A stretch of 64,000 nt of DNA from an uncultured virus (IMG/VR IMGVR_UViG_3300005193_000001). Its lineage: Duplodnaviria > Heunggongvirae > Uroviricota > Caudoviricetes. Made by a program: the position numbers and the translations under genes. Position 1 is the first letter of the stretch; every line of letters begins with the position of its first letter. Below are positions 1 through 64,000 of the stretch, piece by piece. Under the pieces are notes generated by a model that was not told where the DNA came from, searched no databases, and saw nothing but the letters and a program-made list of their open reading frames with translations. The stretch is taken from the IMG/VR virus record IMGVR_UViG_3300005193_000001, positions 186,001 to 250,000 of that record. One strand, written 5' to 3'.

Positions 1-99
1 TCGTTAAACTTTTCGAGAGTGTTCCTAGCGATTTCAAGTAGGTTTTTCTCTTCAAAGAGGATCATTTTCATAACGGTACTTCTAAGGTAAGAGCGTGAG

Positions 100-183
100 T
101 ACCCCCGACAGGAATCGAACCTGCACGCTATGATAAGCAGCGGGATTTGAATCCGCCACGTATGCCAGTTCCGTCACGGGGGC
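100..183 (-). tRNA. tRNA-Leu(CAA), long variable arm, no encoded CCA
   Basis: Acceptor GCCCCCG/CGGGGGT, loop TT-CAA-AT, T-loop GGTTCGATTCC, A73. Confidence 0.88.
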
Positions 184-406
184 GTATGCTAGTCTTCGTC
201 TTCTTCCCAATCGACTCCATACTTGCGGAACCGATGGAGCTTCTTCTCCACGTCTCGAAAGATCTCACCATACTTTCCGGGAAGTGACCAATCTTCTGCC
301 AAAGGCTTATCGTTTTTGTCCGCCATAATAGGTATAGATCGTTTGTTCTCTTTGTTAAATAGCTGAACGGGGGTTTCGTTTCGCGTTTCACGGAAGCTTA
401 ATACAG

Positions 407-432
407 ATGTGGGGGGCTCTCGCCCCCCACGT
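407..432. terminator. GC-rich hairpin, probable intrinsic terminator
   Basis: ATGTGGGGGGC-TCTC-GCCCCCCACGT inverted repeat downstream of the amidase operon. Confidence 0.6.
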
Positions 433-559
433 TTTCTCTGCCTCGGTAGCGCCGTTGTTAACTACGAGCCCTGTTCCGAACGTCTTCGAAGTTCCGCTCC
501 ACCAGACTTTTCTTCCAACGGTCAGCGACCCTTTCTGGGTCATTCATAGCTGGCATAAA

Positions 560-1072
560 TTAGGATTTAATTTCGTCAGAAAGTTCATCGATAGTGGCAA
601 CCCTTATGTTTTCTGGAGGTTCCACGGGAACGGGCTCAATCGGAGCGATGGCGGCAAGATCTATTTGCTCTCTGACTTCGTTCATGTCCACGAGCTCTCC
701 GGGACAGGTCTTCATGTCAGTAAAGGCTCTGTGGCCGTAGATCTCTTCAACGGGAATGTCGTACTCGTCCATCTTTCTGATGCAAAGAGCAACGACAGCA
801 TCCCACTGCTCCGGGGTCCACTCTTCGTAGTCTCCGTGTCCCTGAATGCAGATTCCAAGCGATCCCGTGTTATGTCCTTTGACGTGGGCTCCAATCATGT
901 GATCTTCACGGCCTCTTTGGACCGTTCCATCTTTAAGAATGAAGTAGTGGTATCCCACCATCATCCATCCTCTGTCTCTGTGCCATTGGTCAATATCCTC
1001 AATGTCGTAATCGGAGCCCTCGTAGGCTGCTGTGTGAAGAACAAGCTTGTTGATTTCTGAGTGAGTAGCCAA
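560..1072 (-). CDS. N-acetylmuramoyl-L-alanine amidase (T7 lysozyme/Amidase_2 type endolysin)
   Basis: LVLHTA, DIDQWHRDRGW..VGYHYFI..DG, GAHVKGHN..SLGIC, YGHR..KTCPG zinc-amidase motifs; TTG start. Confidence 0.9.
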   Translation of the reverse strand: MATHSEINKLVLHTAAYEGSDYDIEDIDQWHRDRGWMMVGYHYFILKDGTVQRGREDHMIGAHVKGHNTGSLGICIQGHGDYEEWTPEQWDAVVALCIRKMDEYDIPVEEIYGHRAFTDMKTCPGELVDMNEVREQIDLAAIAPIEPVPVEPPENIRVATIDELSDEIKS

Positions 1073-1215
1073 CGTACTTCTAAAAGTTCTTGTTTCGAAA
1101 CGTCCACGAAGCTTGAATGAAGCTTCGATGTTTCGAAAGCAACGTGTGACCCTTTAAGACTCAGATGTATACCGTTTGCTTCTTCACTTTTATGTATCCA
1201 GGAAAAGACGGTAAG

Positions 1216-1290
1216 TAGGGGCGGAGGGGATCGAACCCTCATGCGACTGATTTTAAGTCAGTCAGGTCTGCCAGTTCCCGTCACGCCCCC
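1216..1290 (-). tRNA. tRNA-Leu(TAA), short variable loop
   Basis: GGGGGCG/CGCCCCT acceptor, ACTGA-CT-TAA-AA-TCAGT arm, GAGGG-TTCGATC-CCCTC T-arm. Confidence 0.9.
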
Positions 1291-1480
1291 TTGTGACAAT
1301 TTTCGAGATTTCCGATCTCTCTCACGCGCTTCTCGGTTCCATCTTCAAACACGAGAACAAGTTCGTGGTCACAAGATCTACGAAGGCAATAGTCGGGGCT
1401 TTCGAAGCTCCAGCTTTTAAGCTTTTTACACCCCTCCTCCGTCTTTATATGTTTAGTATCCGTGAAGTCGTCGAGTCTGA

Positions 1481-1888
1481 TCACATCAATATCGCCGCAA
1501 AGAACATCCAAGAAAAGAGTGAAAGACCGAGGGCTCCGAATCCGTGCTTCGTTTCCCCCTTAACGAAAAGAACGATGGACATAATAATGCCGATAATCGG
1601 AAGAAGGAATCCGGTGATATAGCTGCCCACGATCAAACCTGTGCTAGCTCCACCATTGTCTTCGCCGCTCCCGACACTGGTGCTTCGAACGAAAGTGTGA
1701 AACTCGGGCTCTTCGAACTGGTCTCCGTTCCGAAGCTGGTTGATAATCTCGCTAGCTTCGTAGGTGTCGCCCTCGAATTCTACGGTTTCGGACTTCGACT
1801 CGAACGTGATTTCTTCAAGTCGGCCATTACTGGACCTCGAAAGCTGTGAAACTGCGCTCGTGTTATTGAATGCGTCGTAAATGTCCAT
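1481..1888 (-). CDS. hypothetical membrane protein
   Basis: Acidic N-terminus and two hydrophobic C-terminal helices. Confidence 0.7.
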   Translation of the reverse strand: MDIYDAFNNTSAVSQLSRSSNGRLEEITFESKSETVEFEGDTYEASEIINQLRNGDQFEEPEFHTFVRSTSVGSGEDNGGASTGLIVGSYITGFLLPIIGIIMSIVLFVKGETKHGFGALGLSLFSWMFFAAILM

Positions 1889-1922
1889 GATTGTAACCTT
1901 GTGTTGTTATTATTAAGATTCG

Positions 1923-2005
1923 TGCCCAAGAGAGGACTCGAACCTCCACGGCCAAAAGCCACTGCGGTCTGAACGCAGCACGTCTACCTATTCCGTCACT
2001 TGGGC
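1923..2005 (-). tRNA. tRNA-Leu(CAG)
   Basis: GCCCAAG/CTTGGGC acceptor, CTGCG-TT-CAG-AC-CGCAG arm, long variable arm. Confidence 0.92.
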
Positions 2006-2012
2006 TGATTTC

Positions 2013-2798
2013 TTACCTCAAGACTTCAAAATAGAAGTCATGAACAATTATGTCGTAGTGATCTTTATCGTCGCTGTCGATGGGGGCGTTCCATTGAGGC
2101 ACAACTCGATTTTCGAGAGCCGATTTCGCTTCGCCAGAAAGAGAACCGGGTGAAATTTCAGAAGCTCTCCGGTCTTCGGAGGTTTCCTTGTACCGCAAGA
2201 ACAAATCGAGAGGAACGTCAACGTAAGCCCTTTCTGCAAGTTCTCTTATGGTCTTACAACGACTCCTGCCTTCGTGTCCCCTGACGTACCAAGCGTTAAC
2301 GGACTCCACGTAAACCATTTCAAGCCATGGTGGAGCCACGGGACGCCCTTTCAAGATTTGCTCTTTCATCCAGTCGTTCGGTTCGCCACCTTCGTTCGCT
2401 AGGTCCAAGAATTCTTCGCACCGCGTTTTAACGGAAAGTTTGTTTCTCGTGTTCCCAGCTTGTAGAGGCACAAGTCCAATGGGCTCGTCGGACTGGTCAG
2501 TAGAGAACCTGACCTTGTCCGGCTCGTCGAACCTCTTTCTTCTAAATTCCGGCACGTCGAGCTCGTCCGCCGTATAATCGAGCGGCACTTCCACAATTTC
2601 TCTAATGACAGAACGAACGACCTCTCGCAACTTCGCCTCCTGCACTTCGCCCTTCGCGTACTTCTCCAATTCTTCTTTGCTCATGGAGTCTGCAGCATCC
2701 ACAACATCCTGACTAACTTCGGACTTGTCTATCTCGCCCTCCTTAACTCCGAGAGCGAGTTGCATAAATTTCTTCTGAGACTTAGATTTCGGTGGCAT
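2013..2798 (-). CDS. DUF3008-like N-terminal domain protein
   Basis: MPPKSKSQKKFMQLAL..ADSMSKEELEKYA resembles DUF3008; followed by LREVVRSVIRE motif. Confidence 0.6.
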   Translation of the reverse strand: MPPKSKSQKKFMQLALGVKEGEIDKSEVSQDVVDAADSMSKEELEKYAKGEVQEAKLREVVRSVIREIVEVPLDYTADELDVPEFRRKRFDEPDKVRFSTDQSDEPIGLVPLQAGNTRNKLSVKTRCEEFLDLANEGGEPNDWMKEQILKGRPVAPPWLEMVYVESVNAWYVRGHEGRSRCKTIRELAERAYVDVPLDLFLRYKETSEDRRASEISPGSLSGEAKSALENRVVPQWNAPIDSDDKDHYDIIVHDFYFEVLR

Positions 2799-3039
2799 AA
2801 TTGTTTTCGAGCTCTTTGTACATTTCCTCGGCGTGTCTTCCGGAGAACTTTGATGAAGTCCTACCGTTCTTCTTCTCGACTCGATATCTCTTGTCTCCGG
2901 TCCAGGAACTTTTCTCCTTCACCACGTAGGCGTCTTCGGTGTATTTAGCGCCCGTTAAATGGCTTTCGACGTACATGTGCATTTTCCTGTACCCTTCTTC
3001 TTCCCACGTTCCGAGAAGATTTTTGAGCCAGTTAAACAT
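2782..3039 (-). CDS. hypothetical protein
   Basis: ORF from MFNWLK, coupled to the next gene. Confidence 0.55.
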   Translation of the reverse strand: MFNWLKNLLGTWEEEGYRKMHMYVESHLTGAKYTEDAYVVKEKSSWTGDKRYRVEKKNGRTSSKFSGRHAEEMYKELENNYATEI

Positions 3040-3074
3040 GAGTATCGTAATCTGTTTTAGGAATAACAATTTAG

Positions 3075-3148
3075 TACCCAAGAGAGGAATCGAACCTCCA
3101 ACCTTCGGTTTCTAAGACCGACGCCTCTTGCCATTGGGCTACTTGGGC
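3075..3148 (-). tRNA. tRNA-Leu(TAG), short variable loop
   Basis: GCCCAAG/CTTGGGT acceptor, TCGGT-CT-TAG-AA-ACCGA arm, variable loop AGGTT. Confidence 0.9.
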
Positions 3149-3552
3149 GGATTAGGCTTCGAAACTGGGCCTTTCCACCATTCTCCCTCGAAGTAAGAGA
3201 TCTTGATGCTCACGGTAGAGCCGTATATAATGTGAAGTTGGTCGGTCTCGTCGGAAGAGTCGTATCCGATTTCGTACAGACCGTCCACTTCTTCTCCTTC
3301 TCTGGAACGCCAGTAATAACCGGGCCTCTGCGGAAGAGTTGTCGTCCACCTTTGCTGATCGTCATTACTAATGTCTTCGATTCCGAGAGAAAGCGAAAGA
3401 TCGGGACCTTCTTCGGCTTCTTTGCTGTCTTCCCAACACGAAGGGTGCATAGGCCCCGGACCCGGATACTGATTTACGGACTGGCCTCGGATCGGATCCC
3501 CGCAATGTTCGCAGATTCTGTTTTGCATGTAATTACCTATAATGTCTTCCAT
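3139..3552 (-). CDS. hypothetical protein with CxxC..HxxC zinc-finger-like motif
   Basis: CEHCGDP..HPSC; acidic composition. Confidence 0.6.
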   Translation of the reverse strand: MEDIIGNYMQNRICEHCGDPIRGQSVNQYPGPGPMHPSCWEDSKEAEEGPDLSLSLGIEDISNDDQQRWTTTLPQRPGYYWRSREGEEVDGLYEIGYDSSDETDQLHIIYGSTVSIKISYFEGEWWKGPVSKPNPPK

Positions 3553-3720
3553 AACCAATTTAATAATTTATTTTCAGCCCGAAAACGGACCATGATTAAG
3601 TTCTTCGTGCTGAGAAAAGAAGCTTCGAAAACGATCAAATTCGTTGCTCAAATACGTGACGCGAATCGAAGTCCGCAATCGCAATCAAAATGTTCGGTAT
3701 CACTGTATTCAATTATAAGG

Positions 3721-3793
3721 AGCGGCAGGTGGGATTCGAACCCACGGCTTCCACCATGGCAAGGTGGCGTTCTGGCCCCTGAACTACTGCCGC
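3721..3793 (-). tRNA. tRNA-Gly(GCC)
   Basis: GCGGCAG/CTGCCGC acceptor, CCACC-TT-GCC-AT-GGTGG arm, U73. Confidence 0.92.
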
Positions 3794-3829
3794 TTGTAAC
3801 CAAGTACGTTCAATAGTAAATATCGCTTC

Positions 3830-4408
3830 TTATGCATGGGAGTATTCGTTCCAGATCTCAAGATCAAGATGAGCCGGATGTCTATCCATCTCGTTAGCAG
3901 CTTTGAGAAACCTGTGTTCGAGCTTTTTGTACACTCTGGTGCTAGAAGGGGTACCATCGGGCGTCTCGATTCCAAGTTCCTCTTCCATCCATTTTAATAC
4001 GTGAGTATCGAGGGTTGCAACGTTCGCGTCCGGACGTGTGTGCATAATGAAGAACCTAGCGGTTTTGTCCCCAATGCCGGGTACGGCCTTCATGTCTTCA
4101 ACGTCGCACCTCTTGAGCCATTGACACCCAAGCATGGCAAGAGTAATGAAACATGGAAGCAAGATGGAATACTTACCGAGCTTCACGTTTCTCATTTCCT
4201 CTTCAAGAACACCAGCTGCTGAAGCCGCTCGAACGTTGTCATAAGGGGAGACTCCACCAAATCTGTCGTCAAGATTTTCGATAAGGTCGTCGAGCTTTTG
4301 AGACTGAATTTTGGCGGTCTTCCCCGCTACGGAGGGTGCGAAGAGGGCAAATTCCTGCAGTTCTTTGTCTGTTCTTTCGAAATTGGTTATATTTGACGGG
4401 TTGATCAT
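3830..4408 (-). CDS. HhH-GPD DNA glycosylase (8-oxoguanine glycosylase-like)
   Basis: KAVPGIGDKTARFF helix-hairpin-helix with Lys, ATLDTHVL Asp, C-terminal LDLEIW. Confidence 0.75.
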   Translation of the reverse strand: MINPSNITNFERTDKELQEFALFAPSVAGKTAKIQSQKLDDLIENLDDRFGGVSPYDNVRAASAAGVLEEEMRNVKLGKYSILLPCFITLAMLGCQWLKRCDVEDMKAVPGIGDKTARFFIMHTRPDANVATLDTHVLKWMEEELGIETPDGTPSSTRVYKKLEHRFLKAANEMDRHPAHLDLEIWNEYSHA

Positions 4409-4454
4409 GGTCGGTGGGTCTACTTATAGGTGAACGCAAAAACGAAATTAAATT

Positions 4455-4805
4455 ATGTCAAAAGACGCACTCAGGGAAAAGATCAGAGAAGTAGCTCTCG
4501 ATTTTCTAAGCGAAGACGCCCAAGCGGGTGGCTCTAGACCTCAAACATTTACCTTCGAAGGTGACAAGTATGGAGCCATTTTGGAGCCCGACACGAGGCA
4601 AGAGGGCCGTCTTTTGCTTTACGTTCGGCTTCCGGAAAGACGACCAGTTGATACCGGGGGGATTAGGGACGATGTTTTCGACCTCATGGAATACTTGGAG
4701 TCTGGAACACCAATTGACCTCGTTCCACTGCCCGGTTACTACACCAATGAACGAATAGTATATAAGGTTGACTTGGATGCCGTTCTTTCGGCAATCATCC
4801 GATAA
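4455..4805 (+). CDS. hypothetical protein (LRExIRE N-terminal motif)
   Basis: Isolated plus-strand ORF with TACTTA 28 nt upstream. Confidence 0.7.
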   Translation: MSKDALREKIREVALDFLSEDAQAGGSRPQTFTFEGDKYGAILEPDTRQEGRLLLYVRLPERRPVDTGGIRDDVFDLMEYLESGTPIDLVPLPGYYTNERIVYKVDLDAVLSAIIR

Positions 4806-4813
4806 GTGCTAAG

Positions 4814-4886
4814 AGCCACGTGAGGGACTCGAACCCACAACCCGAGCATTACAAATGCTCCGCTCTCCCAATTGAGCTAACGCGGC
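4814..4886 (-). tRNA. tRNA-Thr(TGT)
   Basis: GCCGCGT/ACGTGGC acceptor, GAGCA-TT-TGT-AA-TGCTC arm. Confidence 0.92.
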
Positions 4887-4890
4887 GTTT

Positions 4891-5235
4891 CTAGAATGGA
4901 AGATCGTCGTCGGGTTCTGCATCAGAAGACTCAGTTTCAGGCTCCGGGACATCGTAGGTGATTACCAACCAACGAGCCGGAATCCTCTTGTAAAGTTCGC
5001 CTTCTCGATAAACGGCTATCCAAGGCACGTGGGCCATTTGGCCGTTTTCTTTATAGGCTTCAATTCTGGTAATCCCATCTTCACCTACTTCGAAACCACC
5101 ACCTCTTTCGTAGTAGGCTTTGACGATTTCTCTGTCGTCATCCAACATCGAGGTTGGTTCTTCAGTTTCTTCCCTTTCTTCGGGGCTAACAACTGGAGAA
5201 GGAGGATAACGGCTACTAAACGATTGCCTGTTCAT
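4891..5235 (-). CDS. hypothetical protein
   Basis: ENGQMAHVPWIAVY core, acidic DDDLPF C-terminal tail. Confidence 0.7.
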   Translation of the reverse strand: MNRQSFSSRYPPSPVVSPEEREETEEPTSMLDDDREIVKAYYERGGGFEVGEDGITRIEAYKENGQMAHVPWIAVYREGELYKRIPARWLVITYDVPEPETESSDAEPDDDLPF

Positions 5236-5264
5236 GGCCCGTAGAAGTCAGATTACAGAAAAGT

Positions 5265-5340
5265 TGGCACCCCCAGCAGGACTCGAACCCACGACCTGGG
5301 AATTAGAAGTTCCCTGCTCTTCCAACTGAGCTATGGGGGC
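5265..5340 (-). tRNA. tRNA-Arg(TCT) with encoded CCA
   Basis: GCCCCCA/TGGGGGT acceptor, GGGAA-CT-TCT-AA-TTCCC arm, GCCA end. Confidence 0.93.
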
Positions 5341-5572
5341 GTTTGTTACTGCACCTCAACGAGACCGTCAATAATTCCGGCTTTCGACCTCACGAAGCTG
5401 AAGACGTGACAGCCGCTTTCGAGCCGATCCGCATCCTGATAAATAGAAATCACATTACGGTTTCGCCCGTACATTCCAGAACTTTCTTTGGTCTGGACAA
5501 GGATGCGTTGTGGCAGATCGTCAAAGACGAAATGCTCGTGTCCGTGACGTTCGCCTTCGAGTACTGCGGTGC

Positions 5573-5977
5573 TCATGACAAGTTGGCGTCGGCCTCTTGG
5601 ATGAGGTGCTGGTAATTGTCGAAGTGAGTGAGCCAAGCTTGATAACTCGGCTTTGGATCCACGTCCGGAAATCCAACGGCATTCTCTCCGCCGAGACCGA
5701 ACATGTTAGCGTCCATCACCGACATGTCGTAAAGGCGAAGCTTCATCATTTTGCCGAAGACGTAATCGCCGTAGAACTCGGCTTCGCTGGTATTAGGATC
5801 TCCAGGATAGTCTCCAGCATTAATCACGTTCTCCCAAACGTCGTTTTTGTCGGCGTTGGGATGAGCGCTCATAACGCCCATGCCTTGAGGACTTCCGGCT
5901 GCTTGATAAGCGAGCCAGAAAGCTTCTTTGATTACCTCTTCGGGGTCGTTTTCAACTTCGATTTCGTCGATGTTCAT
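5573..5977 (-). CDS. hypothetical protein
   Basis: Acidic ORF from MNIDEIEV, downstream of a GAAAC-type promoter. Confidence 0.7.
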   Translation of the reverse strand: MNIDEIEVENDPEEVIKEAFWLAYQAAGSPQGMGVMSAHPNADKNDVWENVINAGDYPGDPNTSEAEFYGDYVFGKMMKLRLYDMSVMDANMFGLGGENAVGFPDVDPKPSYQAWLTHFDNYQHLIQEADANLS

Positions 5978-6068
5978 ATTGGATGGCGTGTTTTGTAATG
6001 AAAGTTCACGCAATCCAACAACTAGACTTCAAATCTGTTTCGACGTTCAAAGAAGCTTAACATAGAAA

Positions 6069-6143
6069 TGGTAGCCCCTAACAGACTCGAACTGCCAACC
6101 TCCTGCACGTCAAGCAGGCGCTCTACCATTGAGCTAAGAGGCT
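6069..6143 (-). tRNA. tRNA-Val(GAC) with encoded CCA
   Basis: AGCCTCT/AGGGGCT acceptor, CCTGC-TT-GAC-GT-GCAGG arm, ACCA end. Confidence 0.93.
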
Positions 6144-6393
6144 ATCCCATTAGCCTGTCTTTAAGCCAAGGCCAAAAGTCTCGGACAATAATAATGGCAA
6201 CTGAAACGGAGAACATGGACAGGAGCGTCGTGATTCCTATCGCATAGCTTGTGGTTCCGATCACTCCAGACAGGCCAATGGTAGCTGGGAACAGGTATAT
6301 TGTACCACAAAGAACGAACAAAGAAACGGTTATCGAGTACCTGTATTCATCTACCGTCTCAAAATAGGTTTCAATGTCCGGAAGAAGATTCAT
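6142..6393 (-). CDS. small two-TM membrane protein
   Basis: Two hydrophobic segments. Confidence 0.6.
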   Translation of the reverse strand: MNLLPDIETYFETVDEYRYSITVSLFVLCGTIYLFPATIGLSGVIGTTSYAIGITTLLSMFSVSVAIIIVRDFWPWLKDRLMG

Positions 6394-6575
6394 AGATTAA
6401 GCCCATATCTGTTGCTCAGGACGTGATAAAGGGCACCGCCTCCGACGAAGAGGAGAAGACCCTTAAACCCGAACAAAAGAAAGATTCCGACCAACGAACC
6501 CAACAGGATAACCCGTTTCTTGTTCTCTTTAGCGTACTTTCTGAGATCGAAAAGTTCTTTTATCTTTTTGATCAT
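6390..6575 (-). CDS. small membrane protein
   Basis: Basic N-terminus and hydrophobic segment; TATTTA 29 nt upstream. Confidence 0.6.
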   Translation of the reverse strand: MIKKIKELFDLRKYAKENKKRVILLGSLVGIFLLFGFKGLLLFVGGGALYHVLSNRYGLNL

Positions 6576-7021
6576 GGTTGGTGTGGTTTGGATTAATGCG
6601 TTTGTAAATAGTCAATTAAGCCTGAGGTACCACCTCTTGAGATTGGCTTGAAATTCTCGACTTTTAGGCGGCTCAGCGCTTCTAACATTCTCCGCCACAT
6701 CAACCTCTAAAAGATCCTCGTACTTCTTAGGAGCCGCAAGGCTGGGAGTAGTAGCACTCTGGATGGTCTCTGGATTCTGTGGAACCTGATCTAGATGAAG
6801 ATCGTTGAGATTCATCACTTTTTGATTCTGAAATGAAATTTTTCATGCGAGTTCTATAATGAGCAGTTATTTGGTTGGCTATTTGACTAGAACTGCTGAC
6901 CTCGTGTTCTCTCAAGATTTCCCTTACACTTTCTCTAAGCATACTTAAATCCTTCACGGTATTGTTTGATTCTTTAGAGTTCGACATAACCACCGTCTCC
7001 TTTTCGGTAGATATGAAGACC

Positions 7022-8435
7022 TTAAGAAAGCGTGTTCCAATCGGTCTTGGCGACCTCGTTGTTCTTGTTACCCCGATTTTTGACGTATTTGTTTTTGAAG
7101 TTCTGCAACAGGGTCTTGTAGAGATTAGAATACCTCGTTATTTCCTGCCAATCTTCTTCAAATACGCCGACGTTTCGTTTCTTGCGGAATATCTCGTTGG
7201 TTTCGGGACACCACTTAACTTCGGACTCAACTTTAGCGGTAACTCCGTTTCCGACTTCCAGAGGAATTATAGCCTCCTCGTGTTTCCATTCCTTTCCTTT
7301 ATGCTCTTTCATTTGCTTGTACTTTGGAATGCCCAAGGTGACCACTTTTTGTTGTATAAGAAGTGTTAAAGCAGCGACAGACGATACTATCGTGGAAATG
7401 ACTATAACCATTCATAGTATAACGGTTCAGTCGCTTAGCTGATGCATAAAGGAGACGGAACATTCCAGAAGAGCCACACCCGCACGAATAGCTTCCATGG
7501 GGTCATCGGTCTCGGTGTATTTTTCAAGCATAGACTCCGGGCTTTTCAGCTTCACTTCCATGCCTTCCACAGATATAATGTCCTTTTGCTCGTCTAGAAC
7601 TACGGACTCTTGATTTCTGTGGTTGAAAAGGGCACATAGAGCATAATCTACGTGTTCCGCCCCGACATCTTCTACGATCTGTCTCTCTTCGTCAGAAAAC
7701 TCCATGGGTTAGATTTCAAGAAATGGAACGTCGCCGTCTCTGTCTTCGAAATTAAGGGTACCCAACAGCATGTCGAGCAGCATGTCATAACCTGAGAATG
7801 GCCCCATCTGCTTGTTGACAATATCTAGATTTGTTGGGACCCTGAGATCGTCAATTTCTTCTCCCTCGTTGTGAAGGAGCTCGACGCTGTTTTCATGCTC
7901 CTCTCCGAATTCTACTTCAAATCCTTCTTCGGCTAGGTCTTCCTGGAGAGTGTCCAAGAAGTTGTCTACAGAATCGAAGGTAGTAACTTCATCGGAGAAC
8001 GGGTTTTCGTTCGGAAGATCTGGAATCTGGTTCATAACTGTTTGTGTCGTCGTTTATAGGTTCATCGTCGAAAAGGTGTCGAACGCAAGCTTCTATCTCT
8101 TCTCCATTCTCCAGCGTAAATCGGGCCTTAACAAGACCGTCATCGTACCTTTTGAGTGGAGTTACTTCTACTACTCTATGATCAAATATATCCATGTCGT
8201 TGTCTGTGGTTGTCAAAAGTAGATATCGTTAGATGCCACAGCTCTCGGTAAGTTTTCTGATAACCATGGGATCTAGCGCCCTTACGTATTTTAACTCGTA
8301 TTCTTTAAGGCCACCACGCTCTTTCAACTTTCGGATTTCCGGACCCACGATTTTGTTTTCAATCCAATTCTCCAGAGAAGACGTGTCTACCTCGTGATCC
8401 ACCATTTCCGGAGTTGGCATTTCATCTGGACTCAT
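7022..8435 (-). other. run of five small hypothetical CDS (7022-7411, 7427-7705, 7709-8035, 7989-8216, 8229-8435)
   Basis: Tightly packed co-oriented, mostly acidic ORFs with no recognisable motif. Confidence 0.6.
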
Positions 8436-9094
8436 GACTGAGCGAGTTTGTTAGATTCACCTTCTTTCTCCCAATTTCTAAGCCAGTGTTCGTCGGTTTG
8501 AACGTGATCTTCTCGAACGAACTTGGCATTGTGAAGATCAAAATCGCGGAAATAAAAGCCACCTATCGTTCTCATCACGTAGCCTTCCACTTCTCTACCC
8601 TGAGCAGCTTTAAGACCTTCATGCGTGAACTCGTTTTTGATCCTGCCCTTGTCAAATTGTCCACGCCAAATGACCGGAACGTGCTCGACGTCGAGAAGTT
8701 CGCACCAAGCCACGGTTTCGTCCCAGCTTAGAGCTTCGTTGTTTTCGTTCCAGATGGAGAACACCTGCACGTATGAACGCAAGTCTTCATATTTGATGGA
8801 ATGGGTACCATATAGGTTTTCGCCGCATATGCGCCATCCTTGTGGCAATTTGTGTGACACCTCAAAAGCAAATTTGGAAGCATAAGTTCTGGTCGGGTGA
8901 TATGGAGTCTTCAAGCTCCGTGCATGCCATTCTCCGTTAGCATAACAGGTGAAGTTCTCCCCATCCATTTTTTCGGTGAGGACCACCTTTTGTCCCTCGA
9001 AGAACGAAATATCCCGGTGGTAGCTATCCTCTCTGTGGTCTTCCGGGCTCCAAGGCACGTGAGGTGTGCTGGGATACTTTCTTGGTTCCATCAT
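8432..9094 (-). CDS. ATP-dependent RNA ligase (Rnl2-like adenylation domain)
   Basis: KYPSTPHVPWS, motif I TEKMDGEN, ICGENLY, EVEGYVMR, AKFVR. Confidence 0.85.
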   Translation of the reverse strand: MMEPRKYPSTPHVPWSPEDHREDSYHRDISFFEGQKVVLTEKMDGENFTCYANGEWHARSLKTPYHPTRTYASKFAFEVSHKLPQGWRICGENLYGTHSIKYEDLRSYVQVFSIWNENNEALSWDETVAWCELLDVEHVPVIWRGQFDKGRIKNEFTHEGLKAAQGREVEGYVMRTIGGFYFRDFDLHNAKFVREDHVQTDEHWLRNWEKEGESNKLAQS

Positions 9095-9345
9095 TGAATC
9101 TGGTCTCGCATCTTTTTCTTAGAAACGTCGAGTATTTCAGAAAAGATATCTCGAAGATCGGGATCTCCAGACATATTTTCAATTCGGTCAAGGACCTTTT
9201 CTTCTTGATCCGAGTCTTCTATGGACATGTTAAGGTCCTTCTTTTCCTTGGCGAGTGCTCTCGCTACTTTGAATCTCTCTTCGAGAACATCGGCCAGAAT
9301 CTGGTCCAACTGTTTTATCCGCTTTCTTTTCTCGTCTATCGACAT
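9091..9345 (-). CDS. chorismate mutase (AroQ/CM_2)-like protein
   Basis: KRKRIKQLDQILADVLEERFKVARALAKEKK..SIEDSDQEEKVL matches the AroQ helix pattern. Confidence 0.65.
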   Translation of the reverse strand: MSIDEKRKRIKQLDQILADVLEERFKVARALAKEKKDLNMSIEDSDQEEKVLDRIENMSGDPDLRDIFSEILDVSKKKMRDQIQ

Positions 9346-9346
9346 G

Positions 9347-10119
9347 TCAAGGCCAAAGTATTACGACGCTCTCGGCGTCTTCGTGCACGTCTTCTTTCGA
9401 ATACCCAAGTTCTTTCTTTCGTTCCGTGAGTTCTCGGAGCCAAGGACCATCTGCAAATTGACCTCCGCCCGTCTCCAAAGCGTATTCGTTGTCAACCCCA
9501 TAGAGTTCTCGAAAGACGTTGCCTTCGGGGTCTGCGGCAAGGTAGACCTCTTCTTCGGGATCGCAGTCTTGTAATTCTTCTATGAGTTCCTTAACCTTCA
9601 TCCTTATCGTCTCCGTTGTTTGATTTATATCGCTCTCGAAGTACGGATTCCGATATCTTGCATATGCACGGCGTACGGCGGTCACAACTCATGCACTTGC
9701 TGTCGTCGTATCGCTTCACGCGCCTGTAAAGCGTTTCGCTGTCCTGCTGCCGTACCCAAGACCAAATTTCCGCTCTACCCGTCATGGTTGAAGTTTATGT
9801 TAGAGCCTCCCTTTCTTCTAACTTTAGTGAATCGTCCTCTGATGGTGGTGCCATTCTCGAAACTAACGTATCCACGCTGCACTCCGTGTCCACAGCAAGC
9901 GTTCTCGACGCCGGGAAGACCCGCTATGCAAGGATCGTGACCTTTTTCGGTCGGCATTTCTCCACACTTTACGCAAGGACGTTCCTCGTCTATCGGCACT
10001 TCGCCGTCCTCGTATTCCCACTCTCCATCTTTCCAAATAATGGGGTGTCCGCGCTTGTAGCCTGTAACGTGAGTCACTTTAGCCTCTATGGTACCTCCAT
10101 CTACTGCATGCGTGCACAT
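9347..10119 (-). other. small hypothetical CDS (9347-9601, 9591-9785, 9775-10119)
   Basis: MKVKELIEELQ..DPEGN protein and a Cys-rich CVKCG..GHDPCI..ACCGHG protein. Confidence 0.6.
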
Positions 10120-10149
10120 ACCTGCGTGTTTTTATGAAAGAAAGAACAG

Positions 10150-10222
10150 AACCCCCACCCCGGCTCGAACGGGGATCTGCGGCTTAGGAGGCCACCGCTC
10201 TGTCCGGTTGAGCTATGGGGGT
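10150..10222 (-). tRNA. tRNA-Arg(CCT)
   Basis: ACCCCCA/TGGGGGT acceptor, GTGGC-CT-CCT-AA-GCCGC arm. Confidence 0.88.
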
Positions 10223-10228
10223 ATGTAG

Positions 10229-10303
10229 AGCCTACAGCCAGATTCGAACTGGCGGCTTCCAGCTTACCATGCTGGCGTTCTGACCGAACTGAACTATGTA
10301 GGC
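10229..10303 (-). tRNA. tRNA-Thr(GGT)
   Basis: GCCTACA/TGTAGGC acceptor, CCAGC-AT-GGT-AA-GCTGG arm. Confidence 0.9.
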
Positions 10304-10305
10304 TG

Positions 10306-10405
10306 AAAGAGCGTCCTTTTTGCCGAGAGATCTAAAGCCCTGTTAAGCCCTTGAATTTTGCTCTCGGCACGAGGAAAATCGTTCCAACGGGTATGGATGC
10401 CCTCC
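10306..10405 (-). ncRNA. ~100-nt rod-like structured RNA candidate between tRNAs
   Basis: Outer stem GGAGGGCATCC/GGACGCTCTTT and inner stem TGCCGAGAG/CTCTCGGCA. Confidence 0.4.
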
Positions 10406-10411
10406 AAAAGG

Positions 10412-10499
10412 AGGAGGGCATGGGACTCGAACCCATAACGCCGTATTTCAGCCGCTACCCACTTTCAAAGCGGGCTCCTCGTCCAGCCGGACGCCCTCC
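10412..10499 (-). tRNA. tRNA-Ser(TGA), atypical
   Basis: GGAGGGC/GCCCTCC acceptor, CCCGC-TT-TGA-AA-GTGGG arm, long variable arm; G8 and U73 non-canonical. Confidence 0.8.
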
Positions 10500-10505
10500 T
10501 AATTC

Positions 10506-10820
10506 TCAGGAAGAAACGACGCTAAATCCAAGTTGTTCGAGTCTGTTGGTGGGGACTTGATTTCTGTAGCCTCCCACGTCCCAGACTCTGGACTCTTGAA
10601 GACCAGCATCTTCGTTGCTCCCCATAAAGTCGAAGATCGTAATAATCAAGCCGTCACTGAGAAACTTGATGGTCCAGTGATAGGTGGACTTTCTACGTCC
10701 AAGAGCAGGATCTCCGAACAGATGAAAAAGCTGCTCTTTCGTCGTAATGATTTTTCCTCTGTGGCTCCCTAAAACTTTAATGTCGTGATCGTTATGGGTA
10801 ACGTATTGAGGAATGCTCAT
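10506..10820 (-). CDS. hypothetical protein
   Basis: LFGDP..KSTYHW..ITIFDF..WDVGG pattern; own GAAAC-type promoter. Confidence 0.65.
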   Translation of the reverse strand: MSIPQYVTHNDHDIKVLGSHRGKIITTKEQLFHLFGDPALGRRKSTYHWTIKFLSDGLIITIFDFMGSNEDAGLQESRVWDVGGYRNQVPTNRLEQLGFSVVSS

Positions 10821-11473
10821 CTATGGGGTCGATTTGTTAAAGACTCAGCGTGTGCAATTTGACGAAGAAAGGTAGAGTCTTGTTTCCTCCTTCATCTGAG
10901 CTTAAAAGAAGCAGCATAATATTTCGGCCCGAAACCTGAATGATCCCGGACCACGGCCCCCACAAAAAAGCAGCTACTGGATCTAGGCTTCCATTACTTC
11001 AAATCTGTCGTCACAGCTACGAGACGCTACTCTCCCCGCCTCAGTAACATAGATTTCGAAAAGTTCTCCGTCTCCTCGAAGCACGAATTTCTCGGGGTCT
11101 GCGAACTTTTCGTTCTCGGTGTCGTATACTCGAAATCCTTCGTTCAACATATCCATTGATTTAAAGCTTTGATAGATCGGTTACTGTAGCTTCTTCTCCG
11201 GTCACGTTATCCTTGATGCCTAACATTCGGCCAATGGAAGTGACCGTAACCGTCATGGTAATCCGGTCTCCAACGGTGAGACGAGCGTTCTCTTTGTCGA
11301 GTTGACGTTTGATCCAGAAAGCGGCTCGAAGCCTCTGCTCGTCGTCGAGTTCAATACCGAAGTTATCAACATAATTCAACTCGTCTTCGGAAACTTCTGA
11401 CTCTACAATATCAAGATCGACGTCGTAAAGATCAACTTCCATTGTGATCAAGTGTTCGATTGAAAGAAAAGAG

Positions 11474-11562
11474 CGGAGGAAGAGGGATTTGAACCCACGT
11501 GGGACACAATACCCAACCGCCTTTCCAAGACGGCGCAATAAACCAGACTCTGCCATTCCTCC
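11474..11562 (-). tRNA. tRNA-Ser(GGA)
   Basis: GGAGGAA/TTCCTCC acceptor, CCGTC-TT-GGA-AA-GGCGG arm, long variable arm, G73. Confidence 0.92.
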
Positions 11563-11567
11563 AAGAG

Positions 11568-11658
11568 CAGAGGGCAAGGGACTCGAACCCTCAGGACTAT
11601 TTTTCAAGCCCACGGCATTAGCAGTGCCGCGCAGCTAACCATTATCTGCCTACCCTCT
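11568..11658 (-). tRNA. tRNA-Ser(GCT), possible 8/4 fold
   Basis: AGAGGGT(A)/(T)GCCCTCT acceptor, CGGCA-CT-GCT-AA-TGCCG arm, G73. Confidence 0.88.
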
Positions 11659-11890
11659 ATGTAAGATCTGAGAAAACATCTTCGATCCCAGGATAAACTT
11701 CTTCTTGTTCTCTATAAAGCTCCATAGCCGTTGCGAGTTCTCGTAGAGCTTCGGGCTGGGTGTCTCCGAAGGCGTTAATTTCAAGGTCTTCATGATTAGC
11801 TATCCAAACCTCATCTTCCGGGGACCAAAATACCTCAATTTCGGTTTCAGCCTTCTTTGCCGACACTACTTGATCGAGAAAAGCGCTCAT
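11657..11890 (-). CDS. HicB-like small protein
   Basis: VFWSPEDEVWIA..LEINAFGDTQPEALRELATA resembles the HicB antitoxin N-domain. Confidence 0.55.
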   Translation of the reverse strand: MSAFLDQVVSAKKAETEIEVFWSPEDEVWIANHEDLEINAFGDTQPEALRELATAMELYREQEEVYPGIEDVFSDLT

Positions 11891-11911
11891 AACTGCATTT
11901 TTGGTTTGGAG

Positions 11912-11997
11912 CGGAGGGAGAGGGAGTTGAACCCCCACGACTGTTTCTCAAGTCATAACGGATTTCGAATCCGCTTAGTGCGCCAATACGTCCCTCC
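11912..11997 (-). tRNA. tRNA-Ser(CGA), reduced D-arm
   Basis: GGAGGGA/TCCCTCC acceptor, GCGGA-TT-CGA-AA-TCCGT arm, long variable arm, G73. Confidence 0.8.
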
Positions 11998-12672
11998 ATT
12001 TAGAAGATAACGAAAAACAACACCACCAAAATTAAAGCGGCGATGAATTTGTAGGGGTTCTGCGCGAAATCGTGCTGTACGACTTTCGGTATCGAAGACG
12101 GCTCTGGTTCCTTCTTCATGAAGACTAGTGGCGTTGATTCAAAGTTAGGTATCAGCCACCAGATCATCGTAGCAGTAGTAATTCTTTATCAATGAATCCG
12201 CCATTAGGTCTCCCATAGAATGCAAGTTTTCAGCATCAACGTCGAAAGCCACGCAGAAGAGAAATCCAAGCTTTCCGGACATTTCGGAGTTCTTGTACTT
12301 TCTTTTCCAATGCAGGTATTCGATAAGCCCGACCTCGGAACTTCTATCTCCCGTTTCTCCTCCAGGCACAATCATCTTTTTTCGTCGGTATTTTTCGTTT
12401 ATGATGTATTTCGTTCAACACCAAAATCTCAAGCTTGTTCCAGCTTCAAGAAGGCTTTATACTGGTCAAGCCGGGTGGAATTAGCACCCGGCTTGACAAG
12501 ATTCTAAAAGAACCCGTTGTTTTTCAGTCGAAAAAACCCTTAGTTCTTAGCCTTGTAAGCTGCCATATGCCGAAAACTAGTAGCAAAGCAGCCAAGACGC
12601 CAACGACGACTTTTATCATCAAGGTAGTTGAACGGGTATGGCGGTAAATGTGACATTTCTAAACGTTCACTT

Positions 12673-13176
12673 CTAAATATTTTTCAGAACTTCGGAGCAA
12701 AATCTGAGTCCTAGATCCGCATTTTCTTCTTCCGCTACTTCGTGCAACTCTTCTTCCTCCAGAAGGGCGTGACGGCTTTTCTCCTCGTAATCGGAACCGT
12801 CTCCTGGAGCTCCGGTGGTCTCGTAATCCAAAACGTCAAATGCGAAGAAGCTCACCCTTTGCGTCGTCAGCTTCGTGTAAGGCATATACTTCATTTCTCT
12901 CAGAAGCCGAATTTTGTTTGGGTATACTGGAGTTTCTTCGCCCATTTCTCTTTGCAACGTCTCGAACACGTGTTCACCCTCTTCCTTAGTTCCGCACACT
13001 GGAGTCCAATAATGTTCGTTTTCTCCCTTGATCTGATAAGGAGTGCAGGGCTCCAAACGAACCACTATCTCTTTATTCACTCTTGGTAACATCATTACTG
13101 AATCCGCTTCGTGCACGAACTCGTAATGATCGTTCGAAAAGACTTTAAGATAATTACCTTCCCAAGCTAGTTCCAT
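12673..13176 (-). CDS. Nudix hydrolase
   Basis: Nudix box GTKEEGEHVFETLQREMGEET. Confidence 0.8.
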   Translation of the reverse strand: MELAWEGNYLKVFSNDHYEFVHEADSVMMLPRVNKEIVVRLEPCTPYQIKGENEHYWTPVCGTKEEGEHVFETLQREMGEETPVYPNKIRLLREMKYMPYTKLTTQRVSFFAFDVLDYETTGAPGDGSDYEEKSRHALLEEEELHEVAEEENADLGLRFCSEVLKNI

Positions 13177-13742
13177 TCTTCGTAAATTGATTCAAACATA
13201 TCTATATCACCCTCGTCAAGAATCCGATTTCTCCAATTGATCAAAAAGAAGTTGATATCTTGCTTGCTGGACTTCATGTCGCTATCCAACAAAGACTCCA
13301 TGTCGGAGATCGCGTTCTCGACTTTTTTCAGGTCCCTTCGCCACCTGTCCATTTTTTGATCGGAAAGTTTGTGCTTCTGAATGTATTCATACATAGACTT
13401 CTCGATCTCTTTCACCTTCCGAAGCTGTCTTTTTATACCCTCGATTTGTTCTTCGGAAGGCATGTCCATTTCTACGGTGTCGGTGTTCACTTGACCCGGA
13501 GAAGACCCGTACTTGATCTTCGTGGAAGTAGACGACCTGTTTCTGGAAATGGCGGTCCTACGTCTATGCTCTTTTTGCCCGACCATTTCATCGGGAATGC
13601 TCAGGACCTTCCGCATCAACTGCTGGTTGGAGTCCTGCATCATGTTCTTGATCTCCGTGAGCTTGATGGGCTCGTTAGAACCCAATGCCTTGTCTGTCGA
13701 AGTTTTGCTCGACGAGTTCTCTTCTTGCTTTGATTCGCTCAT
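13167..13742 (-). CDS. hypothetical coiled-coil protein
   Basis: Long charged helical ORF coupled to its neighbours. Confidence 0.6.
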   Translation of the reverse strand: MSESKQEENSSSKTSTDKALGSNEPIKLTEIKNMMQDSNQQLMRKVLSIPDEMVGQKEHRRRTAISRNRSSTSTKIKYGSSPGQVNTDTVEMDMPSEEQIEGIKRQLRKVKEIEKSMYEYIQKHKLSDQKMDRWRRDLKKVENAISDMESLLDSDMKSSKQDINFFLINWRNRILDEGDIDMFESIYEEWN

Positions 13743-14754
13743 AGGTCTTTTTTAGAGTCTCGTTATTCTCGTATGCATTTATGAAAAGTCCCTTAATGTA
13801 CGCTGGGGTCAACTCTTCGGACACCATTTGGGTCCACTCGTCATCATCCACCGGGTACTCTTCGCCCATCAAGTGTTCGTAAAACTCCGGGACGTAGGCT
13901 GGATCGTTGTCTTGGGGATAGATGCCTTCCAGATAATCCAAACGTCCCGGCCTGTCAACAAGATTCTTAGGTAGCTCTTCGGGCCTGTTGGTGGTAGCGA
14001 GAAAAAGAACGTTTTCTCGAAGCTGGCTGCTGTCGAGGACATTCACTACCGACTGTCGGATTTGCTCGTTCTGAATGACGTCGGAAAGCTCTTCAAAGAC
14101 TACCACCTTAAGCCTGTCCTGCAGATTTCCCGAGAGCTCGTGAACCCCGCCGTTGTTGAACACGTCGATATGACGTGCATTCTCCAACCGAATAACGACT
14201 GCTCCCATCTTTCGAACAAGCTCCCGGCACTTCTGCATCACGTACTGGCTCTTCCCTGTTCCGGGTTCCCCGTAGAACAGGATAGAACGCCTGTAATCAA
14301 TATCGTTCTCTTCGTAGTGATCTTTGGAATCCAGGAAACTGTCGATTCTCTCGTCCGCGTCTCCGAGTTCGGGGTTGTAATCTTCAAGTGGGAAATAACC
14401 CTCGTGTACCCATTCGGCGCTTCTGTCCATCTGTAGATCTTCTTCGTTCCCGGAATCGTTATTTATCTCTATCTCCGAGGCGGAATCTACAATGGCCGGG
14501 TCGTTGTTGTCGAGGGGAAATTCGGACGGATCGCCCTTGAAAGCTATGGGATTGCCGTTTTCGTCCCTAACGAAATCGTCTTCATCTTCGACGGAATCGT
14601 CGCTGGAACCGAACGTCTCCACCAAAAGAAAGTTTCCACTTCCATCCATGTCGGGATAGTAGACACCACCGGGGAGATCGGTTGTCTTGAATTCGGGAGC
14701 GAAACGGTACTTTCCTCCCAGATCGATCACTACCTTATCGTCCTTGTTGTTCAT
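13675..14754 (-). CDS. AAA+ ATPase
   Basis: Walker A GEPGTGKS, Walker B VVVFEE, SRH ATTNRPEEL..DRPGRLD. Confidence 0.9.
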   Translation of the reverse strand: MNNKDDKVVIDLGGKYRFAPEFKTTDLPGGVYYPDMDGSGNFLLVETFGSSDDSVEDEDDFVRDENGNPIAFKGDPSEFPLDNNDPAIVDSASEIEINNDSGNEEDLQMDRSAEWVHEGYFPLEDYNPELGDADERIDSFLDSKDHYEENDIDYRRSILFYGEPGTGKSQYVMQKCRELVRKMGAVVIRLENARHIDVFNNGGVHELSGNLQDRLKVVVFEELSDVIQNEQIRQSVVNVLDSSQLRENVLFLATTNRPEELPKNLVDRPGRLDYLEGIYPQDNDPAYVPEFYEHLMGEEYPVDDDEWTQMVSEELTPAYIKGLFINAYENNETLKKTYERIKARRELVEQNFDRQGIGF

Positions 14755-14781
14755 CGAATGAATTTAGGATTGATTAATTGA

Positions 14782-15978
14782 TTAAATGTCGTTATAAGGC
14801 TTTTTAAACGCGCTTTCTACATCCGGAAATTCGGGCGGATCTTCGTCTTCATCGGCATTTTCTAACCACTGCTCGAATTCGTCGTCACTCTTCTCTTCTT
14901 CTTCGACTTCTACTAGATCGTCCACCCCCTTTCTAAAGTCTTCCCGTTCAGTGTCTTGAGTTGAATCCTGATATCGATTAGCTTGTTCCTTCTTTTCAGA
15001 AGCCTCATAAGGAGGCGGAACATAAGTCATGGGGATGTGAGGCGTTCTAAAACTGACAGTCTTGTCTTCACCGTCTTTGACGTTCATCGTTCTCCGAGTC
15101 TTTTGATGTGAACCCACGTCTTCGATAATCTCGGGAGACGAGCTTTTGGCGTCCACGTTAGCGAACTCCTGCATCCTCTGAATTCTCTCGTCGGGATCGA
15201 GAGGTTCTTCGGTATTTTCTTCTTCGGTTTCCACCTGAGCCTCGTCAAGATCCGTGGCCATACTGAGAGAAATCACCAACGTAACGGCCATGGGGTCAAA
15301 GACAGAAATAATGATGAGTATAAAATAAAGAGCGGCGCGGTCAGGATCGAGCCCCACGGAGTCTGCTATGAACATAATGGGGCCAAGCTTAGCACTTTTG
15401 CTATTTTCGGCTTCGAGGGTTGTGATCCTTTCTTCCAGCTTCAAGACGCGATTTCTGGAGTCCGTGATCCGAGACTCAATATCCTGCAACTCCTGCGGGA
15501 TTTGCTTTAATCTTTCGGCGGATCTTTCGGAAAGCCAACCCTGCTCGGACTGTAGGTTACGCAACTCGTTTCTTGTGTTGACGAGACGATCCCTGTCGGA
15601 TTTAAGCCTCTGTACTCTGTCCTCTATAGTCTGTTTCTGAGAACGGACGTTCTCCACTTTTTGTTCCGAGATCTCTCGTTGGGAAGACGCCGTTTGATAA
15701 CTCTGAGACAGAAATCCGAAGATGCCGAGACTAGTGATAAACATCATCACGACGGTAAAGAAGATAAGCATCTTGTTCGTCCATCCCTGCAACACGTTTC
15801 GATATCTGTATGCAGCAGATGCACAGACCAGCTTTCCGGCTTCAAGAAATCCGGCAGCTATCGCCGTTTGGACGAAATTGGTACCGAAGAAGGTGGCGAT
15901 ACCGACCACGGAAAAGTACGCGGCGCAACTCGCTAGTCCCAACGCCACGGTTCCTACAATGAAGTGGTATAACCTCAT
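14782..15978 (-). CDS. membrane protein with coiled coil
   Basis: Three N-terminal TM helices (LEAGKLV, ITSLGIFGFLS), coiled coil, TM with VFDPMAV, acidic tail. Confidence 0.8.
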   Translation of the reverse strand: MRLYHFIVGTVALGLASCAAYFSVVGIATFFGTNFVQTAIAAGFLEAGKLVCASAAYRYRNVLQGWTNKMLIFFTVVMMFITSLGIFGFLSQSYQTASSQREISEQKVENVRSQKQTIEDRVQRLKSDRDRLVNTRNELRNLQSEQGWLSERSAERLKQIPQELQDIESRITDSRNRVLKLEERITTLEAENSKSAKLGPIMFIADSVGLDPDRAALYFILIIISVFDPMAVTLVISLSMATDLDEAQVETEEENTEEPLDPDERIQRMQEFANVDAKSSSPEIIEDVGSHQKTRRTMNVKDGEDKTVSFRTPHIPMTYVPPPYEASEKKEQANRYQDSTQDTEREDFRKGVDDLVEVEEEEKSDDEFEQWLENADEDEDPPEFPDVESAFKKPYNDI

Positions 15979-16027
15979 TATGTCACCATTTTAGCCTTTT
16001 AAACAGAAATGACGGTCCGTGCCCTTT

Positions 16028-16882
16028 TTAGATCGAGTGATCTTCGTTTTCCAACTCGACCAGTTGTTCGGCATTTTGGAGTTGACCTTGAGTAGATTGT
16101 ATAAATCCAAGAAGCTCTTCGAGGGCTTCACCGTTAAGCCCCCTCATAGCTCGGACTTGACGTTCCAAATTGTCGAGATTGTTTCTGGACTGATTGATGA
16201 GCTTTGAAACTTTTGACTTATAACGCATAAAGTTAATCTTTCATTCTTTTGATAACTGCTTTGCCATTGTCGAAGTATACAATGGCCACGATATCTTCAG
16301 GTTCGTATTGATCTTCGTAAAGTTCAAACTCTGCGTGGTTGGTTATGGCATCTATCTGGTATCCGTCTCTGTATTCGAAGATGGTAACAACCGAGTCGTC
16401 GGGTTCATCTTCGAAATCCTTCAGAAGATCCACAGCTTCTGTGGTGGCATCAACGTAGGATTCAAAGTATATGTCTTCGTCCTTCTCCTTTTTCTTTTGA
16501 GCTACGTGGCTCTTCCACTTAACCAGATCTCTTATCGCTTTAGGGTTCATTATCTTGCTGGAACACCCGCGTCTTTCTCGACTCTCTTACAATCCTTTGA
16601 CATTTCATCCAGACGCCTAACTCCTTCATCGGAAATCTTTTTCTCGGAGTCTATCGAATTCTCGAATTTATTTTTAGCTCGATCAATGATGGCACTGGAC
16701 ATGTTGGCTACGGAACCCAATAGGGCCACCGAACCGCCGAACATGACAAAGGCTGCATAAATGGCATTCCCAGAGAACATCAAGAAAACGCCAGAGCATA
16801 TAATTATTATTGAGGCAACGAAAATAATCATTCCAAAGAGCAATCGTTGGGGCCACTCTTGTTTGTCATTTTTTGATTTCAT
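16028..16882 (-). other. three small hypothetical CDS (16028-16228, 16233-16550, 16550-16882 membrane)
   Basis: Coupled co-oriented ORFs. Confidence 0.6.
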
Positions 16883-16892
16883 AATGTTTGTG

Positions 16893-17528
16893 CTAAGTCT
16901 CCAGGTCGAAGTAACTAAGCTCTCCGAGGCACCTGAACTTCGTTCCGGAAACCGTCTCCATCACGTCTTCATGCCAATGTCCGAAGAACCAGCGCTGAGG
17001 CTTGTGTTGAGAAAACAATTCATCTAATAAGCTGCTGGTATGACTATTTATCTTCTTGCCGAAGTCAAACATTCGACTTGCGACGGAGCCCGGACAATCA
17101 TGAGAGAACACGTATCTGGGCTCCGTCTTTATGTATTCATTCACGGTCTCGTTCGAACGCTTCCATGAAAGCTCCTCATCGTCCCAATGATCGTGACCGT
17201 GAAGCCTTTGGTCTTCGTCAACAGAACGAGCACCTCTTATGAAGAAGCTATTAGGAACGAACGGGATATCACCGAAATCGCCAAGAGCAAACGCTTCTCC
17301 TATGGTGTCGTAATCGTCGTGATTACCTCCAAAAAAGACGTGTCGGTGAGGGTCATACCCGGCGTCTTTCATGAGCCGAAGTCTTTTCTTATATCCTTCT
17401 TCGAAACCCATGTCGCCAATCTGTACGCTTCCGACGTCCTGACCTCCGTAGACTCCGTGAAGATCGTCGAGAACACCGAGGTATCGGTCAATCTTGCAGT
17501 GAACGTCACCTATGACTCGTACTATCAT
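16893..17528 (-). CDS. calcineurin-like metallophosphoesterase
   Basis: IGDVH, QIGD, GNHD, SHD, FGHWH motifs. Confidence 0.9.
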   Translation of the reverse strand: MIVRVIGDVHCKIDRYLGVLDDLHGVYGGQDVGSVQIGDMGFEEGYKKRLRLMKDAGYDPHRHVFFGGNHDDYDTIGEAFALGDFGDIPFVPNSFFIRGARSVDEDQRLHGHDHWDDEELSWKRSNETVNEYIKTEPRYVFSHDCPGSVASRMFDFGKKINSHTSSLLDELFSQHKPQRWFFGHWHEDVMETVSGTKFRCLGELSYFDLET

Positions 17529-17821
17529 CGAACTTAATCCTTATTCGATCTGTGAAACGTGGGTCAAAAGATCGAGTTCCGAGTTCATAGAAGCTTCAGC
17601 CATGTAGGATTTCTTTTTCGTCGCTTACTTCAGGCAAAGAAATGATAACACCAGATCCCAAAGAAGAGGCGAGAACCAACTCTCCTTCTCCGTTAGGAAC
17701 AAGGGGTTGGTACTTCGTTCCGGTTTGTTTTTCGAACCCTAACACGGGAGAAATCGTTCCATCTTCAAACCTAAAATAAGGCTTGTGTGAGGTAGAAAGC
17801 ATAAATCAGTGTTTGTCAATA

Positions 17822-18418
17822 TTAAAATCCGCCCCCGCCGTCTTCTTCGTCGTCGGTACTCAAAAAGTCCACGGGTCGTTGTTTAAGCTTGTCGTTGTCA
17901 TGATTTAATCGAGGAAATAACCAAACCACGGGATCTCCGGGCTCAAGGACGTGGTCTTCCTCTTCTTCATCTGGAAGAGACCCGGAAGGCGAAGGGCGAA
18001 AATAGTTATGAAGCTTGTAAGACGTGAGGGCTTCTACTACGAAGTTTTGAATCGTATCCATCTTGCCCGTGGATTCTTCGTCTATGACGTAGCTGACACA
18101 GATAATATCTTTTTTTGGCTCCACCTCCTGACCCATAAGTTCCACGGCGGGTTGGGTCAGGTCTTGTTGATCGAATTGAGAACAGACATTATCCTTGAAC
18201 TTCTTGAACTTCGACACGTATTCCATTCTCTTGGCGTGAGCGCGGACCGCTTGTTTTTCCGCATCCTTGTCGAGCTTCTTCACTATATCCTTCGGAACGG
18301 AGTCAAGATCATACCAATCATATCCTCCGTATCCTCTGCCGTATGAATGTCTCCAGTCAACATACGCGGGTACATACGCGGAAAGAAAAGCGTTCCCACT
18401 TGTCAGATAGTGTGGCAT
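17822..18418 (-). CDS. hypothetical protein
   Basis: Acidic ORF in operon. Confidence 0.7.
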   Translation of the reverse strand: MPHYLTSGNAFLSAYVPAYVDWRHSYGRGYGGYDWYDLDSVPKDIVKKLDKDAEKQAVRAHAKRMEYVSKFKKFKDNVCSQFDQQDLTQPAVELMGQEVEPKKDIICVSYVIDEESTGKMDTIQNFVVEALTSYKLHNYFRPSPSGSLPDEEEEDHVLEPGDPVVWLFPRLNHDNDKLKQRPVDFLSTDDEEDGGGGF

Positions 18419-18427
18419 AGAAGTTTT

Positions 18428-18913
18428 CTAGAATTGAGGTTCCGTAATTCGAGAGAACCAGAACCTTTCTTCGCCTCCAGTTTCCGCATCGCTCAGGAAC
18501 TCCATATCTTCCATGAAGTTCGAAAGAACGTCAGTATTGAAGGGCTCGGTAAAGGTATCCGAAACTCCCGAAAATTCAAGAACTAGACCTATCTGGTTGT
18601 TGCTCTTGTTGTAAACGAAGGTCACGATTTTGTACCTTTTCTGAACGTCAGTATCATTCACGCTCGTCACGTCGTTACTGTCGTCATAAATTTCCTTGAC
18701 AAGGTGAGAGTTATAAACCGCGTTGTCTTCTTGCCACTGCCACTCCACTTGAGACGGAGGAATTTCCGACGTGTTTTCGGATGGTGTCGTAGGGTGATCA
18801 GCGAGCAATTCCACCTCTTCTTCATCCATAGTTTTCAATGGACGATAAAAGGGAGAAAAGAGAGCTTCCTCGTCTATGGTCTGCTCAAGAAGTCGCTTAA
18901 ATTTAATTGGCAT
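18428..18913 (-). CDS. hypothetical protein (KFKRLLE N-terminus)
   Basis: Acidic ORF in operon. Confidence 0.7.
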   Translation of the reverse strand: MPIKFKRLLEQTIDEEALFSPFYRPLKTMDEEEVELLADHPTTPSENTSEIPPSQVEWQWQEDNAVYNSHLVKEIYDDSNDVTSVNDTDVQKRYKIVTFVYNKSNNQIGLVLEFSGVSDTFTEPFNTDVLSNFMEDMEFLSDAETGGEERFWFSRITEPQF

Positions 18914-18919
18914 ATGGTC

Positions 18920-19384
18920 TTAGTTTAACCTATCTGCTGCACAGGATGCGGCCCAAGAATCGGGCTTAGTTTGAAAAGGAAAACCCGCGTTTCTTGCGAA
19001 TCCACGTGCAGCTTTGTAGGTCACGTGGGACTCGTATTCTTCACTCGGATTAATGTCGAAGTGTGTTCTAATGTCTGTAGCCTTCGAATCAAGACGAAGG
19101 TTGTTAGCGACTTCGATGGTGGCCACCACCTCTTGCCATAGTCTATTGAAGATGTCTTTCTCGTTTCTATGCTCGTCGTTCTTGTGGTATACGACGTGGG
19201 CTCCACCCAACCGATCATTGTGCATAACTACCACCGTCACGTATCGGGTGAAGTCACTATGGACTTGTGAATCGGTGCCTACGTAGACTTCAACATCATC
19301 GCTTGCATTTCGAATAAAATCGTCCACATAACTTTCCACATCTTCGATAGAGTTACCATCGAAGTCAAAAAACGAACGTTTCAT
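18920..19384 (-). CDS. RNase H-like YkuK family protein
   Basis: VYVGTDSQ, RLWQEV, HFDIN, KPDSWAASCAADR. Confidence 0.85.
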   Translation of the reverse strand: MKRSFFDFDGNSIEDVESYVDDFIRNASDDVEVYVGTDSQVHSDFTRYVTVVVMHNDRLGGAHVVYHKNDEHRNEKDIFNRLWQEVVATIEVANNLRLDSKATDIRTHFDINPSEEYESHVTYKAARGFARNAGFPFQTKPDSWAASCAADRLN

Positions 19385-19395
19385 AACTTATCGAT

Positions 19396-19764
19396 TTAGT
19401 TCATCACAATTGATTTAAATGCGGAATACCCGTCATATGCTACCTGAAGAGACGAAATCTGAAAAAACTTCATTAGACGCTTCTCTGTCTCCTCGTCCAT
19501 CGGCTCTTGAGGCTGAAAAAACCTCTCTTGGGGATTAGGCCGCATAGGATTACCCATGTCTTCTTCGTCTTGATCGATCATTTCTCTCATTTCTCTCGTA
19601 GCTTTACGGCAGTCCCTCAGAATCTCGGTCACAACCTCGTCGTCCATGCGGTTGGACTCGGATTCAATCTTGTTAATGGTTTCTTCTCGGTCGAGGTCTC
19701 CCAACCTGTCTCCCAATCTACTACGAACTTGGTACATGGGGTCATCTATCTGAACATCATCCAT
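19396..19764 (-). CDS. hypothetical protein
   Basis: Acidic ORF heading the operon. Confidence 0.65.
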   Translation of the reverse strand: MDDVQIDDPMYQVRSRLGDRLGDLDREETINKIESESNRMDDEVVTEILRDCRKATREMREMIDQDEEDMGNPMRPNPQERFFQPQEPMDEETEKRLMKFFQISSLQVAYDGYSAFKSIVMN

Positions 19765-19830
19765 AATAATATTATTTGAAGTTATTAGATTAATGAGCCT
19801 TCGCTTAGGCTGTCATTGGTAAATACACAA

Positions 19831-19866
19831 CAGCCGCCCCACGGTTGTTTCACCATGGGACGGCTT
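19831..19866 (-). terminator. hairpin terminator after hsp20
   Basis: AGCCGTCCCATGGTG..CCGTGGGGCGGCT followed by GTTGT on the minus strand. Confidence 0.55.
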
Positions 19867-19896
19867 TAACGGAAGATTCAAGAAGTGAAAATCGGT

Positions 19897-20361
19897 TTAG
19901 TCGAGCTCAATCTTCCTCTTCACCTCTGTCTGCTCGACTTTAGGAAGTGAAACCGTGAGTACTCCATTTTCGTAAGAAGCTTCGATGTTCTCCGTGTCGA
20001 TATGATTTCCAAGCTTCAGAGTCCTAGAATAGTGTCTTCGTTCGACACGGCTATGGTCTTCTTCTTCTTCGGTGTCGTCGTAAGAGGTTTTAACTGTAAT
20101 CTTGTCGTCTTGAAGGACTACTTCGATGTTGTCTTCTCCAACTCCGGGCATATCGATGGACCACCTAAGGTTGTCGTCCACATCTTGAATCCTCGTCGAA
20201 GAGTCTTTACGCGTGATTTCGGGGAACATCGATTCAAAAATGTCGTCAAATCTAGACCAGCCGGGAAGTCCAGTCACGTTGGTACCCGGAAGATTCGTGG
20301 TATTGCGAATCCTGTCAGGGTTAGTAACGTTTGGTCGAGTACGAGTAAGGTTGTTCATCAT
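19897..20361 (-). CDS. hsp20: Hsp20/alpha-crystallin small heat-shock protein
   Basis: IDMPGV..NIEV, YSRTLKL, IEASYENGVLTVSLPK, C-terminal KIEL motif. Confidence 0.93.
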   Translation of the reverse strand: MMNNLTRTRPNVTNPDRIRNTTNLPGTNVTGLPGWSRFDDIFESMFPEITRKDSSTRIQDVDDNLRWSIDMPGVGEDNIEVVLQDDKITVKTSYDDTEEEEDHSRVERRHYSRTLKLGNHIDTENIEASYENGVLTVSLPKVEQTEVKRKIELD

Positions 20362-20435
20362 GGTTGCTTTATTTGGTTTTTGGTTCAGTGCAGAATTCGT
20401 GAGCGTTTGGCATTAAGTCTGCACCTACAAAGGCT

Positions 20436-20476
20436 ACAAATCTCGTACCAAAGGTCTTGAACTGCCAGCGTGACAG
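20436..20476 (-). promoter_or_regulatory. sigma-54-type -24/-12 promoter with upstream palindrome, for hsp20
   Basis: TTGGTAC-GAGAT-TTGT and CTGTCA-CGC-TGGCAG on the minus strand. Confidence 0.55.
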
Positions 20477-20481
20477 AACTG

Positions 20482-21078
20482 CTATGACAGGTCTACACCT
20501 TTAGCATGACGAATGAGCCTAATCACGTCTATGGAATCTTCCACTCCGGTGTGAGCGATTTCGTCGTCAAATCCTGCGCGTTCCAAACAGGTAGAGAGGT
20601 TCGGTGGAACTTTTTCCTTTTCGGGATCGAAGTACATAGAGCCCGGATCGAGCACCCTATGATGAAACTTCACGTGATCCGTGAAATCGGGAAACGTCTC
20701 CAAGTGAGGAATGTCAAAGCTGGCTACGTTCTTTCCAGCGGCCACCGGACGAACTACCCTGAATTCTTTGGTTTTGTCGGGGCTATAATTGGGAACGTCG
20801 TGTCGGATCATCCACCTCTTAAAAGCCAAACCCACGATCTCGGGGTCAAGAACTTTAACGTCGTCTTCAGGATCTTGGAGCTCTTTAAGAAGTCCGGAAT
20901 CAGCGTGCATACCGAGAGCGTAGCTGTCTGCCACGATAGTATCGTTGTCGATTAGACAACGGAACGTGGGAAGCTCGTCGATGGGGGACTCGAAATCGTC
21001 AATGACGGCTCCGAGTTCGATAACACTATGTTTTCCGGGTTCGAGACCCGTAGTTTCAATGTCCAGACTGACGTACAT
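20482..21078 (-). CDS. DEDDh 3'-5' exonuclease (DnaQ/oligoribonuclease-like)
   Basis: SLDIETTGL, AGKNVASFD, AHTGVED motifs. Confidence 0.88.
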   Translation of the reverse strand: MYVSLDIETTGLEPGKHSVIELGAVIDDFESPIDELPTFRCLIDNDTIVADSYALGMHADSGLLKELQDPEDDVKVLDPEIVGLAFKRWMIRHDVPNYSPDKTKEFRVVRPVAAGKNVASFDIPHLETFPDFTDHVKFHHRVLDPGSMYFDPEKEKVPPNLSTCLERAGFDDEIAHTGVEDSIDVIRLIRHAKGVDLS

Positions 21079-21177
21079 ATATTGTAACCTATTTTATCTA
21101 TTGATCTTTTTTACGATTCTTTTCGTAGTTGTGGAGCCTGTCTTCGGAATTCATGAGTCGAATCCACTCTTCGACGC

Positions 21178-21999
21178 TCATGCCTTCGTGTTCAGTTTCT
21201 TCCATATCTCCGACGTTTGGGGAGCGTTCCTCTTTATCCATAGCGCTAGTTGTTTTTTAACTTCTCTCGAATTTTTCATTTTTTCTCCAGGATTCTTCAG
21301 GGTAAGGTACTTGAAGTCTTTAATAACCGTCTCGTCGGAATCCCCGTAAGTTACGGTTTGTTCCGGGTTGTTAAGGATAACGTGAACAGACCCATCCATT
21401 CCAGCAGGTAATCCCTTAGAAATGAAATCGGCCATCGTAGTAGCAGCGCCTTCATGCGTGTTCAAAACTATGTCTTCCGGTACGATTCTTTCTCTTTCCA
21501 TGTTCCTCTGCACTGCTATTGAATAATCGGTCAGAACCCAAACCAGATGGGTGTTCTTGCTTTCGTACCCAGCTTCATCAAGGAGAGGAAGAAAAGTGTC
21601 GAGTTTGCTGATGCTTTTGAGTGTCACGTCAAACATAACGTTCGGAAGACGCCCCGGTTCCGCATTCATTACCACATTTCGAACGAACTTGTTGTGAATT
21701 CCTTTATCTTTGACAAACCTGTGAAGCTTTGAAACGTCTTCGGGATTCTGCAAATCGAGTCCAGAAAGCTCCGGGTACCTCTCGGTTGCTCTTGACAGCT
21801 TTAAAAACTGTTCTTTCCACCTGTCAACGTCAAAAACACGGAACTTTTCGCCTTCCATGAAATGTTTAACCGCAAAAGACTTGCCGGAAGCAGTACCTCC
21901 AGCCAAGAAAACGGCTTGGTTGTAATTCGCTCCATTGTTGAACAGGATCTGCTTTTCGTTCAACAATACTTGATCGATCAGGATATCTTTAAATTTCAT
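21178..21999 (-). CDS. P-loop kinase (zeta-toxin/PNK-like fold)
   Basis: AVFLAGGTASGKS, NVMFDVT, AVQRNMERERIVP lid. Confidence 0.75.
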   Translation of the reverse strand: MKFKDILIDQVLLNEKQILFNNGANYNQAVFLAGGTASGKSFAVKHFMEGEKFRVFDVDRWKEQFLKLSRATERYPELSGLDLQNPEDVSKLHRFVKDKGIHNKFVRNVVMNAEPGRLPNVMFDVTLKSISKLDTFLPLLDEAGYESKNTHLVWVLTDYSIAVQRNMERERIVPEDIVLNTHEGAATTMADFISKGLPAGMDGSVHVILNNPEQTVTYGDSDETVIKDFKYLTLKNPGEKMKNSREVKKQLALWIKRNAPQTSEIWKKLNTKA

Positions 22000-22179
22000 T
22001 CTTCTTTATCGTCGGAAGGTTCAGGAAGATCGTCAATATCGATGGGGTCGGAAACGTTTCCCTTCTTAAGCTCTTCTATGCCCTTGTCTATGGTTTTGAG
22101 AACGTCCATTGGTATCCCCGTCTTCTCGTGAAGATCTTCCAATTCGTCGTCGCTGAAGTGTCTGACTGAACTCATGGTG

Positions 22180-22617
22180 TTAATTTCGTTCTCTGCTTGT
22201 GCTATCTCTGCTTCCGTCGCGATCTCCACTTCTTCGGCTGGAGCGTCTTCTATTTTCTCGCTCGTTTCTGTCCACCCCTCGCCCTACCGTTGAACCACGC
22301 GGCCTGTGAGTCCTGTCATCGTCTTCATCTTCGTACTCGTGATCGTAGTAGTCATACGAGCGATGGCCGTAGTGGTAACGCTCTCTGTCCCACTTTTGAT
22401 GGAAGTAAAGCGGATCTCCCGGACATACCCGGCGGTACGCGGTGATGTAGCCCCGTTCACCAAAACGAAGATCGACGGACACGCGTTCCCTCTCGTAGTA
22501 GCAACTCTGTGGACGGTGACGACGTTCCGCATTATCACCGGACAACTTAAGTTGAGTGTAACATCCGGTGAGAAAAAACGCGCAGAGGAGGATGGAAAGT
22601 AAGTTGCGAGTGTTCAT
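22180..22617 (-). CDS. putative lipoprotein
   Basis: Signal peptide with lipobox LTGC; Arg/Asp-rich tail. Confidence 0.6.
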   Translation of the reverse strand: MNTRNLLSILLCAFFLTGCYTQLKLSGDNAERRHRPQSCYYERERVSVDLRFGERGYITAYRRVCPGDPLYFHQKWDRERYHYGHRSYDYYDHEYEDEDDDRTHRPRGSTVGRGVDRNERENRRRSSRRSGDRDGSRDSTSRERN

Positions 22618-22782
22618 GTGTCTCCACCTTTTCGTCTACGTCTTTCGGTGTGCTCTTCAATTTCGGTTATGGCAACAGACCTTTCTTCTCCACGCCTGTT
22701 CTCAGTTTTGGCGTCACGAGCATGGACGGACCCGAAATCGAAAAGTAAAAAAGAAGAGGCGGCGATGAAAACGAAGAAAATC

Positions 22783-23154
22783 TTACCCTTCATCCTCGAT
22801 CCTATCCATGAACTCTTCGTAGTCTCCAATGCCCTCTATATCATCGGGCTTTCTGGTGGTGCGAAAGAGATCGAGGGTTTCGGCGCAAACGTCGGAAAGC
22901 TCCCTGTAGAACTTGCCGCACTGCTGGTCTGCAAGACCTTCTCGGTGGACGCCATGCTTGACGAGAACACGGTTCAAAGTCTCTTCGATCTCGTCTCTTG
23001 CCTCATCCAGGCAGTCACTTCTCGTAGCGGGAGAAAGCTCCTCTTGAAGTGCCTCCCTGACGTTCTTTCGGATAAACTCTTCCTTGTTGCTCTTTGAAGA
23101 TGAAGAAAGTTCTTCTCTGAGAGCTTCCTTAAATTTACTCTTAATGCTCGACAT
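22783..23154 (-). CDS. hypothetical protein with duplicated ALREE/ALQEE motif
   Basis: KFKEALREELS..VREALQEELS; TACATA 27 nt upstream. Confidence 0.65.
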   Translation of the reverse strand: MSSIKSKFKEALREELSSSSKSNKEEFIRKNVREALQEELSPATRSDCLDEARDEIEETLNRVLVKHGVHREGLADQQCGKFYRELSDVCAETLDLFRTTRKPDDIEGIGDYEEFMDRIEDEG

Positions 23155-23180
23155 TAGACTTTTGGGATCTTGTTCGTCTT

Positions 23181-24359
23181 TTATGTATCGTCTACAGTCC
23201 AGTCTTTGTCAAGCGCGTATGAAAGCTTGTCGGTGTTCATGTCCTTTATTCCTTCCCAGAAGTCGTCTATCTGGCCTGTAAGACGCTGGAAAAAGAGGCC
23301 ATGTATTTCGGAAACCGGAATGTCCTGAACCGCGAGAGCAAATTCCTTTCTCTCCTCGTGGTCGTCGGGGTCCACCTCGTCTCCGTCCAAACGCTCGTAT
23401 TTGACCTCGATCTTGCCCATGAGGTTCCGGAGGTCTTCTCTTACCTCTTCGAACACGTCCTTGTACTTGGGAAATGTGCCGACAAAATCGTCGGCTTCTT
23501 CGTTTTGGATAGCCTCGATGATCCCGTTTTTCTTTGATATGATGCTGTCCCGCATCTTGTGTCTGAGGACGTAACTTTCCTGCTTCACCTTGACCCTGCT
23601 CCAATCCCCATCAACAATCACGAAACCTTCATCGTCGGGATCAAGATCCTCGACTTTGTCCATAACGTCACTGTACGCGTCGATATCGAACCTGTCGGGA
23701 CGGTCGAAGAAATCGGGAGCGGTTTCTATATCCCTCTCCTTCAGAGTCTCTCTGTTACGAACGGCGAGAAGAACAATCCGGTCTTTGTGATAAGACTTGA
23801 CTACCCTGTTGAAGTCGGTACAAAGCTCGAACATGTAGCAGCAGTCTTCGTCAAGACTTTCCAGGGCATCAAGACCATAAATGCACTCGAACCTGTCCCA
23901 AAAAAGGTCGGCAAAAGTGTTACCCTCCCAATCCTTCTCGTACTTCTTCATCGATTCGTCCATCTGGACCGGGCCTTCGCCTTCGATGGTGCCGAGAGTG
24001 TGGGCTATCCAATCGTCTTGCCACCTGTATATTACAACGGCGGAGCCGTCAAGCTTCTCAAAGATCTCGGCACTGTCCCAATCTATGTCAACTGCGTGAT
24101 TTTCGGCAGCGTTGAAGAACTTAGGAAGGCTGCAAGACACGACCCTCCAACTCGGCTTTTCGAGGATTAAACCACGAGACTCTTGGCAGATTCTGTTACC
24201 GAGATCGGACTTGATCTGGTTGTACTTGAATCCAATACGACGAGCCTCTGGACCCGCACTTATGATAAGCTTGTACGGGTCTTTTTTGAGATCACCGAGA
24301 GAATGGTCGGGATCTCGTAGAAATTTTTGAATAGAAAGTGGCTTTTCTATAACCGACAT
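23181..24359 (-). CDS. T4 Rnl1-type RNA ligase
   Basis: ESRGLIL, PKFFN, motif I FEKLDGS, MFEL, EGFVIVD, RVKVKQESY. Confidence 0.9.
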   Translation of the reverse strand: MSVIEKPLSIQKFLRDPDHSLGDLKKDPYKLIISAGPEARRIGFKYNQIKSDLGNRICQESRGLILEKPSWRVVSCSLPKFFNAAENHAVDIDWDSAEIFEKLDGSAVVIYRWQDDWIAHTLGTIEGEGPVQMDESMKKYEKDWEGNTFADLFWDRFECIYGLDALESLDEDCCYMFELCTDFNRVVKSYHKDRIVLLAVRNRETLKERDIETAPDFFDRPDRFDIDAYSDVMDKVEDLDPDDEGFVIVDGDWSRVKVKQESYVLRHKMRDSIISKKNGIIEAIQNEEADDFVGTFPKYKDVFEEVREDLRNLMGKIEVKYERLDGDEVDPDDHEERKEFALAVQDIPVSEIHGLFFQRLTGQIDDFWEGIKDMNTDKLSYALDKDWTVDDT

Positions 24360-24570
24360 TAATTTCTAAGTCTTTGACACCATATTGAAAAGTCGTTTTC
24401 GGGCTTCGTTCTTCTCGTGCATCGTTCTTTGCACAGACTTGGGCATATGTCCGAACGCGTTGTCGTGACTATTCTCCAATTCTTCTACGAGCTCCTTGTA
24501 TTCTGCAACGGCTTCTTCAACTTCGGAAAGCCGCTTCTGTGTCCTCACAAGCTCGTTAACAAGTGTACCT

Positions 24571-25059
24571 TCATCCATGGCGTGAGTGGGCAAAAAGTTT
24601 CCAACCGTACATCGAATGCTGGTCGTGCCTCTCTATAACGAAGTCCAAGACGGGCTCGTTCCCAGCCGATTCTGCCACGTCTTCAGCTTGAACTATGGTA
24701 TCTATCAAGTCTTCGTTGCTAGAAAGCAGATCGGAGATCATGACACCAGATTCAAGATCGGAAGAAGGTTCCGGATTAGAGATATGGGTATTTTCCGCAT
24801 ATTCGGAAAAGCCGGACGTTGGGTAAGCACCGAGGGTTCGGATATGTTCCGCGATCTCGTCTACGCTATCTTCCATTTCTTCATAAATGTCTCCAAAAAA
24901 CTCGTGGAGGCTGTGGAAAAGAGGACCCTCGACGTTCCAATGATACGTGTGGGCCTTCTGTCGGAACACCTGACTATCGATCAGTACCTGATCTAAAGCT
25001 TGAACGAGTTGTGAATCCCGCGTTGCTTGTTCAAAAATTTCGTTATTATCGTTTGACAT
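24571..25059 (-). CDS. dps: Dps (DNA-protecting ferritin-like protein)
   Basis: KAHTYHWNVEGPLFHSLHEFF..YEE..DEIAEHIRTLG ferroxidase signature. Confidence 0.92.
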   Translation of the reverse strand: MSNDNNEIFEQATRDSQLVQALDQVLIDSQVFRQKAHTYHWNVEGPLFHSLHEFFGDIYEEMEDSVDEIAEHIRTLGAYPTSGFSEYAENTHISNPEPSSDLESGVMISDLLSSNEDLIDTIVQAEDVAESAGNEPVLDFVIERHDQHSMYGWKLFAHSRHG

Positions 25060-25066
25060 AATACCT

Positions 25067-25596
25067 TTATAGAAAATTATTTATTGAGTTTTGTCTCGAT
25101 TGTTCTATGATCTTCTCTCTAAGCTTCTCGTCTCTAATTTTTTCAGTATCGAACCAATCGTCAGTAACTATTTCTCCGGTATTTGGATCTACAACATCTT
25201 CTATTACAACGTCTCCGCTTTTTTCGTCGTAGTCTGCAACTATGACGATGTGGTCTTCATGTTCTACTTCAAATGCCATTTTTAACTTGCACGTTCGATG
25301 CGCTCTCCCAAAACCTCGTTTGGGTCTGCAAAAATTGTGGTAGAAGTACAATACACAGTCTTTTCCGAATCGGATTCCAAGGTTCTATGCATAACCTTAA
25401 GGTCGTAAGAATCGTCATATTCGTCTTCGTTTATACCCTTTTTTACAACTGTGCGAGACCCGATAGCATAATACTTGCGCTCTATGAAATCCCACCAAAC
25501 ATAACTGTCTAGCGTGGAAACTGGCACATACGCGAAGACGCGATGCCAGCCCTTTCGGATCAATTCCATCGGGTGTTTGTTATAAGGAGAGAACAT
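25067..25596 (-). other. two small hypothetical CDS
   Basis: ORFs 25067-25279 and 25282-25596. Confidence 0.5.
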
Positions 25597-26092
25597 GGAG
25601 GATTCTGTTGCAAAGGTCGTGTTGAGCAGGTCCGAGAGGATCCCGATGCCACTGAACGTAACGAATCAATTTCTCGGTGTCTTCCGAGTACCGCTCGCTG
25701 AAATCGTCAGGAGCCAAACAGAGATCGGAAACGTTATGAAGTCTGTCAGAAAGCTTCACCCTCAATGAAGAGTCGGGCATCGACGTGAGTTCAGTCTTAA
25801 GATACAGATTCTTGTCGAGAGAAGCTGGTTTTTCTACAGTGAGATCGTTCACTATCGAAACAACGCCTTCTTCGAACTCTTGTTCCAACTCGGAACTAGT
25901 AACGTCCGTGTCTTCAAGAACGTCGTGAAGAAACGCAGCGGCCAATTCATCTTCCGAAGCCTTTCCGTACTCGTACAAAATGGTAAACACGCCCGTAGGA
26001 TGGGCGATGAACGGCAGATCTTGAAACTTCCGTTCCTGCCCTTCATGTGCTTCGGTAGCGAAGTCTCGGGCTTTTCTGACTTTATCCGTCAT
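25580..26092 (-). CDS. SpoT/Mesh1-like HD-domain hydrolase
   Basis: FATEAHEGQERK..PFIAHP, AAFLHDVLEDT, VKLSDRLHN; probable start MTDKVRK. Confidence 0.88.
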   Translation of the reverse strand: MTDKVRKARDFATEAHEGQERKFQDLPFIAHPTGVFTILYEYGKASEDELAAAFLHDVLEDTDVTSSELEQEFEEGVVSIVNDLTVEKPASLDKNLYLKTELTSMPDSSLRVKLSDRLHNVSDLCLAPDDFSERYSEDTEKLIRYVQWHRDPLGPAQHDLCNRILHVLSL

Positions 26093-26326
26093 GGGTAACA
26101 AATTCGTTATCGTTGTTTTTTCGTAAAAGCTGTCCGTTCTTTTCACCGAAGTCTCCTTCCACCCGATAGCAAGCCGGGTATCCACCAGATGGAAACTCTC
26201 CTGGAACCCAGATACCTTTAATTTTTATCGGTTCTTTAAGGAAAACTCGGGCACTTCCATCTTTGTCAACGGCCAGCCAGCGGAACTGTTCCAAAGCTTC
26301 ATCGTAAGTGATGGTAGTCCCGGCCT

Positions 26327-26899
26327 TCATCCGTAAATCACCTCCTCGTATTCTTCGATGCTTCCCACAACGTAAGGACAAGGTTCGGAGTCGTTGTAAG
26401 GCTTGTTCATGAGCACAGGATACCGAGCATCGTCAACGGTAGCCATCACGTTCTTGGTTCTATCGTCAAGAATAGCGTCGACTCCGAAGTCTCCTTTCCC
26501 GGTAGCCGTCATAATAACGTTGTCGAATGGAACCTCGTGCTCGTGGACCCACTCCATGGTGGCTTTTCTCTGCCATGGAGTCTTCTGGCTCGTTATGAGA
26601 GAAAGCTTGTCACCATTTTCGTGTACGGTGAGATACAGAGCTTCCATTTCACCGATGGAACCGGGCCACGGATCGGCGTTACGAAAGCACTCGAACGAGG
26701 TCTTGGGATTCTCCATGGAAAACCTGAGAAGGTGCTCCCCCACGTCTTCTCTGGTGGCAAGCTTCGTCATCCCCCACTCGTGAATGTCATCAAAGTCGAC
26801 GAGGTATTGAGCTTTGTCGGGATGGTGCTTTCGGTATTCCTCCACGACGTTGTAGAGGAACATTCTGATTATTCCGTCTACGTCTACTGATATATGCAT
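26327..26899 (-). CDS. HAD 5'(3')-deoxyribonucleotidase-like phosphatase
   Basis: ISVDVDGI motif I, LITS, ILDD, PYN. Confidence 0.8.
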   Translation of the reverse strand: MHISVDVDGIIRMFLYNVVEEYRKHHPDKAQYLVDFDDIHEWGMTKLATREDVGEHLLRFSMENPKTSFECFRNADPWPGSIGEMEALYLTVHENGDKLSLITSQKTPWQRKATMEWVHEHEVPFDNVIMTATGKGDFGVDAILDDRTKNVMATVDDARYPVLMNKPYNDSEPCPYVVGSIEEYEEVIYG

Positions 26900-26900
26900 A

Positions 26901-27578
26901 TTATTCTTCAAGTCTGTCCGCCACGGAATCAAGAGCATCGAAATCCGTAGTGGGCTTTAAGTTGTTGAACTTCGATTTAATTATCATTTCTGCCATCTTG
27001 TCTACGCCTCTCATAGGCTCGATAACGACGAACTCCTCAGAGGAAGGCATGTTCTTTCCTTCCATCATAATGTCGTGGTACTTCTCGTCGCATATCGTAA
27101 TCCAGTATTTGTCCTCAAGATCCACCGGATAACCACGACGAATTTGAATTGACATGCCTTTGTAGGTGGCGAAAAACTCCACGCAACCGAAAAAACTCTG
27201 GTCGGACTTGGTTTCCCACTCTATCAGTCCTTTCTCGCTCAGGTTTCGGACTATGTTCAGAATATCGACTTTAGCCGACTTGGGTGTACCGAGCTTTTCT
27301 CTGAACCAAGCGGCATACCCTTCCGACTCACCTATGACTTGGAAAGAATCGTCTTCCTCGTCTTCCTTAACATCACTTGCATAAAAGGCGGCGTAGTACC
27401 CGTCTTCCGTTGCTATAACGTTATCGAATCTGGAGAAGGTCTCTATGTCTTGTTCTTGCCCCAGCTTCACCGAATACTCTTCAATGGCGTCAATAAGCTC
27501 CGTCTGCTCCCTCTTTATTTCTTCTATGCGTTCTCCTTCTATGTCCAGAGGGAAGTTACAAAACACAATGTTGCTCAT
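26901..27578 (-). CDS. hypothetical protein
   Basis: Acidic ORF coupled to both neighbours. Confidence 0.7.
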   Translation of the reverse strand: MSNIVFCNFPLDIEGERIEEIKREQTELIDAIEEYSVKLGQEQDIETFSRFDNVIATEDGYYAAFYASDVKEDEEDDSFQVIGESEGYAAWFREKLGTPKSAKVDILNIVRNLSEKGLIEWETKSDQSFFGCVEFFATYKGMSIQIRRGYPVDLEDKYWITICDEKYHDIMMEGKNMPSSEEFVVIEPMRGVDKMAEMIIKSKFNNLKPTTDFDALDSVADRLEE

Positions 27579-28036
27579 AAGCGAATTTTTTGCTTCTTGT
27601 CTGGTTCCATATCGTGAAAGGAAGCCACAATAGTCTTGAGATTAGAGAACCAATCAACACCGTGCTCTTCGATAATGTTACTGAAGTCTTCAACGTCATG
27701 ACGACTAACTTTGAAGTTATACTCACCCCTATCTTCGTTGTACTCGGGGTGAACGTGTTCGAGCTCGTGCCAAAGTACTATCTTCTTTCTCTTTTCATCG
27801 AGCTCGTCCCAAATATCACCACTGACGGATATAATATAATCGGCACCTTCGGTGAAGTGGTGCTCCCTATGATTCGCTACTCTACAGTTGGCGACTTTCG
27901 TTGAAGAAATGTTGGGGTACACCTTGATGTATTCTATGCTAACCATAGAGAGTTCAAGGCCCCGGTCGTTAATCACGTCTTCTGCTTTGCTCCGTATCTC
28001 GGGGGCTTCCCTGATTTCCTTGCTAGATCTATACAT
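27575..28036 (-). CDS. putative phage metallopeptidase
   Basis: DYIISV..W..L..IVLWHELEH (HExxH), HDVEDF..IIEEHG. Confidence 0.75.
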   Translation of the reverse strand: MYRSSKEIREAPEIRSKAEDVINDRGLELSMVSIEYIKVYPNISSTKVANCRVANHREHHFTEGADYIISVSGDIWDELDEKRKKIVLWHELEHVHPEYNEDRGEYNFKVSRHDVEDFSNIIEEHGVDWFSNLKTIVASFHDMEPDKKQKIRL

Positions 28037-28063
28037 ATATAACTAATTCTAAAGGGTTAGTGT

Positions 28064-29046
28064 TTAATCGTCTTCTCCGATGCGACTAATAGTATGGACA
28101 CTTTTAGCAGGCATGTTAGTGCCCATAATGGTGTGTTTCAGGTCCCTTCGCTTCTTCATTTCAGCCTGTTCCGAAGGATCAATGCCGACCTCTCGAAGAC
28201 TGGAACCCGTCTCGATATCAAACGTGTACCTTTCATCCACGTCGATCCTGACTACCCCTCTGTCTCCACTAAGTTGGATTACGATGGAAGAGCGCGGATT
28301 GTCGTGGATGATGTCTACAATTTCCTGTTCCATTGTTAGCTGAAGTTATGATTAATAGAGCATGAAATTAGGTTGCGGCTGCATTGGAGGCACCGGAGGA
28401 GGAGCAGGAACATGCCGATCATTATTTTTAATCGACCTCTCGAAACTGACGACTTCTTGTATTTCAGTCATTTCTTCGTCAGAAGGAGCCCACTCCATCA
28501 CATCCTCGATCTCTTCGGGTTTGAAATCGCTAACCAGAAGAAGATTAGCATATATACTTTGTGCCTCGCTCAAATCCTTAATGTTAAGAATGTGTTCTTC
28601 GTATTCTGAAAGTTCTCCAACCTCGGGTGGAGGCGGAGGACTGCTAAAAAGCTCTTGCTGATTCATGATTTTACTTTACTAGTGATTCTCTTGTCACCTT
28701 CACCACCCCACTCCTTCCCGTCACTCTTCCGGAACTTGTTTCCGGCGTCGGTAACGATCTGGAATTTTCGGATTTCTTCTACGACCTCGAAGTCGGTTTC
28801 GTCCACAACGACTCGGTCTCCGACTTCAAGCTCTCGATAATCCTCAATCTCTCGAATTCGAAGAGATTCTCTATCTTCCGGTGGTTTGAAGGTTTCTACG
28901 AGTTCGCAATTTTCAATATCGTCTTCCCACTTTTCTTTGGGGGTGATGTAGTAAGAGCCTTCGAAAATGGTGTCCTCGTGAACATATATCACACGGTGTT
29001 CTCGAAGTGCTTTTCTCTCTGCAGCATCAAATACTTCTTGCTTCAT
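28064..29046 (-). other. three small hypothetical CDS (28064-28333, 28352-28666, 28663-29046)
   Basis: Coupled co-oriented ORFs. Confidence 0.6.
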
Positions 29047-31213
29047 TCTGCTTCTGGTCTAAGAATTTTTCGTTCATGGTGTCTTTAACATCCGAAATGC
29101 TCTCAACATCAATAAACTCACTATCGTCGCCGTACATTTCCGTGAAGTTCTCTTCGGAATTGTTACCTATATAGTAGCTAATAACCGAAATGTCGCTACG
29201 GCGGAAGTTCTCTATCTGCTTTTTCGTGTGTTCGAGAGCCGGGTCTCCGGAATAACGAACCCCTCCACTACGAGTAAAGTACGGCATTCCGTCTGAGAAG
29301 TTAACGAAGAAGGAATTTCGGCCTTGACTCCCTTCCAAGATCTTTTCTCTCATGGTTTCAAACGCAAGTCCCTCGGGCGTTGTTCCAGAGCCCTCGAAAT
29401 AAGGGAACACGTTCTTCACGTAGTCCATGGAGTCTCTCGCGCTATCGTAAGCGAGAAGAAGCAAGGGGCGCTTGTCACCGGAAACCTTACAGGTGGAACG
29501 AAAAGATACTTGGCATCTGAAGTTTCTGATCATGCTCGATGCCTGAGCGAGAGCAACGGCAGTCTTCACCGCTCGTGTAAACTTCCCCGCTCCGTTCATG
29601 GACCCGCTCGAATCAACGGAAACGTGTAGGAAACCTGACTGATACTCTTCAGTCTCTTCGGTGTAGAAGATGCGACTGGAATACCCAATTTCGGCAAGAA
29701 GGTTATCGTCGATCTTGCCCTTCCGCTTTCGGGTGTACTTTGTAGTTCTCTTCTCGTCAAAGACTCTGAGCTTGTTACCGAGAATCTTGCCCATTTCAAT
29801 ACCTTCTCGTACCGCATCCTCGGTGTCCGAATTCTTGGAATCTGCGACGGGATCAAGCTTGTCGCAATTGGACTGAAGAAATGACTCGGAGACTCCGCCG
29901 ACGAAGATAGAAGAGACGGAAACGTCGAAGCTGTCTTCGAAATCCGGCTGCATGGGGATAGCGGAAGAATCGGTGTCGTCGTCAGAATCGTCACTTCCAA
30001 CTTCGACCTCTTCAACGTCCGAATTTTCGAAGAATTCCACCTCCTCCAATTGCTCAGGATCGATATCATCCCCGGCTTCGCCTTCCATGTGCTCAATCTG
30101 GTCTTGCATCATTTCTTCGACGCCTTCCGGAAGACCGCCATCACCGTCGTCACCCTCTTCTCCTTCGTCGGAAGGATCTGCATCGCCTCCTCCAGACTGC
30201 CCAAACTTAGGGTCTACGTAGATATCTTCCAAGTGGTCAAGAATGACGCGGAAGATATCACAGGCAACTTCGAAGCTATCGCGACTTGAATCCAGACGGT
30301 CGATGTTGCCGACGTCCAAAATGTCGTCGATCTCGCGAAGTCCAGGAAGAGCATCCGGGTTCCATTCGGAGTTAGTGATGTTCGTAACCCGGAAAGCGTA
30401 AGAGTTCCAGTCGGGCTTGATGGAGAAGATATCAATGAACTTCTCCTTGACTTCCTGCTCTGGTGTACCGTCGTCCAGAGAATCGAGCGCGTCAGACGCC
30501 GCGTCTGCAAGAGAACCGGGGGCTTCCCGAGACTCTCGCAAAAGAACGTCACGAAGGATAGCACCCTTCTCAAGTTCCTCAACTACCTCTTCCCTACGGT
30601 CGTCATACTTGAATATCTCGGAAATCTCGTCGCTGTGCCAGTGGGTGTTATACATCTGGATGTAGTAGCCCCAATATCCGGGACGCCTGTTGTATGCCCA
30701 ATTATCTATCCACCTGTCTTCAACGACGTTCCAAAGAAGATGAAGAGCACGAGAAGCTTGCTCTTCGGGGTCAAGATCTGACTTCTTTCCCGTCTTGTTC
30801 TCGAACTCTTTGTACTCGTCGCTCTTTTTGACCTTAGGCTCCATTTTGTCCACAATGTCCTGTGGAACGATACTTCCGTCTTGGAGCTCGTTTAAAATAT
30901 CAAAGTCCGAAAGAACGACGTGACTCGACTCGTGAAGAGCGGTCCCGACTGTAGAATCGAAGTTCTCTCCGATCTCGCTGGGGATAGTAACAGTCTCTCC
31001 ATCGGTGTGGGCGTCCGGGCTTCCATCGGAAGAATCTCGAAACTCGACGTTCACGGATCGACCAGCCATGATCCGAACGAATTGGGAAATCTCCTTCTTG
31101 GCCGCGATGAACTCCTCGGTAGAGAATCCCTCTTCCGAATCCAGCCCACGCTTAACCGGGCTGTCGTCATCAAGCCAAAAATTGGCGTGCCTTTTTCTAC
31201 CGTTATATAACAT
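29027..31213 (-). CDS. vWA-domain protein with N-terminal HExxH (CobT-like partner of MoxR ATPase)
   Basis: AHTDG, ALHESSH, WNVVED, acidic linker, MIDAS VDSSGSM, GTTPEG, NFSDG. Confidence 0.88.
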   Translation of the reverse strand: MLYNGRKRHANFWLDDDSPVKRGLDSEEGFSTEEFIAAKKEISQFVRIMAGRSVNVEFRDSSDGSPDAHTDGETVTIPSEIGENFDSTVGTALHESSHVVLSDFDILNELQDGSIVPQDIVDKMEPKVKKSDEYKEFENKTGKKSDLDPEEQASRALHLLWNVVEDRWIDNWAYNRRPGYWGYYIQMYNTHWHSDEISEIFKYDDRREEVVEELEKGAILRDVLLRESREAPGSLADAASDALDSLDDGTPEQEVKEKFIDIFSIKPDWNSYAFRVTNITNSEWNPDALPGLREIDDILDVGNIDRLDSSRDSFEVACDIFRVILDHLEDIYVDPKFGQSGGGDADPSDEGEEGDDGDGGLPEGVEEMMQDQIEHMEGEAGDDIDPEQLEEVEFFENSDVEEVEVGSDDSDDDTDSSAIPMQPDFEDSFDVSVSSIFVGGVSESFLQSNCDKLDPVADSKNSDTEDAVREGIEMGKILGNKLRVFDEKRTTKYTRKRKGKIDDNLLAEIGYSSRIFYTEETEEYQSGFLHVSVDSSGSMNGAGKFTRAVKTAVALAQASSMIRNFRCQVSFRSTCKVSGDKRPLLLLAYDSARDSMDYVKNVFPYFEGSGTTPEGLAFETMREKILEGSQGRNSFFVNFSDGMPYFTRSGGVRYSGDPALEHTKKQIENFRRSDISVISYYIGNNSEENFTEMYGDDSEFIDVESISDVKDTMNEKFLDQKQNEARSI

Positions 31214-31217
31214 AATG

Positions 31218-32201
31218 CTATGTCATTTGGTTGGCGAAACGACGATCATCGGCACCAAAGAGATCATCGAAGGCTCCATCAGTGTCGATGATACCCTGAA
31301 TGACCTTGTTGGCGTACTCTCGACGGGAATCGTCTTCGAAGTAAGGAAGCACCTTCAAGCGAAGAGCTTCGTGAATTGTGTATCCGTCTCGAACCAAAGA
31401 CGCGACCTTGACGCTTTGGCGAGTTGACACAATGCGGTCAAGAACCGAATCAGATTCAGCTTCGAACCGGATTTGACCTACTACCGCAGCGATATTTTCA
31501 AGCTTCTCGTCGTCAACCTCGGGAAACTTGATCTGGAGCATATCGAACTCTTCCTCCTTGTCGAGAATATCGGCCTCGATAACGGAAAAACGCTCCCAAA
31601 TAGCTCGATCAAGCTCTCGCGCCGAAGTGTACTGAACGCCGACGTTAGCGGTGGCCTGAAAGCTGACGCCATCCGCCACGGGAATAACGTCCTGCTCGTG
31701 GGACTCGTCAAGCTGCAGATACCTCTGCTTCTCGTCGAGAACGGGCATCAGAATGTTCCAAGCGTCGGGATTTGCCCTCGTGATCTCGTCAAGGAGAATG
31801 GTCGCATTCTCCGTCCGAATGGCTTCGACGAACTTAGAGGGCTCAAATCGGGTGGTGCCGTCTTCGGCTTCGCGGGTGCCAACGAGAGTGGTTCGAGCGT
31901 CCTGTGTGGAACCGAGATTGAAGTGATAAAACGGGCGTCCGAGTGCTTTCGCCATTTCGATAACGAGCAAAGTCTTCCCCGTTCCGCTGGGACCCGTAAC
32001 GATGAGATCGTTTCCACGAAGAGACTCTCGTGCCGTATGTCTCCACTTCAGGGGATCAATCTTGTAATAATCAGGCTTCAATTCTTCGACCTTCTCCTGA
32101 AGAAAATATTGCATTCCGTCCACCGAATCCGGAGCCTCTATTAGCTCCGAATTCGAATCTTCGACGGTGGAGACAACATCAGTGACCTTTTCCTGGTTCA
32201 T
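31218..32201 (-). CDS. MoxR/CobS-like AAA+ ATPase
   Basis: GPSGTGKT, ILLDEITR, ATAN, LDRAIWERF, STRQ. Confidence 0.92.
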   Translation of the reverse strand: MNQEKVTDVVSTVEDSNSELIEAPDSVDGMQYFLQEKVEELKPDYYKIDPLKWRHTARESLRGNDLIVTGPSGTGKTLLVIEMAKALGRPFYHFNLGSTQDARTTLVGTREAEDGTTRFEPSKFVEAIRTENATILLDEITRANPDAWNILMPVLDEKQRYLQLDESHEQDVIPVADGVSFQATANVGVQYTSARELDRAIWERFSVIEADILDKEEEFDMLQIKFPEVDDEKLENIAAVVGQIRFEAESDSVLDRIVSTRQSVKVASLVRDGYTIHEALRLKVLPYFEDDSRREYANKVIQGIIDTDGAFDDLFGADDRRFANQMT

Positions 32202-32535
32202 GGGGTGAGGCGTTGTTATTAATGACTAACGCAACCCTTTTAACAAACCCGAACTTCATTTGTTTCCAAATCTTCGTCTTCTTCACAAGAGCTTTACATG
32301 CCGCGAACGTGATCGGTAGCGTTGGGAAATTCCTTAGCCGCCCTTCTGTAATCACCGAAGACCAGTTCGTCTTCAAGATTCTGTTCCCCTCCCGCCGCGT
32401 GTATTTCCACCAAATGACTAGGATCGCGGTCGAAGTTGTCGTAGCCCTTGTATTCTGCGGGGTAGAGAGACTCGTGCCAAATGACGTATACTTTTTGACC
32501 GTGCTGAAAGTTTTTCATAGATGCGTAGAATTTAA

Positions 32536-34668
32536 TTAAGTCCACTGAGAAGCCTCAGGTCCGGGCTGGACCGAGACCGAGGATGAATCCCCATATACTT
32601 CGACCCGCAGCACGTTCTTCGAGGAATCGACTTTGAACAAGTGATTCTCTATTTCGTCGTTCTGATCTTCGATTATAACGTAAACGTCTCCACCGGGCTC
32701 CGCCGTAATGTCGATTGGAGCAAGGATAACATCGCCGGGGTCGGGTTTGTTGATGTCGTTTGAATCTATCGCGTCAATCTGATTCTCGATAAACGTAGCA
32801 TCCTCGTAATCGAGAGTCCAGATCTCGTTAGTAGTGCTGAGTTCTATCTTCTTAGCTTTGCGGTCGTCACTGGCGGTGTAAAGGTAGTCTTCGTCAACGT
32901 CCAGTGCATTAATCGAGTCGTCGTGAATGTTAACGAGCTTTTCCGTTTGATCCCCGGAGTCGTTACTAAATCTCACCTCTCCATTAACCGCACCGGAGTA
33001 TGCAAACCCTTCGCTGTCGCCAACGAGAGCGGACACGTCGTTCAGATGGTCGGTGAATCGGTTTATCTCGTTTCCATCGGAATCGAGAAGAATAACTTCG
33101 GGATCCGGCGATTCGGTTCCGGCGTACACCCTACCACCAGAAGTAGCCGCAACGGTAGTTACTCTGTCGCTGGAAGCTCCAAACAGCCAAGACTGGAGAC
33201 CAGAAAGACCTACACCATAAACGTCGTTTCCAAAGGCCGCTACCGCAACGTCATCGGTGGTAAGCGTCACGGAATTGATGGCTTGCAGTCCCGACGTAAT
33301 TCCGGGATCAGAGTCCGGAAAACTCCAAATCCTCTCGCCGGACTTCGTCAGCTTAACGACTCCATTTTCATCGGCGTCGGCAAGAAAAGCGTATCCTACG
33401 TTATCGGAAACGGAATCGATAGCGTCACCAGAACCGTAAGTCCAGACTTGGTTTCCATCGGGGTCGATTTTTCTGAATCTGGGAGTCCCAGACCCTGAAA
33501 ACCCAATGAAAGCATCGAGCGCGTCCGTGCGGCTATCGTAAAAAAGGTGGTTGGAAATGTCGGGACTGCCAATATAAGTGGTAATATCCAGCCTCTCGCT
33601 CTCCGTCATATCGACGTTGTAGAGGTAGCTGATCATTGATGCTACCTTGTTGGAAAACTCGTGATCTTGGGCCTGAGGAAACGCCAAGAACTCGAAAAGC
33701 TTCACGTCCAGTCCAACGTCTTCGGGGTCCAGGACGATTTCGGTATCTGCGTTCTGAAACGTACCCGTCAAGCCAACCTTTCCTCGATCAAATTCTCTAT
33801 TCACGGCTCCTTCCGCTTCTCCAGCAGCGGTGTCTATGCCCAACTCAGCGAGAACGAAGTCGTCGGCCCTCGTCGCCTTCTCGTATACCGTGCCATCGGC
33901 AAAGTCCGACTCTATTGAAACGTCCCGTTGTGCATTTCGAACCTGCACGTGGACGTTGGTACCCTGCTTGACTTCAAAAACGGGAACGTCTCGGGAAGGA
34001 AGCTGGTCCCACTGGAGAAGGATATAAATAGCGCCGTCTCTGGAATCGAAAAGTTGGTCTGGAGCCGTGATGGTGGACGCCGAATTCCCGGACGCGTAGT
34101 AGGGAATGGCCTCGTCCGTGTGCTTCGTGAACTCCGAACTGTCGGAAATGAAGTTGATATCGAACTTAGGAACGGTCCAGAGATCGAAATTTTCGAAATC
34201 CGTGATTCCACGAGAAGTGAAGTCACCGTCCCGGAACGTACCTGAAAGCCTCTCGAACTCGGAGGAAAGCCGAGAAAGGAGGGTGGCGTCGGTCTTTGGG
34301 TTCCAGACTCCATTTTGAAAGAAAAGCTCGAACTCGCCAACGTTCCCACTGTCGTCTTCGACTTCGTAAGTTATGATGTGGTCGGTTCCCGGTCTAGCGG
34401 TTTGTGTATAAACCGTGAAATCAATATTAATAATCGGGTCTCCGTTCTGGTTTGTGTCTTGCTGAGAAGTAGCATTTACCACGGGAGAGAACGTGGCTCT
34501 ACCTCCAGCTTCATCACCGTAAGCCCGGACGGAAAAACCAACCAGAGAAAGTGGGCCAGCATTCGCAAATCCGTCGCTGAGGGAGTGGGTTCTACGAAAC
34601 TCTATTCTCCCTTGCTGATCCGGAGAAGACGTTTCTCTCGTTTCTTGAGCAATACTGTTCAGTGCCAT
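32536..34668 (-). CDS. probable virion protein with C-terminal beta-propeller
   Basis: Repeats KIDPDGNQVWTY, KLTKSGERIWSF, LLDSDGNEINRF, YLYTASDD; beta-rich N-half. Confidence 0.75.
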   Translation of the reverse strand: MALNSIAQETRETSSPDQQGRIEFRRTHSLSDGFANAGPLSLVGFSVRAYGDEAGGRATFSPVVNATSQQDTNQNGDPIINIDFTVYTQTARPGTDHIITYEVEDDSGNVGEFELFFQNGVWNPKTDATLLSRLSSEFERLSGTFRDGDFTSRGITDFENFDLWTVPKFDINFISDSSEFTKHTDEAIPYYASGNSASTITAPDQLFDSRDGAIYILLQWDQLPSRDVPVFEVKQGTNVHVQVRNAQRDVSIESDFADGTVYEKATRADDFVLAELGIDTAAGEAEGAVNREFDRGKVGLTGTFQNADTEIVLDPEDVGLDVKLFEFLAFPQAQDHEFSNKVASMISYLYNVDMTESERLDITTYIGSPDISNHLFYDSRTDALDAFIGFSGSGTPRFRKIDPDGNQVWTYGSGDAIDSVSDNVGYAFLADADENGVVKLTKSGERIWSFPDSDPGITSGLQAINSVTLTTDDVAVAAFGNDVYGVGLSGLQSWLFGASSDRVTTVAATSGGRVYAGTESPDPEVILLDSDGNEINRFTDHLNDVSALVGDSEGFAYSGAVNGEVRFSNDSGDQTEKLVNIHDDSINALDVDEDYLYTASDDRKAKKIELSTTNEIWTLDYEDATFIENQIDAIDSNDINKPDPGDVILAPIDITAEPGGDVYVIIEDQNDEIENHLFKVDSSKNVLRVEVYGDSSSVSVQPGPEASQWT

Positions 34669-34853
34669 TCTCGCTTTTTCTATGTCTTAGTGAATGTCAT
34701 GGAGGCCCCATCCTTAAATTCGACCGTAACTTCTTCCACATCGTCTTGTTCGTCAAATACCCGAGCGACTCCGGGAGAAGCTTGGGACAAATCGGTCATA
34801 GAGACTTCCATTGAAGTATCTTCTTCGGTACTAACTTTTACGGTTTCCATTAG

Positions 34854-36427
34854 TTATTGAGCCGTGTGTTGAGAAATATGAACTCTGGAAAATTGCATGA
34901 CCTCGTAGTCATGCACGATCCAAACCGGGGCTTCACTTCCACTGCGTTGCCCGGTGTCGATCATAAACAGAGAAGGAAAGGGTAAATCCTCCTCGCTCTC
35001 GTGCTGTTCTTCGATCATATTAAGGGCATGATTGAGTCCTGTAATAACCGAGTCGTTACGCTGACGAATTTCATTTTTAGAAGGGAAAGGCATTACGCCC
35101 TTTTCTACGATTTGCTCCGTATCCCCGCTCTCAAACCCAGATTGTACCGCACCAGCATAAAGTTCTCGGACTTGATTGTGACTAAAAACGGGCACTTGCC
35201 CATAAATTTGAGTATCCATATTTGATCTTTGAATAACCTCTTCTGATTGAAAAGCGTCGATAATTCGCTTTAAGACGTTCACTGTTTGTAAGTATCAAGC
35301 CCCATGTTTGGGCCTAGTGAAAACTCGCACTTTCATATTCAATAGCTTCTGCCTTGATCTTGTTCCGCCAATAAGGATGGTCGGCTCTCTTCAACATTTC
35401 CTCGGCGTCTCCTACGTGTTTAGCCCACCTATAAGCCCATTTCGAACCTTGAATCTTATCCTTGACGACGTCGGAATCCTCGGGGACCCACACCCCCCAA
35501 ATAAAAGCTCCCCTGCTATCGGTAGCTATCTTTTCTCTTATATCTTCCTTCTTCTCCTTGTCCGGCATAAATCGGGCGAAATTAGCAAGGGCTTCTTCGG
35601 ATTCAACGTGTTCAATCATCAATTCAGAGAAAAGGCCAACCGATCTCATCCAGAATACGGCCCCCTCTTCGCTGTTAACGAAGTTAGCAATATAGGAAAG
35701 CTCCAATTCTTTAAAGGCTGTTGAGTAGCGTATAGCCAAAAGAACGGGATCATCAGTCATAAGTTAATATGTACCTTCTGTCGAAAAGTCTCTTAGCACG
35801 TCCTTTCCTCCGCTGATGCCAAATATCTTCGTACTTTCTGGACATGCCCGCATATTCCATATCCTCGTCGGACAGATCCGGAAGTCCAGAATCCTCCGAA
35901 AACCTGACTTCGACCTCGTCGATGTAAGGATCGGTCCAATTTTCCCTTTCCTTCGTGTACCAATTATATATTCTAGCTATTTCTTTCCAATCCTTAAGTC
36001 TTTTCTTTCTCCTTTCTGAGAGCTCGTCAGGTGTCTTTACGTGTTTCTTGGGATCTGGCGGGGTCTTCATATGATTTAGTGCAGCGCGTCCCCATTTAAC
36101 TCTGGTCTCTCGGTCGGGTGGCATCGTTTTTGGAGCGTCGGAAACCCGGTAAGCTATATCGGCCAAATAACCCTCCACATAAAGAACGAGCTTTCTAAAC
36201 AACTGCTCGTCCATTTCCCAAGACATAGAGCCCGGAGAATAAGAGCTGACATATTTTCTCTTTCCCACACGTCCTATTTTGCGTGAATATTTGTAAAGGA
36301 CCGAATAGACGAGGAACCTGTAAACCGCGCCTCTGGTGGTGTCCATATTCCTATGATCCAGAAGCCGCTCTTGCAACCAAGAAGCGACGTACCTCAGTAC
36401 CCTTGAAAAGTAAATGTAATAGTTCAT
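34854..36427 (-). other. three hypothetical CDS (34854-35282, 35314-35760, 35753-36427)
   Basis: Co-oriented ORFs with no recognised motif. Confidence 0.6.
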
Positions 36428-36472
36428 GGCGCTACTCGGCTATTTACAATTGCAAAAAGACGAAAGATCAAA

Positions 36473-37570
36473 ATGCTCAACGAAATCAAAGAAAAGCTGG
36501 AAATCGGGGATTACAGATTTCCGCTGGAAATCGACCGTGAAAAAGATCTCGAAACCGATCATAGTCATGTGGGAGAAAAAGCCGTGATAAACGACAACGC
36601 CAACGAGATTCTGGCGGACGAACGTGGAAAAGAGGTTAGGATCACGGGTGTTTACAAAAAGTTCGGTCAAATAGTAGCCTATAGAGCTAAGCTCGATGGT
36701 GAAACAATTTACGGTCTCAAGAAAGACTTCTACGTTCACAGAAATTATGTTGAAGACGTTCATGCGGACAGCGCTTTATCCTGCAAGATAAAAAACGTTC
36801 TCGGCCATTGGCAAGAACAACACGACTATGTTGGCCCTGAATGGAGTGGAGTGGAGCTAATGAACTTCGAACTCGCGAAAGTAGCGAAGGGGGCACATTT
36901 GGAAAGCGCTGGGTGGTATGAATACGAAGCTTCGAGTCGTCCCGACATGGATGGAAAAGACTGGAGGCTTTACGTTCCGGATATGAACGGAGCAACGGCA
37001 GTAAATTGTCATTCCGTGCTTCACGACAACGTATGGACACTAACGACCACCGTTCATTCTACCAGAGAAGTAGACGAAAGTGAACTCAATTTAATAGGAC
37101 ATGAAGACCATTGGCAACGCACCCTGACTTGGACCATAAGGACGGCAGAAATTCTCGCCACCGATGGATACGAGTACGAAAAGCCAATTAAAGATTTGAA
37201 AAAGAGAAAAGCTATCTCGAAGCAATTAACGGAGTATGGTAAAAGAGTGATGCCTCAAGTAGTGGAAGCTTGCAGAAGGGCAACGGGCAAAAACATAGAT
37301 CCCAACTTTAGAGGATTCTCCATTGGCCTTTCCAAGATGCCTTTAGGCCCCGGAAAAGTTGGAAGGCACATAGGCCACACGGATATAAAGGACTATAGCG
37401 TCATTACTATTCATCCCGAGGCTTTAAAACAGGGAGACGAGTTCGTGGAAATAGTAGTTAAGCACGAACTCATACACTATGTACTAAACTATGTCTCAAA
37501 CCCAACACACAACAACGAGTTCGTGCGAGCGGGTAGAGAACTCGGCATCCCAAGAAGATTCTTGGACTAA
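36473..37570 (+). CDS. protein with C-terminal SprT-like zinc metalloprotease domain
   Basis: ITIHP..IVVKHELIHY..THNNEF; TATTTA 26 nt upstream. Confidence 0.75.
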   Translation: MLNEIKEKLEIGDYRFPLEIDREKDLETDHSHVGEKAVINDNANEILADERGKEVRITGVYKKFGQIVAYRAKLDGETIYGLKKDFYVHRNYVEDVHADSALSCKIKNVLGHWQEQHDYVGPEWSGVELMNFELAKVAKGAHLESAGWYEYEASSRPDMDGKDWRLYVPDMNGATAVNCHSVLHDNVWTLTTTVHSTREVDESELNLIGHEDHWQRTLTWTIRTAEILATDGYEYEKPIKDLKKRKAISKQLTEYGKRVMPQVVEACRRATGKNIDPNFRGFSIGLSKMPLGPGKVGRHIGHTDIKDYSVITIHPEALKQGDEFVEIVVKHELIHYVLNYVSNPTHNNEFVRAGRELGIPRRFLD

Positions 37571-37644
37571 CCGAAAACCCTGTTCAAATAAATCCTTAAG
37601 GTGGCGACCGAAATGGCGAACATCAGCGTGCTAATAAATCCCAT
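37567..37644 (-). CDS. 25-aa hydrophobic peptide MGFISTLMFAISVATLRIYLNRVFG
   Basis: Short ORF directly downstream of a perfect GAAAC-N16-CGTGTAA site. Confidence 0.4.
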   Translation of the reverse strand: MGFISTLMFAISVATLRIYLNRVFG

Positions 37645-37679
37645 CTGCCTGAGGCTTTTTTGTCATCTGTTGCGTTACC

Positions 37680-37723
37680 TTACACGCGCAAAGAAGGGCT
37701 TGGTTTCGTTAAGCCTCTGTTAA
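37680..37723 (-). promoter_or_regulatory. ECF-like promoter with 11-bp repeat boxes
   Basis: TTAA-N7-TTAA-C-GAAAC-N16-CGTGTAA. Confidence 0.7.
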
Positions 37724-38869
37724 GCGAGAAAGAAGAACGTCTTTATCAGTCACTTCTTCCGAAAGTTGTACGCGATGAGCTTCGTCTAAAAGCTCACCGA
37801 TCTTCGGACCTTCCTCGAACCCGGCGTCCAAAAGATCCTGACCAGATAGCACGGACCTGAGAGGAACGTCGTCGGGCTCCGAAAAAAGAAGAGGGTTCAT
37901 GCCGAAAGCTCGAACCCCGATGTTGCGAGAGAGGTTCAAGACGTCGAAGAAATCGGCAAGCATTCTTCGCCTCTCGAATTCGGTCATTGTGAAGTCGAGA
38001 CCGTCGAGAAGCTCCGACGCCCTTCTCGCATCCGAAACGAGCCCATTTGGAAGCTTGAGAGCAACCTGTATATCGTCAAAATCGAGAGAAGTGTTGTTGT
38101 TTACGATCACGAAAAAGGCAACAAGCCTCTCGTGAACACCCTCCAAAGCCTCAATCATTGAAAACCAACGAAACACAGGCTCTCCAAACACGTCTTCAAG
38201 AATACCAAGATCTACCAGCCCTTCCAGGAACTGACTCGGCCTCTGGTCCTGAAATGCCTTCTTGATCTCCATAAACACGCGCTCTTCGGAAACGTTCTCT
38301 ATAACCTCAGGGGCCACACTCTCCATCGCGCCCCACTCGTCACTTCTGATATCGAAACCGAACCGGGACGCAAATCGAAGGGCACGAATTACGCGCAAAA
38401 AATCTTCTCGGAACCTCCGTTCAGGATCTCCGACCGTGCTGACGACACCTTGATGAATGTGATCCCAGCCTCCAAAGGGGTCGATTACTTCGTCACCATC
38501 GAAGGCCATGGCATTGATCGTGAAATCCCGTCGAGCCAGATCTTCTTCTACCGAATCTGCAAACTCCACGGTGGCATTACGGCCATCGGTAGAAACGTCA
38601 CGACGGAAAGTAGTGATTTCGAATTCTCCGCCGTCTTCCGTAATAGCAGTAACGGTTCCGTGACCAATGCCCGTCTCTACGACGTTCATACCCTCGGCTT
38701 CGCACTTTTCCATCGTTACTTCCGGAACGTCAGAAGTGGCAAGGTCAATGTCATCGGATTCTCGACCTACAATGGAGTCTCGAACTGCGCCGCCGACTAC
38801 ATGCACGTCGGACAAAAAGTCGAATCTATCGACCGCATCCTGAACGAGAACCGAAGTGGAATTCATCAC
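37709..38869 (-). CDS. cca: CCA-adding tRNA nucleotidyltransferase (class II)
   Basis: VVGGAVRD..DIDLAT, EITTFR, DLARRDFTINAMA, EDFLR template motif. Confidence 0.93.
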   Translation of the reverse strand: MMNSTSVLVQDAVDRFDFLSDVHVVGGAVRDSIVGRESDDIDLATSDVPEVTMEKCEAEGMNVVETGIGHGTVTAITEDGGEFEITTFRRDVSTDGRNATVEFADSVEEDLARRDFTINAMAFDGDEVIDPFGGWDHIHQGVVSTVGDPERRFREDFLRVIRALRFASRFGFDIRSDEWGAMESVAPEVIENVSEERVFMEIKKAFQDQRPSQFLEGLVDLGILEDVFGEPVFRWFSMIEALEGVHERLVAFFVIVNNNTSLDFDDIQVALKLPNGLVSDARRASELLDGLDFTMTEFERRRMLADFFDVLNLSRNIGVRAFGMNPLLFSEPDDVPLRSVLSGQDLLDAGFEEGPKIGELLDEAHRVQLSEEVTDKDVLLSRLTEA

Positions 38870-41800
38870 TGTTCTTGCAGAGCTTCATCAATGTATCCGA
38901 GTAAATCGTCGGCTCGTGCACCGATTATGTCGGTATGACTAGAAAGAGACTGAACGAACCTTTTGGCCCGTTCAACGTCTTCTATATTATACTCGTCATG
39001 TTCGGTATGCACCGCCAGATAAGGTCGTGCTAAATCTCTGGCGGGAAATTCTCCCTCAGAGTGCACCCTCAGCCCCGCGATCTCTTCCACAGGAACAGCC
39101 AAGTTATCGGTAACACCGAATCTTTTGTCACCTCTACTCATCTTTTTGTAGCCTATTTGGAAAAAGTTTAGCGTAATCGGTTCTGGACGTTTCTCCCAGA
39201 ATGTATTGATTATAATCGCCATCAGCGAATTCGGCACAGACCTGTCTAGCTACCTCTCCGGTGCCGGATTTCGTCTTAAAATTAAGTTCGGAAACCAGAA
39301 GATTAACGACAGGATGATCGCCAATGGAGCCTTCGAATTCGCCTTCTTCAATTTCCTGCTCCACGTGTTCAACTACCTCGTCCCGCAGCAGTTCCAGAAC
39401 TTCTGTGAAGCTCGAATGACGAGTGGTATCGTTCAAAACGCGGTCATAAATGTTCATTGTTGAAGCTTTGACCTTGTGAACTCGATAGCTTTGTCTCTAG
39501 TGATATTTTTCTTTGATTCTTCGCTCTTGATTTCATCGGGACTCTCTTCGAAATAAAAGACTTCAAGCCCACCATCGGTTCCGTATTCTATACCGACTGT
39601 CTTCTCGTTGTCTCCGATGAAGTAATTGACCTGAACACCACCTTTGACAAGAGGGAAGATCTCGAAGTCTGTATTTTCCTTCCACGCTTCACCTTCCAAT
39701 TCAGAGTGAATAGATTTGGCGAGTTCCAAAGCATCCTCGGAAATGGAGTTGCCTTTGCCATGATGCCACCCCTGCTCCAATTTCTCTAAATCGTCAAATG
39801 TCGTTCTGTACACGGCGACTGTATATGCCTATTTGTGAAAGTTCTTCTGATAGCGCCTCCACAGTTGGAAACGAACCCGCGACATGAATCTTCATTAGCT
39901 TCTCAAGTCTCTGAAAACGTTCACGAGTAGGTTCTTCGTGATCCAGAGGACCAGTGAAGACAACAGTATTCTCGGAGCTCTCGATTTTGATACCACACCA
40001 AAAAGCTCCGGAAATATCAGCGTCTTTCTTCATATAAACGACGAGCTTCGAAAATCCATCGTCAAGGTCTGGAGGAGAAGGAATTGCGGCTTCTTTGCGT
40101 TCCAGAAACACGTCACCCTCAGTCTCCACGTCTTCGAGACTCATAATGGAGTTCATACGCTCCACCTTGTCTTCGAAAGACATTCTATCTTTCGAATCGT
40201 ATCCCGGCCCGTAATCGTCGGGAATATCGTGGTCGTTCATGGTTCTCATAAAATTAGTGTTGGTTTACAGTTCGTAACCCTCTTCCGAATCAACCTTAAT
40301 CGGATCGTCACCTCTTGCGTATGCTACGGCTTTTTTCGCCTCTCTTAAACCGCAAGTACAATCCTCTTCGCTGCCAGAAAGGTCCCGAAGTTCCGGAGGC
40401 CCGGTTTGCATTAAGAGCTTGTCGCACGTGTCTGTATGTCCACGTTTCACCATATCTACGCACACTCGATAAAGACCGGGAGCAGCGTCTTGTAGGTTGG
40501 GGAGATCACTCACAATATATTAATTAGGGTTGTACTGCCTTTCGATAGAACCTTTGGGAATGATGATTTTTTCGTAGTCGTCCGGAGAAAATCCAACCGG
40601 AAAGTAAAAGGACCAATACACGGCCTCGTCCGTAAGCTCGAATTCGTGTTTCGAGATTTTCGGCTCCGTGGTGTCGGTCTCCATGATATAAGCATCGTTA
40701 GCATAAACCGACCTGCCGTGAATACCTTTAGGAGTATCGACATAGTAATAATATTTCTTAGACCCCGACACGCTACCGATGCCGAGAAAGAAGTTTCCCT
40801 CAGTCTCCATATTATTGCTCAAGGAGACCAACTTGTTCGTTTCTACTGCCTTCTCAAAATCATCGGGACTCGTAAGAAACAGTCCCGAAAACATGGCGAA
40901 TACAAGACCCACCATGGTTCCGAGAAGCCCGAAAGCCATGGTGGACTGTATCACCCTATCAATATCTCTTCCGACGAAGTAGCCGAAGATAGAGCTTGAG
41001 ATAAAGAAAAGAAAAGCAGTGACCATGTTCTAGATCAAATTAATTAAACGAGTCCAGCTTCGTTCCAACGCTTCGCGGCTTCGAGATCGGATTTGCCGAA
41101 CTCCTCGCGCAGCACCTTGGTAACTACGGAGTCGATTTCATCCATAATTTCCTTTCCGGCATCGTCGTGAATACCACTGACGGATGCGTCGATGAAGTTG
41201 TCGTCCAAGTAATCCTGCAGCCACCAGTATGCAGTTACGGGCATGTGGGTGTCTGCGCCGGAGTGGAACCGTGCCATCCTCCAGATGTACTGGATGAGCC
41301 CGTTGTCGTCGGGCTTGCTGGCACGAAGACCATTATCGATGTTACCGTAAGGCGCGATGCGACAAGCGATCTCTTCGGTATCGGGCAGAGAGAATTTCAT
41401 GGCGTGTGGTGGTTGGTGTTTCCCGTCTGATGCACCCTTTTACACGCGCAAGAAGGAGGATCGTTTCGTTGATCGTGTGAAGGCTTTTTGAAGCTAAAGT
41501 TCTTTTCTGTACCAATCAATGGTACTCTGAATGTCAACGTCTTCCAGATCCGTTAACTTCTCTGTAATGTCTAGAACATCCTCCGAAAGCTCTCCCTTCT
41601 TGTATTTCAACCACAGCGTCATACGATAGGCGAGATCTGGACGATCCAAGGTATACTGGAGAAAATAGTCCAGAAAATCTACGGCAAACCAGTACGTGAG
41701 AAAAGACAAAACGAAAAGAACGATCACCCAAAAGATGACGCCCCCAACGTAAAGCGAAGTAGTAATCATAACATACTATCGGTGATAATTAGCATCGTAC

Positions 41801-43005
41801 CAGATTCTGTAGTTTCCAATTTCCCACCCTCTCCTAAATCCAACATCGGTAGGAGAACGGCCTACACGAGTCTTGCTTTCGGTTCTCGTAGCTATCCTTA
41901 AACAGGCGGGAATTTCGAACTTTCTCCGGTGGAGTTATGTCGCGTTTCATAGTGAGATAATAAATCCTACAACAGCGCCACCGAGACCTTCTTCGTCGTG
42001 TCCGAACACTCGAATCAAGGGTTCGCTAGTCAAAATGTCGTGGAGGTCCTCATCGCTGTCGTATCCGCCTCGGTACACCCTAACTTCTCTACTTTGCTCG
42101 TCGGGTCCGTGTGGCGAGACTTGAATCATGAAGGAACGCCTTCCGTAGTCCGCTTGGAAATCGTAGTCCATGACACGCGGAATCTTGAAGCCAAGATAGT
42201 CGGCAACCTTATCCGCTACTTCTTGAGTGCTCTTCTGAAACTTGTCCATTGGTGAAGTTGGTAAATGAAGAAGAAGCTATTGAAGTTCTACTTCCACTAT
42301 TCTCGCGTCTTCCTTCTCGACCCGGTTCAGGTACCCGGCATCTTCGCGACTCCAATAACAACCAGTCTCTTCACGGGCGAGAGGTACGGTTTCTCCAACC
42401 TTGTCGCTGTACCACATCATAGAATCGGAGCACCGTTCGATGAACAACATTGTTTCCTTTTCGTCGTCGCTCATACCTTCCTCGTCTTCCGGAACTTCGT
42501 CAATAGAGAGCATGACCCTTCGGTCATCGTCACCTCCGGAAGGCAAAGTGCCAATCAAAGTCTGGGCATGAGCAACCTCCTGCGCCTCGGAGTGGCAACC
42601 GTCGTAGCTTCTGATTTCGCCGTCTTGGATACAGAGGAGGAACTTGGTGCAATCCGTCTTTTCGGGATTGTGTTCCACGACGAGATCGTGAAGGTTGATC
42701 GGAGCTTCATGCCGTCGATGATGCTCGTCTCCAGCTTCGTCGGCTTCTCGGCCACAAAGGGGACAGAAGTTGACTTTCGTTTCGTGCTTCTCGGTAAAGA
42801 GAACCATTTGGCCCTCGTCGTTTGTGAAGCACTTGACGTCGTCGTTGATGCAATAATGTGACATCCTATCGTTGATCGTATTTGATAGCATCTTGAGCAA
42901 GTCTGTCGGCCTCTCTGTTCCAGAAACCTTCGAGACCTCCGCCAACGCGATGAGCCTTAACGTGTTGAAATTTGAGTGCGAACCTCTGGTTGCCATAGTA
43001 CCCAC
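38866..43005 (-). other. cluster of about 10 small hypothetical CDS, including membrane protein 40520-41026 and Zn-ribbon protein 42277-42864
   Basis: Densely packed acidic ORFs. Confidence 0.6.
41440..41492 (-). promoter_or_regulatory. ECF-like promoter with 11-bp repeat boxes
   Basis: TTCA-N7-TTCA..GAAAC-N16-CGTGTAA upstream of ORF 41044-41400. Confidence 0.72.
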
Positions 43006-43318
43006 AAATCCGGTCGAGTTCAGTCTGGAAGTCGTCTCTGACGTCGGGGTCTCTGCCGTCTCGAATAGACTTCACTACACTCATAGAGTCGGTTTTGACC
43101 TCCATGAATTCCGGACTAAACTTCTCTCCCGCCAACCTGAGGCCGAGATAAATAATCCGGGCCTCGGCTGCATTAATGTCGGAGATATCGAACACCCTTT
43201 TGAGCTTCACGGTCTTGCTGCCATAAAAGATGATGGCCGCGCCTGCACCTCTGTCGTTCTGAGGCTGATAAAGGGCATCAGTGAAGATTGTGCAGTCTGG
43301 ATCTCTCTTGTATGACAT
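42866..43318 (-). CDS. rnhA: ribonuclease HI
   Basis: IFTDA, INAAEA, VKTDS, HVKAH, NREADRLA catalytic D-E-D-D pattern. Confidence 0.88.
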   Translation of the reverse strand: MSYKRDPDCTIFTDALYQPQNDRGAGAAIIFYGSKTVKLKRVFDISDINAAEARIIYLGLRLAGEKFSPEFMEVKTDSMSVVKSIRDGRDPDVRDDFQTELDRICGYYGNQRFALKFQHVKAHRVGGGLEGFWNREADRLAQDAIKYDQR

Positions 43319-43409
43319 GGGGGGGGTCGTCGATATTTCGACCGGGGATGCATGGGATCTCGCTCGCGAAGTACCCTATCGAGGGAAGCGGACTTCGCGA
43401 ACACCCCAT
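43313..43409. repeat. structured element, copy 1
   Basis: GACAT-G8-TC..TACCCTATCGAGGGAAG..GACT..TCGCGA..CCCCAT shared with 54.3 kb. Confidence 0.6.
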
Positions 43410-43412
43410 TTC

Positions 43413-43802
43413 TTAAAGCAACTCGGATTCAGCCCACTTTCTCATCTGCTCAGCCTCGGAACCCGCGCTGTTGTGTCCGCCCCCTGTCTTCCAGGCTTCA
43501 TAGAGATCTTCGGGAACCTCGGTGCCGAAACGCTCCCAATGCTCTCGGTGGAGGTCCATCGGCAAACCATCGCTTCCGTAGCTTCCGGAAACGGTGTAGG
43601 TGTGGCCACCGATTCGGGCTTTACCCATCATAAAATGACCGACCTGCTCCATCGCGACCTTACGCACCAGTCCCCGCAGAAGACCGTGCTCTACCTTCAT
43701 CACGTCTTCTGGAGTAGCGAGAATCAGAAAGTTACCCTGAGTATGCCGCTGGGTTCCGTCGCGGTCGTAGCGAGTGTGGGAATCGTCGTTTCCGATGTAC
43801 AT
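43413..43802 (-). CDS. hypothetical protein
   Basis: Probable start MYIGNDD after A/C-rich leader and promoter at 43839-43896. Confidence 0.7.
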   Translation of the reverse strand: MYIGNDDSHTRYDRDGTQRHTQGNFLILATPEDVMKVEHGLLRGLVRKVAMEQVGHFMMGKARIGGHTYTVSGSYGSDGLPMDLHREHWERFGTEVPEDLYEAWKTGGGHNSAGSEAEQMRKWAESELL

Positions 43803-43838
43803 GATAACATGCTGGTTGGTGAAAAGTGTCGCGGAAAA

Positions 43839-44143
43839 TTCAACACCGACGAAGATATCAGGTTTCAGATCTCCAAAGAGCTTCATGGGACTTTCACACG
43901 GTCCGTGCGCACGTGTACCAGACAGCTTACAAAACAAAAAGCTTGCGCATACATGCTCAGTGCGTTTGCACGGATGCCTGAGCGCTTGCGCTTCTTTTTT
44001 TTGTGTTTTTTGGTTACTTTTTTATATTTTTTTTATAGCTCGTGAACTTGAACCCATAGCTGTTCAGCTTCACGGTACTAGCGCGTGTGCACGAAGTTCT
44101 TCACGGAAGCTTAAAGAAACACGGGTATTCCTCAGGTGTTGAA
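43839..44143. promoter_or_regulatory. divergent promoter pair around a T-rich tract (major strand switch)
   Basis: GAAAC-N16-TGTTGAA on both strands, each with TT(C/A)A-N7-TT(C/A)A; T-tract 43992-44036. Confidence 0.7.
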
Positions 44144-44180
44144 GCTCGTGTACTCAAATTCACCAACCAACCCCGGTCAG

Positions 44181-44616
44181 ATGGAAACGGTAAAGTGGAC
44201 TTTCGAGAATAGAAATGGGGAAGTCGCCAAAGACGGTGAAGACCTTTTCACTATCGAGTCAGAGAAGAAAACACGAGAACTTGCCGTAGCATTTGGCGCT
44301 TCTCGGCTCATCGGACTCGACGAGAACGGAGATATCAACGAAGTCATAGACTTGGACTAATATGGATACACTTGACGGCATCCTGTACTTCGAAGTCAAC
44401 GTTCCAGACGAGTACTCGAATGAAGAAGCGAGAGAGTACCTTCATAGAGTAGCAAATATCGTCGAAGAAACGGACTTCGAAGACGAAGTTATGATTCTCG
44501 ACGAATCCGTGACCCCAAAATTTCTTCCGGTAGAAGGTATAGAAGAGACGAAGAAAATTCCCGTCGTACCTCACACCGTCGAAGGGGACGAGCTTAAAGA
44601 AATTATGACCGATTGA
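44181..44616 (+). other. two small acidic CDS (44181-44360, 44362-44616)
   Basis: First genes after the rightward promoter. Confidence 0.6.
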
Positions 44617-44622
44617 ACTCGG

Positions 44623-45015
44623 TTAAGCTGTAAAGGGGATCTCGAAGCCGTAGAACTCGTGACGGCGAGAGGGCTCGAAATAGTCTACACCATCAATGCT
44701 CTGAACGATTTCAGAGTTCCACGCCACGTTTTCTACCCTCTTCTTTAGTTCTTGCGGGGTTAGCCTGGAACTTTCCATGTCCCTTTCTGAGATTTCAATC
44801 ACGGCCTGATATCTACCGCTTCTTCGATCTATGGGGTCCGTCGAAATGTGGGCATCAACGACGCCTCGAAGCTCTTCACCGAGATAATCGATAAACGTTT
44901 GAGCTCTGTCTTCCGGATCAGCACGGAAGTCGTGCTGGGGACCGAGTTCATTCACTATGACCTTTCTTGCTTCCTCTCGGATGATTTTGACGAGTTCCGA
45001 TTCTGGTACCTTCAT
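44623..45015 (-). CDS. hypothetical protein (LVKIIREE motif)
   Basis: Counter-oriented gene with TACTTA 31 nt upstream. Confidence 0.7.
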   Translation of the reverse strand: MKVPESELVKIIREEARKVIVNELGPQHDFRADPEDRAQTFIDYLGEELRGVVDAHISTDPIDRRSGRYQAVIEISERDMESSRLTPQELKKRVENVAWNSEIVQSIDGVDYFEPSRRHEFYGFEIPFTA

Positions 45016-45395
45016 TATAGTATTTCGTAATCTTAGTGTTCAAACGTAAGTATAAGCTATGGATGACGACGTGACCATTATGGTCAATCTTAATCACCCT
45101 TGCTACGGAATCGACGTTCAACGAGACGTGTCGGAGTACGACGCGCAGATGATGGAACGTCAAGGCTACATTCGCCTCGAAGAGCTTCGAAAACTGGCAG
45201 GGGAACACAAGAACGATATCGATCTTTCGTACTGACAAGAAGGGGCGGTATTCAGGGCTTCCTTGATTTCAAAGCGGCAGCGAGATATCTCAAAGACCGA
45301 TACGTGCTTGTAAAGCTCGTGTGAACATCGAAACAACGTATGCCGTCTCGTGTTTGATTAAGTGCATTGATTTTCAACAACCACCACCAAGGACA

Positions 45396-45944
45396 ATGCA
45401 GATTGATCTTCACGAAATCAAGCGAAACGGAGACGACAGGAGAGACGTAATGGTCGCTAAGGAGGCTCTCGAACTCGCCCTGAAAGCGGAGCGGGGTGAG
45501 AGCCCGGTCGGTAAGATTAGGGCCAGAATCGTGGACAAACGGCACAGCAGCAGGATGGGGGGAATCCGGCTGGGCCTCAGAAAGTTCTCCGGTCACGGAG
45601 AAGTGACCCACCGCGCCCTGAAGTCTACAACCTTCGATTCTTCGGAGCTCGTGGAGAAGTACGACGAGCTTAAGGAGATTTACGAAATGAAGAAGGAGCG
45701 CCACAAGAAGGCGCAGAAGCGGAAGGAGAAGAAAAAGGATAAGGCTGAAGCCATCTTAGAAGAAATGAAAGAGGTCGTTGAAAATGTGGATGGCCTGGAG
45801 GAAAAGTTCGGTCGTATCCGTGAGTACAACTTCGGAGACGAAGATATTCGGATTAAGGCCAACTCCGACCACAAGGGGGTCAGTCTTAATCTGGACAATC
45901 TTACAATCGATCAATTTGCGCGGATTCTCGATACCTTGATCTAG
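45396..45944 (+). CDS. hypothetical protein
   Basis: Start MQIDLHE after A/C-rich leader and promoter 45311-45357. Confidence 0.7.
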   Translation: MQIDLHEIKRNGDDRRDVMVAKEALELALKAERGESPVGKIRARIVDKRHSSRMGGIRLGLRKFSGHGEVTHRALKSTTFDSSELVEKYDELKEIYEMKKERHKKAQKRKEKKKDKAEAILEEMKEVVENVDGLEEKFGRIREYNFGDEDIRIKANSDHKGVSLNLDNLTIDQFARILDTLI

Positions 45945-45945
45945 T

Positions 45946-48900
45946 ATGGGTTATTTCATCATCCTCCTTTCCGTTCTCTCCACTCTCGGCTTCGTGGTTG
46001 GTATCTACGCCGTCTGGAAGTCGGGGGTAAAGGAGCAGAATAGAGTGACAGGTGGCAAAGGAATAGCAATTGGGGGAGTAATAGCCATAGTGTTCGGAGT
46101 CTTTTTGCTGGTGGCTTCTACCCATGAGATGCGAAATCTCCACGATAGGATAGACGAAGCGGCCACAGATACTACTACTTCTCAAAATCAACAGATCAAG
46201 AACGAAACAGAGTAATGGAACTTGAAGGAAGAATTGAATACATTGACGGTCCGCCCATCGGCATCGATAGAGTGGACGTGGACCAGTGTTCTACCGGACC
46301 TGGAGGCACGGTTTATATCAGAGACGAAGACAACCGTGCCAAAATCCTGGCATCTTACACCTACACGGAAGAGAATGCGGAGCTTATCGCTACCTCCTTC
46401 AAGGTGGCAAAGATGGCGCGAGACAGAGGGTACGACCCCCTCGAAGCTGTGAAGGCTCTCCCTGCACTTCTTGATTTCGTGGAAACGTTCCATAGTTTTG
46501 AATTCGGGGTAGACGACCCGGAGTCGTTCCAGGGAACTATCGAAACGTCCATAGACCTTCTCAACGAGATCAGTCAATCGTGATTACTCCAGGACCTTGG
46601 CACTACAGAGAAGTTCCGGGCGGCCATTACGTGTCTTGTGAGACCGGGGTACGGCCTCCGAACGACGTCGTGATCTGCGAACTCAAAAACACGTCTGGGC
46701 ATGATGCCGAGGACAATGGCAAGGTCATAGAAGCCGCTGGAAATGCAGCTAACGCGATGGACGAAGACCCCGTAGAGGTATTTGAGGCCCTTCCGGATCT
46801 TTTGGAAGCGATGGATACTGACGTTCCGGCCTCTGCAGCGGAAATCATGAGAGAAGCCGCCGTTCGCCATCCGGGTAAAAAAGGGAAGGACATTCTTTAC
46901 AATCTCGCTGATAAGATAGAATCTTTTCTCGATGAAGAAGGTTGACCAAACCAAACTCATTGACGACCCCGGAACCGGAGACTGCTTTCGTGCTTGTGTG
47001 GCATCGGTGCTAGAACTTCCGTTGAGAGCCGTCCCTCATGTATGTGGTGACAGGCTTCGAGGGTATGAAATTGAGCTCAACGGCTGGTCCGTCGACAGTT
47101 GGTTCATGAACCTCAAGACTTGGGCAAAGCTCGTGGGTCTTGATACCGAAATCGTGAAGAGCGTTGAAGATTGGAAGGGCAGAGACATTAGGGGGAACCA
47201 CGTTATAGCTTCTGGTCCGAGTCCAAGAAGTCCCGAAGACACGCTCCATGGAGTCGTGATGGACACGAACGAAAGCATTGTTCACGATCCTCACCCTTCG
47301 AGAGCGGGGATAGAAAAGGTGCAAGACTACACGCTGTTCTTCGATATCGACGAATCAGTCCACTCACCATAACCATGCCACACTTTCGTAAAGGAGACAC
47401 GGTTTCTACTGACAAGGCTCCAGAACCTCCAAACAACTTGGACCTTGAAAGCGTTCCAATGCGGGGAGAGGTTCTCGCCACTTACGGTTCTCAGGTTCTA
47501 GTAGACTTCGGAGAAAACGGAGAACATTACATGCCTAAAGAGTGGTTCATGGAGGTTACGAAATTGCGAGAGATCATCGAGGGAATGTGGGCGCACGCCA
47601 AGGTCACGGAAGCGAAGTCGGACAGAGTGGAGTTTGACCTCTATGGTGCTCACTACAAGGTCATAGAAGATCCGCCAGGAGTAACAATACTTTCATCTTC
47701 GAACACTGCAAAGCTCATTCAAGAAGCAATAACCTACGTTTATGAACAAGATTGATTTCAACGACACTCGGCTCTCGAAGCTCGACCGCAACCAAATCCA
47801 GAAGCTTGTGGGGCGGAAAGCCCTATTCAAGCCTGATCTTCCGGGTAGTCCCATCGAAGGCACTATCAAGTCCGTGTCGCCTTCCGGGAATAGGATTAAC
47901 ATTCAGTGGGAAACCAGAAGTTCTGCTACCTGGACGGGGGTTCAAAGCATTAAGTTTCTCGAAGTCCTCGATCAGCCAATGGATCCCATCAAAGACATTG
48001 GTTCACTCCAAGAGCTTTCACGATGATGAACAGGTTCGAAACCCTAGTAAAATCTTTGAAGCAAGCCACGAACCAGAAAGAGAGAAACGAGGCACTCCGT
48101 GAGGCTGGAAAGGTGTTTCCAGTTATCATATTCGAAGACGACACCGTGCTTTCTCTTGCGATTTTCGACACGCGCTCCGATAGAGAAGCCGAGATCCACG
48201 AGCATGGAGGTGTGCACGAGAAGAAGTTCGTGGACGCCGAAGAATTTGAAGACCTTGTGGGGCACGAACCCGGCGTAGAGCACGTTTCTCCTCTCGGAAT
48301 TTAATACGGCCTTCACACGCCCGGATGAAACCCGGTGTTAAGACGTTCCGTTCAAATCCATGCACTAGCTTTTGAAAGAGTGAAAAGGTGCCATGAAAAC
48401 GCCGAGTACTACGCCTTTGCAAATGTTGACTTCCGCTCAATTCTGTTGGGCTCGAACGTTCGACAGGTATCGTGCATTGAACCTCACGATTTTGGGGAAG
48501 CCCAAGATCAGTGACGCCAAAATCGAGTACCTCACGAACGGAACTCGTCCTTCTCGATAACAAACCACCCCAACACAGTGCCTACTACTACCACAGAAGA
48601 CACTTCGACTTCACTTCCGCAAATTTCCGTTGATCGATACCATTCTCTTCGTCGTAGGGTCGAAGCCCGACTTCCTGACGCAGAAACGGCATTCAATAAC
48701 CATTCCAAGAGGTATGGGGTAATCGCCGCTCTCGACGTCAAGCTGTCGGACGTGCGACAAGCTCAGGGATACGACGAGTACACCGAGACCATTCGGCAAG
48801 CGGTGTCGGATCAAATCAGTGAAGCGGAAAACGGCCTGTATTATAACATTCACCTACAAAACTTCGAGAACGCAGTAGAGGCGCAACGGCAAAAGATCGA

Positions 48901-49257
48901 AGACGACTCCATTAGAAACCATACAATTTCCGACCTTGAAGACGAGGAAGAAGCTTACAAGAAGGGCCGTTTACACGCCCTTAATGCCGTCATGTTCTGC
49001 GAAGAGCTCATTGAGGAACTGAAATGACTTACTACAGAAACAAGGACAGACACAAAGAAGTCTTTCGGATTTCAGAAAGTGGTGAAATTTCGAAGCGGGT
49101 CGTAGACACCGAAAAGAAAGACGGCGAGATTCGTACCGTCTTCAAGTATTACAACAGCGGCCAACTCAGATACCACAAGCTTGATTCTGCGGACGAACTC
49201 GAAGAAGTGAGTCCAGAAGAGGTCGGGACTCACAAGCAGCTTGTTAGCAGCGTTTGA
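45946..49257 (+). other. operon-like run of about 10 small hypothetical CDS
   Basis: Overlapping stop/start junctions; includes TPGPW-type proteins. Confidence 0.65.
46932..47372 (+). CDS. papain/C39-like cysteine peptidase-fold protein
   Basis: Q..GDCFRACVASVL..HGVV..IVHDPHP Cys-His-Asp arrangement. Confidence 0.55.
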   Translation: MKKVDQTKLIDDPGTGDCFRACVASVLELPLRAVPHVCGDRLRGYEIELNGWSVDSWFMNLKTWAKLVGLDTEIVKSVEDWKGRDIRGNHVIASGPSPRSPEDTLHGVVMDTNESIVHDPHPSRAGIEKVQDYTLFFDIDESVHSP

Positions 49258-49267
49258 ACGGGTCGAT

Positions 49268-49450
49268 GGAGAGGTGGCGCAGTTGGAAAAGCGCATGGGG
49301 GCTCTCCCAACACTTACCGCCGACTAGCTATCGACACTTGGGGGTGTTGTGAACCTTACTGCCACGAGGCGTTGGGTTAGCTACCACGACGGCACTCGTG
49401 GTTCGGTGGGAAAGTGCCACCGGGCGTGGATTCAATTCCCACCCTCTCCA
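49268..49450 (+). ncRNA. tRNA-like RNA with 116-nt structured insertion
   Basis: Acceptor GGAGAGG/CCTCTCC-A, D-arm GCGC-AGTTGGAAAA-GCGC, T-arm GTGGA-TTCAATT-CCCAC, 4-nt anticodon loop. Confidence 0.7.
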
Positions 49451-49484
49451 CTCTATATTGCATCAACGATCTACAACCAGTCAA

Positions 49485-49580
49485 ATGTCCAGCGTCCATC
49501 ATGCCGGGGGTCAGAAGGGTTGCTTGTTAGGCATTGTCGTTATTGTCGTTTTTACCATCCTTACGCTCGTCACCGCGTAA
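49485..49580 (+). CDS. 31-aa membrane peptide
   Basis: MSSVHHAGGQKGCLLGIVVIVVFTILTLVTA after A/C-rich leader. Confidence 0.5.
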   Translation: MSSVHHAGGQKGCLLGIVVIVVFTILTLVTA

Positions 49581-49584
49581 GATC

Positions 49585-49636
49585 TTCACACGTGCTTCAC
49601 ACGCGCACGGAACCCGCATGCATGAGGCGCGTTAAA
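49585..49636 (+). promoter_or_regulatory. ECF-like promoter with 11-bp repeat boxes
   Basis: TTCA-N7-TTCA..GGAAC-N16-CGTTAAA. Confidence 0.65.
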
Positions 49637-49675
49637 GAAGGTGCAATTATCTTTCACCAACCACCGCTTTACGCC

Positions 49676-50221
49676 ATGAGAGGTTCTATCCAGGACACGT
49701 TGCCGAAAACGGAACTTTACAACGCCATGCAGGGTCCCGAGACCGGAGACAAGTCCGGTGCCGACGAAGGATGCTGCGTAGCGTGCAACCGCGAACTCGC
49801 TGACCCTTCGTTCGACGTTTGCGACGAGTGCGCGAAGAAGCTCGATGGCAACCCCGATTCGTCTCCGAAGGCCGGAACCAGCGTTGACGGGTACGACCCC
49901 AAGGACGTGGTACGGCTTCGGGAAGCTAACAACGCCCACAATGCAGCCGAAATCTTGGCTTCGATGATTCGGGACAAGTTTTTGATGGACGACGAGCACG
50001 ACGATTTGGTGCGAGTCGTGCACGGGGAAGACCGGAGCAGTGTCGTTTGGCCTTCGGGTCCATTCGAGTGGACTTTGGACGTCACAGACGGTTACGTGAT
50101 CGGTTCCACCGAGTTCGCGGATACCATGGGCCGCTCCAGTTCCGAGGTCTTTCCCGTTGACAGTGCGCACCTGCACGTCGAGCCTTACAACAACGTTTCT
50201 CTCTGCTTTTACGACAATTAA
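49676..50221 (+). CDS. hypothetical protein with CxxC..CxxC motif
   Basis: Start MRGSIQ; CVAC..CDEC; VVWPSGPFEW. Confidence 0.7.
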   Translation: MRGSIQDTLPKTELYNAMQGPETGDKSGADEGCCVACNRELADPSFDVCDECAKKLDGNPDSSPKAGTSVDGYDPKDVVRLREANNAHNAAEILASMIRDKFLMDDEHDDLVRVVHGEDRSSVVWPSGPFEWTLDVTDGYVIGSTEFADTMGRSSSEVFPVDSAHLHVEPYNNVSLCFYDN

Positions 50222-50224
50222 TTC

Positions 50225-51268
50225 ATGCAGCAGGACTTCCGGTCTTTACTTGTAAGCGAGGACGGAGCGTGGAAGGAAGACGCTATTCGCGATCTCGACG
50301 AACGCTCCGTCCTTGAGTGGATTAAGGCGAGGGTTGTGGGTCCGCAGAAGGATGGGTTCGGTCAACCCGGTGATAGGTGGAATCCAGAACATCCCGCCGA
50401 CAAGTTCTTTCATCTTGCCTCCAAACTTCAAGACTGGAGACAATACAGGATTGACTATCCCGAGTTCTCCGAAGTCCTTTACAACGCTTCCGCTACGTTC
50501 CTGGAGCAGTGCGACAGAGAGAAGGTGGGGTATCGAGATATGGCGGCGTTTTGCTGGCAACTTGCAGCCAGCGCAACTTACGTCAAGGACCCCGAAGCCG
50601 CACGGAATCTGGTGAACAGGTACCGGAATCTCGTGCTGTCCGAGAAGTTCTCGTGGTGGCCCTTCGACGACATAGGCTGGACGAAGGGAGTGACAGCGAA
50701 GAGTTCGGACACAGATATCGAGCTCAACGTGCACAACATGCTCCAGCGTGCTCTGGTTCGGTTGCAAGCCCAGACTGGAAAGCGTGGTGACGACGCGGAG
50801 CTTGTCGAGCACTTCGACAACTACGACGCCCGTACCAAGACGTTCGTTGAAGGCTTCACGGGCAAACTCGCGTTCTGTGGGGACGTTCCGGACCGAGACT
50901 GGATCAATGCCCACGAACCGTTCTGGAACTTCTACAGGATGTATGCAAAAGAGGCCGGAAGCTGGTCTTCGAGGGCCTTGAACAGAATCGTGAGACAAGC
51001 TTATAGCTTCCCATACATCGTGCGGGATCCCGATTACCACGAAGAGACCATAAAACGTCTCGCATACGAAATCAGAATTTGCAAATTCAATAGCCTCAGA
51101 ACCGGGTGGAACCGCGAAGACGTTTGGGAGGAGATTCGAGAGGGCATCGAAGAAAACCTTGAAACCTACAACGAGTACGACAGGCGCGGTCAAGAACCGC
51201 TCTCGCAACGAGAGTTTTGGCCGATGCCGGAAGACATTGAAGACGTTCCTGCGTTAGACCGTTCATAA
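50225..51268 (+). CDS. hypothetical protein (347 aa)
   Basis: Long Trp-rich ORF with no recognised motif. Confidence 0.8.
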   Translation: MQQDFRSLLVSEDGAWKEDAIRDLDERSVLEWIKARVVGPQKDGFGQPGDRWNPEHPADKFFHLASKLQDWRQYRIDYPEFSEVLYNASATFLEQCDREKVGYRDMAAFCWQLAASATYVKDPEAARNLVNRYRNLVLSEKFSWWPFDDIGWTKGVTAKSSDTDIELNVHNMLQRALVRLQAQTGKRGDDAELVEHFDNYDARTKTFVEGFTGKLAFCGDVPDRDWINAHEPFWNFYRMYAKEAGSWSSRALNRIVRQAYSFPYIVRDPDYHEETIKRLAYEIRICKFNSLRTGWNREDVWEEIREGIEENLETYNEYDRRGQEPLSQREFWPMPEDIEDVPALDRS

Positions 51269-51282
51269 CCACCACCAGAACC

Positions 51283-54224
51283 GTGTCTCAAGACTGGTAC
51301 ATTTCCGAAGAAGACAAGTGGGGATTCACCGAGATCTTTGACGGGCCGTTCGAAACCGAACACGAAGCCATCCGCGAAATCGAGAGGATGGAGGAGGACG
51401 ACCCGAAAGCGGCGGAGAACCTCTTCGTCCAGCAAGGCGACCACACCATAGACTCCTTTTACGAGTAATGCCTAACGTAGCGAAAGAACTTGACTACAGC
51501 GCCGGGGTAGCGAAGGTAGAAGGCGAGCCCGTCTTTATCGAGTGCGAAGACGGCTACAATCTTCGCATTCCGACGACGAAAGAAGCAGTGCGTCGTTACA
51601 ACGCCTTCGAGCCCATGAAACGTGCCTTGGAGCACTTCGCCGCTGGAAATGAGAAGCGTGCACGGACGCTTATGGAAAGGGCAGAAGGCGTAGACTTTTT
51701 CGACACTAATAACAACAAATGGCCTCCAGTGTAATGGGCATTCCAGCGCAGAAGCACACGAAACCGGACGATCCACCAAAGGGATACGAGCGCAAGTGCG
51801 AAGGTAAAGTTTCGAAGTCGGACTTGATCTGGAGCACGTCGGAACACAGGTATCTTCCCGCTAAAGAGTTTAGGGTCGAGGGACTTCCCGTGGACACCTT
51901 TTGGGGAGTCGCTGAAAGAGCCCCTTCATGAGGTCTTGACGAAACAAAGGACGTTTTTGAAGCGTGTAAGCTCTTGCCAACAGATTTCACAACTAACCAC
52001 CAACAACGCTATGAACAGGCAAAAGCTCATCAGCGAACTCGAACGCGCTAACACCTTCTACGGCGAACAAGCGGAGGAAGCTTTCGAAAGCGGAAATCGG
52101 GAGGAGGGCATCAAATACGGCCACATGGCCGACGCCCACGGAGAAGCGGCAAAAGCCCTTCGCAACGGTCGTAGCCGCAAGTACGTTAACAGTCGCTGGA
52201 ATGGTATTTTAGACTTTTAGATGTGAAAAGCTTCGACGACAACTATAATCACATGACTCTCGCAGATATAGACAAAATGGGAAAGAAATCCCCTAAGCCC
52301 AAGTCGTCGAGCGAAATTTCGTTCGTGCAGTCGGTCCCTTACGACTTCGCGTTCATTCCGATTGGACTCTTCGTCACCGGGATACTCGGCACAGCGTTTG
52401 CCGCGTTTTATGGAGTCTCGGTGGCCCTCGTTCCCATAGCCGTTTTTGCCGCTGTCTTTTCGTATTTCGTAGCCCGTCACAACAAGATAAACGAAGTCGC
52501 GGACAAGCTTCCACACGAAGTCATTGACAACTTCATGCTATGGGAAGAGGGCGACGAGATTCGTCTCGGAGTCGGGTCAAACCACCTCAGTCTTTTCTAC
52601 CAAGGCGTTTTGGAAAGCGGGCTCCTCGTCTTCGAAAGGGAAAGAGACGGCGGAGAACAGGTGCTTTCGGCACGCGTTTTCCGCTTCATGCGACACGAAA
52701 ACAAGTCTTTGCGGAGACGAAGGGCGGAAGACGTTAGGACCGACAAGGTCGGAGGCAACTACAGGAAGTTCGTGCAAAGCGCCCAACAAGAGCTCCAATC
52801 TCTCACTAGCGACAGTCAAATAGACACAGACGGCGAATGGAATCGCACAAGTTCGAAGACCTCGGAATCACAAAAATCGACTCGGGCCTCCGAGACCGGG
52901 TAATCTTCACTCATTGAAACCAGTAGAGTAGACAAAAAAGAGTACGAGCGCGTGGTGGAGGGCGACGACCCGGCACGTGCACTTTCCAACCGATTCTTTT
53001 CATCTAATCAGTAACGTCTATATGCCTACAAAGCGCGAAATCTACAGGCTCGATCTCCCTGGCACCCACCTTACGAACTGGATCGTGGACGAAGCGGCGA
53101 AAACGGTCCTGCCTCCAATGATGCCGATGGACAACGGCGGGGTGGCAATCGTCGATCCCGAAACCGTTCTCGAAGGCTTGGAGAAGATGCACGGAGGTCC
53201 GTTTCAGGCCCATTTCTCGGTGCACGAAGTCGAAGAGGCGAAAACCAAGATTCGGAAAGAAATCGACGAGCTTCCCGAAGACGTCGACGAAGTTGAATAT
53301 GTTACAATGCGATAACAATGGTCATTGAAGTAGAAGACGCCGAAAAGGTCCGGTATCCTTGGGAACTCAAGGAAATGATGATCTGGACATCGGGTTCTCG
53401 CTTTCAATTCGAAACTTCGCGTTCGGCAAGGATAGAAAGCGCGATCCTCGATTGGAAGTCGGGAAACCTTGTCGTTGACCTCGGGAACGTCGAACTCTCG
53501 TTCTCGGAAGACCTTATGGACGGTCTCAGATACAGGGTCTCCCAAATTCGCGACAAACACAGCGAACTGGACGCCGTTTCAATGCCACAAGACCTTTTAA
53601 GTCAACGATGAACAACATTCAAAACCGAATCAACGAGGCTCGACAACGCAATCCCACAGTCGACTCTTGTTTCCGTAAGGTACGAGAACGGCGCGACTCC
53701 ACGATGCTTCGTGGTTCCGACTACGTGCGTGCACTTGAACTCGCCGTCGTTGAACTTGAGGAACAGTACGCGGATCTAAAAAAGAGGCATCTTGAGGCTT
53801 CGGAAAAGGGCATGGAGCCGATCAACCCACGCACGAAAGATTAGGGACGTTAATCGGAAGCGACAACGCCCGTAAAAACCCTAGAACCTATGAATATTAG
53901 TCCTCACACGCAACCAAAGTTATGGAAATTGAGCACATGACTGAGGTGATTCTGGAAGACGGAACCACTTCCTACGAAACGTTTCGAACTCGCGTTGAAC
54001 CGCCCCCCGCTCCCCGGTCGTTTGACCATCCTGACGAAATTCAAGACTGGTTGGAGTTGAAAACGACGCTTATACCGAGCCGCCACGTTTCGGACGTATT
54101 CGAAATCAGTGACTGCGTGAGCACTGATCCGGACAGGATAGAGCGATTCCCCGAACGGACACCAAACCACGAAATCGGAGAGATCTCCGAACTTCTCCTT
54201 CCGTATTATGACTTAGATGCATAG
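51283..54224 (+). other. run of about 9 small hypothetical CDS, including membrane protein 52223-52903
   Basis: Coupled co-oriented ORFs. Confidence 0.6.
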
Positions 54225-54273
54225 GGACCTTCAAGGTATCTCGCGTCGTTGTGCTCCTGTTTCTGGTCTTTAT

Positions 54274-54389
54274 AACATAGGGGTCGCGTGCGACATAGGG
54301 GGGGTCAACGTGTCGAATCTCAATCCGAGCACCCCCATGGTAGAAATTTACCCTATCGAGGGAAGGACTCTCTCGCGACCCCCCATGTT
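54274..54389. repeat. structured element, copy 2, with terminal inverted repeat
   Basis: AACATAGGGGTCGCG..CGCGACCCCCCATGTT; 17-nt core identical to 43372-43388. Confidence 0.6.
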
Positions 54390-54567
54390 GCTCGCGAATA
54401 CTACACTATAACCAGTATACTACTCGCTCCATGTTCATAACCGTGCCGTGGGATGGAAGAAAGGTGGTGTTCACGCTATTTGCGATGTTCATGGCGTCCG
54501 CCGTCTCGGTGCTTTCCGAAGATGGGAAAGACGCTTCGATTTAATGTCCGTTAAAACTCGAAAGACA

Positions 54568-55065
54568 ATGAAAAGCAGCTTTTGGAAAACCGCTCTCGTC
54601 GGCGTTCTCGCGCTTGCAATCGGCGTCGTCGGCTCTTTGGAAAAGAGGCCCCGAGAAACCGAAGTCAGGTTCTTTCGCAACGTGGACCCGGACCGAACCG
54701 TGGCCCAAGTCCTGATTCGCGGCAAAATGCGGCCCGGTTATGGAAACCGAGTAGACCTCGTGGAAGTTGGCTCCGACCTGAAGCCGATTACGGGGGACAC
54801 GCTCCGGATCTGGGTCCAGCACTACAGGCCCGGACAGAAGAAGCAAAGAGCACGGCTGCTTCGAAAATCGGCGGAGTACGACCTTTTGGTTCACTGCTAC
54901 CCGCAGGACGTTCCGGCTTCAGTCACGAACAAGAACGTGTTTCCGAAAGCCAAGAACTTGATTCACGTTTACCCGCTGGTCAACAGCGACTACACCGCGA
55001 TTGCGAGTTCGGAGTCCGAAGTCTTGAACTTCATGACGGCTCGCCAGATGTTGGAAGAGCCTTAA
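54568..55065 (+). CDS. hypothetical secreted/membrane-anchored protein
   Basis: MKSSFWKTALVGVLALAIGVVG signal-like N-terminus. Confidence 0.65.
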   Translation: MKSSFWKTALVGVLALAIGVVGSLEKRPRETEVRFFRNVDPDRTVAQVLIRGKMRPGYGNRVDLVEVGSDLKPITGDTLRIWVQHYRPGQKKQRARLLRKSAEYDLLVHCYPQDVPASVTNKNVFPKAKNLIHVYPLVNSDYTAIASSESEVLNFMTARQMLEEP

Positions 55066-55185
55066 CGACGGAACGCGGAAAGTGTCCGAGAAATCCAAGG
55101 AAAGGCCCGGAGAAACGCTCTCTCGGCCTCTAGCTTTGAGCAAACATTCAAGCACCGACTTTCATTTTCAAACAAAAAAGAGCTT

Positions 55186-55626
55186 ATGAACCGACCACAA
55201 CTTTTCGAGCGAAGCGTTGACGTTCTCGTGGAAGCCTACTTTAACGACACCTTGCGTCACGGAGACGACTGCGCCTGTGCTGTCGGCAACCTTGTGGCTG
55301 CTGAGCTTCATGGAGCCTCGACGGAAGCGGACAGCATCTTGGAGTGGCCGAACCACAGCGACGGCAAAGGCTGGTACGACTCCATGACGGACTACAAGTA
55401 CGAAGAAAGGGAGGTCGAGATCGCGGAGCCGCTGGACTACGACAACGACGAGATCGTCGCAATCGAGGATGCCTTCGAACTTGCGTGGTTCGACGAAGAT
55501 CTGAACGAGAACGCCGACAAACGTTTTGAAGGACTGATGAACGTTCTCGACGTTCTGTTCTATATCCACGACGTCGAAGACCAAAGCGTCCGCGAAGCTT
55601 CTCGAAACAGGTTCGCAGCTGCGTAA
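55186..55626 (+). CDS. hypothetical protein
   Basis: LVEAYFNDTL.HGDDCACAVGNLVA motif; acidic. Confidence 0.75.
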   Translation: MNRPQLFERSVDVLVEAYFNDTLRHGDDCACAVGNLVAAELHGASTEADSILEWPNHSDGKGWYDSMTDYKYEEREVEIAEPLDYDNDEIVAIEDAFELAWFDEDLNENADKRFEGLMNVLDVLFYIHDVEDQSVREASRNRFAAA

Positions 55627-56301
55627 TGGGCTGCGATATCCACTTTCACGAGGAGTTCAAGGTCAAGTAAAGGCGGCGTCCGATACGTGCTCGAAGACGG
55701 AAGGAGCAGAACGAGGGCGAAGCCCAAATCTACGACATGCTTCACGTAAAAGAAAAGATCGAAGATGAACAGCGCTACTCCACAGTTCAGGACGGCGAAC
55801 CTTTGTCCCGCTGGAAAGGAAGCGAAACAGATGTGGCGAGAAATGGAGGAGAGAGGTCAACTAAGACAAACCGATTTCGTCAAGCCACTTGGCGGCGGTC
55901 CTTCTCAAGTAACCTTCACCGATCCACAATGACTAATCTTCGAGCCGCGTTCTGGACGCATATCGACGGTTTCAACAACGAACCGTGTGCCGGGTGGGGC
56001 TACAACGACCCTACCCAACTTATTTTTCACATCGATTGAGGACACAGGCCGCATGCTCAGGATCTTGAACAACGCCCGAACCGACCGCATCGTCAAGAAC
56101 GCTACCTCGATGCGGTCATAGACAGACTCAAAGATGAGCGATAAAGACGACAAGCACAACACAGCGTGGAACATTCGAATCTCGGACCCTCTTCTCCGTC
56201 CCGGCCTTGAAATCGAGGCTGGTCCCGTGAGCGAAGACTACGTGGTGCCCACGGTCCGAAAAGGGCTGGAAAAGGTCCGCGAGATCAACAACGACGAATG
56301 A

Positions 56302-56799
56302 AAATTTTGTAACGCTGAACGGAGCTTTGGTTTCGCGCTCGTCGCGTGCAGGAACGAGGATTAGTATTCAAGTCAAGCGGCCCGAAGAGGGAGCGACAGA
56401 GCGCGAAGAACGACAAAAGCTCGAACTGCTTAGGAGACTGAACAGAATTCTGAGCTTGGACCATAGAGCGCCGCAAAGTCCGCAAGTTCTGGTACGCGGG
56501 ACTCGGGTTTTGGTTATCGAAGCCAACGCAGTCTCCAGCTACGGCAAGCTCTCGGAAGGCGGCTCAGCGTCCGGGAGCCCGACGAGACCAAAGCGTTTCT
56601 GCAGGACTACCAGCGCAGAGCCTTCGAGCATGAGTCAACGCACGGGCGCACACGACTAGTGGGGGTATAGTCCATACCGGGTGGAGCGGGTGTACCGTAT
56701 CGCGGCTCCCCGCTTTCATACCGCGCCTCCAAAGCGCCCCGTCAAGCTACGGTCTGCACCCACGCTCTTGATACCCCTTGTCCAACCCCCGGTATCACG
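56302..56799 (+). ncRNA. free-standing group I intron-like structured RNA
   Basis: P3 GCTCGAA/TTCGAGC and P7 GGACTA/TAGTCC pseudoknot in group I order with P4-P5, P8 and P9-like helices; G-U pairs indicate plus strand. Confidence 0.62.
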
Positions 56800-57664
56800 C
56801 CCGATTTCGCTGCGCAACCGTCTTCTTGGCTATCCTGCGCCTCCTGCCCGCTGCCTTTACCGAGAAGTTGCGGGTGCTTCCCAAAGGCTTGGTAGGCTCT
56901 ATAACATCTATGTTGTAGTAGTCGATTTCGTCAACGTCTTCACAACGCCGTACGACGTCGTTTACCTTCACGGCCTGAGACACGTCCTCGCGCACGATTT
57001 CGTTGAGGAGAGTGCTGATCGTCGAGCCCAAAACGTCGATCACGTTGTTGGCGCGAGTTTGGACGCCACGATCAAGAATAGAGTTCACGACCACGACGAT
57101 TCGGTCAAGGTCCGACATTTCGATCACGTCCTTCATCGGCGTTATGTTGCGCACTCCACCGTCCACCATCTGTGGGCGTTCCGGCGAGACCCAAACGGGC
57201 TCGACGAAAACGGGAATAGCCGAAGACGCAAGTACGTACCTTCGCGCCTTCTCCGCTTCCCTGTCGTCGTAGCTTTCTTCGGGATCAATCTCGTAGCCGA
57301 CGTACTCTCCGGTGTCAATGTCAACGGCTCCGGAACGGAACTTCGTCACGACGTCGTTCGGGTCGAAAACGTCCTGCAAGGTCCTGAACAAAGGTCTGGG
57401 ATTATAAAGACCATTTTCCATTCCTGCTGCGACTCTAAGGTACCGAAGTATCCCGGTCTCCCAAACGTCCTCTCTTCGCGTTTCGTCCCAAATTTCCCGG
57501 AGCTTCGAAGTCCGGTCTTGGGCTACTACGCTTCCGTTTAGGGCTCCGGTGGATACCCCGGCGATGGCGTCCCATTCAAAGCCTTGCTTCTCCAAAAGCC
57601 TTACGACTTCGGCCTGGAAGCTTCCTTTTGCCCCACCCCCGGCCAGAACTAGTCCTGTTTTCAT
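56795..57664 (-). CDS. patatin-like phospholipase
   Basis: LAGGGAKG, GVSTG nucleophile, ASSAIP, VDGG. Confidence 0.93.
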   Translation of the reverse strand: MKTGLVLAGGGAKGSFQAEVVRLLEKQGFEWDAIAGVSTGALNGSVVAQDRTSKLREIWDETRREDVWETGILRYLRVAAGMENGLYNPRPLFRTLQDVFDPNDVVTKFRSGAVDIDTGEYVGYEIDPEESYDDREAEKARRYVLASSAIPVFVEPVWVSPERPQMVDGGVRNITPMKDVIEMSDLDRIVVVVNSILDRGVQTRANNVIDVLGSTISTLLNEIVREDVSQAVKVNDVVRRCEDVDEIDYYNIDVIEPTKPLGSTRNFSVKAAGRRRRIAKKTVAQRNRA

Positions 57665-57685
57665 GGTTGTTTGTTTTTGTTTTAA

Positions 57686-58690
57686 CTACACTATGAGTTC
57701 TCCGTACCTCGGTCCGGTTTCGTAACCGTCTTCCGTCTTGGTGAAGAAGCCTCGACGGGCAAGTGCGTCTCCACCTCGCCTGTCAACGCGCTCGTCGTTG
57801 CGGAACTGCCGGATCGACTTTAGCTGCGTTTCCGTAAGCTCGACGCCACGCTTGGTGTGATACGTCTCTCTCCGAAGCTTTCCCAAGGTATCAACGGAGA
57901 CCTTCTGACTTTCCCACCTTCCCTTTTCGTCACGTGAAAGGTCCGCGAGATCCGAGATCGACAGTTCCGCAACGTCGAGCCCCCAATCTCTGGCGCTGGA
58001 CACCATGCGCTCTATGCTTTCGTCCACGTAGGGTTCAAGGAGCTCGATGAAGACGCGAACAAAGACCGGGCCGTGAAAACTGACAAGATGCTGGACGCCG
58101 AGTTCCTGTACCACCGCGTGTGCGGCTTCGTGGACCACGGTGTGCTTCGAAAACCCTCTTCCGTTCGAAAGCCGAATCTGGTGGACGCCGGACCTGTAGA
58201 CGCTCCAGCGATTCCTGTTCGGGTGGTGCGCAACGTTGGGAGTCTCGATGTTGTCGTGGTCCGCGAGCAATTCGTTTTTCAGAAACCTTTCGGCCTCGTC
58301 CGTGCTTTCGAACTTTTCGGTCAACTCCTCGGAGTGGGTGCCGTCCCAACCGTAGAGGTTGCTCATGTCTCGGAACCTGCGTTCCCAACTGTAGAGCTTG
58401 CTACGCTGGTAATCGTCGGGACGGTTCCAGAGCTTGTAGGCGTTCTTCTCTCGATAATTTTCTACCACGTTGTCGTTGCGCTTGATCTTGAACTCGACGC
58501 GGTGCACGAGCGCGTAGTTTTTGGTAACGTCTACACGGACTCTGTCTCCGGGTTCAGCCTTGCTTTTCAGGTCTTTCACCTTTCTCAGCCTTTCGCCGTT
58601 CAGGTAGCACTCGTAGCAGTAGGGGCTACCCCAACGGGAAAGCTTGGCGGTGATGAGGTCGCGAATGTAAGTTCGGTTCAAGTCTTCCAT
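57686..58690 (-). CDS. HExxH zinc metallopeptidase-like protein
   Basis: QRSKLYSWE, VVHEAAHAV..FHGPVF; probable start MEDLNRT. Confidence 0.7.
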   Translation of the reverse strand: MEDLNRTYIRDLITAKLSRWGSPYCYECYLNGERLRKVKDLKSKAEPGDRVRVDVTKNYALVHRVEFKIKRNDNVVENYREKNAYKLWNRPDDYQRSKLYSWERRFRDMSNLYGWDGTHSEELTEKFESTDEAERFLKNELLADHDNIETPNVAHHPNRNRWSVYRSGVHQIRLSNGRGFSKHTVVHEAAHAVVQELGVQHLVSFHGPVFVRVFIELLEPYVDESIERMVSSARDWGLDVAELSISDLADLSRDEKGRWESQKVSVDTLGKLRRETYHTKRGVELTETQLKSIRQFRNDERVDRRGGDALARRGFFTKTEDGYETGPRYGELIV

Positions 58691-58715
58691 TGGCTTGGTG
58701 GTGTTGGTGGTTGCG

Positions 58716-59048
58716 TTAACGAAGAAAGAACGGGAGGGCTTTCCAGTCTTCCACACCTTCCGGCTTTTCGGCGTCGTAGTAGTAGTCCCCATCCGTGATC
58801 CAGACGTGACCGCCGAACTCGCCCAAAGGCTCGTTCCCGTGAGCTTCCGGTGTGTCGATTCTGACGTTAGGGTCGTCCACCGTTTCCACGACGTCGTATG
58901 CGAAGTCTTCACACAAGCCGTCGTTGATCTCGTAGGGCTTCGGGTACTGCTTTCCCTTCGGGTGTCGCGGCATGGTGCCGTTTTCCAACAGGCGTTCGAT
59001 GGCTTCCGTGACACCCGAAATCGGCTCCACGTCTTTCGTCAGTGGCAT
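58716..59048 (-). CDS. small papain/transglutaminase-fold-like protein
   Basis: INDGLCEDFA..GHVWI..YYDAE Cys-His-Asp triad pattern. Confidence 0.6.
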   Translation of the reverse strand: MPLTKDVEPISGVTEAIERLLENGTMPRHPKGKQYPKPYEINDGLCEDFAYDVVETVDDPNVRIDTPEAHGNEPLGEFGGHVWITDGDYYYDAEKPEGVEDWKALPFFLR

Positions 59049-59087
59049 GGGTTTCGGTTGGTTGGTGCCTCTCGATTTCGCGTCTCT

Positions 59088-59151
59088 TTACACGTGTAGA
59101 AAGAAAAAAGGTTTCGCGCACACATGCGCTTTCACACGAGCTTCATGAAAC
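59088..59151. promoter_or_regulatory. divergent ECF-like promoters sharing a repeat box
   Basis: Minus GAAAC-N16-CGTGTAA; TTCA-N7-TTCA; plus GAAAC. Confidence 0.7.
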
Positions 59152-59185
59152 CGAATCAAGGGGGTCGAGCATTGAACTTCACGTT

Positions 59186-59650
59186 ATGCTAAAAAACTAC
59201 GAACTCGACTACGTTCGAAGCGTGGGGTCGGAAGGCTTGGATTTCCGTGTTCTGGACGGATCACGCACTACACTTCTAATTGAGTCCGAAAGCGACTCTT
59301 TTCTCGTACCTCCGCATTTCGAATACGGCGACTTGAAGAAGTGGGTTATGGACTGGCCGTGTCCCGTGAAAAACAAGCGCAACCTGCTCGTGGCCCGAAG
59401 TCACATGGTTGCAGGGAACTTCGCTCGTCAAACGGGGCTCGATGAAATAGAATATGTCTCGTTCGAGACCGCCCACAGAGACTTGAGAGGCGTTGGATCG
59501 AGCGGTGACGTCGTTGTCAGGGTGTTCATCGAAGACATAGAATCCAACTCACGCAAGCTGATGGACAACATCCGAGAGACGGGAAGGCTTGCAAAGCGTG
59601 GATTTGCAACCGACAGGATTCTCGAAGTCCAAAAGTTCCGACTGCCTTAA
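59186..59650 (+). CDS. hypothetical protein
   Basis: Probable start MLKNYEL. Confidence 0.55.
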   Translation: MLKNYELDYVRSVGSEGLDFRVLDGSRTTLLIESESDSFLVPPHFEYGDLKKWVMDWPCPVKNKRNLLVARSHMVAGNFARQTGLDEIEYVSFETAHRDLRGVGSSGDVVVRVFIEDIESNSRKLMDNIRETGRLAKRGFATDRILEVQKFRLP

Positions 59651-59699
59651 CGGAGCCTTCACAGAAGAATCGAAACGTGGAACGTCTTCGTGCGTGTAA
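59647..59699 (+). promoter_or_regulatory. ECF-like promoter with 11-bp repeat boxes
   Basis: TTAA-N7-TTCA..GAAAC-N16-CGTGTAA. Confidence 0.72.
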
Positions 59700-59713
59700 A
59701 CGTGTGAACTAAA

Positions 59714-60601
59714 ATGAAGAACCAACCATCAACCCCCGACATGAGCAAGCAAGAGCTAAAAGAGGAGCGCGAAACGCTTTCTGAGCTTCAGAGCAAGATC
59801 TTGAGCCGCCATCCGAAGTACGGGGATCGCCCGGAGGCAATTCAGGCTCTGCTCGAAGACGTTGGAGAGCGTTGGAACGAAGTTTCCGACAAGATCCAAA
59901 ACTACCAGGATTACGGCCAGCCCGAAGCTCCCGAAACCACGGGTTCGGGGATGAGCCGCCACGACCGCATTCACACGGGCAGTCGTTAACACGATGATTC
60001 TTTTCTTTGCTCTCGCGGCACTGGTGGTGGGGCGTTGCCTCCGGGAGGTCTTCGACTTTCGGGGCTTTCCGGTGGTGACGCTCCTGTCCGGTGCCGTCTT
60101 TCTTTACGGTTTTTACGTCGTAGGATACTACGGTCCTTCGGTTCTTTTCCACTTCATAACTTGATCTCTTCTTCTATGCGACCAGTTGACGTTGTTAACG
60201 TTCTTCAAGAGGTCATCACCTCCGATGAAGACGGGGACGAAATTCGAGAACGGCTGAAATCTGTTATCGATGCCCTCAAAGAGAACAGAGACGTATACTA
60301 CGACGAGAATAGGGCCAACTTGTACATCGATATTCCAATTGATAACAACAGCAGAGAGGAGACCTTTTATACGCTCTGCCACAAAACCGCACGGCTGTTG
60401 AGAACGCAACTCGACAACCTGTCGGTGGAGGGAAAGTCCGATATGGCCGATCTCGACGATTGTAGAGCCCGAAGCATCCAGCGTCTTCGGGAGAGGCTCG
60501 ATGCCGTCGAAGAACAGTCTGTTGTCGATGCTTCCCTTTTCGATCCGGAAGTTATCCCTGACAACTTCACCGTCGTTAGAGCTATCAAGAACAACTCATG
60601 A
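59714..60601 (+). other. small hypothetical CDS (59714-59989, membrane peptide near 59994-60164, 60176-60601)
   Basis: Co-oriented ORFs downstream of the promoter. Confidence 0.55.
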
Positions 60602-61155
60602 AGACTTACTTGACTGCGGACCTACATTTGGGCCACAAGAACATTATCGACTACTGCAACAGGCCGTTTTCCGGTCTCGATCAGATGCATGAATACCTTC
60701 TGGCTCAAATTCAGGAGGCGGTCGATCCCGGAGACGAGCTTTGGATCTTGGGAGACCTGACGGGGCCGCACACGTTCGACGACCTCAGGTCGTTTTTGGC
60801 GCAGATCCCGTGCCCGATTCATTGGATCGAGGGCAATCACGCTCCCGACCTTGACAAAATCTCGGATCTCGTGGAGCACGAAGGCCACTACGCCGAGATC
60901 AAGTCTGGGATTAAGAACGCAGAAGGCTACGGGCTTTCGATTGCGCTTTCCCACTACCCCATGGTTCGTTGGAATGGCTCCGCTCACGGGCACTTTCACG
61001 CCCACGGGCACGTCCACGATGGTCTTAGGGAGAAGAACTTGGGGGAACGCCGAATGGACGTTGGTGTGGACGCTCAAGGATTTAAGCCGATATCGGTCAA
61101 AGATTTGGCGCTCGTTTTGAAGCAAGTCACGCCTCCTAAAGACAGAGAAAAGTAG
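60598..61155 (+). CDS. calcineurin-like metallophosphoesterase
   Basis: TADLHLGH, ILGD, EGNH, SHYP, HGHVH, DVGVD. Confidence 0.9.
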   Translation: MKTYLTADLHLGHKNIIDYCNRPFSGLDQMHEYLLAQIQEAVDPGDELWILGDLTGPHTFDDLRSFLAQIPCPIHWIEGNHAPDLDKISDLVEHEGHYAEIKSGIKNAEGYGLSIALSHYPMVRWNGSAHGHFHAHGHVHDGLREKNLGERRMDVGVDAQGFKPISVKDLALVLKQVTPPKDREK

Positions 61156-61706
61156 CGAGAGCGGTTCGAAACAAGAGTAGGTACTTAGACATTTACGAAG
61201 AACGAGAAGCGAGAAAGACTCGCTCAGAACTGCATCCTTAACAGCTTCACGTATGAGAGAAACTAGCATCAGCCTCTTAGTAAAAGATGACCATGTCACA
61301 TTTCACACTTCCGACAAAGGGACAGCAAAATCGATCAAGAATCGTCTCGAAGAGCGGGGCGCGGATTGGGAGTGGTCCGAGTACCAGTGCGGAGAAGGCT
61401 CTTGGAAATTCCTAGTATCGAAAGAAGATTGTAGAGCGCCCAGCAGAATCATTAAGAACCCGGCTCCAAACATAGGATGATTCGAAACAGCGTTTTTGGA
61501 TGCCCGTTCAGAGTTGTGAGGCACTTCGCTTGCGACGATTGGGTTGTGGAACCTACGCCCACCGTTCTCGGAGTGTCGTTCACTACTGTATTTTTTGCCG
61601 TTGCTGGCCGTCCGTTCAAAGACGAAGACAGGGCAAAAAGCTTCGCAACGATTTTGAACGAGGGCAACCAGCATCCTCTACCTCCATTCACGACAAAAAC
61701 GAGTTC

Positions 61707-62210
61707 ATGAGCTTTGAAAAGAGACATGTTGGAGAAACCCGAGAAGTCGAAGACCCGTCGCCGTACGGAGACGGAAAGCACGAGTGGTCTCCATACCCCG
61801 AAGCTCTGGATGTTGGGAGGCTTGCTGAAGTTGCTCAAGACATGATCGAGCAGGTGGCGGACGTCGAAGTCACGAGAGAACGTGGCGACGACGGCGTAAG
61901 GTACGACGGTCCTCCACTTCACCCGAGGTTCTTCGTTACGGCGTTCAAGCCCGAAAAGGCGCTCTCAAAAGAGAAACTCGATTTCGCTTTTGAAGATCAA
62001 GGGCGCGACGCTCTGGAAGAGGTGATGATGGTAATTCTGCAGATGGGCATCGAGCAGGGACTTAGGCTCGCGAGGGGCGAGTGGATGGACAAGGATATGG
62101 TAAAACGTGCACTTAACAATTTGGAAGAAAGAAGAGACGAGCTTCCGGACGAGTACTTGGACAACCAAGTCGAAATGATCAAAAATCAACTTTCAATAGA
62201 CGAATCATGA
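61707..62210 (+). CDS. hypothetical protein
   Basis: Probable start MSFEKRH; YDGPPL..QGRDALE..LQMGIEQG. Confidence 0.7.
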   Translation: MSFEKRHVGETREVEDPSPYGDGKHEWSPYPEALDVGRLAEVAQDMIEQVADVEVTRERGDDGVRYDGPPLHPRFFVTAFKPEKALSKEKLDFAFEDQGRDALEEVMMVILQMGIEQGLRLARGEWMDKDMVKRALNNLEERRDELPDEYLDNQVEMIKNQLSIDES

Positions 62211-62548
62211 ACAAAACAGTAGCAGGAGCTTCGGCAGTAATTGGCTTCTTCGGATTCTTACTTCTCATCTTCTTTCTCGCTCTTTTTGACGTTGGGCTAA
62301 AGAAGGTCATTTGGCCTCTGGAAGAGGAAGCGAGACGCGAGAAGTATGAAGAGTCCAGAACTCACGTCGAGGGAACTATCGACGATCTCTACAGGCTCCG
62401 AACCAAGTGGTCGAAGGCTGAAGGTGGCCACAAAGAAATGCTGGAGGGCCGGATTCTGCGTCGTGCACGCGACGTCGATCCATCGGAGCTTCCTCCGGAA
62501 ATCGATTCTTTCGTTGATTCTCTCAGAAAAGAAAGCATGAACAAATGA
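62207..62548 (+). CDS. N-terminally anchored membrane protein
   Basis: Single TM followed by helical domain. Confidence 0.7.
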   Translation: MNKTVAGASAVIGFFGFLLLIFFLALFDVGLKKVIWPLEEEARREKYEESRTHVEGTIDDLYRLRTKWSKAEGGHKEMLEGRILRRARDVDPSELPPEIDSFVDSLRKESMNK

Positions 62549-63051
62549 AGCGACTCATTCCACTACTTTTCGCTTTCGCAATCGTAACAATGGGTGCCGA
62601 GGGTTGCGGCGGTAGCGGGTCTGAAGCCCAACAACAAGCTCGTGAAGACGTTGAACAGCTTGCTGACGAGCTTTATGCCGAGGTCGGAACGCCTGAGATC
62701 AACAATTTCCAGGAGTTTAAGGTAGCGAAGGAAATCATGGAACTTCGCGATCAAGAGCTTACGACTTGGACCTACATTGTTGATCGAGACGGCCAGAAGC
62801 ACCTCGTGTGCAAGTCCTTGGGATACGGCCTTCCGTACTCTACTCAACTCACAAATCCCGAGAAGACAATCCACGAAGGTCACGGCGGAGATCATTCACT
62901 TCCGCAACGGGAACCGAACGGGCTCTACATGCCGGACAACGTTTCAGCGACGTGGGTACTTTGTCAGGACGATAGCGAACGTGGCTACAGTCCACAGTAC
63001 GTGGAGCCGCGAATTATGGTCTTGACGAGCAAGGCTGAAAGTCTGGAGTAA
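62545..63051 (+). CDS. putative lipoprotein
   Basis: Signal peptide with AEGC; SLGYGLPYSTQLTNP, EPNGLY, ATWVLC, YVEP. Confidence 0.75.
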   Translation: MKRLIPLLFAFAIVTMGAEGCGGSGSEAQQQAREDVEQLADELYAEVGTPEINNFQEFKVAKEIMELRDQELTTWTYIVDRDGQKHLVCKSLGYGLPYSTQLTNPEKTIHEGHGGDHSLPQREPNGLYMPDNVSATWVLCQDDSERGYSPQYVEPRIMVLTSKAESLE

Positions 63052-63064
63052 GACGACGAAGGGG

Positions 63065-63097
63065 AGGAGACGTCGCCAACAGGTGGCGTCTCCTTTT
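63065..63097. terminator. hairpin terminator between convergent genes
   Basis: AGGAGACGTCGCC-AACA-GGTGGCGTCTCCT followed by TTT. Confidence 0.75.
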
Positions 63098-63380
63098 ACT
63101 TCGTTCTGAGTTCGGTCTCGAAGTCCATGAGTTCTTGGTAAAGGTCCTTTTGATCTTCTACCATTCCACGAGCCCAATCCGCCATTTCGGGACAGTCTCG
63201 CTGCGTGAGGTTGTAAATGTCTTCAAGTTTTGCCGTAGTGTACTCTACGGTTTCTCTCGTCTCACGAACACACTGCACGAGCTCGTCTTTGTCCCTTCCT
63301 TGGAAACTTCCCTTAATGGGAAGGTCTTCCATGACCTCAGAGACGAGACCTCTGAGTTTCTGCTTGTCTAGCTTTTTCAT
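63096..63380 (-). CDS. hypothetical protein (KLRGLVSEVME motif)
   Basis: Counter-oriented gene with TATTTA 27 nt upstream. Confidence 0.65.
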   Translation of the reverse strand: MKKLDKQKLRGLVSEVMEDLPIKGSFQGRDKDELVQCVRETRETVEYTTAKLEDIYNLTQRDCPEMADWARGMVEDQKDLYQELMDFETELRTK

Positions 63381-64000
63381 TTCAATTCTTTTGGTCTTTT
63401 ACAGCTTTAAATAAGCCCATGTGCTGTCTTTTTTCGTTATACGGATCAACATGTTTGCCTTCCCGAATGTCGGTCTAATCCGAACAACGACAACCATCTC
63501 CATTCCTGACGGCTGGTACGATTCCAAGCTTTGGGAAATGAAGCGAGAGCTATGGAGAAGTGAAAGAGCACTTGACAAGCTCTTAACAAGCCCACGGGAA
63601 CCTTCGTTTGGGTTCGTGCGTGCAACACAACGCGATCATCTTCAAAGGGCACGTTTTCGCCTCATGCAAGTTCTCGTAGAAGCGTTGGAGGACATTCTTC
63701 CCGACAAGACGGAATATGTGGCTCGATCTCAAAGTGCCGTTTACTTTTCTTCTCGCGGAATAGAAGAGGTTTCGAAGAATCTCGACAAGGCGTTGAAGCG
63801 CAGAGGAATCGTGGTCGAGGTCTTTGACAATCCAGCTTCTCCCCAAGTTCGCGTCGAGCTTAAAGACGTGAAAAGAGAGATAGAGAAGGCAGAAGAGTTG
63901 GCCGATTATCTGGCTTACAAGCATTACAGAAACACGCGAGACGACGAGTACGTTCCGGAAAAACCAACTGCAGAAGACTACAAGGAGTTGAAAAAAGAGC

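What the first reader, a model, noticed from the sequence alone, without database searches (positions are those of the whole stretch)
49268..49450. 183-nt tRNA mimic: intact acceptor, D and T arms, no anticodon, large structured insert
Seen in sequence: Ser/Leu-like acceptor GGAGAGG/CCTCTCC with A73, U8, a 4-bp D-stem with A14 and G18G19, and a TTCAATT T-loop, so the elbow is retained. The anticodon arm is TGGGG-GCTC-TCCCA with only a 4-nt loop. It is followed by 116 nt carrying hairpins (49332-49349, 49384-49401, 49404-49422) and a possible GGCACT/AGTGCC pseudoknot. It lies alone in the early-gene region, 37 kb from the tRNA array. It has no G3-U70 or tag ORF, so it is not tmRNA. Inference: a decoy for anticodon nucleases or synthetases, an RNase P/CCA-matured carrier for a regulatory RNA, or a tRNA with a non-canonical intron.
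Basis: partly seen in the sequence, partly recalled or inferred. Interest (0 to 1): 0.78.

Follow-up and report, generated by a model that had tools for sequence, protein, structure and literature searches.

The report
Phage serine-tRNA mimic without anticodon
A giant phage from salt brines carries a 183-base gene shaped like a serine tRNA, but its anticodon loop is gone and extra hairpins fill its middle, so it cannot read codons and is either a tRNA look-alike with another job or a decaying gene.

Summary
Window 49268-49450 (+) has a perfect 7-bp acceptor stem, U8, a 4-bp D arm, a T arm, A73 and the elbow contacts. A tRNA-feature descriptor hit it once in the real genome and 0 times in 200 shuffled genomes.

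It is not a decoder. The anticodon-arm position holds a 5-bp hairpin with a 4-nt loop. ARAGORN's 'tRNA-Pro with 86-nt intron' call is a forced fit, and no Rfam family reaches threshold.

New here: its acceptor stem and T-arm 3' half match bacterial tRNA-Ser only (113 of 113). Hairpin 49403-49423 sits where the tRNA-Ser variable arm sits. About 93 nt (two hairpins) are inserted between the anticodon arm and the variable arm. G53, A59 and G73 have changed.

The host phage is a 263-kb T4-like jumbo phage from brine. It has 47 tRNAs, a CCA-adding enzyme, an RNA ligase and a second anticodon-less tRNA.

No diverged homologue could be reached and no RNA data exist, so neither conservation nor expression is shown.

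Best reading (0.42): a tRNA-processed, non-decoding class-II tRNA mimic. Main rival (0.35): a decaying tRNA-Ser pseudogene. The closest analogue is T4 RNA C, but the element is not a member of that family.

The parts
49268..49274 (+). Acceptor stem, 5' strand GGAGAGG (G1-C72, G2-C71, A3-U70; no G3-U70)
   Evidence: The base before it (-1) is T, the commonest -1 base of this phage's tRNAs (20 of 47).
49275..49295 (+). U8, G9, the D arm and A26. D stem: 49277-80/49291-94, 4 bp, with C11-G24. D loop: AGUUGGAAAA with A14, G15, G18G19, A21.
49296..49309 (+). H1, a hairpin in the anticodon-arm position: UGGGG-GCUC-UCCCA, 5 bp (one G-U) with a 4-nt loop. No U33, no 7-nt loop.
   Evidence: One search found no 5-bp/7-nt-loop hairpin in the right context.
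49310..49352 (+). H2, an imperfect hairpin region. Its structure is not significant on its own (z = -1.2).
49353..49360 (+). Predicted single-stranded linker (AACCUUAC)
49361..49402 (+). H3, a 17-bp hairpin with small bulges and apical loop UUAGC. H3 and H4 together give z = -4.1.
49403..49423 (+). H4, a 6-7-bp hairpin with loop GAAAGUG, in the place of the class-II (tRNA-Ser type) variable arm. It is followed by 2 unpaired nt (G49424, C48 = 49425).
   Evidence: Bacterial tRNA-Ser has 1 unpaired nt here in 112 of 113.
49426..49442 (+). T arm GUGGA-UUCAAUU-CCCAC: 4 good pairs plus the A53.C61 mismatch; U54, U55, C56, A57, A58 present.
   Evidence: The tRNA-Ser consensus is GUGGG-UUCAAAU-CCCAC.
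49443..49450 (+). Acceptor stem 3' strand CCUCUCC and discriminator A73. CCA is not encoded (CUC follows).
   Evidence: Only 3 of the phage's 47 tRNAs encode CCA.
49024..49257 (+). Upstream 77-aa ORF of the same strand block. Its stop codon lies 10 nt before the element.
   Evidence: no Pfam family
49486..49581 (+). 31-aa hydrophobic ORF, 35 nt after the element
   Evidence: Read; not tested
37709..38869 (-). Phage CCA-adding enzyme (PolyA_pol head and RNA-binding domains). It could add the missing CCA.
   Evidence: PF01743, 8.1e-28; PF12627, 7e-10
23181..24359 (-). Rnl1-type RNA ligase (tRNA repair context)
   Evidence: PF09511, 1.3e-13

Best explanation
The element is a gene for a non-decoding tRNA look-alike derived from a bacterial-type serine tRNA.

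Shown from sequence:
- It keeps the acceptor stem, the D arm, the T loop, the elbow and core contacts, and a hairpin (H4) in the place of the class-II variable arm.
- The anticodon arm is reduced to a 5-bp stem capped by 4 nt.
- About 93 nt (H2, a linker and the 17-bp H3) are inserted between the anticodon arm and the variable arm, on the solvent side of the L shape.

Inferred mechanism:
1. It is transcribed with the surrounding + strand small genes.
2. RNase P cuts it at U(-1)/G1.
3. It is trimmed to A73 and given CCA by the host enzyme or the phage's own CCA-adding enzyme.
4. It accumulates as a stable RNA of about 186 nt that cannot enter decoding.
5. It then acts through its tRNA shape in one of two ways. 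It could engage proteins that recognise class-II tRNAs without reading the anticodon: SerRS, LeuRS, or enzymes that act on the acceptor end and use the tRNA-Ser variable arm. Or the tRNA body could serve as a processing and stability scaffold that displays H2/H3.

The identity signals are mixed. Ser-type: G1-C72, G2-C71, A3-U70, C11-G24 and the long arm. Not Ser-type: A73 and the 2-nt spacer after the arm. Which amino acid, if any, is attached is open.
For: - **tRNA body beyond chance:** (1 hit in the real genome, 0 in 200 shuffled genomes; 1 ARAGORN call in 30 shuffled genomes).
- **Serine-tRNA origin:** of 120 bacterial loci sharing GGAGAGGT...TTCAAWTCCCACCCTCTCC, ARAGORN called 113 tRNAs with that 5' end, and all 113 are tRNA-Ser.
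- **H4 as variable arm:** it has the size and place of their variable arm, which has 4-7 bp and spans 15-22 nt.
- **Structured insert:** H3 + H4 give z = -4.1, with 0 of 200 shuffles folding as well.
- **Non-coding setting:** the element fills most of a 228-nt gap in a block of tightly packed or overlapping + strand ORFs. No credible ORF covers it. The 60% homologue of the downstream protein aligns only from residue 22 of the 199-aa form.
- **Maturation context:** T at -1, as in 20 of 47 phage tRNAs; no encoded CCA, as in 44 of 47; the phage has a CCA-adding enzyme and an Rnl1-type ligase.
- **A second case in the same genome:** genome 160358-160460 scores 55.7 bits on the Rfam tRNA model with 35 nt in place of the anticodon loop.
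- **Precedents read in papers (passages only):** T4 RNA C and RNA D are stable RNAs of unknown function from the tRNA region (PMC3014915, PMC9697503). T4 RNA C has a T arm and an acceptor-like stem with covarying pairs. A CDS-less tmRNA-like RNA of phage DS6A inhibits host tmRNA (PMC11915505). Serine identity rests on the variable arm and not the anticodon, and G73 blocks LeuRS and TyrRS (PMC9976931). [quoted passage not shown]
Against: - There is no evidence of expression and no evidence of conservation. Every copy found is 100% identical and comes from the same phage.
- None of the related phage records searched has it: 29 IMG/VR records, LR756508.1, and three complete relatives scanned again with a general descriptor.
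- The neighbouring genes are near-orphans, so this is a fast-changing region where relics can persist.
- Three positions that are constant in the 113 tRNA-Ser genes have changed: G53 to A, which breaks the near-universal G53-C61 pair; A59 to U; and G73 to A.
- H2 is not significantly structured.
- One decoy gene would have to compete with the whole tRNA pool (inference).
- The element lies 37 kb from all other tRNA genes and on the opposite strand.
Confidence: 0.42

Rival explanations
1. It is a decaying pseudogene. A captured tRNA-Ser gene lost its anticodon loop, took up about 93 nt of unrelated sequence and is drifting. It has no function of its own.
For: - A53.C61, U59 and A73 differ from a 113-of-113 consensus.
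- The anticodon loop has only 4 nt.
- No homologue was found in any searched collection.
- The neighbourhood consists of near-orphan genes.
- The element is on the opposite strand to, and far from, the 47 working tRNAs.
- The Rfam tRNA model gives no hit at E <= 1.
Against: - All 7 acceptor pairs and all 4 D-stem pairs are intact, as are U8-A14, G15-C48, G18G19/U55C56 and U54-A58. Only one of the three changes hits a paired position.
- The insert contains a 17-bp hairpin stacked on the variable-arm hairpin, with z = -4.1.
- The insert is not a repeat or a mobile hairpin found elsewhere in the genome.
- The element is not a recent copy of any of the phage's own tRNAs (best match 29 of 39 compared positions).
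Confidence: 0.35
2. It is a cis-acting processing signal. The tRNA shape serves only as an RNase P / RNase Z cutting site that separates the upstream and downstream parts of the early polycistronic mRNA (tRNA punctuation). The excised RNA has no role.
For: It has the same orientation as, and a tight fit between, + strand ORFs: 10 nt after one stop codon and 35 nt before the next small ORF. The acceptor stem, T arm and elbow, the parts RNase P recognises (established knowledge), are the parts that are kept.
Against: A minimal acceptor/T-arm hairpin would be enough for this. That does not explain the retained D arm, the core contacts, the variable-arm hairpin or the 93-nt insert. No other such punctuation element was found in the genome (descriptor; model R1).
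Confidence: 0.1
3. It is an intron-containing tRNA that is spliced into a working decoder. This covers ARAGORN's tRNA-Pro(CGG) with an 86-nt intron, or another excision.
For: - ARAGORN -i0,300 calls it, and such calls are rare in shuffled sequence (1 in 30 genomes).
- The nearest complete relative has tRNA-Lys and tRNA-Arg genes with 193- and 175-nt group-I-like inserts in the anticodon loop.
- The phage has an RNA ligase.
Against: - The called anticodon stem has a G.G mismatch and two G-U pairs. C37 replaces the usual purine. The product would be a 98-nt tRNA-Pro with a long variable arm, which tRNA-Pro lacks.
- No segment next to the variable arm or the T arm can pair with UGGGG (read).
- No group I intron match at E <= 10.
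- There is no similarity to the relative's inserts: local scores of 15 and 16 against shuffle means of 16.4 and 16.6.
- An insert of 86-116 nt is shorter than those 175-193-nt inserts.
- The acceptor stem and T arm are serine-type, not proline-type.
Confidence: 0.05
4. It is a miniature tmRNA-like RNA. A tRNA-like domain carries a short tag frame (GCU at 49327 through to UAG at 49378-80, which lies in the H3 loop), or acts as a tag-less inhibitor of host trans-translation.
For: - The Rfam tmRNA model is the best of only two weak matches (16.5 bits, covering the T arm and 3' end).
- The topology is a tRNA body with helices in place of a decoding arm.
- The stop codon of the one long open frame falls in a hairpin loop, as is recalled for tmRNA helix 5.
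- A tag-less phage tmRNA-like RNA is known (PMC11915505, passage).
Against: - The score is far below the gathering score of 47, and the alignment uses the wrong 5' strand.
- A3-U70 replaces the alanine determinant G3-U70.
- It has a full D arm, which tmRNA lacks (recalled).
- ARAGORN finds no tmRNA at its default settings. At a lowered threshold it finds only inconsistent ones with 'tag not identified'.
- The phage has no SmpB.
- The acceptor stem and T arm are serine-tRNA type.
Confidence: 0.05

Closest known systems
Bacterial tRNA-Ser (class II tRNA)
   Same: - The acceptor stem GGAGAGG/CCUCUCC and the T-arm 3' half are identical to those of tRNA-Ser genes from many phyla (113 of 113).
- C11-G24 is present.
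- A 6-7-bp hairpin sits directly before the T arm, where the long variable arm sits.
   Different: - There is no 7-nt anticodon loop.
- About 93 nt are inserted between the anticodon arm and the variable arm.
- A73 replaces G73 (G in 113 of 113).
- A53 replaces G53, and U59 replaces A59.
- The D stem has 4 bp, against 3 bp in the printed examples.
- 2 unpaired nt follow the arm, against 1 in 112 of 113.
Phage T4 RNA C (species 1 RNA, rnaC), 139 nt
   Same: - It is a small RNA of a T4-like phage with a canonical T arm and an acceptor-like terminal stem, and with long hairpins in between.
- It has no anticodon.
- Its function is still unknown (PMC3014915 and PMC9697503, passages).
   Different: - It is not homologous by the test run here. 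A covariance model built from 4 rnaC sequences gives no match at the element.
- rnaC lacks a D arm and has two U.U mismatches in its terminal stem.
- rnaC lies inside the tRNA cluster. This element has a full D arm and core, and lies 37 kb from the cluster on the other strand.
tmRNA, and the CDS-less tmRNA-like RNA of mycobacteriophage DS6A
   Same: A tRNA-like acceptor/T-arm domain with other structure where the anticodon arm would decode. A phage precedent for a non-coding version that interferes with a host tRNA-like system (PMC11915505, passage).
   Different: No G3-U70; a full D arm; 16.5 bits against a gathering score of 47; serine-type rather than alanine-type acceptor stem.
Group I intron-bearing tRNA genes (for example the two in the relative LR756508.1)
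   Same: A tRNA gene body interrupted by a structured insert of 100-200 nt, in a related jumbo phage lineage.
   Different: Those inserts lie inside a proper anticodon loop, after a U, and end in G, flanked by good 5-bp anticodon stems. Here no such stem flanks the insert, the insert is shorter, and it is unrelated in sequence.
Engineered tRNA scaffolds for recombinant RNA, and herpesvirus tRNA-like/miRNA chimeras
   Same: A tRNA body used to obtain processing and stability for an attached structured RNA. This is recalled. PMC3753655 was seen only as an entry in a search listing, where the start of its abstract describes a generic approach for expressing recombinant RNA in E. coli without mentioning a tRNA scaffold.
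   Different: Those are engineered or eukaryotic-virus cases. In the engineered scaffolds the cargo replaces the anticodon loop; here the anticodon arm is capped and the cargo sits in the variable region.

Membership tests
tRNA (Rfam RF00005; decoding tRNA) | 7-bp acceptor stem, D arm and T arm with elbow contacts | tested here: met
   Caveat: an A53.C61 mismatch in the T stem.
tRNA (Rfam RF00005; decoding tRNA) | Anticodon arm with a 7-nt loop, U33 and purine 37, in the correct position | tested here: not met
   H1 has a 4-nt loop. The only 5-bp/7-nt hairpin with U33 and R37 (49341-49357) is in the wrong context.
tRNA (Rfam RF00005; decoding tRNA) | Score at or above the family's gathering score | tested here: not met
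   No match at the element at the gathering score or at E <= 1 over the whole genome. ARAGORN at default settings does not call it.
Bacterial tRNA-Ser | G1-C72, G2-C71 and the serine-type acceptor stem / T arm | tested here: met
   113 of 113 tRNAs with this acceptor stem / T arm are tRNA-Ser. Determinants as given in PMC9976931 (passage).
Bacterial tRNA-Ser | Long variable arm in the serine orientation (1 unpaired nt before the T stem) | tested here: inconclusive
   The hairpin is present at the right place with 6-7 bp, but 2 unpaired nt follow it, against 1 in 112 of 113.
Bacterial tRNA-Ser | Discriminator G73 | tested here: not met
   A at 49450. G73 in 113 of 113.
tmRNA (RF00023) | G3-U70 alanine determinant in the acceptor stem | tested here: not met
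   A3-U70.
tmRNA (RF00023) | Family score, and a tag reading frame recognised by ARAGORN | tested here: not met
   16.5 bits against 47. No tmRNA at default settings. At a lowered threshold, only inconsistent calls with 'tag not identified'.
tRNA gene with a group I intron | Insert inside the anticodon loop, flanked by a good anticodon stem; catalytic core | tested here: not met
   The called stem has a G.G mismatch and two G-U pairs. No Intron_gpI match at E <= 10, although the relative's group-I-like inserts also gave no match at E <= 1. No similarity to those inserts.
T4 RNA C (species 1 RNA) | Match to a covariance model of rnaC; location in the tRNA cluster | tested here: not met
   Model R2 (4 sequences): no match at the element with filters off at E <= 10, and none in the genome at E <= 1. 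The element is 37 kb from the cluster.
Bacterial Y RNA (YrlA) with Ro60 | Ro60/TROVE partner gene; YrlA family match | tested here: not met
   No TROVE domain in the phage. No YrlA match in 49100-49650 at E <= 10.
Any expressed small RNA | A discrete transcript with defined ends | not testable with these tools
   No RNA run was listed for this sequence. Only DNA contigs could be laid.

The most novel reading that the evidence does not exclude
The phage makes a chargeable but non-decoding class-II tRNA mimic. It has a hybrid Ser/Leu identity: a serine-type acceptor stem and long arm, but A73 and a 2-nt spacer after the arm that are not serine-type. It is matured by RNase P and the phage's CCA-adding enzyme. 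It works as a high-affinity decoy or inhibitor for proteins that read tRNA shape and the acceptor end rather than the anticodon. Candidates are host defence toxins of the MenT/AbiEii nucleotidyltransferase kind, which use the tRNA-Ser variable arm, or SerRS/LeuRS themselves. Together with the second anticodon-less tRNA in the same genome and T4 RNA C, this would define a class of phage tRNA decoys and give the 50-year-old RNA C question a testable answer.
Probability: 0.12. Interest if true: 0.8.

Novelty: new variant of a known kind. Interest (0 to 1): 0.45.

Why it matters
Phage tRNA genes are now seen as weapons against host defences that attack tRNAs. T4's tRNA-like RNA C has had no known function since the 1970s. 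A serine-tRNA body that keeps every feature needed for folding, processing and anticodon-independent recognition, but has lost decoding, would be a clean natural example of a tRNA used for something other than translation. It comes with simple assays: a northern blot, CCA addition, and charging by SerRS or LeuRS.

If it is instead a relic, it shows how tRNA genes decay in jumbo phages. It also warns that intron-tolerant tRNA finders will annotate such relics as 'tRNA-Pro with intron'.

Tried and rejected
**Searches for homologues (all empty apart from copies of the same phage)**
- blastn of 49000-49700 against GenBank phages: no match.
- Exact 28-mer in IMG/VR: none.
- The downstream 347-aa protein in IMG/VR, as a single protein and as a 3-sequence alignment: none.
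- Single-sequence covariance model R1: only the element itself in its own genome. 0 hits in 29 IMG/VR relatives of the capsid protein (30 handles given, one not held). 0 hits in LR756508.1.
- D-loop/T-loop pattern in IMG/VR: 4 loci, all chance.
- The same kind of pattern in metagenome contigs: 45 loci. Only L132 is real, and it is 100% identical over 2906 nt.
- General descriptor and ARAGORN -i on three complete relatives: no comparable element.
- An alignment of the 199-aa protein family was too diverse to drive a locus search (error).
- Earlier notes of this scan: none.

**Sequencing runs**
- No RNA holder was listed.
- The four runs laid were all DNA contigs with 0 differences. Three of them, from other studies (hypersaline lake, sediment, saltern), held 158-281-nt pieces. 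This gave no variation and no transcript ends.

**Neighbouring proteins**
- No Pfam family.
- The 149-aa protein has no relative.
- The 347-aa protein: Atlas hits all below 0.9, and an AlphaFold model with pLDDT 49.8 that was too poor to search with.

**Partner genes in the phage**
- No SmpB, TROVE or class-II synthetase core. Only sub-threshold coiled-coil hits to the SerRS N-terminal domain.

**Origin of the insert**
- No second copy in the genome. A 12-nt identity with the phage's tRNA-His is at chance level, E = 1.
- It is not a recent duplicate of any of the 47 tRNAs (alignment).

**Literature**
- Searches turned up no description of a tRNA-Ser-derived phage RNA of this architecture. These are word searches of an open-access library only.
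Full report
**What is there**

The window is bases 186001-250000 of a 263,015-bp IMG/VR virus record. The virus is a T4-like jumbo myovirus. It has a gp23-type major head protein, portal, large terminase, two sheath-like proteins, a family-B DNA polymerase and ribonucleotide reductase. Its nearest GenBank relative by capsid protein is the uncultured 484-kb phage LR756508.1 at 65.6%, followed by Microcystis, Flavobacterium and Rhodothermus phages.

The same sequence, without a single difference, occurs in contigs from brine, hypersaline-lake, sediment and saltern metagenomes of four studies.

The host is bacterial. This is an inference from the phage's class-II tRNA-Tyr (84 nt), which is a bacterial trait by established knowledge, and from its class-II type CCA-adding enzyme.

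The genome has 47 ordinary tRNA genes, all on the minus strand between genome positions 50 kb and 198 kb.

**The observation**

- acceptor stem GGAGAGG/CCUCUCC (49268-74/49443-49), 7 perfect pairs, A3-U70
- U8
- D stem GCGC/GCGC with loop AGUUGGAAAA
- hairpin UGGGG-GCUC-UCCCA
- T loop UUCAAUU
- A73

The tertiary partners of a real tRNA core are also present: U8-A14, G15-C48, G18G19 opposite U55C56, U54-A58, A21.

Two corrections are needed:
1. The fifth T-stem pair is A53.C61, not G53-C61.
2. The 49384-49401 hairpin competes with a longer 17-bp hairpin, 49361-49402, which both the unconstrained fold and the tRNA-constrained fold prefer. The proposed pseudoknot is therefore only a possible alternative pairing.

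The tRNA-constrained fold costs 4.8 kcal/mol over the minimum (-76.7 against -81.5).

**Is it chance?**

- A descriptor made of general tRNA features hits the real genome once, at this element, and 200 dinucleotide-shuffled genomes not at all. It was written after seeing the element, so it is somewhat favourable.
- The whole element folds better than all 200 shuffles (z = -3.5). H3 plus H4 alone give z = -4.1. H2 alone is not significant (z = -1.2).

**What it is not**

*Not a decoder.*
- ARAGORN at default settings, the Rfam tRNA model at the gathering score, and the same model at E <= 1 over the whole genome all miss it.
- With introns allowed, ARAGORN reports 'tRNA-Pro(CGG), 86-nt intron'. 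That model needs an anticodon stem with one G.G mismatch and two G-U pairs, a C at position 37, and a 98-nt proline tRNA with a long variable arm.
- Nothing next to the variable arm or the T arm can pair with the UGGGG that follows A26, except the UCCCA of H1 itself (read).
- The only hairpin with a 7-nt loop, U33 and R37 (49341-49357) is in the wrong place.

*Not a group I intron case.*
- No group I intron or any other Rfam family appears at E <= 10, apart from a 16.5-bit tmRNA match (gathering score 47) that covers only the T arm and 3' end, and a 17.2-bit minus-strand match to Plastid-ycf2 (gathering score 65.7).
- The nearest complete relative does have tRNA-Lys(UUU) and tRNA-Arg(UCU) genes with 193- and 175-nt inserts. 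These lie in proper anticodon loops, follow a U and end in G, and resemble each other (score 62 against a shuffle mean of 17). The element resembles neither (scores 15 and 16, at the shuffle mean).

*Not a tmRNA or a Y RNA.* It lacks G3-U70, and the phage has no SmpB and no Ro60.

*Not a member of the T4 RNA C family.* A covariance model of four rnaC sequences, whose T stem and terminal stem covary, finds nothing at the element.

**What it derives from**

A scan of one genome per bacterial species looked for the element's acceptor 5' strand plus T-loop/T-stem/acceptor 3' strand at normal tRNA spacing. ARAGORN called 113 tRNAs beginning GGAGAGGT in them:
- All 113 are tRNA-Ser (56 CGA, 25 GCU, 20 GGA, 11 UGA, 1 ACU), and all have G73.
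- Their consensus 3' part is CGUGGGUUCAAAUCCCACCCUCUCCG. The element differs only at G53>A, A59>U and G73>A.
- Their variable region is 15-22 nt with a 4-7-bp stem, followed by one unpaired base in 112 of 113.

Hairpin H4 of the element (6-7 bp, loop GAAAGUG) lies in just that place but is followed by two unpaired bases.

So the element reads as a serine tRNA in this order: acceptor, D arm, a capped anticodon stem (H1), then about 93 extra nt (H2, an 8-9-nt linker, H3), then the variable arm (H4), T arm and acceptor.

The extra part is not repeated elsewhere in the genome. The element is not a recent copy of any of the phage's own tRNAs.

**Context**

- The element lies in a block of small, tightly packed + strand ORFs. 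It starts 10 nt after the stop codon of a 77-aa ORF and ends 35 nt before a 31-aa hydrophobic ORF.
- These neighbours have almost no relatives: none for the 149-aa protein, two for the 347-aa protein (both only in Logan assemblies), and one close relative for the 199-aa protein.
- The base before G1 is T, as in 20 of 47 phage tRNAs. CCA is not encoded, as in 44 of 47.
- The phage encodes a CCA-adding enzyme and an Rnl1-type RNA ligase in this window.
- The same genome holds a second tRNA without a usable anticodon loop, at genome 160358-160460 (minus strand). It scores 55.7 bits on the Rfam tRNA model, with 35 nt forming an extended hairpin where the loop should be.

**How it most likely works**

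Shown: the shape-defining parts of a class-II tRNA are kept, the decoding part is not, and the insert is placed where it would not disturb the L shape.

Inferred: the RNA is transcribed with the early-type genes, cut by RNase P, trimmed, given CCA, and then stays as a stable RNA outside translation.

Serine identity depends on the variable arm and acceptor stem and not on the anticodon. In E. coli, G73 is a moderate determinant and blocks LeuRS and TyrRS (PMC9976931, passages). The element keeps the Ser-type stem and arm but has A73 and a longer spacer, so charging by SerRS or LeuRS is possible but unpredictable.

[quoted passage not shown] Its family includes the abortive-infection toxin AbiEii (bioRxiv 10.64898/2026.01.19.700257; start of the abstract in a search listing only).

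A decoy, an inhibitor or a scaffold role is therefore conceivable. I rate 'functional non-decoding mimic' at 0.42.

**The main rival**

A decaying tRNA-Ser pseudogene (0.35) explains several observations equally well:
- the broken G53-C61 pair
- A73
- the lost anticodon loop
- the lack of any homologue
- the orphan-gene neighbourhood

It does less well with the intact 7 + 4 stem pairs, the intact core contacts and the strongly folded H3/H4.

No tool available could separate the two readings. No RNA run holds the sequence, and the only relatives that might carry a diverged copy are in assemblies I could not read.

**Comparison and novelty**

The nearest known thing by function is T4 RNA C, a tRNA-like stable RNA of unknown role (PMC3014915, PMC9697503 and PMC12685909, passages). 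By descent the nearest is tRNA-Ser.

A tRNA-Ser body with a capped anticodon stem and a multi-hairpin variable region did not turn up in my word searches of the open-access library. I class it as a new variant of a known kind (phage tRNA-like RNAs), of moderate interest until expression or conservation is shown.

Noticed in passing
Outside the window: genome 160358-160460 (-) = L141:1358-1460 (-): A second tRNA gene without a usable anticodon loop. It has a perfect cloverleaf body (Rfam tRNA 55.7 bits), but 35 nt forming an extended hairpin sit between the strands of the anticodon stem CGGGG/CCCCG. ARAGORN calls it tRNA-Glu(CUC) with a 29-nt intron and G33.
   Followed up: partly
Outside the window: genome 151425-151500 (-): A tRNA with anticodon CUA (amber-suppressor type; ARAGORN labels it 'Pyl'). 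The major head protein gene is intact under the standard code, so any TAG recoding would be partial.
   Followed up: no
window 49486-49581 (+): A 31-codon ORF encoding a hydrophobic, membrane-helix-like peptide directly downstream of the element.
   Followed up: no
L142 (LR756508.1) 12080-12348 and 12479-12730: The nearest complete relative has tRNA-Lys(UUU) and tRNA-Arg(UCU) genes with 193- and 175-nt inserts in the anticodon loop. The inserts follow a U, end in G, and are similar to each other. They look like very small group I introns, yet gave no Rfam Intron_gpI match at E <= 1.
   Followed up: partly
L142 (LR756508.1) 12878-13102 (+): A HEARO RNA (the RNA of IscB-type HNH systems) at 144 bits, directly after those tRNA genes in the relative.
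   Followed up: no
window 23181-24359 (-), 37709-38869 (-), 29027-32201 (-): An Rnl1-type RNA ligase, a CCA-adding enzyme, and an AAA+ (CbbQ/MoxR-like) plus vWA protein pair in the window. The first two form a tRNA-repair and maturation toolkit alongside 47 tRNAs, only 3 of which encode CCA.
   Followed up: partly
L003:14422-17211 (-) (genome about 109.4-112.2 kb): The large terminase ORF is 929 aa. A middle part matches unrelated PHROG families, including one ribonucleotide-reductase family at residues 261-331. This may be an intein or another insertion.
   Followed up: no
L140:1409-1547 (-) (T4 rnaC) and relatives L287-L289: T4 RNA C has a canonical T arm and a 7-position terminal stem with two conserved U.U mismatches. 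Both stems show compensatory changes across four T-even phages. One GenBank record (MK327946) annotates the region as tRNA-Lys.
   Followed up: partly
window 49363-49374 vs genome 177714-177725: A 12-nt identity between the 5' strand of H3 and the D-stem/anticodon-stem part of the phage's tRNA-His. E = 1, so it is at chance level.
   Followed up: yes
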